This document shows, piece by piece, positions 1 to 32,000 of a stretch of 32,000 bases of DNA. A program made the translations under genes and the position numbers. How positions within the stretch are numbered: the first letter of the stretch is position 1; each line of letters begins with the position of its first letter. The notes under the pieces are model-generated. The model was not told the origin of the DNA, ran no database searches, and was given only the letters and a program-made list of their open reading frames with translations. Origin of the DNA: Candidatus Lokiarchaeum ossiferum (GTDB lineage: Archaea; Asgardarchaeota; Lokiarchaeia; Sigyniarchaeales; Promethearchaeaceae); assembly GCA_025839675.1 (NCBI GenBank), contig CP104013.1, positions 4,740,001 through 4,772,000 on the forward strand. The letters run 5' to 3'.

Positions 1-1
1 A

Positions 2-1591
2 GATGCAATAGAATCAGTTCCGATCTCATTTCGAGAAGCATCATTAGGAGTTGGAGCGAATAAATGGCATACTATTTCAAATGTAGTATTACCAAGTGCT
101 TCTTCTGGAATAACAACTGCAATCATTTTAGGAATTGGAAGAGCTATTGGGGAAACTATGGCCATTTTGTTAATAACAGGTGCAAATCCGATTGTCCCGG
201 ACCCTCTTAATAATATTTGGAGTCCAATTAGCACAATAACTGCAACCATCGCCAAAGAATTCCCAGAAACTGTTTTTAGAGGGACCCACTACAAATCTTT
301 AATATCCTTGGCAATTATACTATTCATCATAGTTATAGTTATCAACACAACTGCAGAATTTATCCTATCAAGGATTCAACTCAAATTTAATCCAAAAACA
401 CAAGTAAATTATGAACAAAAACTTAACGATATACAAAAAAATTGCAAAGTAGGGAAACAAACAGCTAAAAATAGGTGGGAAACGCAATTTGTTACATTAC
501 AATGCAAATTTCAACTTTGGAAAGAACGAAATTCATTTCGATTTTCAAAAATAAAGCATTTTTGGAATAAATACAATAAATATCTTGGAATTTTAATCTT
601 GACTCTTTTTGTATATGCAATGGCGATTAATTTCACCACTTGGTGGGGCGCTCTAATATTTATAATACTTATGGGTTTTTGTATCTATATATTTTCTGAT
701 CGATTGAATATCAAATCAAAACAATCAGTTGCTTTTACACTTATTCGATTAACGGTTATTTTGGTTATCGCAGTATTATCATTTGTTGTGGGATATATTG
801 TTTACCACGGTCTTCCATACATGACTCGAAGTTTTCTTCTAGAATTTCCAAGTGATATTGGGCGTGATGGAGGGATTTTACCGGCAATTATTGGAACTTT
901 ACTTCTGACTGTTGGATCAGTAATTGTTGCGGTTCCATTAGGAGTATTAGCAGGAATTTATCTTTCAGAATATGCGAAGGACACACCTTTAACTCGTTTT
1001 ATTCGCACAGGAATTGATATTTTAAATGGTACGCCAAGTATAGTATTTGGATTATTCGGATGGGTTTTCTTTATTTACTTTATCGGAGTGAATTTCTATG
1101 AGCCGATGCGAAGACCTACATTACTAGCAGGAATCTTGACATTATCACTTATGATATTACCAACGATAATACGAACTACGGAAGAATCTGTGAAGTCAAT
1201 TCCACAAAATATTAGAGAAGGAAGTTATGCATTAGGTGCCACTAAATGGAAAACCATCAATAAAACCGTTATGAAACCTGCATCTCCAGGCATCATCACA
1301 GGAATTATCTTAAGTATGGGGAGATCTGCGGGTGAAACTGCTCCAATAATGTTCACTGCTGCTACATTAATTGTCTATGCCATGCCAGATACTTTCTTAG
1401 GGGTTTTGCTTAGCCCCACTATGTCGTTATCATACCATCTCTATGCATTAAGATCATTTATACCGGGACAAAGCCAAAGAGCAGATGCAACAACTTTTGT
1501 TCTTCTTATATTAGTGCTATTCCTTTATCTGATCGCTATGTTCATTCGTTCCAAAATTAAAAAACAAAATAAAACAAATTTCCACTATTAA
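2..1591 (+). CDS. pstA: Phosphate ABC transporter permease: the C-terminal part of a PstC-like half and a complete PstA-like half in one continuous frame (5' end outside the window)
   Basis: Frame 2 is open from nt 2, with no stop before the track's first Met at 158. nt 2-330 encode REASLGVGANKWHTISNVVLPSASSGITTAIILGIGRAIGETMAILLITG (a PstC-type EAA loop) plus a final TM. After a roughly 65-aa basic linker, a second multi-TM permease carries REGSYALGATKWKTINKTVMKPASPGIITGIILSMGRSAGETAPIMFTA (PstA-type). pstB and phoU follow. Confidence 0.85.
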   Translation, partial: DAIESVPISFREASLGVGANKWHTISNVVLPSASSGITTAIILGIGRAIGETMAILLITGANPIVPDPLNNIWSPISTITATIAKEFPETVFRGTHYKSLISLAIILFIIVIVINTTAEFILSRIQLKFNPKTQVNYEQKLNDIQKNCKVGKQTAKNRWETQFVTLQCKFQLWKERNSFRFSKIKHFWNKYNKYLGILILTLFVYAMAINFTTWWGALIFIILMGFCIYIFSDRLNIKSKQSVAFTLIRLTVILVIAVLSFVVGYIVYHGLPYMTRSFLLEFPSDIGRDGGILPAIIGTLLLTVGSVIVAVPLGVLAGIYLSEYAKDTPLTRFIRTGIDILNGTPSIVFGLFGWVFFIYFIGVNFYEPMRRPTLLAGILTLSLMILPTIIRTTEESVKSIPQNIREGSYALGATKWKTINKTVMKPASPGIITGIILSMGRSAGETAPIMFTAATLIVYAMPDTFLGVLLSPTMSLSYHLYALRSFIPGQSQRADATTFVLLILVLFLYLIAMFIRSKIKKQNKTNFHY

Positions 1592-1635
1592 TTTTTTAAA
1601 TTTAAAAAAAAATATCATATAAACAAGTGATCTCT

Positions 1636-2493
1636 ATGAGTAAAGTCGATATTGAAACGCAAAATAATGATAAAAATCATTCTGATAATATTAAAGTAAG
1701 CGTTGAGACCAAGTTCTCGATTAAAGCTACTTCTGATAATGATTTAATATTCCGAACGGAGAATTTAGATCTATTTTATGGGGATAAACAAGCCCTCTCA
1801 GAAATTTCGTTTGAAATTCAAGAGAAAAAAGTTACAGCTCTAATCGGGCCATCTGGATGCGGAAAATCTACCCTTATTCGTTGTTTTAATCGAATGAATG
1901 ATGTTATTGACAGTTGTAAGATCAAAGGAAAAATTTTCTATCATGAAGAAGATATCTTTAGACCAAAACTGTCAGTTACGGATTTGCGCACTAATGTTGG
2001 AATGATCTTCCAGAAACCGAATCCATTTCCTATGAGTATCTATGATAATATTGCATATGGTCCACGGATTCATGGAATCAATAAACGAAAAGTATTAAAT
2101 CAAATCATCGAAGTCAGCTTGAAAAAGGCCGCATTATGGGATGAAGTCAAAGATCGCCTCAAAGATTCTGCCTTAGGCTTATCAGGAGGACAACAACAAC
2201 GTCTTTGTATTGCACGGGCTTTAGCGGTTGAACCCGAAGTCATTTTAATGGATGAGCCTACGTCAGCCTTAGACCCGATTGCCACTTCAAAAATAGAAGA
2301 TTTAATAAATGATTTAAAGAAAAATTATACCGTAATTATAGTTACTCATAATATGCAACAAGCAGCACGCATTAGTGATTATACTGGTTTTATGTACTTA
2401 GGCAAAATGATTGAATTTGGGCAAACTCGTCAAATTTTTGAAATTCCAAAGAAGGAACTTACAGAACGATATATTACAGGGAGATTTGGTTAA
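1636..2493 (+). CDS. pstB: Phosphate ABC transporter ATP-binding protein PstB
   Basis: Walker [13 protein letters not shown] signature [15 protein letters not shown], Walker [14 protein letters not shown]-loop TH. The PstB-typical [18 protein letters not shown] is present. ATG at 1636; the track's GTG at 1627 is an alternative start. Confidence 0.95.
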
Positions 2494-2494
2494 A

Positions 2495-3142
2495 ATGCAA
2501 AGATTTCATAATGAACTAACTTTATTAAAACAAAAATTGCTTAAAATGGGTGAACTCGCGCTTTTTATGTTAAATGGCTCGATTGAAGCATTAAAACGTA
2601 TTGATATTTCCTTAGCAAATAAGATTCATGAAGAACGACTCGAATTGAATCAGTATGATATCGAAATAGAAAATGAAGCTTTACGATTGATTGCGCTTTA
2701 TCAACCAATGGCAAATGATATCCGGACTTTAGCGTGTATTTTGAAAACAAATACGTATCTTAATCGCATAGGTAGGTACGGGAAGGATATTGCAAAAATT
2801 ACTTGGGAATTTGAAAATCATCCCCATTTTAAAAAACTCGTCTCCATTCCCCAGATGGGCCGGCTTGTAGAAGAAATGGTAAAGGATGCATTGAAAGCCT
2901 TTGAAGAAGGTGATCTTAAATATCTTGAAAATTTTACTGAGAGGGATGATGAATTGGATGAGCTCCGCTATTCAATCTTTCGTGAATGTGTGTCATATAT
3001 GATGGAGAACCCTCGCATTATTACTCAAGGGTCTCACTACATTATGGTGGCTCGCTATTTGGAACGTTGTGGGGATCATGCGTGCAAAATTGCTGAAAAA
3101 ATTCATTATATGGTTGATGGTTCTTCAATTGAAATTAAATAA
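2495..3142 (+). CDS. phoU: Phosphate uptake regulator PhoU
   Basis: Two PhoU-type helical repeats (EERLELNQYDIEIENEALRLIALYQPMANDIR and RDDELDELRYSIFRE...VARYLERCGDHACKIAE). ATG at 2495 lies 1 nt after the pstB stop (TAA 2491-2493). The track's upstream extension from 2411 overlaps pstB and is unlikely. Confidence 0.9.
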   Translation: MQRFHNELTLLKQKLLKMGELALFMLNGSIEALKRIDISLANKIHEERLELNQYDIEIENEALRLIALYQPMANDIRTLACILKTNTYLNRIGRYGKDIAKITWEFENHPHFKKLVSIPQMGRLVEEMVKDALKAFEEGDLKYLENFTERDDELDELRYSIFRECVSYMMENPRIITQGSHYIMVARYLERCGDHACKIAEKIHYMVDGSSIEIK

Positions 3143-3168
3143 TTAGAGAAGTAAAATAGGTAATCATT

Positions 3169-3861
3169 ATGTATAACGATGCAAAAGGAAATCTTGATCA
3201 AACTTTCGAATTTGATAGAATCGATAAAAGTCAAAATATGCTTCAATCTCCAATTTATAATTTTTTTGCACTAATTCTATTCGGAATATTCGATTTTATT
3301 TTGATAAATGAATTTTTAAACCAAATAAAGGATCACGACATTCGGATCCAATTTGAAATTCTGCCTTTCATCCTTCTTGTAACAATTTTTATGTTCTTAT
3401 CGATAAAAATTGTCCTTGAAGCATTCATTTCAAGGAAGAGCCCGAATCGTGTTATTTTCACCTCAAAGTCTGTGATGGTTTATCGAGATGAAAAATTGCT
3501 AAGAGAATTCAATTCATACAGTGTTAACAAAATTACCTTATTCAAAGCAAAAATTTCTCGTAAATCACAAAAACAAACTGAATTTGCTTCAAATAGCCAA
3601 ACACCTTATATTTTTGATCTTGGATTTACAAAAAATAAAAAGAGAACCATAAAAATGTCGCGCTTTTTTCTGGTGAATAAATCAAATAGTAAGGATACTC
3701 TGGAATCTTTTACGAAATTTACATTCCAACCGAATCTACCTTATCAAATTTCAATAAAGGAACGAGTAAACAGAAGAGAAAAATATTTCGTGATAATTCT
3801 TCTGTTCTTCTGTTTAATAAGCGCATCAATTATTTCCATTATAAACTTGATTTTCACATGA
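3169..3861 (+). CDS. Hypothetical membrane protein (N-terminal TM hairpin, soluble beta-rich middle region, C-terminal TM)
   Basis: 230-aa ORF starting at ATG. Hydrophobic segments FFALILFGIFDFILI, ILPFILLVTIFMFLSIKIVL and a C-terminal FVIILLFFCLISASIISIINLIF. Followed by a hairpin plus T11. No family recognised. Confidence 0.6.
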   Translation: MYNDAKGNLDQTFEFDRIDKSQNMLQSPIYNFFALILFGIFDFILINEFLNQIKDHDIRIQFEILPFILLVTIFMFLSIKIVLEAFISRKSPNRVIFTSKSVMVYRDEKLLREFNSYSVNKITLFKAKISRKSQKQTEFASNSQTPYIFDLGFTKNKKRTIKMSRFFLVNKSNSKDTLESFTKFTFQPNLPYQISIKERVNRREKYFVIILLFFCLISASIISIINLIFT

Positions 3862-3882
3862 TTTGAAATAGGCGCTTGGGCT

Positions 3883-3921
3883 GGTGAACAAGATAAAATC
3901 ACCTACCAAATTTTTTTTTTT
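3883..3921 (+). terminator. Hairpin (GGTGA-N11-TCACC) followed by T11; candidate transcription stop for the 3169-3861 gene
   Basis: GGTGA at 3883-3887 pairs with TCACC at 3899-3903. An uninterrupted T run spans 3911-3921. Oligo-T tracts are the known archaeal termination signal. Confidence 0.5.
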
Positions 3922-4025
3922 CAAAACCGAGTACTTATTAACATTCTTTCCAAGAAGACCAAGAGGCGAAAGAGTTGAAATAAAGATAATCTCTCCCCAT
4001 TGTAGATGCGATACAAAAATTAGTT

Positions 4026-4898
4026 TTAGTCTTCTAATTCATCAAAATCCATATCTGGATATAATTTTGCCACGCATTCTGGGCATAGACTATGTGTTAG
4101 AAGTGCATCTGAATGATCACTTATATAATTCTCGATATTATCCCAAGAATTTGATTCATTACGTATCTTTTTACAACTACTGCAAATAGGGAGTAAACCG
4201 GATAAATTTTTTATCTCGTCCTGGGATTCATTAAGATCTTTTTCTAGTTTTTGAGAATTACAATCGATTAATAGCAAGCTTTGAATAATATTGGATGAAA
4301 TAATGTTGATGAAAGCTAACCCTTGGATAATCCCAGCTTCTAAGAAATCTTCTATTTGACTTTCCAATAATATTGTGAGAATTAAACGGGTTAGATGCCA
4401 TCCAATAAAAATGACAAATGAAGTGAATAAGAAGATCTGTTTTTTTAGAAGAATTTTATAAATTCCTGTCCAAATGATATAACATATTCGACAGGAGATA
4501 AGGAATATTAGACTTGAAATTATTATGATTCGCGCATTTACATTTGGAATTACGTATGTATAAAAAATAAAAAATATAGTTAATAAAAGTGGAGGTATCA
4601 CATCAAACCAAAGTTGTTGATCGCCCTCTGCAAATTTTCGTAATCCTCTTGCTATAAATACTAAATAGAGCAAAATAAAATTATTTGCAATGATTATCGA
4701 TATAAAATCCGGCAAAATAGGACGCAATGCTAGTAAAATCATTCCCAAACTATTAAAAAAATTTGCTAAGGTCCACTCTTTAAAACCAGGATAAATCTTC
4801 TGTTTTTTTGCCACAAAAAGCATTACAATAAATGTACTGATTGAAACAATACTTGTTATAAACGATAAGGTTTGGATATCTAAGTAATCTTCTAGCAT
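4026..4898 (-). CDS. 7TM membrane receptor-like protein with a C-terminal Cys-rich (CxxC...H..CPxC) module
   Basis: About seven hydrophobic helices over residues 10-215, then a short polar helix (QKLEKDLNESQDEIKNL), then LPICSSCKKIRNESNSWDNIENYISDHSDALLTHSLCPECVAKLY. The overlapping + strand ORF 3884-4189 is judged spurious. Confidence 0.75.
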   Translation of the reverse strand: MLEDYLDIQTLSFITSIVSISTFIVMLFVAKKQKIYPGFKEWTLANFFNSLGMILLALRPILPDFISIIIANNFILLYLVFIARGLRKFAEGDQQLWFDVIPPLLLTIFFIFYTYVIPNVNARIIIISSLIFLISCRICYIIWTGIYKILLKKQIFLFTSFVIFIGWHLTRLILTILLESQIEDFLEAGIIQGLAFINIISSNIIQSLLLIDCNSQKLEKDLNESQDEIKNLSGLLPICSSCKKIRNESNSWDNIENYISDHSDALLTHSLCPECVAKLYPDMDFDELED

Positions 4899-5394
4899 TT
4901 GAATGACTTCAATAAAGTTAATTTAAGTATTTTTTATCATGTCATTTAAATCTGTTCTTGCTATAAACATGTTGGAATAAGTATACTTTATCGGGATTTG
5001 ATTTAGAATAAGTATGCATATTTTAAACATTATTTCTGACACAATTTAATTTCCAGATTCACTTTTCATTGTACATATATCATGTCGATATGTCTCTGTG
5101 GTCTGAAATCGGTCATTCTCTCCGAATTGTACAAGATCATGAATGGAGTTCGATCTGCTTCACAGCCATTTATCCATCTTTAGAATGTAGAAATGTGTAT
5201 CTCTGGTCGAGATGTGAGTTTTTTTGATTTCATATATTATACTAAATTGTGATCTATATCTTTGAATCAAAGAAATTCATTCCATATGGAAGCAATAGCA
5301 TAGCTAAATAACCATATAAATTTGATAAATGCATAGATTACCAACATAATAATTTGGATGTGGAATATATTGATTAAATTCTTAATAAGAAGTA

Positions 5395-5904
5395 ATGAAC
5401 ATCGAATATGAAATCAATCAGTCACAACCTGTTGAAAATGTGTTAATTTTAAAAAAATATAAGGGAAGTACTATTTCCCAACTGATTGTTGCAAGTATTT
5501 TTTCTGCTGGTTTATACTTTCTTATCGGCTTTTACATCTTTATTTTAAGTATAATCTTGTTGTTGCTCGCTATTGTTATTGAGAACTTTCCCTCAAAATA
5601 TGATCAGATTGAATTTACAAGTTATGGTATTGAGTTATTAAAGCAAAAATCAGGAGATCTTGTTGAAATTATTTCATTGAATCAACTGAAATCATTCAAA
5701 ATTGAGTATAAACAATATAATCATAAAGGTTATACTCATTTTGGGATAGAATTATCATTAATATTGTGTGATGATAGATATCTAAATTTAGACCTATCAA
5801 ACTATGTTTTAAATGAATGGGAAGTTGTTGAACGTTTATCAGAACAGTTACGCGATTATTTTCTTCAATATACTGGGATGATTGATTCCCAAGTTATTCA
5901 TTAA
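5395..5904 (+). CDS. Hypothetical small membrane protein (TM hairpin plus soluble domain)
   Basis: 169-aa ORF starting at ATG. TM hairpin LIVASIFSAGLYFLIGFYIFILSIILLLLAIVI, followed by a beta-rich region beginning YDQIEFTSYGIELL. No family recognised with certainty. Confidence 0.55.
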   Translation: MNIEYEINQSQPVENVLILKKYKGSTISQLIVASIFSAGLYFLIGFYIFILSIILLLLAIVIENFPSKYDQIEFTSYGIELLKQKSGDLVEIISLNQLKSFKIEYKQYNHKGYTHFGIELSLILCDDRYLNLDLSNYVLNEWEVVERLSEQLRDYFLQYTGMIDSQVIH

Positions 5905-6183
5905 TAACATTATTTATAGTCATGAATTTTTTTTTTAAACCAAACCATAATAAAACCTTTTTTTTCCTGATATGACTTAGTCATCTCAGTTTTTTCATTT
6001 TTTCAAACATTCAAAATTTAAACATTTCTTAATTAACTATTCAATATCTCTCTTCATCTGACGATTATGACCCAGATCGTTAGAAATAGTCCACTTAGTT
6101 TTCAATAAAAAGTCCTAAATGTCAAACCAAGGTCAAAAATTAGATCAAAAAAAAACATTACATATCATTGTGAACTTTATTGA

Positions 6184-7869
6184 CTATTGAATTTTTAAGA
6201 CTGCTTTCACAGCTCTTCGCCATTGTTTTAATTTCTTTTCTCGTTTTTCTAACCCCATTTTAGGAGAAAAAGCATTATAATTTTTTTGTAAAGATCGGAG
6301 TTCCTCTTGATCTCGCCAAAATCCAACGGATAAACCTGCAAAATAAGCTGCTCCAGTTGCAGTCATATCCGATTCGGGGGCCCGTTCTACAGTAATATTG
6401 GCAAAATCTGCTAAACATTGGAGTTCAATGTCCGATTGTGAAACTCCACCATCAACCTTAATATCCTTAATATCAATTTTAGTATCGTGTGACATGCCCT
6501 CCAATATGTCATAAAGTCGCAAGGCAAGTCCTTCTAAGACGGCTCGACAGACATGACGACGATGTGTGGCTAAGGAGAGTCCAAATATTGCTGCCCGGGT
6601 GTTGGGATTGAAATGAGGAAAATTCATTCCAGAAGGCGTTGGTATAACAATCACTCCTTCAGTGTCTTCAGTTTGGGCTGCAAATTCATTTAATACTTTG
6701 GGGGTATCTGCAAGACCGATTCCTTCCCCGATCCAATCAATTAGGGTTCCAGCTGTTGTAACTTGACCTTCCAACATATACGTCACATCCCCGTTTAATT
6801 TCCATGCAATGAGCGGGAATAGCCCTCTTTTGGATAACTTGGGTTTGAGACCTACCGTCATATCCACAAAAGCTCCTGATCCTTGGGATATTTTAACTTC
6901 TCCTGGCTCAAAACAGCAGTGACCAAAGAGAGAACTCATTTGATCGCCAATACTCGCTCCAATAGGGATTGCGACATTACTAAATATTTCTGGATCTGTA
7001 GTCCCAAAATCACCGTCATTATCCAAAACCTTGGGGAAGAAGGTATCATTATGGGGAATATCAAATAATTTTGTATAGATCTTGTTCCATACCAGATCGA
7101 AGGGATTGTAGAGGGCTGTCCCACTTGCATTAGTAACATCCGTAATATGCTGTTTACCTCCGGTTAATTTGTACATAAACCAACTATCCAAGGTGCAAAA
7201 ATGAATCTCTTCATTCTTTGCCATATCATAGAGTTGTTGGCCGCTCAGCTTACTGTCCCGATATATCACTTCTTCTTGTTCATATAGCCATCGGACCCGA
7301 CAAAGGGCAAATTCTGGGGTAAGTTTTAACATTCCAGTAGTAGTTAGCATCGTGTTGCCGGAAATTTTGCCGAAGAGTTTGGCTATAGCCACTAATCCGC
7401 GATAGAGAAATTTTTTCCGCATTTTCATAGTTGTTTTTTCAGCACGAACATCGGCCCAACTAATGAGGTTGGTTAGTGGTTTACCTGTTTTCTTTTCAAC
7501 TAAACAAAAGGATGCTCGTTGATTGCATATGCCAATGGCAGCAATTTCTTCTGGTGAATAGTCTGGTTTGGCAAAAATTTTATTGACAACACTTTTTAAT
7601 GCTTCCCACAAGACTTCTGGATCATGTTCCAAAGCTCCATCTTCGGGGAACATTGGAAGGGTTTTTTCATATTCTCTGTCAACAATTTCGCCTTTTTTGT
7701 TAAAAAGAATGGCGCGGATGCCTGTTCCACCTGAATCGATGGAAAGGATATATTTTTTTTGTAGCGGTTGGGTATCTGACACGATTATCACTAAGGGTAT
7801 GTTTGAAATGGGATTTCGTTTAGTGTTTCCTTCTTGAATTTTATTGTAGAAAAATCTTCTTTCTATCAT
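6184..7869 (-). CDS. glpK: FGGY-family carbohydrate kinase, glycerol kinase-like
   Basis: N-terminal [23 protein letters not shown]...LEHDPEVLW and C-terminal [21 protein letters not shown]...[49 protein letters not shown] parallel the GlpK signature regions. At 561 aa it is longer than typical GlpK, with an N-terminal extension of about 40 aa and internal extra length. Confidence 0.7.
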
Positions 7870-8203
7870 ATTCTAAAAAAAAAGATGAAAGATGTTTTTT
7901 TAAAAAATATATGTTTATAGAATGTAAAACCATTTAATGTCAACATATGAATTTAATACTCAATTTAAATTTATTAAATACATTAAAATATATATTTAAA
8001 ATGGTTAAATTTGTTTAAACATTGATCAAAGTTGACTGATGTATTTATTTTATAAAAACATATATTTTAAGCAAAAAAATATATGTTTAATGAAGGAGTT
8101 AGTTTTGATAAAAAATTGAGGATTTCTATATGAAAATGCAAATTAGAAAACTAAAAATAAGAAAATGTGTAAAAAAAAAATGCTTGGGATGGCAAAGAAT
8201 ATC

Positions 8204-9556
8204 TTAAGCAATTGGGTATTTGATAAAGAAAACCACTATTAGAATCATCCGAATTATGAAAAATGTTGCTGAAATTCCAATAATGCCTTTATACATCAAT
8301 TGCTGATTTTTTGTTTCTTTCTTCTTTTTGTAATAGCGCGTTTCCAATTCATTCCAAAGCATGCCTCCACTAAAAGTGATTGCTAAATTCAAAATAAAGA
8401 ACCAACCATAATTCTCTGGAGCGGCATCGAATACATCCAGAGTGTAAGGATTGCCATCGTACATCACTAAGAAGAACTGGTATACTATGGAGAAGTAAAA
8501 TATTTGTGTTAGTAAAATATGGTAAGTAGAGCGACTAATTCTTCTCACCCAATCGTAGTATTTTCCTTCGGGATTTTCTGGAATAAATTTCATCCCGACT
8601 AAAAATAGAAAGCCTGAATAGGGGAAAAAAAAGAGATGATAATCCCCTGTAATCCAAGAGAAGAAAAGTAAATTGTAACGCAACCAATTTCCCAAAAAGA
8701 CGTATTGAAACATATATAAAAGACTTAGAGGTAATAATGACCACATCCAAATATTGCGTTTGGCATATAAATCATGATCTGTAGAAAACCAAAGCCCCAA
8801 CCCTATGGCGCTGAACATGTTAAATATATGGCATCCGAAGAAACTGGATGTGATCCTTGCTGGATCCGTATAATCAAACACATTATAGAAATAGTAGGTC
8901 ATAACTCTCCATCCGAACTCAATGACGAAGGTCGATACAAGAGTTAATGCTGGTTTCTGCAGATAACACCAATATAGAGCGGGGAAGATAAGAATTGTGG
9001 AGAAAAGTGCCGGTAAAAACCAACTTCCTGGTCCGTAGAAGGGAGTATAACCAATATAGACGTTGTAGGGTGATTCGTAATAGGCGACGTTTAAGGTAGT
9101 CATACCCGTATAGCGTTCCAAGAGATATAGGATAGTATGGGCCGCGTAAAGGATTAAAAATGGGGCAATATATCGTTTCAACTTTGATTCGAAGTATTTG
9201 AGGGAGTAGAGTTGTTTGATGGTAGTGTATCCTTTCTTTTTAAAGGAGATGCCCATATTATACCCCATAATTATTACAAGCATGGGGATACTGATCCTTT
9301 CCCAGAATGTGGAAAGGTATTTGGATAGATAATGGTGCGTAAAGGTATGGTCCATGATGACCAGAAATATCATCACCGCTTTGAAAGCATCTACCTGAAA
9401 ATAATGCTTAGATGAAGTTGGTTTTGCGATTAAAGCCGTATCATCTGAGGGAGTTATACTTTGAGATTCCATGATTTTGTTCACAATTTCAATATTAGGT
9501 AGATAACAAAGGGCGAGGGATATATTATTTACGAAATTGAGATCAATGCAATTCAT
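8204..9556 (-). CDS. Polytopic membrane protein, acyltransferase-3/HGSNAT-like (paralogue A)
   Basis: 450 aa with at least 10 hydrophobic helices. The N-terminal YFQVDAFKAVMIFLVIMDHTFTH resembles the D..K/R......V..H first-helix motif of membrane-bound O-acyltransferases (assigned from memory, not searched). By eye it is about 60% identical to the product of 10657-11931. Confidence 0.55.
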   Translation of the reverse strand: MNCIDLNFVNNISLALCYLPNIEIVNKIMESQSITPSDDTALIAKPTSSKHYFQVDAFKAVMIFLVIMDHTFTHHYLSKYLSTFWERISIPMLVIIMGYNMGISFKKKGYTTIKQLYSLKYFESKLKRYIAPFLILYAAHTILYLLERYTGMTTLNVAYYESPYNVYIGYTPFYGPGSWFLPALFSTILIFPALYWCYLQKPALTLVSTFVIEFGWRVMTYYFYNVFDYTDPARITSSFFGCHIFNMFSAIGLGLWFSTDHDLYAKRNIWMWSLLPLSLLYMFQYVFLGNWLRYNLLFFSWITGDYHLFFFPYSGFLFLVGMKFIPENPEGKYYDWVRRISRSTYHILLTQIFYFSIVYQFFLVMYDGNPYTLDVFDAAPENYGWFFILNLAITFSGGMLWNELETRYYKKKKETKNQQLMYKGIIGISATFFIIRMILIVVFFIKYPIA

Positions 9557-9610
9557 GAAAAATAGAACTAGGATGGGAAATTATCATAATTAAATACTCG
9601 TAAAAAAAAA

Positions 9611-10498
9611 CTACTCCAAACCCGTCAGTTTTAATCGAAGAAAATTAAGGAAAAAGGCCATTGCAAGTATTACTGGTGCAAATAGCAACAAAAACCAGTT
9701 ATCACTCAGAATGGGATTATCACTGACCTGAATAATTACGATAATACAGCATATGATCCATCCTCCGAAAAAAATCGCTGCAAAGATGCCGTACTTATTT
9801 GCCTTTTTACTGGATATTTTATATGCCGCAACTTTTTCTTTAAATTGTGGATCATTTTGAAGACGCCTTTCCCGTTCTTGATTTAAGGCATCAATATACT
9901 TTGCTATGATTGTTTTTTTGAGTGCTCGATTTTTTTTTGCATCAAAAGGTGTCGTTTCCTGCCATTTTTTCAAGTTTGGAGTGATAGAAAACATTTTGAT
10001 CTTAATTTCGCCAATGGGGTCTTCTCCTTCTTGGTAATGACATTCTCCTGTTTGATTGATCCAAATTCCTCTAAAAACTTTCCTATATGGTAGTGTTTGC
10101 ATCAAAGTCATTAGAGTTCCCATAAACATTCCTGCCAGCAAAATGACTTCCAATCCATTAAGCTTGCCCATTGAATACATTCGGGTGGGATTGACGATTA
10201 AACCAAGCCCCCAAATGAAAAGACAAAATAAGAAAAATGAAATCCACCAAAATTTGATACTGTCATGAATACTTTTCTTTAAGCGGATCGGGTCGAAATA
10301 CATCGTATCATCGGGTAAATACCGGAAAATATCATCGGGGATCCACCCATCAAAGACAAAGACATTATTAATCGTGTTTTCCGTGGTGATAGCTGGAATT
10401 GCGGTGGCTTGAGAAAGAGCATTTTTCATTTTATATTCTTGATAAAACTCGACACATCTTTTGTGGTCTGCCTTTTTTAAAGAAAAATTGATATTCAT
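9611..10498 (-). CDS. Hypothetical membrane protein (4 predicted TM)
   Basis: ORF with ATG at 10498 (the track's TTG at 10501 is one codon upstream). TM pairs FWWISFFLFCLFIWGLGLIV / VILLAGMFMGTLMTLM and IFAAIFFGGWIICCIIVII / FLLLFAPVILAMAFFLNFL. Lies between the two acyltransferase-like paralogues. Confidence 0.55.
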   Translation of the reverse strand: MNINFSLKKADHKRCVEFYQEYKMKNALSQATAIPAITTENTINNVFVFDGWIPDDIFRYLPDDTMYFDPIRLKKSIHDSIKFWWISFFLFCLFIWGLGLIVNPTRMYSMGKLNGLEVILLAGMFMGTLMTLMQTLPYRKVFRGIWINQTGECHYQEGEDPIGEIKIKMFSITPNLKKWQETTPFDAKKNRALKKTIIAKYIDALNQERERRLQNDPQFKEKVAAYKISSKKANKYGIFAAIFFGGWIICCIIVIIQVSDNPILSDNWFLLLFAPVILAMAFFLNFLRLKLTGLE

Positions 10499-10656
10499 CA
10501 AGATTTCATAGATGATCTTCCTATTTGGATTTGAGTATGCTAAAATTTATTGTCTTGGAATGAAATATCTCCGTCATGAAAAATGAAAGGAAAAATTGGA
10601 CCTCTTGAAAGATAATAAAAAAAAAATGTGTTATTTTGACTTTCGTCGTTATATTT

Positions 10657-11931
10657 TCAATATTTTATGAAGAAAATCACGATTAACACTATTCGAGTCA
10701 AGAAGAACAATACACTTAAGCCTATGGCTCCTTTATAGATCAATTTCAAAGAAGAATTTTCTTTGACTTTGCGATAGAATCGCGATTCTGCTTCATTCCA
10801 CAACATACCTATTGAGAATGTAATTAATACATTCAGCGGGTAGAACCATAGATAATTAATTGGATTGGCATCGAATACATCAGGTACATTATCGAGGGGG
10901 TTAAACATAAACAAGAAGAACTGATAAACGATTGAGAAATAGAATATTTGTGTTAAGAGAATGTGGTAGGTTGATTTACTAATCCGTCGGACAAAATCAC
11001 TGAGTTTTCCTTGCGGATTTTCAGGAATAAATTTCATTCCCAACAAGAATAAAACAGCAGAGTATGGGAAGAAGTAGAGATGGTAATCTCCTGTCACCCA
11101 TGGTAACCAATTGCCAATAGCATTGTAGCGGAAAATATAGATAATTGAAAACAGCCCAATAATCCAGACAAATCGATTACGTTTTGATAAAATATCATGA
11201 TCAGTGGAAAACCATAATCCTAGACCAACAGCGCTGAACATTGCAAATACATGACATCCAAAGAACCCATCGGTTACTTTAGCTGGATCTCCAAAAAGCA
11301 TATCCCCATAAATAATGTCTCGTATTAAATACCAACCCAATTCAATAACAAATGTTCCAACTAACGTAATAACATCATTTTTCTTGTAGCACCAGTAGAT
11401 AATTGGGAAAATAAGGATTGTAGACATGAGTACTGGTAAAAACCACATGCCTGGGCCGTAGAATGGCGTATATCCAATAAATATGTTGAGAAAGTTCTCA
11501 TAGTAGAAGACATCTAAGGTATCAAAGACCATTGCAGATTCTAACAGATATAATATGGTGTGAACGAAATAAAGTATCAAAAACGGGACCACGTATCGTT
11601 TCATCTTGTTCTCAAAATAGGAGAGCGAATACATTTCTTTTAATTTGGTAACTCCCTTTTTATCAAAGGATTTTCCCATATTGAATCCCATGATGATCAT
11701 CAACATTGGAATCGAAATTCGTTCCCAAAAGGAAGAGCCAAAATCATGCAGAAAAGCGTGGGTAAAGGTGTGATCCATTATCACAAAGGCTATCATAAGG
11801 GCTTTCCATGCATCTACTTGAAAATAGCGCACACCCTTACGGGATTCTGTTTGAACTAAAGCAGAATCTGGTTCGGTTAAAGTTGAGTTTTCCATAAGAT
11901 CTATCACATTAGTAGGTAGACTGAAGTTCAT
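10657..11931 (-). CDS. Polytopic membrane protein, acyltransferase-3/HGSNAT-like (paralogue B)
   Basis: 424 aa. YFQVDAWKALMIAFVIMDHTFTH, FWERISIPMLMIIMGFNMGKSF, GYTPFYGPGMWFLP and STYHILLTQIFYFSIVYQFF are all shared almost verbatim with 8204-9556. Confidence 0.55.
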   Translation of the reverse strand: MNFSLPTNVIDLMENSTLTEPDSALVQTESRKGVRYFQVDAWKALMIAFVIMDHTFTHAFLHDFGSSFWERISIPMLMIIMGFNMGKSFDKKGVTKLKEMYSLSYFENKMKRYVVPFLILYFVHTILYLLESAMVFDTLDVFYYENFLNIFIGYTPFYGPGMWFLPVLMSTILIFPIIYWCYKKNDVITLVGTFVIELGWYLIRDIIYGDMLFGDPAKVTDGFFGCHVFAMFSAVGLGLWFSTDHDILSKRNRFVWIIGLFSIIYIFRYNAIGNWLPWVTGDYHLYFFPYSAVLFLLGMKFIPENPQGKLSDFVRRISKSTYHILLTQIFYFSIVYQFFLFMFNPLDNVPDVFDANPINYLWFYPLNVLITFSIGMLWNEAESRFYRKVKENSSLKLIYKGAIGLSVLFFLTRIVLIVIFFIKY

Positions 11932-12063
11932 TGAAACTAGGTCAAATCCTTTCTTAGTTTACTTTAGAGAGAGATCTTATTTAAAGAAAAATTGATCTTT
12001 AAATCGATTGTTCAGATTAATTAGCACTTGCCTTTTTAGGATGTCAAGATTTCGTCCCATCAA

Positions 12064-12480
12064 TTAATAGTCCAATGTGCAATATTCAGGGTTAATGGTA
12101 TCATGGGAAAGATCATATTTCTGACAAATTTTCTGGATCAATTCGCACGAAAACGCACCAGCAAGATGAATTGCTTCACTATGGGCTTGGATTTTTTGAA
12201 GGTCAAGGGTATCTACCAAAAATTTTTCTATAATAAAATGATGGTTGGATAGATGTGCAGCATACTCCATTCCTTGGGAAGTTAATGAGACTGGACCATA
12301 TTTCTCCCATGTTATTAGTTGAGTTTCTACTAAGCGTTTCAAAGTGGAATTGAGGGTGGAATGCTTTATTCTAACTTCCTTTTTCAAATCTCCCGGACGG
12401 ATTGGTCGTTTCCAATAAAATAAAAAATCGAGGACTCGGTGATCCTTTTCCTTCAGCAATTCACAGCTTATTTGATTCAT
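12064..12480 (-). CDS. DtxR/MntR-family metal-dependent transcriptional repressor
   Basis: 138 aa. Winged-helix part IRPGDLKKEVRIKHSTLNSTLKRLVETQLI, then the dimerisation/metal-binding part LTSQGMEYAAHLSNHHFIIEKFLVDTLDL...AHSEAIHLAGAFSCELIQKI, typical of the DtxR family. Its start overlaps the stop of the upstream binding-protein gene (ATGA at 12477-12480). Confidence 0.8.
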   Translation of the reverse strand: MNQISCELLKEKDHRVLDFLFYWKRPIRPGDLKKEVRIKHSTLNSTLKRLVETQLITWEKYGPVSLTSQGMEYAAHLSNHHFIIEKFLVDTLDLQKIQAHSEAIHLAGAFSCELIQKICQKYDLSHDTINPEYCTLDY

Positions 12481-13517
12481 GATTTTTCATGCCTTTTGAA
12501 TAAAACTACGAGTCCTATTAGCATTGATCCAAATATGATCTCTATTTGGTAACTGGGAATATTCGATGTTGAACTTGGAATTTCTTGAGGATTTACTAGT
12601 GCCCATAGGTTATATCTGATCATTTTAGCGTAAGTGTCAATCAACTCATTATTGTCTCCTGTCATGCCCAGAAGGGGTATGGCATTTACAATTTTTGCGT
12701 TCGTATCGCGAGCTAGTTGAGCCACATCCGCAACATCGAGGTTAGGTTGATTGATGATTATGGAAATATTTTGTTCTATCATAATTTGTTGAATATCTTG
12801 AATGTGTTTGGCAGAAGGCTCTGATCCTTCTTTTTCTTGAATCACAGCTACTCTTTCAATTCCAAGTAAATTGAGCAAATACATCATGGATGGGTGGTGT
12901 AGAACTACTTTTAGACCTTCAACTTGAGGTTTAAACTCGAGAATTTCTTGGTATAATGTATCCAAGGTTGCTTGATAAGCATTATACGTCGAATCTAACG
13001 CGGTTGAATCAAAATTTGAATCTATTTGGAATTCTGTATAAATATTTTCCACCATCATTTTAGCAATTATAGGGGAGGTCCAGCCATGAGGATTAATTCC
13101 TTCAAGTAATGGATCATTTTCTTCCATAGTTGCGTTCATAACAGTAATAATCTTGAGATTAGGATTATCTGCTAAAGCAACTTCCTTGAGACTCCCTTCC
13201 CAATAAGGTTCCAAATCTTCTCTTCCCATCAAGATAATGTAATCCGCTTGGATCAATTTTTGAATTTCAGTAGGATTTGGCTCGTAAGTATGAGGATCTT
13301 CATTTCCATCTACTAAGGAATATACTTCTACTTGATCTCCTGCAATTTCTTGCACAAAATCTTGAAGAATCGTAATGCTTGTGACTACTTGAATTGGATC
13401 TGCTTCGGTTGTTGAAGTTCCCATCGATAATGGGAGAGTGATAGTCATGCTTGCAAAGGTAAATAAAACAAGGATACTCATTTTTCTAAAATTATTAACA
13501 ATTTTGTGATTTTTCAT
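12477..13517 (-). CDS. Metal (Zn2+/Mn2+-type) ABC transporter substrate-binding protein, TroA/ZnuA family, with N-terminal signal/anchor and C-terminal TM anchor
   Basis: DPHTYEPNPTEIQKLIQADYIILMG, GINPHGWTSP and VVLHHPSMMYLL match conserved ZnuA/TroA blocks. There is an N-terminal hydrophobic leader and a C-terminal IEIIFGSMLIGLVVLF anchor. Adjacent to a matching permease, ATPase and regulator. Confidence 0.85.
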   Translation of the reverse strand: MKNHKIVNNFRKMSILVLFTFASMTITLPLSMGTSTTEADPIQVVTSITILQDFVQEIAGDQVEVYSLVDGNEDPHTYEPNPTEIQKLIQADYIILMGREDLEPYWEGSLKEVALADNPNLKIITVMNATMEENDPLLEGINPHGWTSPIIAKMMVENIYTEFQIDSNFDSTALDSTYNAYQATLDTLYQEILEFKPQVEGLKVVLHHPSMMYLLNLLGIERVAVIQEKEGSEPSAKHIQDIQQIMIEQNISIIINQPNLDVADVAQLARDTNAKIVNAIPLLGMTGDNNELIDTYAKMIRYNLWALVNPQEIPSSTSNIPSYQIEIIFGSMLIGLVVLFKRHEKS

Positions 13518-13559
13518 TTTTTATCTTCTCAATTAGGCAAAAATTTTAGTTGGTATGAG

Positions 13560-13577
13560 TTTACGAACTTTCGTAAA
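13560..13577. promoter_or_regulatory. Perfect palindrome TTTACGAA-CT-TTCGTAAA upstream of the binding-protein/repressor operon; candidate operator
   Basis: 8-bp arms with a 2-bp spacer, 43-60 nt upstream of the ATG at 13517. The DtxR-like repressor is encoded in the same operon. A palindrome of this size is not statistically rare in 32 kb of AT-rich DNA, so the call rests on position. Confidence 0.35.
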
Positions 13578-13639
13578 TTTTGTTCATAATCGTATTCTAA
13601 CTAAATAAGCATAAAAACATTTCTATGAAGTCATAAAAG

Positions 13640-13660
13640 CTAAAGAAAAAGAAAAAAATA
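13640..13660 (-). terminator. Oligo-T tracts (minus strand) directly after the GTPase gene stop
   Basis: The plus strand reads CTAAAGAAAAAGAAAAAAATAG, giving TTTTTTT/TTTTT runs on the minus strand 12-30 nt after the stop at 13672-13674. This suggests the GTPase gene is transcribed separately from the downstream binding-protein operon. Confidence 0.45.
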
Positions 13661-13671
13661 GAAATTTCTCA

Positions 13672-14706
13672 TCAAAAATCGTCAAAATAATACGTTTTCA
13701 CAATCTTTTCTGTCCGGAGAATTCCAATACGGATGATTTCGGAATTAATTAGCACTTTTTTGATATTTGTGGTAAAATCCTCCACTTTTTCTAGTAAAAC
13801 TGCAATATCTTTGGGGACAGCAATGGTGTTTACTCCTATGCAAAAATAGAAAGGAAACTCTTCCCCAACAGTAATAAAAAATTTCTTTGTATAAATTTGA
13901 TTGAAACCAACAGTAAACTGTGGAAATTTTCCTTCAAATCCAGAAAAATCAAATTCTTTCAAATACGCTGAGAGTGTTTTTATATTGCTTTGTAAATGGT
14001 CAGGATTGGTAAAATTTCCAATTTCAAAGAAGTTCTTAGTAAAAAGAATTCCAAAATTCAGGGCATTTTCTTTGCAGAATTGACCAATGGTTTTACAAAG
14101 TGTTTCATAAATGTCTTCATTACTCAACATAGGCTGTGTAAATGCGGAGATCACGCTTAATGGATGATGAATTGAAGTGTGAAATATAGCTGGAGGATTA
14201 TTTGCTTTTGCTTGAACTTTTGGAAGGATTTCTTCTAAAAACTCATTTTCAACCTTGGTAAAATCGACACTTCCAGAATACTCTGGATCAATTTTGTGGA
14301 AAAATAAATATAATTTGGCATTTGGGCTAAATTCAATCGCTTTTTCGAAAGTTTTAAGAAAATAAGCCATGGATTCACGTAAATTTTTGGTATCCTGACT
14401 ATCAACGATATAATAGATGTAGCGAATTCCTTCAAAATATTTTTTGGGATTATTTAAATAATTTTGTCGATACCTTTCTTGCCCTCCAAAATCCCAAATC
14501 AATAATTCTCGTCCCAAAAATTCAATACTTGTTCTTTCTACACTCTTGGTTGGAGCCAAAGACATTAATGCTTCGAATTGGTAAAGGACTGATTTAACAA
14601 TGGACGTTTTTCCAGCATTTCCAAGACCCAATATTGCTATTTTTTGGACCTTCTTTGCATCTAATTCTTTTTGCAATTCTTTCCGTTCATAATCTCGCAG
14701 AATCAA
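13672..14706 (-). CDS. Rag/Gtr-family small GTPase with fused C-terminal (roadblock-like) domain
   Basis: G1 GLGNAGKTS, G3 LIWDFGGQ, G4 HKID (the Rag-specific H in place of N), G5-like HTSIHHPLSVISAF. The block SPNAKLYLFFHKID parallels human RagA SPDAKIFCLVHKMD (recalled sequence). The total length of 344 aa, with about 150 aa after the G domain, matches the Rag architecture. There is no ATG before the P-loop, so the start is presumably TTG at 14706. Confidence 0.85.
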   Translation of the reverse strand: MILRDYERKELQKELDAKKVQKIAILGLGNAGKTSIVKSVLYQFEALMSLAPTKSVERTSIEFLGRELLIWDFGGQERYRQNYLNNPKKYFEGIRYIYYIVDSQDTKNLRESMAYFLKTFEKAIEFSPNAKLYLFFHKIDPEYSGSVDFTKVENEFLEEILPKVQAKANNPPAIFHTSIHHPLSVISAFTQPMLSNEDIYETLCKTIGQFCKENALNFGILFTKNFFEIGNFTNPDHLQSNIKTLSAYLKEFDFSGFEGKFPQFTVGFNQIYTKKFFITVGEEFPFYFCIGVNTIAVPKDIAVLLEKVEDFTTNIKKVLINSEIIRIGILRTEKIVKTYYFDDF

Positions 14707-14839
14707 GGTACTCGATCTAGCAAAAAGTGAGTTATTGATTTATATTATATCTTTGTAAATTTTTTAAAGCTAATTGGAAAGTTTTTTCTTTTGAACTAGG
14801 TAGTTTTTAAGGGTGGGCTGATTTCTTTCTAAGTAGCTT

Positions 14840-15856
14840 ATGTTGCTTGAGACATTAGGTTTTTTTGAAAGCTTAAAATATCAATATTTGCAATTTGCCT
14901 TGCTTTCTACCATTTTAGTAGGTGTAATCTGTGGAATTATTGGTGTTTTTGTAGTTCTCAAAGGTATGTCTTTTTTGGGTGCAGGGATTGCACATTCTTG
15001 TTTTGCTGGAGGTGCTTTAGCCATTTTGCTGGGGACTAATCCATTTATCACTATATTTCTTTTTGGGGAATCAGCGGCAATGATTATTGGATTTGTTAAT
15101 GATCGGGATCCCAGTGGCAAAAACGATACTGCTGTGGGGATTATGTTTAGCTTTACAATGGCTCTTGCAATATTATTTATTGGTTTAATGGAATCGTACA
15201 GTACAAACGTCCAGTCATTATTATTCGGAAATGCTCTAACCGTCCCTAAAGAAAGTATGTGGCAATTGATTATCCTTGGAGGAATCATTTTGGTGATCTT
15301 TTTTGCACTGAAGAAAGAATTTTTCTTCATAATATTTGATGAAGAAATGGCCAAAGTTTCTGGAATACCTGTTCGGTTATTGAATTACATCTTTATTGGA
15401 ATTATTGCTGGAATTGTAACTGTATCCATTCAAGCGATTGGGGCAATTTTAGTTTTTGCAATGATTGTGACTCCTGGGGCTGCCGCTCATGCTCTAACTT
15501 ATAATGTAAATAAAATGCTCGGTTTAGCATCATTATTTGGTGCTATTTCATCTTCCCTTGGGTTAATTCTGAGTTTTTATTTTGATTTACCTACTGGTTC
15601 TACAATTGTAATGGTTATCACATTCATTTATATTCTTTGCTTTACTTTTTCCCCCAAAAGAAAAGCTTACCAGCCTATAACTCAACAAGATCAGCTAGAT
15701 CATCAGAAATATTGTAAATTTTGTGTGGATGATGAATTTCGATGCCCTTATTGTGAAGATGAAAGTGAAATCTTAATTGTTGATTCTTCAGGAAAATCTC
15801 ACACTCATTCAAAATCTCTCAATTCTTCACATAATCATTCTCATCAAAAATTTTGA
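14840..15856 (+). CDS. Metal ABC transporter permease (ABC-3/ZnuB-TroC family) with a 66-aa Cys4 and His-rich C-terminal tail
   Basis: Eight or more TM helices with ABC-3-type blocks (GAGIAHSCFAGGALA, FDEEMAKVSGIPVRLLNYIF, AMIVTPGAAAHALT). The tail is KRKAYQ...CKFCVDDEFRCPYCEDE...HTHSKSLNSSHNHSHQKF. Confidence 0.9.
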   Translation: MLLETLGFFESLKYQYLQFALLSTILVGVICGIIGVFVVLKGMSFLGAGIAHSCFAGGALAILLGTNPFITIFLFGESAAMIIGFVNDRDPSGKNDTAVGIMFSFTMALAILFIGLMESYSTNVQSLLFGNALTVPKESMWQLIILGGIILVIFFALKKEFFFIIFDEEMAKVSGIPVRLLNYIFIGIIAGIVTVSIQAIGAILVFAMIVTPGAAAHALTYNVNKMLGLASLFGAISSSLGLILSFYFDLPTGSTIVMVITFIYILCFTFSPKRKAYQPITQQDQLDHQKYCKFCVDDEFRCPYCEDESEILIVDSSGKSHTHSKSLNSSHNHSHQKF

Positions 15857-15866
15857 GGTATTAAGC

Positions 15867-16634
15867 TTGGCAAAACAAGAACATAACTCCAATCAAGAAT
15901 TATCTATGAATCCCGAGGAAGAATTAATAAGGTTTGAAAATGTTAAATTGGGATATAATCAGAGACCAATATTACATGGTATTAATTTCAAAATTCGAAA
16001 AGGAGATTACATTGGAATAATCGGGCCGAATGGCTGCGGGAAATCGACATTTTTAAAAAGTATTTTAAATTTAATCGTTCCAATGGAAGGGACTATCCGA
16101 ATGCAAGGCAAAAAAATTAATCGTCAAATTCGTAATCAATTGGGATATGTTCCTCAAGATACTAAATTTAGCAAGGAATTTCCTCTTAGTGTGTCTGAAG
16201 CCGTTTTACAGGGACGTTATGGGATCATTGGTATTTTGAAGAGGCCGAAAAAAGAAGATTTTGAAGCCGTCCGTCTTGCATTGCATAAGGTACATATGGG
16301 GAAGTATGCAAAACGGCCTATTGGGCATCTTTCAGGTGGTGAGCAACAAAAAGTTATGATTGCACGAGCTCTTGCTCGGAATCCTGATATCATTCTTATG
16401 GATGAACCTACCAGTGCTTTGGATTATCAAATGACTCAAAGTGTATTTACTTTGATTGAAGAATTACATGATAAGTATGGTTTAACTGTATTAATGGTTC
16501 ACCATGATATCACCCTCATACGAAAACATGCGCGAAGATTAGTTGTTCTTGATGGAACAATTCGTTATGATGGATCTCCAAATACACCAATTGCAGATGA
16601 AATTATTGCCACTGCATACAATGTGAGTAAATAA
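15867..16634 (+). CDS. Metal ABC transporter ATP-binding protein (ZnuC/TroB-like)
   Basis: Walker A GPNGCGKST, signature LSGGEQQKVMIARAL, Walker [14 protein letters not shown]-loop HH. Start uncertain: either TTG at 15867, 7 nt after GAGGT at 15855-15859, or ATG at 15906. The track's start at 15777 lies inside the permease tail and is unlikely. Confidence 0.9.
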   Translation: MAKQEHNSNQELSMNPEEELIRFENVKLGYNQRPILHGINFKIRKGDYIGIIGPNGCGKSTFLKSILNLIVPMEGTIRMQGKKINRQIRNQLGYVPQDTKFSKEFPLSVSEAVLQGRYGIIGILKRPKKEDFEAVRLALHKVHMGKYAKRPIGHLSGGEQQKVMIARALARNPDIILMDEPTSALDYQMTQSVFTLIEELHDKYGLTVLMVHHDITLIRKHARRLVVLDGTIRYDGSPNTPIADEIIATAYNVSK

Positions 16635-16680
16635 TTTTTTCATTTTCATTTTCTTTTGATTTAATTGAGTTAATTAAATC
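16635..16680 (+). terminator. T-rich tract plus a 9-bp-stem hairpin after the ATPase gene
   Basis: TTTTTTCATTTTCATTTTCTTTT at 16635-16657, then GATTTAATT-gagtt-AATTAAATC at 16658-16680. Confidence 0.45.
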
Positions 16681-16806
16681 AAAATAAATAAATCCCAAAT
16701 TAACCTTTCGCTGGATGTTTTGGAGAGAATTTACTCTGATAAGAAATTTGCTTTTCATTTAACCAAGTTCAAATTTTTTTAAAAAGAAACGTCTAATGAT
16801 ATATCT

Positions 16807-18342
16807 ATGGAAGAAAAAGGAGATCTCAAAGTAAATTTTGATCATGATCCCCATGCTGTAATCCAAGATCTTGATATTGTTATATCCAAACTGAAAAAAA
16901 TTCTTGGGAATCAATGGGTTTCAACGGATTATATTGACAAAGTGGCTTATGGAAAAGATTATTGGCTAATATCTAATCAAATGACTCTTGATGGGAAAAT
17001 CCCAGCATATCCTGATATTATAGTATGGCCTCAAAAAACTCACCAAATTGCTGAAATTTTAAAATATGCTAATAGTCATAAACCACCTATCCCCGTTATT
17101 CCCTATGGGGAAGGCTCCGGTGTGGTAGGAGGTGCAGTTCCAATTAAAGGTGGAATTATGGTGGATATGAAACATTTTGACCAGATCACAATTAATGCAG
17201 AAAATATGACTGCAACTATTGGAACAGGTGTAAATGGAAAAGTCTTAGAACGTTACATGCATGAACACGGATTTCGGATGGGTCATATCCCGCAATCTTT
17301 ACATGCTTCAACTGTTGGAGGGTATGTGGCTCACCGCGCCGCAGGTCAATTTTCTGGAAAATATGGAAAAATGGAAGACATTGTCAAATCATTAGAAGTT
17401 GTCCTTCCTACGGGTGAGATTGTCAAGTCTAAATTTTATCCGCGAGCATCGGTAGGTCCTATTGTAGATCGAATCTTTTTAGGCTCTGAAGGGACTCTTG
17501 GTATAGTTACTGAAGTTACTTGTCGTATTTGGCCATTTCCTGAAAAACAAGCAGGGTCTTCCTTCGTGTTTCCTACTTTACAAGATAGTTTGAATGCAAT
17601 ACGAGAAACCTTACAAGCGAATATTAATCCAGCGGTCGTTCGAATTTATGACAAACCAGAAACAGTTCGTCACTTTGGATCAACTGAAAAAAAATCTAAG
17701 GATAAACTCATGGTGATTTTTGTTTTTGAAGGGAGCAGCCGATTGGTTGATTTAGAAATGACAATCACTGAAGAAAACTGCCTTAAACACAACGGAGAAG
17801 CTTGTAGTAGTAGACCTGTAGATCATTGGTTTGAGACTCGTTTCAATGTCAAAGAATCATCAGATTTTGGACCATACGGTCTTGTATTTGATACTGTCGA
17901 AGTTTCTATTCCTTGGGATAAAGCAAATGAATTATATGAAGCTGTTGTTCAAGAGATACTTGCTGTTCCCGGAGCTCTCATGGCAACTGGGCATGCTTCT
18001 CATTTTTATCCGACTGGAGTATGTTTCTATTTTACTTTCAGTGGTGTTCCGAAAAAAAATCAGGATTATTTAGAATTATATAATCAATGCTGGGATGCAG
18101 CTGTTAGAGGAACTCTTTTAAAAGGTGGTGCTGCGTCTCATCATCATGGGATGGGCTTGAATCGAACACGCTGGATGCAGCTTGAACACGGTGAAGAGTT
18201 TAAGCTATTGAAGCGGATCAAAAAGCTATTAGATCCAAATAATATTATGAATCCTGGAAAATTGTTTTCTCAGCGTGAAGAAGGATCGGTTTATTTAACT
18301 CAACGGTCTTCCCTTGATGCAAAACCTAAAGGAGGGCTTTAA
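16807..18342 (+). CDS. FAD-linked oxidase (VAO/PCMH fold), GlcD / D-lactate dehydrogenase-like
   Basis: FAD-binding block PDIIVWPQKTHQIAEILKYANSHKPPIPVIPYGEGSGVVGGAVP, GSEGTLGIVTEVT, and C-terminal GGAASHHHGMGLNR...DPNNIMNPGKL, typical of GlcD-type flavoenzymes. Immediately followed by, and tightly coupled to, an Fe-S/CCG subunit gene. Confidence 0.8.
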   Translation: MEEKGDLKVNFDHDPHAVIQDLDIVISKLKKILGNQWVSTDYIDKVAYGKDYWLISNQMTLDGKIPAYPDIIVWPQKTHQIAEILKYANSHKPPIPVIPYGEGSGVVGGAVPIKGGIMVDMKHFDQITINAENMTATIGTGVNGKVLERYMHEHGFRMGHIPQSLHASTVGGYVAHRAAGQFSGKYGKMEDIVKSLEVVLPTGEIVKSKFYPRASVGPIVDRIFLGSEGTLGIVTEVTCRIWPFPEKQAGSSFVFPTLQDSLNAIRETLQANINPAVVRIYDKPETVRHFGSTEKKSKDKLMVIFVFEGSSRLVDLEMTITEENCLKHNGEACSSRPVDHWFETRFNVKESSDFGPYGLVFDTVEVSIPWDKANELYEAVVQEILAVPGALMATGHASHFYPTGVCFYFTFSGVPKKNQDYLELYNQCWDAAVRGTLLKGGAASHHHGMGLNRTRWMQLEHGEEFKLLKRIKKLLDPNNIMNPGKLFSQREEGSVYLTQRSSLDAKPKGGL

Positions 18343-18343
18343 T

Positions 18344-19609
18344 ATGGAAATATTTAAAAAATTTAAGAAATATAGTTGGATGATTCCAATTTTTAAGACC
18401 GTGAGTAAAGAAGATCGTAATAATTTCATTGATGGGTATAAAAATAGGAAAAAATTCTATACTGTGGATAATATCGATGCAAATTTAAAAGATATGGCAA
18501 AATGCGCCTTATGTCCAAACATGTGTCGTTTTGATTGCCCCGCAGTGCAAGTTACCAAAAAAGAGCCGTATGCTCCTGCCAGTAAAGCACGAATTTCATA
18601 TTTTATGGGTATGCAACATATTCCCATGGGCGAATCTAGTGCTATTGACACTCTCTATCAGTGTATGGGTTGCAACGCTTGCCTTCAGTGGTGTCCAATG
18701 GATATTAGTACTGGAGATTTTCTCGTTGAAATGCGCGCCGAACTTGAAAAACGTGATTTATTACCTCAATCTGTTCAACCTCTAAAGCAACGCATTGAAA
18801 GTAACGGCTCCGTTTTTGAAATTTCCCCTTTTTCGGAAGAATCAGATTTTAATCATAATGATCCCAATCCTGAGGTTTTTTATTATATTGGATGTATGGA
18901 TATGAAATATGCTCCACATGCAATTCGAGCAACTATGGGATTGTTGGAAATGATGGGTGTAAAATATTGTACACATCTTGAATCTAGGGAATGTTGTGGT
19001 GGTCCCGTAAATAAAGCAGGTCATAGATCCGTTGCTGTTGGTTTGTCTGAACGAAATCAAGTTCTCCTTAAGGAATCTAAAGTGAAAACCATCATTTCAA
19101 CTTGTCCAGGATGCACAGGGACTATTAAAAAGACTTATACTTCCCTAGGTCATCCTGTAAAAGCTGAAGTGTTGCCAGCAATTCAATACTTTTTGAACAA
19201 AATCGATGAAGGATCACTAAAATTAACTCAAACCATTGATAAAACAATTACTTATCATGATCCTTGCTTATTGGCTAGAAAAAATAACGAAATCAATTTT
19301 GTTGATGGAACCCGCGAATTAATTGGTAAAATTCCTGGGGTGCAATTGAAAGAAGCATATTTGCATGGGGATGAAACTCGTTGTTGTGGGATGGGAGGGG
19401 CCTATCAAATCTCAAACCCTGAATTTTCTTCCAAAGTACGTGAAGATCGTTTAATTCAATTGGAGAAATATTCTCCCAATTATGTTGTATCTGCCTGCCC
19501 AACCTGTGAATATGCTTTCAAAAAAGCACAAGAACAATTGAAAAACTATACATCTGAAGTAAAGGATTTGGTTGAAATAATTGCAGACGCTGCAGGTGTT
19601 AAATACTAA
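18344..19609 (+). CDS. Fe-S oxidoreductase subunit with 2x[4Fe-4S] motifs and two CCG domains (GlcF/HdrD/LutA-like)
   Basis: CALCPNMCRFDCP and CMGCNACLQWCP ferredoxin-type motifs. Two Cys-rich CCG-type blocks (YYIGC...CCGGP...CPGC and HDPC...CCGMGG...CPTC). ATG at 18344 lies 1 nt after the upstream stop, with GGAGGG at 18331-18336. Confidence 0.85.
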   Translation: MEIFKKFKKYSWMIPIFKTVSKEDRNNFIDGYKNRKKFYTVDNIDANLKDMAKCALCPNMCRFDCPAVQVTKKEPYAPASKARISYFMGMQHIPMGESSAIDTLYQCMGCNACLQWCPMDISTGDFLVEMRAELEKRDLLPQSVQPLKQRIESNGSVFEISPFSEESDFNHNDPNPEVFYYIGCMDMKYAPHAIRATMGLLEMMGVKYCTHLESRECCGGPVNKAGHRSVAVGLSERNQVLLKESKVKTIISTCPGCTGTIKKTYTSLGHPVKAEVLPAIQYFLNKIDEGSLKLTQTIDKTITYHDPCLLARKNNEINFVDGTRELIGKIPGVQLKEAYLHGDETRCCGMGGAYQISNPEFSSKVREDRLIQLEKYSPNYVVSACPTCEYAFKKAQEQLKNYTSEVKDLVEIIADAAGVKY

Positions 19610-19662
19610 CTTTTTTTTTCATTTCTAAAATAAATTGTAAAAAATTTTTTTTATGTCTTTTT

Positions 19663-20175
19663 TCATTCCAGAATAAATTTCCAACCACAATAGTATTCTG
19701 GTGGATGTTCATCGGGAGGGCAACAAATACATTCAGTTCGAATGCGAGAATCTATGGCTTTAGCAAATAATCCATATTCCTCAACTCCCACTTCTTTACA
19801 TGGAAAATCGGGTAAATTATTTCTATTTCGCGCGGTTTGAACCCTACACTTGTTCATGTGGAAGATAAATGAATTTTCCGTAATATCTACAATCTCTTGT
19901 ACATTGATATTTGCATATAATCGGTATTTCAACGCCTGCATCAAACCTTTTAGTCCAGGATTTTCTTCCAACCCTAAAAACTGTTTAATCTTTTTAGCCT
20001 CGATCACTGTAAATCGTTTCCAACCTGCAACATCATATTTTATGGCTTCTCTCATTCCAATATCACGTTCAATTGCTTGAAACCAACAACCATCATGTGC
20101 GAGCCAATTTTTGGATATCATCTCGATGTAATCTAAAAGTTGTTCCTTCGAAAGATTTTCAATATCTTTTCTCAT
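19663..20175 (-). CDS. Conserved hypothetical cytosolic protein with a C-terminal Cys cluster
   Basis: ORF with ATG at 20175 (TTG at 20187 is an alternative start). NWLAHDGCWFQAIE...WKRFTVIEAKKIKQFLGL resembles an uncharacterised conserved family (possibly DUF6125-like, from memory only). The C-terminus carries C..(x14)..C...CICCPPDEHPPEYYCGW. Confidence 0.6.
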   Translation of the reverse strand: MRKDIENLSKEQLLDYIEMISKNWLAHDGCWFQAIERDIGMREAIKYDVAGWKRFTVIEAKKIKQFLGLEENPGLKGLMQALKYRLYANINVQEIVDITENSFIFHMNKCRVQTARNRNNLPDFPCKEVGVEEYGLFAKAIDSRIRTECICCPPDEHPPEYYCGWKFILE

Positions 20176-20242
20176 AGGTTTGATCAAAACAGATTAGATT
20201 TAAAATTTAGCTAATACACATTCAAAAAACTGAAAAATTTTT

Positions 20243-20822
20243 CTTTCACTTCAAGGTTAATAGACATATTCACCCATTGATAATTTGATTTTCGTCGAGC
20301 GTTATACTTCGGAGTTAATAGATACATATTCACCGATTAATAATTTGATTTTCGTCGAGCGTTATACTTCGGAGTTAATAGACATATACTCACCGATTAA
20401 TAATTTGATTTTCGTCGAACTTTACACTTCGGAGTTAATAGACACATATTCACCCATTGATAATTTGATTTTCGTCGAGCATTACACTTCGGGGTTAATA
20501 GACATATATTCACCAATTAATAATTTGATTTTCGTCGAGCATTACACTTCGGGGGTAATAGACATATATTCACCCATTGATAATTTGATTTTCGTCGAAC
20601 ATTACACTTCGGGGGTAATAGACATATATTCACCCATTGATAATTTGATTTTCGTCGAACATTACACTTCGGGGTTAATAGACATATATTCACCCATTAA
20701 TAATTTGATTTTCGTCGAACATTACACTTCGGGGTTAATAGACATATATTCACCCATTGATAATTTGATTTTCCTCGAACATTACACTTCGGGGTTAATA
20801 GACATATATTCACCCATTGATA
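20243..20822. repeat. Tandem direct repeat array with a 60-bp unit, nine full copies plus partial copies at both ends
   Basis: Units begin exactly at 20281, 20341, 20401, 20461, 20521, 20581, 20641, 20701 and 20761. Consensus TAATTTGATTTTCGTCGAACATTACACTTCGGGGTTAATAGACATATATTCACCCATTGA. A 5'-truncated copy lacking 2 nt lies at about 20243-20280. Confidence 0.97.
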
Positions 20823-20857
20823 TAGGTGATAATTCAAAATAGGAAAAAAACAAAAGA

Positions 20858-21940
20858 TTATATATATTTTTTTGCAACCAAATATTCCGCGCTCAAAACT
20901 CCTCCCCTTCCTGCACCCAATTCCGTATTATGGGAAAGCACAGTAAATTTAAAACCGTTGGGAAAATTCGTTTTGGAAATTCCTCCTACGTACGTAATCA
21001 TCCCTGAATGATCATTACATCTATTTAATTCAACACGTGGTTGAGGTCTGTATGGTTCAGAATCATTAAATACTCGTATTGGATACTCTGGTGCATTCGG
21101 AAGATTCAAACCTTCGGTCTCCCCTTTAAAATTTGTTAGAATCTCTTGAATTTCTTCAACTGTTGTTTGTTTTACTGTTTGGATGAAAACACTTTCCATA
21201 TGGCCATTGATGACTGGGACCCTATTACATTTTGCATCCATCATGATATCAGGTGCCGTTATTTTGCCTTCTTCAATAATTCCAAATATTTTCTTGAGTT
21301 CTTTGATTATTTTTTCTTCTTCATCGGGAATATAGGGGATGACATTACCTAATATATCATAAGATGGGGTACCAGGATATCCTGAGCCAGAAATTGCTTG
21401 TAGTGTGGTCACATGGATTGATTTAATTCCAAACTTTTTAAAAATAGGAAAAGTTGCTATAGCTAAGCCAACTGTACTGCAATTTGGTCCGGGGCATATA
21501 AATCCCTTCCATCCTCTATCCGCTTTTTGTTTATCAAATAATTTATAGTGAATTCCATTAACAAATGGAAGGAAAATGGGTATGTCTGGTTCATATCGAT
21601 ATGCAGAAGCTGTGCTAATAACTGGTTTCTGTATCGCTAGTTCTGCTTCCATTTTATTTGCAATCGTACTGGGAACCGCACTAAAAATTATGTCAATATT
21701 ATTAATATCGGCATCGTAGATGTCTGTTATGGGCATATCCAAGATATGTGGAGATGTCAAATGTGATGATATGCCTTTTCGTGTTTCTCCATATGTTTTT
21801 CCTATGCTTTTTGTACTTCCATGAATAGATACTATATTGAACCATGGATGTCCGTCTAATGCTTCGATAAATTGCTGGCCTGCCATACCAGAAGCTCCTA
21901 TTACCGCAACATTTTTTTTGCTTGTTTCGATGTTGATCAC
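20858..21940 (-). CDS. asd: Aspartate-semialdehyde dehydrogenase
   Basis: N-terminal Rossmann motif VAVIGASGMAGQQF. Active-site block GPNCSTVGLAIA (catalytic Cys). C-terminal HGHMESVF-type block (VINGHMESVFIQT) and HNTELGAGRG. GTG start at 21940. Confidence 0.9.
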   Translation of the reverse strand: MINIETSKKNVAVIGASGMAGQQFIEALDGHPWFNIVSIHGSTKSIGKTYGETRKGISSHLTSPHILDMPITDIYDADINNIDIIFSAVPSTIANKMEAELAIQKPVISTASAYRYEPDIPIFLPFVNGIHYKLFDKQKADRGWKGFICPGPNCSTVGLAIATFPIFKKFGIKSIHVTTLQAISGSGYPGTPSYDILGNVIPYIPDEEEKIIKELKKIFGIIEEGKITAPDIMMDAKCNRVPVINGHMESVFIQTVKQTTVEEIQEILTNFKGETEGLNLPNAPEYPIRVFNDSEPYRPQPRVELNRCNDHSGMITYVGGISKTNFPNGFKFTVLSHNTELGAGRGGVLSAEYLVAKKYI

Positions 21941-22117
21941 AACCTCAATGAAATATTCTTCAATCTTTGAAGAAGTTTTTTTCTTTTAATTAAGATTTAA
22001 TTGGTTTTTAGTTAAATAAAATTGTTGGCTCTGATTTAATAAAATCATAAAACAAAAAAAATAAAACAACTAAGGTGAAATTATCTTTAGGATCAATATA
22101 GCTTAGAGGAAATTTCC

Positions 22118-22750
22118 ATGGTGAAACAATGGGGTTTAGTTCTTTATTTGGACAATATAATTCTGAATAATTATTGGCGAAAATATTACACCTATTTAGA
22201 GCTCGGTTGGGATGATGCATCAATCAAACAATATTTATCGCAGAAGCAGTATCTAATGCAAGTTGCATCTTTTAGTACTCCCACGGTTACTTTTTCTGCG
22301 AGTTCACGAAGAAACCGATTTTACTCCATCTATAATCGTTTAGATTTGCTCGATCAAGATGTTGCTTATGGTGAATCAATCAACGGTTTGAAGAAACTGG
22401 CTCTTAATTATGATATTTTTGTAATTTCAGCACGATCTATTGATCTAAAGGATAAAACTCTCGATATTTTAACGAGATTAGGATTTCCAATGGAATCTTT
22501 AACCATTTTCTTTAAAAAAGGTAATGAACAATTGCATCAATATCGGAAAAAATGTCTCGAAAATATTCATGAAAAATATAAATCTGGTGTGGGAATTTCT
22601 TTACAACAAACAGATATTGCATTATACGAACGGTTCAATTTCACTCCCATTGCATTCACTTCAGTTAAAGAAAAACAGGAATTCGATGGGAAAGTACAAG
22701 CAATTTGTCAAGATTGGAACGATATTTTAATGGCATTAAATTGTCATTAG
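22118..22750 (+). CDS. Hypothetical protein, possibly a HAD-like fold with degenerate catalytic motifs
   Basis: ATG at 22118 is preceded by AGAGGA at 22105-22110. VLYLDNIIL, IFVISARS and GVGISLQQTDIAL sit where HAD motifs I, II and IV would be, but the nucleophile Asp positions are not conserved. Weak assignment. Confidence 0.5.
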   Translation: MVKQWGLVLYLDNIILNNYWRKYYTYLELGWDDASIKQYLSQKQYLMQVASFSTPTVTFSASSRRNRFYSIYNRLDLLDQDVAYGESINGLKKLALNYDIFVISARSIDLKDKTLDILTRLGFPMESLTIFFKKGNEQLHQYRKKCLENIHEKYKSGVGISLQQTDIALYERFNFTPIAFTSVKEKQEFDGKVQAICQDWNDILMALNCH

Positions 22751-22784
22751 GTTAGATGATCTTTGAACAACCTAGGTGAAAAAA

Positions 22785-23369
22785 ATGGATTGGGCAGAAA
22801 GAAAAAAACAAGAGCGATTAAAACGAATGCAACTTCTTCAGGCAAAAAAGAAAGAAGAAGAACGAATGCTAACTGATGCTAACGATACAATGGCTCTTGC
22901 AAAAAATGCTTTTTCGAAAAATAAATTCTCTAAAGCAGCAGAGTTGTACATCAAATCATCGAAGATTTTTGAGACACTTGGATGGACTCAACAAGCAGAA
23001 ATGTTACTAAAAGAAGCCTCAGATATGGAAATAAAAAAGAAAGAATTGGAAGAAAAAACCTTACTCCAAGAAGAAAAACTTCGACTTGAAAAAGAACATT
23101 ATGAAATCCGAGCACAGGAAATTCTTGCAGAAAAGGAACGCCTTAAACAATTAGAGGAAGAACTCCGAAATCGACCTTCTCCGGAACTCCAGTTAAAAAT
23201 TGATCGTGCTGTCATGATTGAAGAAAAAGCAAAAAATTTGGAATTAAAAGGAAAAACCGCGAAAGCATTGGCTCGTTATGAATATCTTATAGAATTGTTC
23301 CACGAAATTGGATATGATTCCCAAAAAATTAAGCCAATTCAAGAAAAGATTAATTCTTTGAAAAACTAA
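22785..23369 (+). CDS. Lys/Glu-rich coiled-coil protein with two TPR/MIT-like helical hairpins
   Basis: ATG at 22785 follows AGGTGA at 22774-22779 (the track's GTG at 22776 is three codons upstream). Hairpins ALAKNAFSKNKFSKAAELYIKSSKIFETLGW and AKNLELKGKTAKALARYEYLIELFHEIGY flank a charged heptad-like region (KKELEEKTLLQEEKLRLEKEHYEIRAQEILAEKERLKQLEEELR). Confidence 0.65.
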   Translation: MDWAERKKQERLKRMQLLQAKKKEEERMLTDANDTMALAKNAFSKNKFSKAAELYIKSSKIFETLGWTQQAEMLLKEASDMEIKKKELEEKTLLQEEKLRLEKEHYEIRAQEILAEKERLKQLEEELRNRPSPELQLKIDRAVMIEEKAKNLELKGKTAKALARYEYLIELFHEIGYDSQKIKPIQEKINSLKN

Positions 23370-23377
23370 TCATCCAA

Positions 23378-25318
23378 TTAAGATTCAAATGAATTTGGAT
23401 CAAATAACTCATTTCCAGGCACTGTATACTTATTATGGCATACAGGGCAGGAGTTATATTTTTGAATCCACCAAACCGCACATGTATAATGGCTTAAAGA
23501 ATCACAAAATTCACATTTTATATAATTATCTTCTGCCACTTTAACCGATTTATGGCAAATTATGCATTTTTTTGATTTTAAACCTTTTTCATTAAGTTTC
23601 TCTTCAAGAAGGGACAAAAACCTTTTTTTCTCCTCTTCATATTTCTGCTTACGCACATCGAGACTTGCTAGTTTGGTCGTTATTTTTTCTATCTGCAGAC
23701 GGATATCTTTTTCGGAAAAACCTTCTGGGGAGACAATTTTGGTAGAAAAAAGATCAAAATTTTCATTGGGAGTAGACACATCCTGAATAATATTAAATAA
23801 TTTTCCTTCTTTTTCCAAAACTCCTGAAAATTGATCAAATAATTGAACAAGGGAAGTTCTTAAGGAAAATTTGGAGCGATTCAGAATTTCGGAGTATTTT
23901 TCTTCCCAAGAATCAATATATGAACTGATGTTTATCTTTTTCTCGCTATATTCTTTAAATATTTTATTCATGCGTTCTTTAAGAGATGTAGCTCGTGTGT
24001 TGAAATCTTCAATTAATTCATTCATGGGGGTTAAGTCTGGTAGGTTTTCCAAATATGGAGTAGTTTTATTTTGGTAATCGAGAAGTAATGTTTCTAATCG
24101 CCCAATTTGTTTGCTTATCTTTTGTTCAATCTCCAATTTTACATTATTTTCTTGAACTGAATCAGAATATTCCTCAAAATCATTCAACTTGCGATTTATT
24201 TCACCGCGTAGTTGGTTAATCATGTTTTGATTTTTTCTCAAAATTTGTTTCCACGGTTGAACAATAGGGGCAATTTTTTGGCTCCAATTCTCCAGTGCAT
24301 CCAATATTTGGAAAAACTGCCCTCCAAATTTTTGAAGTTCTTTGTTTGCTGCATTCAGATCTCCTTGTTTTTTTTGTGTAATCTGATCTTGAAACTCTTC
24401 TAATTGGAGTTTAATATTATGTGGAATTTCTTTGGAAGCAATACTTTGTTCGTTAAACACATAGAGAATGCCATATTTTTTTGAGATTAAACTCATTTCA
24501 AAATTTATTTGCCGATTTAAATATAATTCCAGTTGTTTAGCAATTAATTTTTTCTGGATTTTATCTTTAAAGGAAGGGTAGGATAATTGGATCGCTTCTT
24601 TAGAATAAAGTAAATATAAAAATTCTTGCTTGCAATAATCTAAAGACAAAGTCGCGTGGTCAGAAATTATTGGTGTGGTAAAAAGTTCTAAAAATTGAAT
24701 ATTTTGATTTTTAGTGGATTTCTGCAATGATTTTAACTCTTCTTCTAAAATTCCAATTTCTTCAAAAATTTTCATCCATGAGACGGGATATATGTTCAAA
24801 TGAACAGTTCCTTGTTTTAAACATTCAATTGTATACCAAATCTCTGGAAGTTTTTGAGTGGGTGAATTATTTTTTGGTAAGAGATCTGGATGTTGTATAT
24901 TATAGGGTGAATTAAATAACAATGATGAAAATGAATCTAATGTGGAAAGGATGCTTGATTCAATCTTGCTGGTTTCGTTATAAAATTTTTCCAAAAAACT
25001 AGAATATTTATACAAAGATTGGATTGAACGAATAGTTGAGATATTGTTTCCTAAATTTTGATGAATTAATTTACATTCAGAAAATAATTCACTGGGTAAG
25101 TAATAAAGGTCTAAATTCTCTAAAATGGGTATGATTCTTTTAATTGCAGCAAGATATTTGGTCAAATCACCAAGAAGCTTAATTTTAATTTTTTTTTCCA
25201 ACTTTTTCACATCAGAGATTGATGTTAGGAGTTTTTGACCTTTGGAATCAATTATTTGTCCCAAAATCTCACTCACGAAATTAAAGATTTGAAATTTATT
25301 ATTAAAAAGCTTAACCAT
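23378..25318 (-). CDS. Large alpha-helical/coiled-coil protein with a C-terminal C4HC3 RING/PHD-type zinc finger
   Basis: 646 aa. The last 60 residues are CIICHKSVKVAEDNYIKCEFCDSLSHYTCAVWWIQKYNSCPVCHNKY, i.e. C-x2-C-x13-C-x2-C-x4-H-x2-C-x10-C-x2-C (encoded by nt 23438-23566). The rest is low-complexity helical sequence with long heptad-like stretches. Confidence 0.8.
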   Translation of the reverse strand: MVKLFNNKFQIFNFVSEILGQIIDSKGQKLLTSISDVKKLEKKIKIKLLGDLTKYLAAIKRIIPILENLDLYYLPSELFSECKLIHQNLGNNISTIRSIQSLYKYSSFLEKFYNETSKIESSILSTLDSFSSLLFNSPYNIQHPDLLPKNNSPTQKLPEIWYTIECLKQGTVHLNIYPVSWMKIFEEIGILEEELKSLQKSTKNQNIQFLELFTTPIISDHATLSLDYCKQEFLYLLYSKEAIQLSYPSFKDKIQKKLIAKQLELYLNRQINFEMSLISKKYGILYVFNEQSIASKEIPHNIKLQLEEFQDQITQKKQGDLNAANKELQKFGGQFFQILDALENWSQKIAPIVQPWKQILRKNQNMINQLRGEINRKLNDFEEYSDSVQENNVKLEIEQKISKQIGRLETLLLDYQNKTTPYLENLPDLTPMNELIEDFNTRATSLKERMNKIFKEYSEKKINISSYIDSWEEKYSEILNRSKFSLRTSLVQLFDQFSGVLEKEGKLFNIIQDVSTPNENFDLFSTKIVSPEGFSEKDIRLQIEKITTKLASLDVRKQKYEEEKKRFLSLLEEKLNEKGLKSKKCIICHKSVKVAEDNYIKCEFCDSLSHYTCAVWWIQKYNSCPVCHNKYTVPGNELFDPNSFES

Positions 25319-25409
25319 GTCCTTAGGTTATGAAGCATCGTAAAAAATTTTTACCAACCAATTTTTTAAAAAAAATCTTAATCCTCTGAACATTGTATTC
25401 GGTAACAGA

Positions 25410-26414
25410 ATGGGATCAGAAATCGCTTTACATATTGATGATGAAGAAATTAATTCTAAAACATCATTTCAAGGATTATGGGGAATCATTTTTGCCTTAA
25501 TTGTATTAGTTGGGAACGGGGTTCATCCAATAATCAACTCTTCTCGTCCGGAAGATTTAAGCGCTTTACAATTTGTTTTTTTAATGTCTTTGATCGAGTG
25601 TTGCTTGTCATTACCATTTTTTATAAAGGACATGAAGAAAAGAAAGCTTACTCCAATTACATCTGATTTGACTAGTTTCCAAAAGTTGCCGATAAAAAAT
25701 GTTATTTCACGTTTAGTCTTGGTTGGGTTAATTTTTTCACTCGCGACCTATCTTTATATTGAAGGTTTAACTCTTGCTGGCGGTGTTTCTGGCTCAATTG
25801 CATTAAAGACTTCTCCAATCTATGCTATGATTGTAGGGTTTTTTTTTCTTCATGAAAAATTTGACATAAAACAGATTTTTTTAACCTTTTTAATGCTTGT
25901 GGGTTTATTTTATTTAGGAACAGAAGGAAAATTTGAATTGGATGCTTTTTCTTTAGGTTTTGGGATGTGTTTAATAACACCTCTCTTTTGGACAATTGGA
26001 CATGCAATTACTAAACCTTTGCTTGTTAGGAAACTGGCTCCGCCTTCTCAAGTCATTTTTATTCGTTCTGGTGTCATAACACTAACAATATTCTGTGTAA
26101 ATGTATTCAATGATGGGTTGCAAATAATTTTGCATTCTTTCACCCAAATAAATCACCTATTCTTTGCTTTTTTAATGGGAGGGACCTATTTTCTAATGCA
26201 TTTGTCTTGGTATAACAGTATTTCCCTCATCGATTTAAGTTATGCCAGTGCTTTAGTAACTCCAAGTCCCGTTATTACTGCACTTCTTTCATTTATCATT
26301 CTTGGTGAACCTATCAAAGGTTATCATATAATTGGTATGGTCATAATGCTAATAGGACTGTATTTAATGATATATATCAAAGCTAAAAAGAGGGATAAGG
26401 AAAAAAAAAATTAA
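25410..26414 (+). CDS. EamA/DMT-superfamily transporter
   Basis: 334 aa with about 10 TM helices arranged as two 5-TM halves. The second half ends in the typical ...LGEPIKGYHIIGMVIMLIGLYLM. Confidence 0.75.
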   Translation: MGSEIALHIDDEEINSKTSFQGLWGIIFALIVLVGNGVHPIINSSRPEDLSALQFVFLMSLIECCLSLPFFIKDMKKRKLTPITSDLTSFQKLPIKNVISRLVLVGLIFSLATYLYIEGLTLAGGVSGSIALKTSPIYAMIVGFFFLHEKFDIKQIFLTFLMLVGLFYLGTEGKFELDAFSLGFGMCLITPLFWTIGHAITKPLLVRKLAPPSQVIFIRSGVITLTIFCVNVFNDGLQIILHSFTQINHLFFAFLMGGTYFLMHLSWYNSISLIDLSYASALVTPSPVITALLSFIILGEPIKGYHIIGMVIMLIGLYLMIYIKAKKRDKEKKN

Positions 26415-26767
26415 TCAATATTTTCTTCAAATTCTGCTTTGTGAGGATCAATTCCGTAGATATCTAACGCCTTTATTATTTTTTCATCAATATCGGGCGC
26501 TTTTTCCACTGAAAAATCCATTTCTAAAGATAGGTTTCCACTCCTCGGTTCTGTTTCAAAACCTAACTCCGCAAATTTCTGAAGTTGCTCTTCTGATAAA
26601 AATTCTTCTTCTGCAAGATGGGAGTTAGAAACTGCATCAATAAAGATTTTAGGTGCTTTCTTTGCCCCATTAACTTGAATGTAGTAGGGATCTTTTGAAA
26701 TTGTAAGGAAGTTATCATCGCTTCCAGTTAAATACATATTTTTAAGTATCTTGACTAATTTTTTCAT
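26411..26767 (-). CDS. Small acidic hypothetical protein
   Basis: 118-aa ORF starting at ATG. Its stop overlaps the convergent EamA stop (TTAA at 26411-26414). No family recognised. Confidence 0.5.
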   Translation of the reverse strand: MKKLVKILKNMYLTGSDDNFLTISKDPYYIQVNGAKKAPKIFIDAVSNSHLAEEEFLSEEQLQKFAELGFETEPRSGNLSLEMDFSVEKAPDIDEKIIKALDIYGIDPHKAEFEENID

Positions 26768-26907
26768 CGGTCAATTATAAAAAAAATACTGTCTCTTAAA
26801 ATAATTTCTGAAAAAAAAAATTTTTTTTAAAATTTTATGAAAAACTAACTTCAAATACCTAATTACATTTTAGCTTTTAACATTCTTCAAGGATATTAGT
26901 GATTTTT

Positions 26908-29214
26908 ATGGTTCAGCAATCAGGAAAGATACAATCAAATAATGATAAAAAATTAACCCCATCTCAAGTCCATAATCAATGGCCTGAATTTCTTGAGAAG
27001 ACTGCCGTTATTCTCTATAGATCTAACTTAAACCACTTATGGGGTCTGGAAATTCTTAAAGGAGGTTATGAACCACTATTTGAAAAGATCAAAAATGACT
27101 TCATTTCTAACTCTCTAGATTTTTCTAAACTAATATCCCAATCTGACGAAAAATATATCCGGAATATAATATCCCATTCAATTGCAGAGAATCAGTCCTA
27201 TTGCCTCGTTTATCAGATTAAGCTGGAAGATGGGTCGAAATTTTGGGTTAGGGATGTTGGTAATCCTGTATTTAATGAAGACGGTTCCTTTGAGTATTTA
27301 ACTGGTTGTATTTCAAATCACACAACACAAAAAACACGTGAAATTGCCCAAACCCAAGAAAATCAAAAAAAAAATTTTATTCTTGAAAATATACCAATTG
27401 CAGTAATTGAATATGATCTTAACCTAAAAATCACCGAATGGAATAATTTTGCAGAAAAAATTTTTGGATATCCAAAGATGAAGGCTATTGGAAGAAATAT
27501 TGAATCGTTACTTGTTCCTGCAGATCTTCAAGATGAAATAGAGTCGATTCTGCAGGATTTGCAGATTAAAAAAACTCCTTCTACGAACATTAATGAAAAT
27601 CTAACAAAATCAGGAGATCGCATAATTTGTGAATGGTATAACACTCCGATTCTTGATGAGAGTGATAATCTCTTAGGTTATGCGTCTATGGTGCAGGATA
27701 TTACTGATCGACGTATTATTGAATATTCTCTCAAAGAAAGTGAGGCGTTATTCCGTACTATGAGTGAGCAGTCCATTTTGGGGATGTTTTTAATAAAAAA
27801 TCAGTCTTTTGTCTTCGTGAATGAAGGATTTGCTCAAATTTTAGGATATACTGTAAATGATGTGACAAATTGGGATGTTGAACAAAAGCTGCGTGAAATT
27901 GTACATCCTGATGATCTCAACAATTTTCTTGCTCTTCATGATCAAAAAATGTTAGGAAAAAGTGACTTTGGAGCTAAGGAATATCGCATTATACGTTCAG
28001 ACGGGAAAATTCGATGGGTTCGCCATTATTCCAAACCTATTGAATCTATTTCTGGGCGATTAATTCAAGGTGTAATTTTAGATATTACTGAACAAAAAAA
28101 TGCGATTTTAAACCTTGAAGAATCTGAAAGTAAATTTCGCGCTATTTCTGACCAGACTTTTGTTGGAATTAACGTCACTCAAGATGGTGTAACAAAATAT
28201 AGCAATCTTGGCACTGAAACGATCACTGGTTATTCTCAAGAGGAGCGTGATTCTTGGGGAAAAGATGAGAATTTACAATTAATCCATAAAGATGATTGGG
28301 ATTATGTCACTAAGTTATTTGATGATGATCAGAACCATGAAAAGAATCATTTACTTGAATATACTTATCGAATCAAAACTAAGGATGGGACGATAAAATG
28401 GATTGAAGATTATTCAAAGAAAATTTCTTATGAAGGAAGACCAGCATGGCTTTCCATCATCCTTGATGTGACTGAGAAACGAAAAATGGAGGAAGAAATA
28501 ATTAAAACTTCAAAATTGGATTCCTTAGGTGTTTTAGCTGGTGGAATTGCTCATGATTTTAATAACCTTTTGACTTCCATCATTGGGAATTTATCTATTG
28601 CATCTTTAGAAATTGAAAATCATCAATCTTCTTTACGGGAATTAATAAATGAAGCCGAAAGTGCTTGTATAAGAGCTGCTCAATTAACTAAGCAGCTGTT
28701 AACTTTTTCTAAAGGAGGTGCTCCTATTAAAAAATCCGAATCGATTTCCCATATTATCTCAGACACAGTACAATTTTTATTACGGGGATCAAACATTCAA
28801 TTCGATTCGCAAATTGATGAAAATCTTGATGTAGTAAATGTCGATGTTAGCCAAATAAGTCAGGTTATTCAAAATATTGTTATCAATGCCAAACAAGCCA
28901 TGCCTCATGGGGGAACAATTAAAATAAGTGCAAGCAATTTCATTGCCTCTAGCGGTGATCACAATTTTGCTAAACGCAAGGGATTAAAATACGTTCAAAT
29001 CGTCATTTCAGATTCTGGTATCGGAATTCCTCGAGAATTCCTTCCACGTATATTTGATCCCTATTTCACTACAAAAGAAAGCGGTTCGGGATTAGGTTTA
29101 GCAATGTGTTATTCTATTATTAAGAAACATGATGGAATTATTCTAGTTGACTCCGAGGTTGGGAAGGGGACGACTTTTACGATCTACCTTCCATCAGAAG
29201 TGAAAAAAAAATAG
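26908..29214 (+). CDS. Multi-PAS sensor histidine kinase (cytoplasmic)
   Basis: Four PAS-like modules (for example FRTMSEQSILGMFL...VHPDD...EYRIIRSDGKIRWV...GVILDITEQK, and FRAISDQTFVGI...IHKDD...YRIKTKDGTIKWIEDY...LDVTEKR). H-box GIAHDFNNLLTSIIGN, N-box QNIVINAKQAM, G-boxes DSGIGIP and GSGLGLAMC. ATG at 26908 (GTG at 26899 is an alternative start). No TM segments and no adjacent response regulator. Confidence 0.9.
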   Translation: MVQQSGKIQSNNDKKLTPSQVHNQWPEFLEKTAVILYRSNLNHLWGLEILKGGYEPLFEKIKNDFISNSLDFSKLISQSDEKYIRNIISHSIAENQSYCLVYQIKLEDGSKFWVRDVGNPVFNEDGSFEYLTGCISNHTTQKTREIAQTQENQKKNFILENIPIAVIEYDLNLKITEWNNFAEKIFGYPKMKAIGRNIESLLVPADLQDEIESILQDLQIKKTPSTNINENLTKSGDRIICEWYNTPILDESDNLLGYASMVQDITDRRIIEYSLKESEALFRTMSEQSILGMFLIKNQSFVFVNEGFAQILGYTVNDVTNWDVEQKLREIVHPDDLNNFLALHDQKMLGKSDFGAKEYRIIRSDGKIRWVRHYSKPIESISGRLIQGVILDITEQKNAILNLEESESKFRAISDQTFVGINVTQDGVTKYSNLGTETITGYSQEERDSWGKDENLQLIHKDDWDYVTKLFDDDQNHEKNHLLEYTYRIKTKDGTIKWIEDYSKKISYEGRPAWLSIILDVTEKRKMEEEIIKTSKLDSLGVLAGGIAHDFNNLLTSIIGNLSIASLEIENHQSSLRELINEAESACIRAAQLTKQLLTFSKGGAPIKKSESISHIISDTVQFLLRGSNIQFDSQIDENLDVVNVDVSQISQVIQNIVINAKQAMPHGGTIKISASNFIASSGDHNFAKRKGLKYVQIVISDSGIGIPREFLPRIFDPYFTTKESGSGLGLAMCYSIIKKHDGIILVDSEVGKGTTFTIYLPSEVKKK

Positions 29215-29296
29215 AAACAAAAATTGAAAGTTTCTTACATTGTTAACATTTTGTTGGCAAATACTTAAATATTTACATTGTCTATATAATATTGAT

Positions 29297-29821
29297 ATGG
29301 AAGATATTTTCGATCAACTTGATGCAATTATAAAAAAAATGTTTGAAAATTTAAACTTGGGTAGTGAAGACTCGCAAGATTCCTATTCTATTTCCTACCG
29401 ATTTAAATCAGGCATGGATGAACCAGAGATAAAAGTGAATGGTGAATTAAAACCCGAAATCTCAGAACAATTTAATAAATTATTGGCGGATTTCACAAGC
29501 AGAAAATTTGCTTCTTCTCCCATAAATGAAGAGATCATGTTAGAAAATAAAAACAATAAGCCTTTTGTCGATATATTTGATGAAGAAAATCACTTTTTAA
29601 TTGTGATTGAGCTTCCCGGAATTGATAAAAAAGACATCTCCTTAATCTCAATTTCTTCAAAGGAACTTGAATTGAAAGCTTTGGATTATGTTGAAATTAT
29701 AACCTTACCTCAAAATTATATTTCAGATTCTGTTAAGGCTCGTTATAAAAATGGAGTTTTGGAAATAACTATATTAAAAGATCAATCCACAATCAAAACC
29801 AGCCGCATAGAAATTAACTAA
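29297..29821 (+). CDS. Hsp20/alpha-crystallin family small heat-shock protein
   Basis: Alpha-crystallin domain VDIFDEENHFLIVIELPGIDKKDISL...ARYKNGVLEITILK. ATG at 29297; the track's upstream start at 29240 adds an implausible hydrophobic leader. Confidence 0.85.
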   Translation: MEDIFDQLDAIIKKMFENLNLGSEDSQDSYSISYRFKSGMDEPEIKVNGELKPEISEQFNKLLADFTSRKFASSPINEEIMLENKNNKPFVDIFDEENHFLIVIELPGIDKKDISLISISSKELELKALDYVEIITLPQNYISDSVKARYKNGVLEITILKDQSTIKTSRIEIN

Positions 29822-29895
29822 TTTTCCTTTTTTCATACAAAGAAAGTTTTTATTCACACAATTCGTATATTTTGTACATAAAAGGAGCTAATTCA

Positions 29896-30498
29896 ATGGA
29901 CGAAAAACCTCATCAAAAACACGACTCAATTGACGAAGCAGTCATTAAAAAACTCAATCATCTTATGAAAGATGACGATTTTCGTACCGAGCTAAAATAT
30001 TTTTTTGAGCCCTTACCCTCTCAACATGAAGAAATATTCACATTTAGTTTTCATGATACTTTTAATAAAAAATCCCTTGAATTGGTGTGGGATACGCTCA
30101 AAGAAAAACTGGAAGGAGGATCGGTCGATTTATTAAGGGATTTAGATAAAGAGACTTTAAAAAAATTCCATGAATATCTTGAGCATTTGGAGATGAAGCA
30201 ACGTATAAAGCAATATGCATCCAAAAAACCGGATTATATTGATTTTTATGAAGATGATGCTTTATTTATTGTTGCTGTCGAAATTCCCGCTTATGTAGGT
30301 GATGAAGATATTGAAATTGCAGGATCTCCTCATGAAATTGAAATCGTGATCGGAGAAACTTTTAAAAAAAACATCAAAATAAAACCACGAATTGATCCTG
30401 AGAGTGCCTTAGCTCATCATGAAAATGGTATTCTCGAAATTAAATTATGCAAAGCAAAGAAAACTCCCAAAACTAAAATTACTTTAAGTTCACACTAA
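29896..30498 (+). CDS. Hsp20/alpha-crystallin-like protein with a long N-terminal region
   Basis: IDFYEDDALFIVAVEIPAYVGDEDIEI...ALAHHENGILEIKLCK. ATG at 29896 is preceded by AGGAG at 29884-29888. Confidence 0.75.
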   Translation: MDEKPHQKHDSIDEAVIKKLNHLMKDDDFRTELKYFFEPLPSQHEEIFTFSFHDTFNKKSLELVWDTLKEKLEGGSVDLLRDLDKETLKKFHEYLEHLEMKQRIKQYASKKPDYIDFYEDDALFIVAVEIPAYVGDEDIEIAGSPHEIEIVIGETFKKNIKIKPRIDPESALAHHENGILEIKLCKAKKTPKTKITLSSH

Positions 30499-30522
30499 TT
30501 AAATAGTATATTAAAGAAAAAA

Positions 30523-30576
30523 ATGACAGAGTCTAAAAAAAATGACAGAGCCTAAAAAAAATGACAGATCCTAAAG
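30523..30576 (+). repeat. 19-bp tandem repeat (two full copies plus one partial) that triplicates the ATGACAGA start region of cdc48
   Basis: ATGACAGAGTCTAAAAAAA at 30523-30541, ATGACAGAGCCTAAAAAAA at 30542-30560, and ATGACAGATCCTAAAG from 30561 to 30576. The three ATGs fall in three different frames. Confidence 0.9.
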
Positions 30577-32000
30577 AGAGCCCCAAAGAAACTTTTGTAC
30601 GTATTAGCGATTCACGTCGTCGTGATGCTGGACGTGGTTTTGCGCGTGTTGATCCCGAAATTCAAAAAAAATTGAAACTTCACTCTGGAGATGGTGTTAT
30701 GTTAGAAAATGCTGTCACAGGGAAGAAAACCGTGGCTCTTATCATGCACGGGTACTCTGAAGATGATGGTACCGGAATAATTCGGATTGATGGATCAATC
30801 CGTCGAAATTTGAAGGCTTCTATTGATGAGCGCGTTCTTATCCGCAAAATTGACGTCTCTCCTGCACAATCAATAGTTTTTGCTCCTGTTGATAAGCATA
30901 TTGGCGTGCGAAATGTGGCGGTATTTGCTGAAATTTTAGAAAATAGGATTGTAATGATTGGAGACACGATCAGTTTTGATTTGATTGGGCGTTCAGTTCA
31001 TTTTGTTGTGAAAAATTTTACTCCCAAAGTTCCAGCGGTTCAAATCTCCCGAAGAACTAAAATTCAGGTGGATCGAAAACCTGTTGAAGCAAAATCGTTA
31101 GAGCGTACAATTCCTAGGACCACTTACGAAGATTTAGGTGGTGTATCCGAACCCATTCAGCGAACGAGAGAAATGATTGAATTACCTCTTCGTCATCCTG
31201 AATTATTCAACCGTTTAGGCATTTCACCTCCTAAAGGATTATTATTATACGGACCTCCTGGAACAGGGAAAACATTATTAGCTCGTGCAGTGGCCAACGA
31301 AACTGATGCGCATTTTATAACATTGAGTGGGCCAGAAATAATGTCTAAATTTTATGGGCAATCGGAAGAAAACTTAAGGAAAGTGTTTGAAGAAGCTAAA
31401 GAAAATGCTCCTTCGATAATATTTATAGATGAAATTGATTCAATTGCTGCCAAACGAGAAGAAGTGCAAGGTGAAGTTGAGCGGCGTGTTGTTGCACAAT
31501 TACTTGCTCTAATGGATGGGCTTGATGAAAGGGGTAATATTGTTGTTATTGGTGCCACAAACCGTCCCAACAGTCTCGATGAGGCGCTACGCCGACCCGG
31601 GAGATTTGATAGGGAAATTGAAATTGGAGTTCCGAATAAAGAGGGTCGTTTGGAAATTCTTCAGATACATTCTCGAGGGATGCCATTATTGGATGGAGTT
31701 GATTTAAAATACCTTGCGGAAAAAACACATGGTTTTGTTGGTGCCGATCTGCAAGCTTTGGCAAAAGAAGCTGCGATGATCGCCCTACGTCGTATTTTAC
31801 CTGATTTAAACTTAGATGAAGAAGTTATACCCCCAGATATTCTAAACAAATTAACCATTTCTCAAGATGATTTCAAAAAATCTTTGGCTGGAATTGAACC
31901 TTCAGCCTTACGTGAAGTTTTAATTAGTGCTCCTACTGAAACATGGGCTGATGTTGGGGGGTTAGAGCATGCTAAACAGCAATTGCAAGAAGCAATTGAA
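30561..32000 (+). CDS. cdc48: Cdc48/VCP/p97-type AAA+ ATPase (N domain, D1 and start of D2; 3' end outside the window)
   Basis: Absent from the supplied ORF track because there is no stop inside the window. My own translation from ATG 30561 gives 480 uninterrupted codons: [38 protein letters not shown]... (N domain), Walker [16 protein letters not shown], Walker [40 protein letters not shown], then [19 protein letters not shown] (start of D2). The minus-strand track ORFs in this span are shadows. Confidence 0.95.

Follow-up and report, generated by a model that had tools for sequence, protein, structure and literature searches.

Eukaryotic Rag GTPases are obligate dimers that form via their roadblock domains, with RagA or RagB pairing with RagC or RagD and yeast Gtr1 pairing with Gtr2. 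Upstream of TORC1, they act together with the Ragulator or EGO scaffolds and GAPs of the longin type (GATOR1, FLCN); we know of no TORC1 in archaea. Bacteria have Zn-linked GTPases of the COG0523 group (ZigA/YeiR/ZNG1-type), which are encoded beside znuABC and are characterised by a CobW/G3E fold and a CxCC motif. The Rag-like GTPases of Asgard archaea are classed as eukaryotic-signature proteins, and the published view is that they regulate membranes, with their cellular role stated as unknown (PMC10933270). According to the titles of their PDB entries, 8ZLA (GDP) and 9M28 (GTP) contain the monomeric LokiRagM of Promethearchaeum syntrophicum MK-D1, and a RagA-like protein from Lokiarchaeota, LokiRagO (PDB 8YL2), has been deposited as a homotetramer. 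A literature search for LokiRagM and LokiRagO found no paper that describes them, and a search for a link between DtxR and a GTPase in Asgard archaea likewise found none.

Here we analyse a stretch of 32,000 nucleotides from Candidatus Lokiarchaeum ossiferum (assembly GCA_025839675.1, contig CP104013.1, positions 4,740,001 to 4,772,000; hereafter the window), in which a gene for a Rag/Gtr-family GTPase of the LokiRagM subfamily, here called rag, lies between the genes of a Zn/Mn ABC uptake locus.

Results

The rag gene occupies positions 13672-14706 on the minus strand and encodes a protein of 344 aa, with a TTG start and a TGA stop at 13672-13674. As had been claimed from the sequence, the window ORF contains no in-frame ATG before the P-loop. 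We retained the TTG at 14706 as the start codon because it aligns with the position of a homologous ATG start (ATG-ATT-TTG-AGA, MILR) in L093, a relative of 54% identity, and the TTG codon itself is kept in two further relatives (L090 and L092). The gene is real and under strong purifying selection, with a dN/dS of 0.039 at dS >1 when compared to the 91%-identical relative in L090. It could be argued that 13672-14706 is not functional and represents a random reading frame, or a copy of a paralogue in decay that landed in an intergenic region, given its TTG start and the fact that this site is elsewhere a short divergent promoter region. This reading is effectively refuted already by the low dN/dS, the integrity of every G motif, an ORF of equal length in the 91%-identical relative, the conserved position of the start codon and a confident AF2 model (pLDDT of 78.8 for the full length and 83.2 for the C-terminal domain).

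To assign the protein to a family, we compared its matches to Pfam GTPase models. Gtr1_RagA (PF04670) was the best of these (82.8 bits against a cut-off of 22; residues 22-225, E 3e-23), Arf was second (61.6) and Ras scored 20.9, which supports the Rag/Gtr assignment of the sequence-only reading and shows that the best match is not to Arf, Sar or MglA. When the AF2 model was searched with Foldseek, Arf and Arl structures matched the G domain only (~170 columns), and there were no MglA matches. The G domain comprises residues ~20-194 (positions 14125-14649, minus strand) and contains G1 GLGNAGKT (27-34), G2 T53, G3 DFGGQ (72-76), G4 HKID (137-140) and G5 TSI (177-179); within these motifs, K33, T53, D72, Q76, H137, K138, D140 and T177 do not vary among 40 homologues. 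The features that had been named as Rag-specific are present, namely WDFGGQ (71-76), the HKID of G4 and FHTSIHHPLSVISAF (175-189), and the likeness noted between SPNAKLYLFFHKID and RagA SPDAKIFCLVHKMD is visible in the HMMER alignment to 6wj2_F.

The C-terminal half had been proposed to be of the roadblock type. It has no Robl_LC7/roadblock Pfam match by sequence, so the assignment rests on structure prediction, where AF2 and Foldseek support it. Residues ~195-325 (positions 13732-14124, minus strand) are predicted to form a roadblock-fold domain with the element order alpha-beta-beta-alpha-beta-beta-beta-alpha. A Foldseek search with this domain alone placed 8zla first (TMq 0.78, rmsd 2.7 Å), and the next matches were LokiRagO, MglB, the RagA C-terminal domain/LAMTOR complex and a Thorarchaeota roadblock protein. 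Alignment of C-terminal sequences further identified an aromatic-acidic tail, YYFDDF, at the extreme C-terminus (positions 13675-13692, minus strand), which takes the form (Y/F)FDD(F/Y) or FFDH in 5 of the 7 members of the rag clade with an aligned C-terminus.

The closest protein of solved structure is LokiRagM. The rag product matches 8zla/9m28 with an E of 4e-90 over residues 17-336 at ~46-47% identity, the 8zla sequence being residue for residue that of the MK-D1 ORF in L047, and in our tree the rag product and LokiRagM fall in one 43-member clade with support of 99/100. As rag is placed in the subfamily of the crystallised LokiRagM, its protein type is already known: rag encodes a true Rag-type GTPase that selection maintains, and proteins of this kind have been crystallised before. 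The two proteins share the same two-domain architecture, homology over the full length and C-terminal domains that superpose, but they belong to different sub-clades and differ in length (384 aa for LokiRagM versus 344 aa), and a long acidic tail in the MK-D1-type clade replaces the YFDDF-type ending. The full-length AF2 model aligned to 8zla over 322 columns with a TM of 0.44 and an rmsd of 16.6 Å; the individual domains agree and their relative orientation differs. The best global superposition of the model was obtained with LokiRagO (TMq 0.73, TMt 0.85, rmsd 3.1 Å), which has the same architecture and a sequence match of E 1e-32 but is only ~28% identical, belongs to another paralogue group and differs from the LokiRagM monomer in its deposited oligomeric state.

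Similarity to the better-known GTPase systems is more distant. RagA and Gtr1 structures aligned to the AF2 model over ~315 columns with a TM of 0.57-0.61, and the RagA/B-RagC/D and Gtr1-Gtr2 proteins share with the rag product Gtr1_RagA as best model, G4 HKxD, switch II DxxGQ and a roadblock C-terminal domain. Identity to these eukaryotic proteins is only ~17-21%, and the rag product, unlike them, gives no sign of obligate heterodimers and has no Ragulator, EGO or TORC1 context. The MglA-MglB system of Myxococcus and Thermus also pairs a small GTPase with a roadblock module, and MglB resembles the roadblock domain of the rag product (Foldseek probability 1.0, TM ~0.47-0.57); in the rag product, by contrast, a single chain contains both modules, the G domain belongs to the Rag type and not to the MglA type, and the context has no link to polarity or motility.

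The statement that only one copy is present holds for the window, where there is no adjacent Rag paralogue, but not for the genome, which contains at least 16 further ORFs that match the rag product at E<1e-10, in very different gene contexts, and 47 PF04670 matches in all. Because of these many paralogues, and because the closest relative with a solved structure is a monomer in its PDB entry, the concern over a missing heterodimer partner is moot. No roadblock or longin Pfam match was found among the neighbour genes within 8204-19609. A precedent for the pairing of a wHTH with a Rag comes from two of the paralogues, in each of which an ArsR-type HTH_5 domain is joined to a Rag-like G domain.

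Pfam searches confirmed the metal-uptake genes reported around rag. On the minus strand are a substrate-binding protein of the ZnuA type that has a membrane anchor at its C-terminus (12477-13517; PF01297, E 3.7e-47) and a DtxR/MntR-family metal-dependent repressor of 138 aa (12064-12480; PF02742), and on the plus strand are an ABC-3 (ZnuB/MntB-type) permease with a tail rich in Cys and His (14840-15856; PF00950, E 5.5e-71), an ABC ATPase of 242 aa from the ATG at 15906 (15906-16634; PF00005), equal in length to the gene called in L090, and a Pfam-assigned FAD-linked oxidase (GlcD-like) with its Fe-S/CCG subunit (16807-19609). Both the repressor and the permease are single-copy in the genome. 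The 133-bp divergent region common to rag and the permease gene (14707-14839) is real; it contains TATA-like AT-rich boxes at ~14738-14768 and putative promoters for both genes, and it is 92% identical to that of L090 although the flanking genes have dS >1. The rag gene has its own conserved promoter region. The oligo-T tracts described after its stop are also present, with T7 at 13652-13658 and T5 at 13646-13650 (13646-13658, minus strand; 14-28 nt past the stop). Read from the sequence, these are likely an archaeal terminator at which rag transcription would end, and rag is probably monocistronic in the window, as had been suggested.

We identified a putative operator of the DtxR-type repressor as the palindrome TTTACGAA-ct-TTCGTAAA at 13560-13577, 43-60 nt upstream of the znuA ATG (candidate 18-bp site TTTACGAACTTTCGTAAA; consensus TTTACGA-N4-TCGTAAA). 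This site is the only strong PWM match in the 6.03-Mb genome (score 26.5), and the same motif is found in the znuA/permease intergenic region of eight other loci (L075, L076, L077, L078, L083, L084, L090 and L094). No znu-type operator is present at the rag/permease promoter, where no PWM score in 14690-14860 reaches 0; nor is there a second operator copy or half-site array, as judged by the lack of any inverted repeat or PWM match. A single TTTACA half-site occurs at this promoter and was not counted as an operator. The rag promoters of L093, L095, L096 and L097 also lack the operator, so only the L094/L105 lineage offers a possible case of metal-dependent rag control. Co-transcription with the repressor gene is not equivalent to membership in that repressor's regulon.

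We then asked if the placement of rag recurs in relatives. None of 15 related znu loci contains a rag gene, and no znu genes lie within ~10 kb of the 14 closest Rag homologues in reference genomes; rag as a conserved part of znu loci was rejected on the former result, and the expected recurrence beside znu genes did not materialise in the reference genomes. DtxR, ZnuA, ABC-3 and FAD-oxidase genes are absent from the vicinity of ~150 other Rag-like loci (these 14, a further 57, and 79 further Asgard loci), and the MK-D1-type genes differ from the rag clade in having no dtxR, znu or FAD-oxidase neighbours within ~10 kb. The layout of the window is common only to the 91% relative L090/L091. The 79% relative L092 has an acyltransferase gene directly after rag and no znuA-dtxR between them. 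The placement of rag between znuA-dtxR and znuBC arose by a rearrangement that is confined to the Lokiarchaeum lineage.

A different neighbour recurs in the clade of rag itself. This clade comprises ~6-7 lineages, all from one archaeal family, with weak support for monophyly (UFBoot 85 / SH-aLRT 45); among the 14 genomes of the GTDB family it was found only in the genome of the window, and a protein search seeded on P0023 returned no new members. On metagenomic contigs with rag products of 43-57% identity, three well-separated lineages have an orthologous dtxR as the gene directly before rag and in the same orientation, and in two of these lineages 23-37 nt separate the two genes. The arrangements are znuA(end)-dtxR-rag with a 37-nt gap in L105, dtxR-rag in L100, znuA-dtxR-(dtxR remnant)-rag preceded by two operators in L094, thiBP-dtxR-rag with a 23-nt gap in L095, and dtxR-rag with a 112-nt gap in L096. 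The other recurrent neighbour is the FAD-oxidase/Fe-S pair, which adjoins rag in L093, L095, L096 and L097 and is divergent from it in L093 and L097. Downstream of rag, the neighbours differ in every lineage (ZnuA, acyltransferase, LMWPc, AhpC, an uncharacterised gene and NosD). Within the clade, dtxR adjoins rag in four lineages and znu does so in just two, one made up of the window and L090 and the other of L094 and L105. What is new here is this clade-specific repeat of rag just after a metal-sensing repressor gene.

Discussion

The explanation that we favour, with a probability of roughly 0.6, is that rag encodes a LokiRagM-type switch whose present slot is specific to its lineage and overlies an older linkage to dtxR, making the protein a candidate partner in a Zn/Mn circuit. 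The product would be a two-domain molecular switch that combines a G domain of the Rag/Gtr type with a roadblock domain and presumably cycles between GTP and GDP states. Its roadblock domain and conserved YFDDF tail may bind a partner, as opposed to forming a Rag-type heterodimer. An older linkage would lie behind the present slot, the ancestral layout in the clade most likely having been dtxR-rag (or znuA-dtxR-rag) beside the divergent FAD-oxidase/Fe-S pair.

The metal link that was proposed from the position of rag survives in a weaker form. The analogy drawn was to the COG0523 proteins, since rag is also a GTPase gene placed among Zn/Mn uptake genes and the gene of a metal-dependent repressor, and by this analogy its product would serve as a metallochaperone or deliver metal in a GTP-dependent manner and would be induced along with the transporter. 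Such a role is consistent with the position of rag next to the znuA and znuBC genes, seen both in the window and in L090, and with the znuA-dtxR-rag order with operators upstream in L105 and L094, and the metallochaperone niche might be open in this genome because its CobW-family matches are marginal (23.6 bits). However, the rag product is a Ras-like (TRAFAC class) small GTPase, a fold class unrelated to G3E; it has no PF02492 match, no CxCC and no invariant Cys, and its sole invariant His is the G4 residue His137, whether 9 clade members or 40 homologues are compared. There is no operator at the rag promoter in its own genome, znu adjacency is absent at the 15 related znu loci and in most clade members, and the recurrent partner of rag is the repressor gene, not the transporter. 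Given its fold class, the lack of a conserved Cys/His motif and the absent operator, we reject the metallochaperone role, which we consider highly improbable. What stands is that rag recurs directly after dtxR.

That recurrence could itself be incidental, with rag being one of many Lokiarchaeial Rag-like membrane or cytoskeleton switches that is unrelated to metals and has been carried along in an inherited, locally shuffled gene order. We do not favour this possibility but regard it as a serious one. The further paralogues lie in very different contexts, rag lacks the operator and has a separate promoter and an apparent terminator, the clade is narrow with all members from one family, and membrane regulation is the published view of these proteins, whose role is given as unknown (PMC10933270). 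In G007, znu, dtxR and FAD-oxidase genes are linked without rag, so inherited synteny could explain part of the pattern. It is harder to reconcile with an incidental origin that dtxR is immediately upstream on the same strand in three separated lineages at 43-57% identity, with short gaps in two, while the downstream flank differs in each lineage and such neighbours occur at none of the ~150 other Rag-like loci. As dtxR-rag recurs in the clade and is absent at those other loci, a metal-linked regulatory role for the rag product is plausible. Our tentative and unproven proposal is that this product takes part in the Zn/Mn (DtxR) homeostasis circuit as a regulatory partner whose action depends on nucleotide. 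We think it unlikely that dtxR and rag form a direct couple, in which the GTPase would bind the repressor or the Znu transporter in a nucleotide-dependent manner and tune the transcription of metal-uptake genes. If they did, a transcription factor would be the target of an archaeal switch of the Rag type, and the ArsR-wHTH-Rag fusions would be the fused version of this arrangement.

From these analyses, one Rag clade gains candidate partners in a single-copy DtxR-type repressor, its 18-bp operator, the sole Zn/Mn ABC transporter of the genome and a FAD-oxidase/Fe-S pair. The genome is closed, and crystal structures with GDP and with GTP exist for a subfamily member. If the link is not real, the locus is a clean example of narrow-lineage synteny that mimics functional linkage. 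If it is real, it would represent a pre-eukaryotic switch of the Rag type that is coupled to nutrient (metal) status by way of transcription.

Evidence for an intact rag gene

The window (positions 4,740,001-4,772,000) comes from the Candidatus Lokiarchaeum ossiferum genome, a single contig of 6,035,313 bp (~33% G+C) whose relatives, Promethearchaeum syntrophicum MK-D1 and 'Candidatus Harpocratesius repetitus' among them, are Lokiarchaeia. We found the Rag/Gtr-family GTPase gene (rag) as the sequence-only reading had described it, an open reading frame at 13672-14706 on the minus strand that encodes 344 aa from a TTG start codon. All of the motifs quoted in that reading occur in the protein, and the HMMER alignment to 6wj2_F shows how SPNAKLYLFFHKID resembles RagA SPDAKIFCLVHKMD. 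Homologous start codons in three related loci give good support to the TTG start: in L093 (54% identical) this start is the ATG of ATG-ATT-TTG-AGA (MILR), aligned to TTG-ATT-CTG-CGA in the window, and the same position is TTG in L090 and L092. The deposited L092 gene call (L092:56-1159, 367 aa) seems to begin too far upstream: an internal TTG (TTG-GTC-TTA-AAA, giving (M)VLKEYEK) is homologous to the start codon in the window. Comparison with the 91%-identical L090 orthologue gave a dN/dS of 0.039 (dS ~1.25) for rag; the FAD-oxidase gene nearby is equally constrained (0.038). These comparisons indicate that rag is a real, functional gene, intact and under purifying selection.

The rag protein belongs to the LokiRagM subfamily of Rag-type GTPases

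The best Pfam model for the rag protein was Gtr1_RagA (82.8 bits, E 3e-23), with Arf behind at 61.6 bits, the opposite of the ranking that the sequence-only reading had named as a refutation. The top PDB sequence matches were 8zla/9m28 (E 4e-90, residues 17-336), followed by 8yl2 (E 1e-32) and by RagA and Gtr1 (~1e-14). In the Foldseek table, 8ZLA (GDP) and 9M28 (GTP) are titled 'monomeric Rag-like small GTPase from Asgard Lokiarchaeota (LokiRagM)' and 8YL2 'homo tetrameric RagA-like small GTPase (LokiRagO)'; the printed 8zla residues are identical to a 384-aa ORF on the MK-D1 chromosome.

A full-length AlphaFold2 model (pLDDT 78.8, alignment of 40 homologues) contains a G domain and, C-terminal to it, an alpha-beta-beta-alpha-beta-beta-beta-alpha domain, and superposes on RagA/Gtr1 over ~315 columns (TM 0.57-0.61) and on LokiRagO at TMq 0.73 / TMt 0.85. 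When the C-terminal 150 residues were modelled separately (pLDDT 83.2), the top match was the C-terminal domain of LokiRagM 8zla (TMq 0.78, 2.7 Å), followed in order by LokiRagO, MglB, the RagA C-terminal domain/LAMTOR complex and a Thorarchaeota roadblock protein. Pfam sequence profiles gave no match to this domain, and the proposed roadblock character of the C-terminal half is upheld on structural grounds (AlphaFold2 and Foldseek) rather than by sequence profile. We conclude that rag encodes a Rag-type GTPase of the LokiRagM subfamily with two domains, the second a roadblock domain. The family assignment is correct, but this type of protein is already known and its subfamily has crystal structures: Rag/Gtr-type GTPases with fused roadblock domains have been reported as many paralogues in Asgard archaea, especially MK-D1, with their role stated to be unknown (PMC10933270; bioRxiv 10.1101/2024.02.28.582541).

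A 66-sequence tree recovers the LokiRagM subfamily as a clade of 43 (support 99/100). Inside this clade the window protein falls together with eight metagenomic proteins, a grouping that is weakly supported overall (85/45) but whose three sub-clades are strongly supported. Members of the MK-D1/LokiRagM clade (L101, L102, L103 and the MK-D1 locus L047) carry highly acidic, E/D-rich C-terminal tails of 50-110 residues, which the window's clade lacks; most members of the latter keep a YFDDF tail, a candidate partner-binding motif.

The claim that only one copy is present holds for the window but not for the genome, which has 47 PF04670 matches and 17 ORFs matching the rag protein at E<1e-10. Two of these ORFs, at genome positions 61,332-62,342 (53% identity) and 3,494,498-3,495,742 (45% identity), fall in the same subfamily. 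The lack of an adjacent heterodimer partner poses no problem, as the nearest solved relative was deposited as a monomer. In two further paralogues outside the window, both on the minus strand (genome positions 2,588,280-2,589,209 and 991,186-992,058), a Rag-like G domain is fused to an ArsR-type winged helix (HTH_5, PF01022), and a roadblock domain is absent. These paralogues are potential DNA-binding GTPases, and their presence makes the pairing of a GTPase with a regulator less exotic.

The znu locus has a single candidate operator, located before znuA

The neighbours of rag are as originally stated, with ZnuA (PF01297) and DtxR-type repressor (PF02742) genes downstream on the same strand and ABC-3 permease and ABC ATPase genes divergent from it across a 133-bp spacer. 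The genome contains one ABC-3 locus and one DtxR-type gene, and its CobW matches are only marginal. Separate genes in the window encode the permease, which has a Cys/His-rich tail, and the ATPase; L094 has a single fused gene for both (581 aa, L094:1368-3113).

An 18-bp palindrome before znuA (TTTACGA-N4-TCGTAAA, 13560-13577) is conserved in the znuA/permease spacers of relatives (L075:5002; L076:10560 and 10612; L077:1619; L078:9685; L083:10508; L084:9654; L090:8073; L094:3140 and 3192), across at least six genera of the archaeal family. A weight matrix made from the relatives' sites and run over the 6.03-Mb genome identified exactly one strong site, that at 13560-13577 (score 26.5), and none in the Rag/permease spacer (best score < 0). 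For the genome's one DtxR-type repressor, this palindrome is a well-defined operator candidate.

The rag gene is flanked by the znuA promoter, which carries the operator, and by the permease promoter, and it has an AT-rich promoter region of its own and T7 and T5 tracts after its stop codon. The Rag/permease spacer (14707-14839) is 92% identical to that of L090 although synonymous sites are saturated, and is therefore functionally constrained; it likely holds some other control element. In both the window and L090, the permease-ATPase operon has lost the operator that relatives share with znuA.

The sequence-only reading had likened the position of rag to that of bacterial COG0523 metallochaperones near znuABC and had asked whether Rag genes recur beside znu genes. 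They do not in reference genomes: at 15 related znu loci, the binding-protein and permease genes adjoin or have only dtxR between them (spacers ~95-450 bp), with no Rag-like ORF in the fetched DNA, and no ZnuA, DtxR, ABC-3 or FAD-oxidase gene lies near any of the 14 closest rag homologues in this and related genomes, each taken with at most 20 kb of surrounding DNA. Alignments of rag's clade and of the wider family revealed no invariant Cys and, apart from His137 in the HKxD G4 motif, no invariant His. The COG0523 analogy thus fails for each feature tested (znu adjacency in reference genomes, operator, conserved Cys/His), and we rejected a metallochaperone role given the fold class, the missing Cys/His motif and the lack of an operator at the rag promoter.

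Several close metagenomic relatives of rag adjoin dtxR or an FAD-oxidase/Fe-S pair

A protein search recovered closer relatives of rag in metagenomes, absent from reference genomes. L090/L091 (91% identity to the window protein) have the layout of the window, and in L092 (79%) rag is followed directly by the acyltransferase gene that lies after dtxR in the window, with no znuA-dtxR in between. In L093 (54%), Fe-S and FAD-oxidase genes are divergent from rag, which is followed by a low-molecular-weight phosphatase gene. A fused permease-ATPase gene is divergent from znuA-dtxR-rag in L094 (52%), with two operators upstream; L100 and L105, of the same lineage, have dtxR-rag with a 37-nt gap, and the end of a ZnuA-like gene precedes dtxR in L105. 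L095 (43%) has the FAD-oxidase gene divergent from the series PF01910 gene-dtxR-rag (23-nt gap before rag), L096 (44%) has Fe-S and FAD-oxidase genes divergent from dtxR-rag (112-nt gap), and in L097 (44%) the FAD-oxidase gene is divergent from rag. The window's repressor has clear orthologues in the DtxR proteins of these contigs, which are 52-58% identical to it and have a nearly unchanged recognition-helix block, HSTLNSxLxRL. Genes downstream of rag differ in each lineage.

Between dtxR and rag, immediately before the latter, L094:4797-5019 contains what is left of the 3' end of a second dtxR (GTFSCKVIETTCTKLSVSHHEFHPSFCNQRDY...). This remnant resembles the intact dtxR of L105, which suggests that a znuA-dtxR unit and a dtxR-rag unit were brought together by recombination at dtxR. 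The PF01910 gene heading the dtxR-rag operon of L095 (L095:2008-2295) encodes a 95-aa MTH1187/YkoF-like 'thiamine-binding' protein. The GlcD-like FAD-oxidase/Fe-S(CCG) pair (16807-19609 in the window; also in L077, L093, L095, L096 and L097) stays beside znu, dtxR or rag genes in several loci of different arrangement.

No DtxR, ZnuA, ABC-3 or FAD-oxidase gene was found at 14 sister-clade loci, at 57 other metagenomic Rag-like loci or at 79 Rag-like loci of Asgard reference genomes (1.15 Mb total). The recurrent partner of rag in its clade is the repressor gene plus the FAD-oxidase/Fe-S pair, not the transporter. As far as the searched literature goes, this clade-specific dtxR-rag (znuA-dtxR-rag) linkage is new.

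Possible meaning of the dtxR-rag linkage

The most economical history would start from dtxR-rag (or znuA-dtxR-rag) beside a divergent FAD-oxidase/Fe-S unit, with a later rearrangement in the Lokiarchaeum lineage leaving rag as a monocistronic gene that heads the znuA-dtxR unit. A functional link is favoured because the upstream linkage has been retained, and the downstream flank reshuffled, among proteins of 43-57% identity, because the gaps are only 23 and 37 nt in two lineages, and because the linkage is specific to the window's clade. From this context we tentatively propose, at a probability of roughly 0.3, that the rag protein acts as a regulatory partner in a DtxR-controlled Zn/Mn homeostasis circuit rather than as a metallochaperone. 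As in its family, the protein would alternate between GTP and GDP states, and its roadblock domain may serve as a binding platform.

The main rival, a serious possibility though short of an even chance, is that the rag product is another of the Lokiarchaeial switches, serving a membrane-related or different role, and that the gene's neighbourhood is inherited synteny. Caution about a functional link comes from the small number of lineages, all from one archaeal family, and from the related genome G007, where the FAD-oxidase/Fe-S pair is still linked to znu although rag is absent. No operator precedes the dtxR-rag units of L095 and L096 or rag in its own genome, the 37-nt dtxR-rag gap in L100 and L105 contains a T6 tract, and co-transcription with a repressor is not equal to repression by it. 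The dtxR-rag linkage gives a protein family of no known function a concrete lead that can be tested.

Follow-up and report, generated by a model that had tools for sequence, protein, structure and literature searches.

The 60-nt tandem array that lies upstream of the small gene DUF6125 in the 32,000-nt stretch of DNA analysed here (the window) is conserved in position, orientation and architecture across lineages; its units display site-specific constraint, and they lack both a coding signal and an RNA-structure signal. With moderate confidence, we explain the array as conserved cis-acting, tandem protein-binding sites upstream of the DUF6125 TATA box, subject to concerted evolution and to changes in copy number. 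A first-pass annotation of the window had named four candidate roles, and it is the protein-binding array or repeated promoter-associated element that the comparative data favour among the four. That a protein binds the array, in which direction it regulates, where transcription starts and whether a high copy number brings any benefit are matters of inference. The comparisons set out below indicate that the array is old and selectively maintained, and that it is neither debris nor a gene.

Layout of the array and its neighbours

The array is to be read on the minus strand, the sense orientation being that of DUF6125 (sense consensus TTATCAATGGGTGAATATATGTCTATTAACCCCGAAGTGTAATGTTCGACGAAAATCAAA); its features and those around it are collected in Table 1. 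Tandem Repeats Finder (TRF) returns a single array for the window, at 20247-20822, with a period of 60, 9.6 copies (a number based on the window alone), 93% matches, 0% indels and a score of 942. Nine full units can be cut every 60 nt from 20281 to 20761; the copy at 20243-20280 corresponds to unit positions 23-60 minus 2 nt, and the last letters of the array are TA at 20821-20822. Nine full units, a truncated copy lacking 2 nt and a 2-nt tail are what the first-pass annotation had described, and both TRF and the register confirm this layout. It had also called the first 18 nt of the unit, TAATTTGATTTTCGTCGA, invariant in eight of nine copies, which is again the case, the ninth copy carrying one mismatch. 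At up to three mismatches this 18-mer has 10 matches in the window against 0.16 expected, nine of them within the array; the sole match outside, at 10632 and with three mismatches, was set aside as chance. Unit positions 14, 19, 21, 25, 33, 35, 43, 45, 49, 55 and 59 are variable, close to the substitution clusters first listed except that the last cluster extends to position 59 and that position 14 varies too.

The window units are repeated over their entire 60 nt at 83-100% identity, and matches to the unit profile within the window are confined to the array and all on the minus strand. Units 1-9 differ from the consensus at 8, 7, 3, 3, 2, 1, 1, 0 and 1 nt, respectively; this fall from 8 to 0-1 toward the asd end bears out the earlier suggestion of recent expansion there, with the youngest copies nearest to asd. 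The window has one more tandem duplication, a small one at another gene start.

Table 1 Features of the array and its surroundings in the window
Feature	Position	Strand	Basis or remark
DUF6125 gene, 170 aa, travels with the array	19663..20175	-	Pfam PF19620, E 1e-73
Putative DUF6125 core promoter, A/T-rich and TATA-like, sense CTAAATTTTAAATC	20198..20211	-	Read from sequence
Tandem array, nine full 60-nt units and a promoter-proximal truncated copy	20243..20822	-	TRF, register, per-copy differences, unit profile
Promoter-proximal degenerate copy: box A and decayed box B, 2-nt deletion	20243..20280	-	Register; Logan contig L001 with the same junction
GACGAAAAT element of a representative unit (GACRAAAAT in all lineages)	20708..20716	-
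Box B of the same representative unit, sense TATTAACCCCGAAGTG	20725..20740	-	22 nt downstream of box A
Box A of the representative unit, sense TATCAATGGGTGAATA	20747..20762	-	Recurs every 60 nt
T-rich stretch right after the asd stop, sense TCTTTTGTTTTTTTCCTATTTTG	20836..20857	-	Read from sequence
asd, archaeal-type aspartate-semialdehyde dehydrogenase	20858..21940	-	TIGR00978, above its cutoff
210-aa conserved gene	22118..22750	+	52% identity to the L021 orthologue; synteny

Independent reads speak to the reality of the repeat. Short-read Logan contigs from SRR22273277 and SRR22273276 encode flanking DUF6125 and asd proteins identical to those of the window; coming from the DUF6125 side, one contig covers 13 nt of the first full unit and stops, and the other, coming from the asd side, covers 33 nt of the array. 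The boundaries of the repeat are thus seen in independent data, and the assemblers evidently cannot cross it.

Around the array lie asd, DUF6125, genes for GlcD/GlcF-like oxidoreductases and transporters; a Gtr1/RagA + Arf-like GTPase is also encoded in the window. The T-rich stretch that follows the asd stop is a plausible archaeal oligo-T terminator, which would part the asd transcript from the array. DUF6125 itself, on which we found no paper in the literature, carries a Cys/His cluster that is invariant among the homologues compared, and it is predicted to adopt a V4R/Bet3-like fold (AF2 pLDDT 93.9, with Foldseek matches), so that the array appears to precede a small gene with a sensor-like fold of the ligand-binding kind. 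This predicted fold contains no helix-turn-helix; DUF6125 is therefore no obvious autoregulator, and we rejected it as the DNA binder of its own array. No conserved transcription-factor gene lies near the array in the window or the related loci, which weighs against the binding-site explanation.

Orthologous arrays in relatives and constraint on the unit

The genomes closest to the window are metagenome-assembled genomes (MAGs) of Promethearchaeota, the Loki-type Asgard archaea. A search for the unit in relatives, carried out through homologues of DUF6125, revealed homologous arrays in the same place and orientation upstream of this gene in four other Promethearchaeota lineages, whose DUF6125 proteins are 69-85% identical to that of the window. 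The copy numbers in these relatives come from short-read MAGs and may be collapsed: L019 (DUF6125 85% identical) has a period of 61 nt and at least 3.2 copies, its contig starting inside the array; L021 and L023 (73%) have a period of 70 nt and 3.3 copies; L024 (69%) and L026 (69%) both have a period of 60 nt, with about 4.3 and about 5.3 copies. Including the window, five lineages were sampled in all. The unit of L019, the nearest relative, is visibly homologous to the window unit on the minus strand. These arrays contradict the idea of a unique, recent slippage product, and they equally replace the first description of the array as a filler of the gap between asd and the next gene, since what is found is an orthologous feature upstream of DUF6125.

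The association is with DUF6125. In L021, L024 and L026 the gene order runs EamA, a 650-670-aa protein, a protein of about 197 aa and a divergent one of about 210 aa, then the array and DUF6125, followed by convergent CCG-Fer4 and FAD-oxidase genes, which is the order of the window minus asd. The 210-aa gene is thus, in relatives, a divergent neighbour that shares the array-bearing intergenic region with DUF6125. The asd gene is absent at the array position in L021-L024 and L026, and among the lineages with a readable upstream region only that of the window has it between the 210-aa gene and the array. This synteny suggests that asd is a lineage-specific insertion (or was lost elsewhere) beside a pre-existing array; as the array stays with DUF6125 both where asd is present and where it is not, the other synteny being identical, the comparison indicates that the array belongs to DUF6125 and not to asd. 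Searches for loci by way of asd led to relatives whose nearest asd proteins are at most 62% identical, with no synteny and no arrays.

Outside these arrays, the unit profile and the box pattern have no match in the window and 40 loci; the unit occurs there only upstream of DUF6125, and within this scope nothing points to a dispersed minisatellite, MIRU-like or MITE-like element. DUF6125 genes at a greater distance (64-67% identity), which sit in HGD-D/CCG or ArsR/ATPase contexts and one of which comes from a Heimdall MAG, lack both array and boxes. Scans for the exact unit pattern gave 0 hits each in the genome, metagenome and viral contig collections. A three-box spaced pattern did recover 42 loci from viral contigs, all of them unrelated repeats in which the unit profile hit 0 of 42, and a viral or mobile origin finds no support.

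Conservation of the unit stands out against the divergence of the gene that it accompanies. At four-fold degenerate sites of DUF6125, identity between lineages is as low as 15-45%, so that synonymous sites are saturated, while best-rotation identity between the units of different lineages reaches 34/60 to 42/60 as against 25-27 ± 1.7 in shuffles (p <= 0.0002); for the window and L019 the units are 82% identical. The alignments hence indicate that the array predates the saturation of synonymous sites. Between the lineage consensus units, 22 of 72 columns are invariant and cluster in three places, and polymorphisms within arrays avoid these columns (5/110 vs 39/201, Fisher p = 2.6e-4). Mean pairwise identity of units amounts to 87-96% within one array and to 51-82% between lineages, and this excess of identity within arrays is the signature of concerted evolution. 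As is characteristic of an array of transcription-factor sites, conserved boxes under purifying selection alternate with less conserved spacers, always directly upstream of a TATA-like element. Conservation of the boxes is a constraint on sequence; a need for many copies does not follow from it.

The main rival, which we judge unlikely but still ahead of the other alternatives, is that only a single module of box A, box B and GAC element is functional, as an operator or as an element close to the promoter, its amplification being neutral noise from slippage or unequal crossover, in effect a VNTR on a conserved site. Some assemblies that encode an identical DUF6125 protein are indeed whole units apart: 1.3 copies in L022 compared with 3.3 in L021/L023, a difference of exactly 140 nt, and 1.3 in L028 compared with about 5.3 in L026, both comparisons involving short-read contigs in which collapse is possible. 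Whole-unit differences of this kind fit a selected array as well as neutral amplification, and they may simply be assembly collapse. The gradient of divergence in the window, with near-identical distal copies, likewise points to a recent expansion, and the small duplication at another gene start shows a second tandem event in the window. What speaks for selection on the array as a whole is that the multi-copy state is found in five of five lineages despite saturated synonymous divergence, and that polymorphisms avoid the conserved columns in all copies, beyond the promoter-proximal one. The arrays are, moreover, flanked by decayed partial units, which implies that they are old and argues against a neutral VNTR, and the low-copy assemblies are short-read contigs for which collapse is expected. 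Other contigs fail at the same place: in L027 the array is interrupted by an N gap, and the contigs of L020, L025 and L029 stop at or just before it (that of L020 inside the 5' end of the gene). All the short-read assemblies examined either break at the array or collapse it, so that elements of this type would be systematically absent from MAGs.

Boxes, promoter and other readings of the array

Followed in the direction of DUF6125, every unit runs from box A through box B to the GACRAAAAT element. Box A, a 16-bp pseudo-palindrome of the form TATYAA-NGGG-TGAAYA, is the best conserved segment over the five lineages; GGGTGAATA occurs seven times in the window against 0.31 expected, and all seven occurrences lie inside the array. 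Three lineages, L021, L024 and L026, have a direct copy of box A as their box B (TTATCTGGTGAATATG); in the window and in L019, box B has diverged (TATTAACCCCGAAG and TATTAACCACGAAG, respectively). The distance from the core of box A to that of box B is 22 nt in every lineage, about two helical turns, and the sole large change of period is an insertion in L021 of 10 nt, roughly a single helical turn, by which the GAC element is partly duplicated. All lineages have a TATA-like element that separates the array from the ATG. In the window it sits about 30 nt before the DUF6125 ATG and ends about 22 nt before it, and in L019, L021, L024 and L026 it lies 23-35 nt before the ATG. Such closeness to the ATG suggests that the DUF6125 mRNA would be leaderless or have a very short leader. 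Depending on the lineage, about 0 to about 70 nt separate the last box from the TATA element, a variation that speaks against the binding-site explanation. In L024 the TATA-like element is itself a degenerate last box, and in L021 the last GACGAAA is directly followed by the presumed real TATA (TTTTTTAT).

The arrangement in these two lineages can also be read in favour of a different proposal, which we hold to be improbable: that the array is transcribed and acts as RNA, either through weak promoters with nested leaders or as a repetitive non-coding RNA that binds a protein manyfold. In the promoter version, GACGAAA would be a BRE-like element followed by an A/T-rich stretch, as L021 has it with its presumed TATA directly after the last GACGAAA and L024 with a TATA that is a degenerate box. 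The CGAAAAT/CAAAAAT sequence agrees with the archaeal BRE consensus. For the intergenic tandem repeats of Borgs, a function as regulatory RNAs has been put forward (PMC9879509). Nevertheless, the A/T letters that follow GACRAAA are broken by G/C, unlike the long A/T promoters of the other genes in the window, and GGGTGAA, the segment with the strongest conservation, plays no part in a basal promoter. The RNA version fares no better. A structured repeat RNA had been among the roles first suggested, but no conserved secondary structure is found (RNAalifold -1.18 kcal/mol), folding of the sense strand is no better than that of shuffles (z = -0.16), and there are no Rfam matches in the window. Each unit had also been credited with an imperfect hairpin, described as showing no compensatory changes. 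This hairpin consists of the right half of box A pairing with the left half of box B, and only its AATA/TATT core is conserved. Covariation-aware folding on the homologous arrays yielded neither a conserved fold nor covariation, the observed values being attained in 438-496 of 500 shuffles, so that the absence of compensatory changes now holds across lineages too.

An architectural function of the DNA appears quite unlikely, whether the array is taken as a positioned-chromatin platform, as a sopC-type partition site resembling a centromere, or as an origin of replication. Archaeal histone tetramers span about 60 bp, and 60 bp is the period in three lineages; tandem direct repeats that each contain a small dyad are a feature of F-plasmid sopC as well. 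Periods of 61 and 70 occur too, though, and there is no 10-bp periodicity of G/C or A, while a harmonic of about 12 bp (p = 0.08-0.99) is not significant over all harmonics once multiple testing is considered; histone phasing was dropped for these reasons. The window and related loci contain no orc1/cdc6, parA/parB or rep genes. A replication origin with ORB elements was rejected because no Orc1/Cdc6 domain is encoded in the window or related loci, because the units are all direct repeats, and because cumulative GC skew displays no sustained reversal at the array but only a local dip over the minus-strand genes. Plasmid iterons or a sopC-like centromere were rejected for want of linked rep or parA/parB genes, and tight linkage to one small gene would be unexpected for an origin or a centromere. 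The statement that the array is not a CRISPR stands: the entire 60 nt is repeated, there are no unique spacers and no Rfam CRISPR-DR match, and none of the 29 window proteins scanned against Pfam has a Cas domain.

The reading that has fared worst places a gene for a tandem-repeat protein, its unit being NLIFVEHYTSGLIDIYSPID, on the plus strand, where it would run antisense to DUF6125; this reading is largely refuted, and we give it hardly any credence. As initially reported, a plus-strand frame without ATG stays open through the array behind a TAG at 20261; it extends over 20264-20842, with a TTG at 20285 as the only start. Its openness through the entire window array might suggest coding, as might the equivalent frame relative to the boxes (IFV...YSP), which is open in L026 and nearly so in L024, and a marginal excess of synonymous events within the window array (6/13, binomial p = 0.04-0.11). 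Openness is of limited weight: the strand concerned is rich in pyrimidines, and for this reason 60-75% of composition-matched shuffles contain an open antisense frame as well. The frame is destroyed by the 61-nt period of L019, the nearest relative, and by the 70-nt period of L021; the window and L024 offer no starts other than TTG, and L026 lacks any start codon. Lineage differences at codon positions 1/2/3 number 7/8/11, 8/9/9 and 5/6/7 and thus have no codon-position bias. No homologue of the open reading frame was found among 5.8 billion protein clusters, an exact look-up of it returned no record, and the gene tables of the related loci have no gene entered at the array. A match of the repeat ORF to Pfam DUF5368 was dismissed, its score being summed over repeats with no single stretch significant. 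A young tandem-repeat ORF, the fourth of the roles first considered, is accordingly not borne out.

Proposed mechanism and comparison with known systems

We tentatively propose the following account of how tandem protein-binding sites might operate at DUF6125. Each unit of about 60 bp offers two 16-bp pseudo-palindromic boxes of the TATTAA-NGGG-TGAATA type together with a GACRAAAAT element, and the head-to-tail series of units stands immediately before the TATA box of DUF6125, whose mRNA is apparently leaderless. The 6-20 boxes may be occupied, probably in a cooperative manner, by a DNA-binding protein that recognises their sequence and is probably a dimer. Its binding would control how strongly DUF6125 is transcribed and, in relatives, perhaps the divergent 210-aa gene too. 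Unequal recombination or slippage would keep the units homogeneous, in line with concerted evolution; as these processes also alter copy number, they could tune the output.

A wider reading can be built on this model, which we regard as speculative and improbable. Asgard archaea would possess enhancer-like, multi-unit platforms in the form of long tandem arrays of composite binding sites, preserved through selection as well as concerted evolution. Ahead of a basal TBP/TFB promoter, such platforms would gather a regulator or chromatin complex in many copies, with array length acting as a heritable rheostat for a gene whose product is a V4R/Bet3-fold sensor. If true, such a platform would be nearer to the upstream activating and enhancer clusters of eukaryotes than to the one- or two-site operators of archaea. 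To our knowledge, transcriptional regulation in Asgard archaea is essentially unexplored, and archaeal regulatory elements usually comprise one to three sites. Comparative sequence alone reveals here a 200-600 bp repeat platform that appears to have been kept upstream of one gene while synonymous sites were randomised, and it provides a concrete cis-element, with defined boxes and a defined target gene of ligand-sensor-like predicted fold. A prokaryotic non-coding minisatellite can, on this evidence, be an orthologous, selected feature instead of slippage debris, and the array is of real interest for gene regulation in Asgard archaea.

Among known systems, the closest likeness is to promoter-proximal tandem repeats and operator arrays, which also lie upstream of a core promoter and consist of repeated short boxes with fixed internal spacing. 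Bacterial promoter VNTRs, contingency loci, the promoter repeats of yeast and archaeal UAS bound by Ptr2 or Lrp-type regulators are representatives. A copy number that varies and could tune expression may be a further likeness, as it is apparently variable in the DUF6125 array too. The latter differs in its unit of 60-70 bp with two boxes and a third element, in its extent of up to about 10 units or about 20 boxes, and in being orthologous across species with saturated synonymous divergence. An archaeal UAS present in single copy has been described (PMC11705074), and we found no archaeal example of such a promoter-proximal array in the literature.

Several families of repeats share individual features with the array. 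Minisatellites of the mycobacterial MIRU type are intergenic head-to-tail repeats of 40-100 bp with imperfect copies and whole-unit differences in number, but they form a dispersed multi-locus family, whereas in the window and 40 loci the DUF6125 unit has no copy away from its one orthologous locus. According to a survey of satellites in prokaryotes, non-coding ones with long units are rare and a family is as a rule confined to one species (PMC6749651); the DUF6125 array, by contrast, is common to at least five lineages. The tandem repeats of Borgs, extrachromosomal elements of Methanoperedens, resemble it in being archaeal, intergenic direct repeats with partial repeats at their flanks, for which regulation has been proposed as a role. 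The Borg units, however, are perfect copies, A-rich and recently formed, and they are generally unshared even between closely related Borgs (PMC9879509), while the DUF6125 array is imperfect, with 92-96% identity within an array, chromosomal and conserved over five lineages. With the CRISPR array it has in common the regularly spaced repeats that break short-read assemblies, and it differs by the absence of unique spacers and cas genes. F-plasmid sopC and plasmid iterons are tandem arrays of direct repeats with small dyads. In them, as in the DUF6125 array, the small dyad of each repeat could seat a dimeric protein; unlike them, the DUF6125 array has no partition or replication genes nearby, and it accompanies one small gene within a housekeeping region of the chromosome. 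From each of these systems the array, as a putative cis-regulatory tandem repeat, is set apart by one or another of four traits: orthology across species at a single locus, units that are imperfect and yet constrained, a chromosomal setting and the lack of partner genes.

Array variation among relatives and in short-read assemblies

In the array of L021, a contig from a related metagenome-assembled genome (MAG), the 70-nt units are organised into a higher-order 140-nt structure, in which unit 3 repeats unit 1 exactly and unit 4 resembles unit 2. The contig L022, from another MAG, encodes an identical DUF6125 protein and lacks exactly one 140-nt double unit. The array of a further contig, L027, is interrupted internally by a run of N, two others (L025 and L029) stop just before their arrays, and L020 terminates inside DUF6125, within the gene's 5' end. 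The array upstream of DUF6125 appears to be systematically lost or collapsed in short-read MAGs.

The open frame that runs through the window's own array matches Pfam DUF5368 at 28.8 bits, which exceeds the cutoff. We reject this identity because the score is a sum over repeats, none of the stretches matched in Pfam being individually significant; such a summed score would mislead automatic annotation.

Features of the window and of related MAGs
Feature	Sequence	Position	Strand	Remark
344-aa small GTPase gene	window	13672-14706	-	matches Gtr1/RagA and Arf families
DUF6125 gene	window	19663-20175	-	structure predicted with high confidence (pLDDT 93.9)
Repeat ORF	window	20285-20842	+	DUF5368 match rejected
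asd	window	20858-21940	-	
646-aa protein gene	window	23378-25318	-	
Second tandem repeat, AAAAAAATGACAGAGCCTA	window	30517-30575		19 nt, 3.1 copies
Array	L021	5747-5974		70-nt units
Array	L022	5887-6005		
asd-dapA-dapB-lysA/dapF	L003 (AMARA_1)	9941-14991		asd first in cluster

Gene placement and a second repeat

Judging from gene order, asd was probably relocated in the lineage of the window, since it stands alone here with no cluster partners, heads a cluster in the AMARA_1 MAG and is missing from the corresponding position in L021, L024 and L026, relatives that carry the array. The 646-aa protein, whose gene keeps its synteny in related MAGs, gave no match in Pfam and NCBIfam scans; its C terminus carries a RING-H2-like cysteine/histidine finger (CIICHKS...CEFCDSLSHYTCAVWWIQKYNSCPVCHNKY). 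The 344-aa GTPase is a eukaryote-like signature protein of a kind typical of Asgard archaea, and its gene adjoins those of a ZnuA/ABC-3 metal transporter and of a DtxR-like repressor.

A CDC48-like AAA ATPase gene has its start codon, the ATG at 30561, inside the third copy of the second tandem repeat, and each of the two upstream copies creates a 10-codon upstream ORF, so that the start region of this essential-type gene is triplicated.

Predicted fold of the DUF6125 protein

The DUF6125 protein contains an invariant Cys/His cluster (C110, C126, C149, C152, H157 and C163). This cluster, together with the likeness of the predicted fold to V4R and Bet3 proteins, suggests a sensor-like protein that may bind a small ligand or metal. 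In Foldseek searches the model most closely resembles the V4R-type phenol-sensor domains of PoxR, MopR and DmpR and the Bet3/TRAPPC3 proteins, among them a Thorarchaeota TRAPPC3 (E ~5e-4, TM ~0.56).
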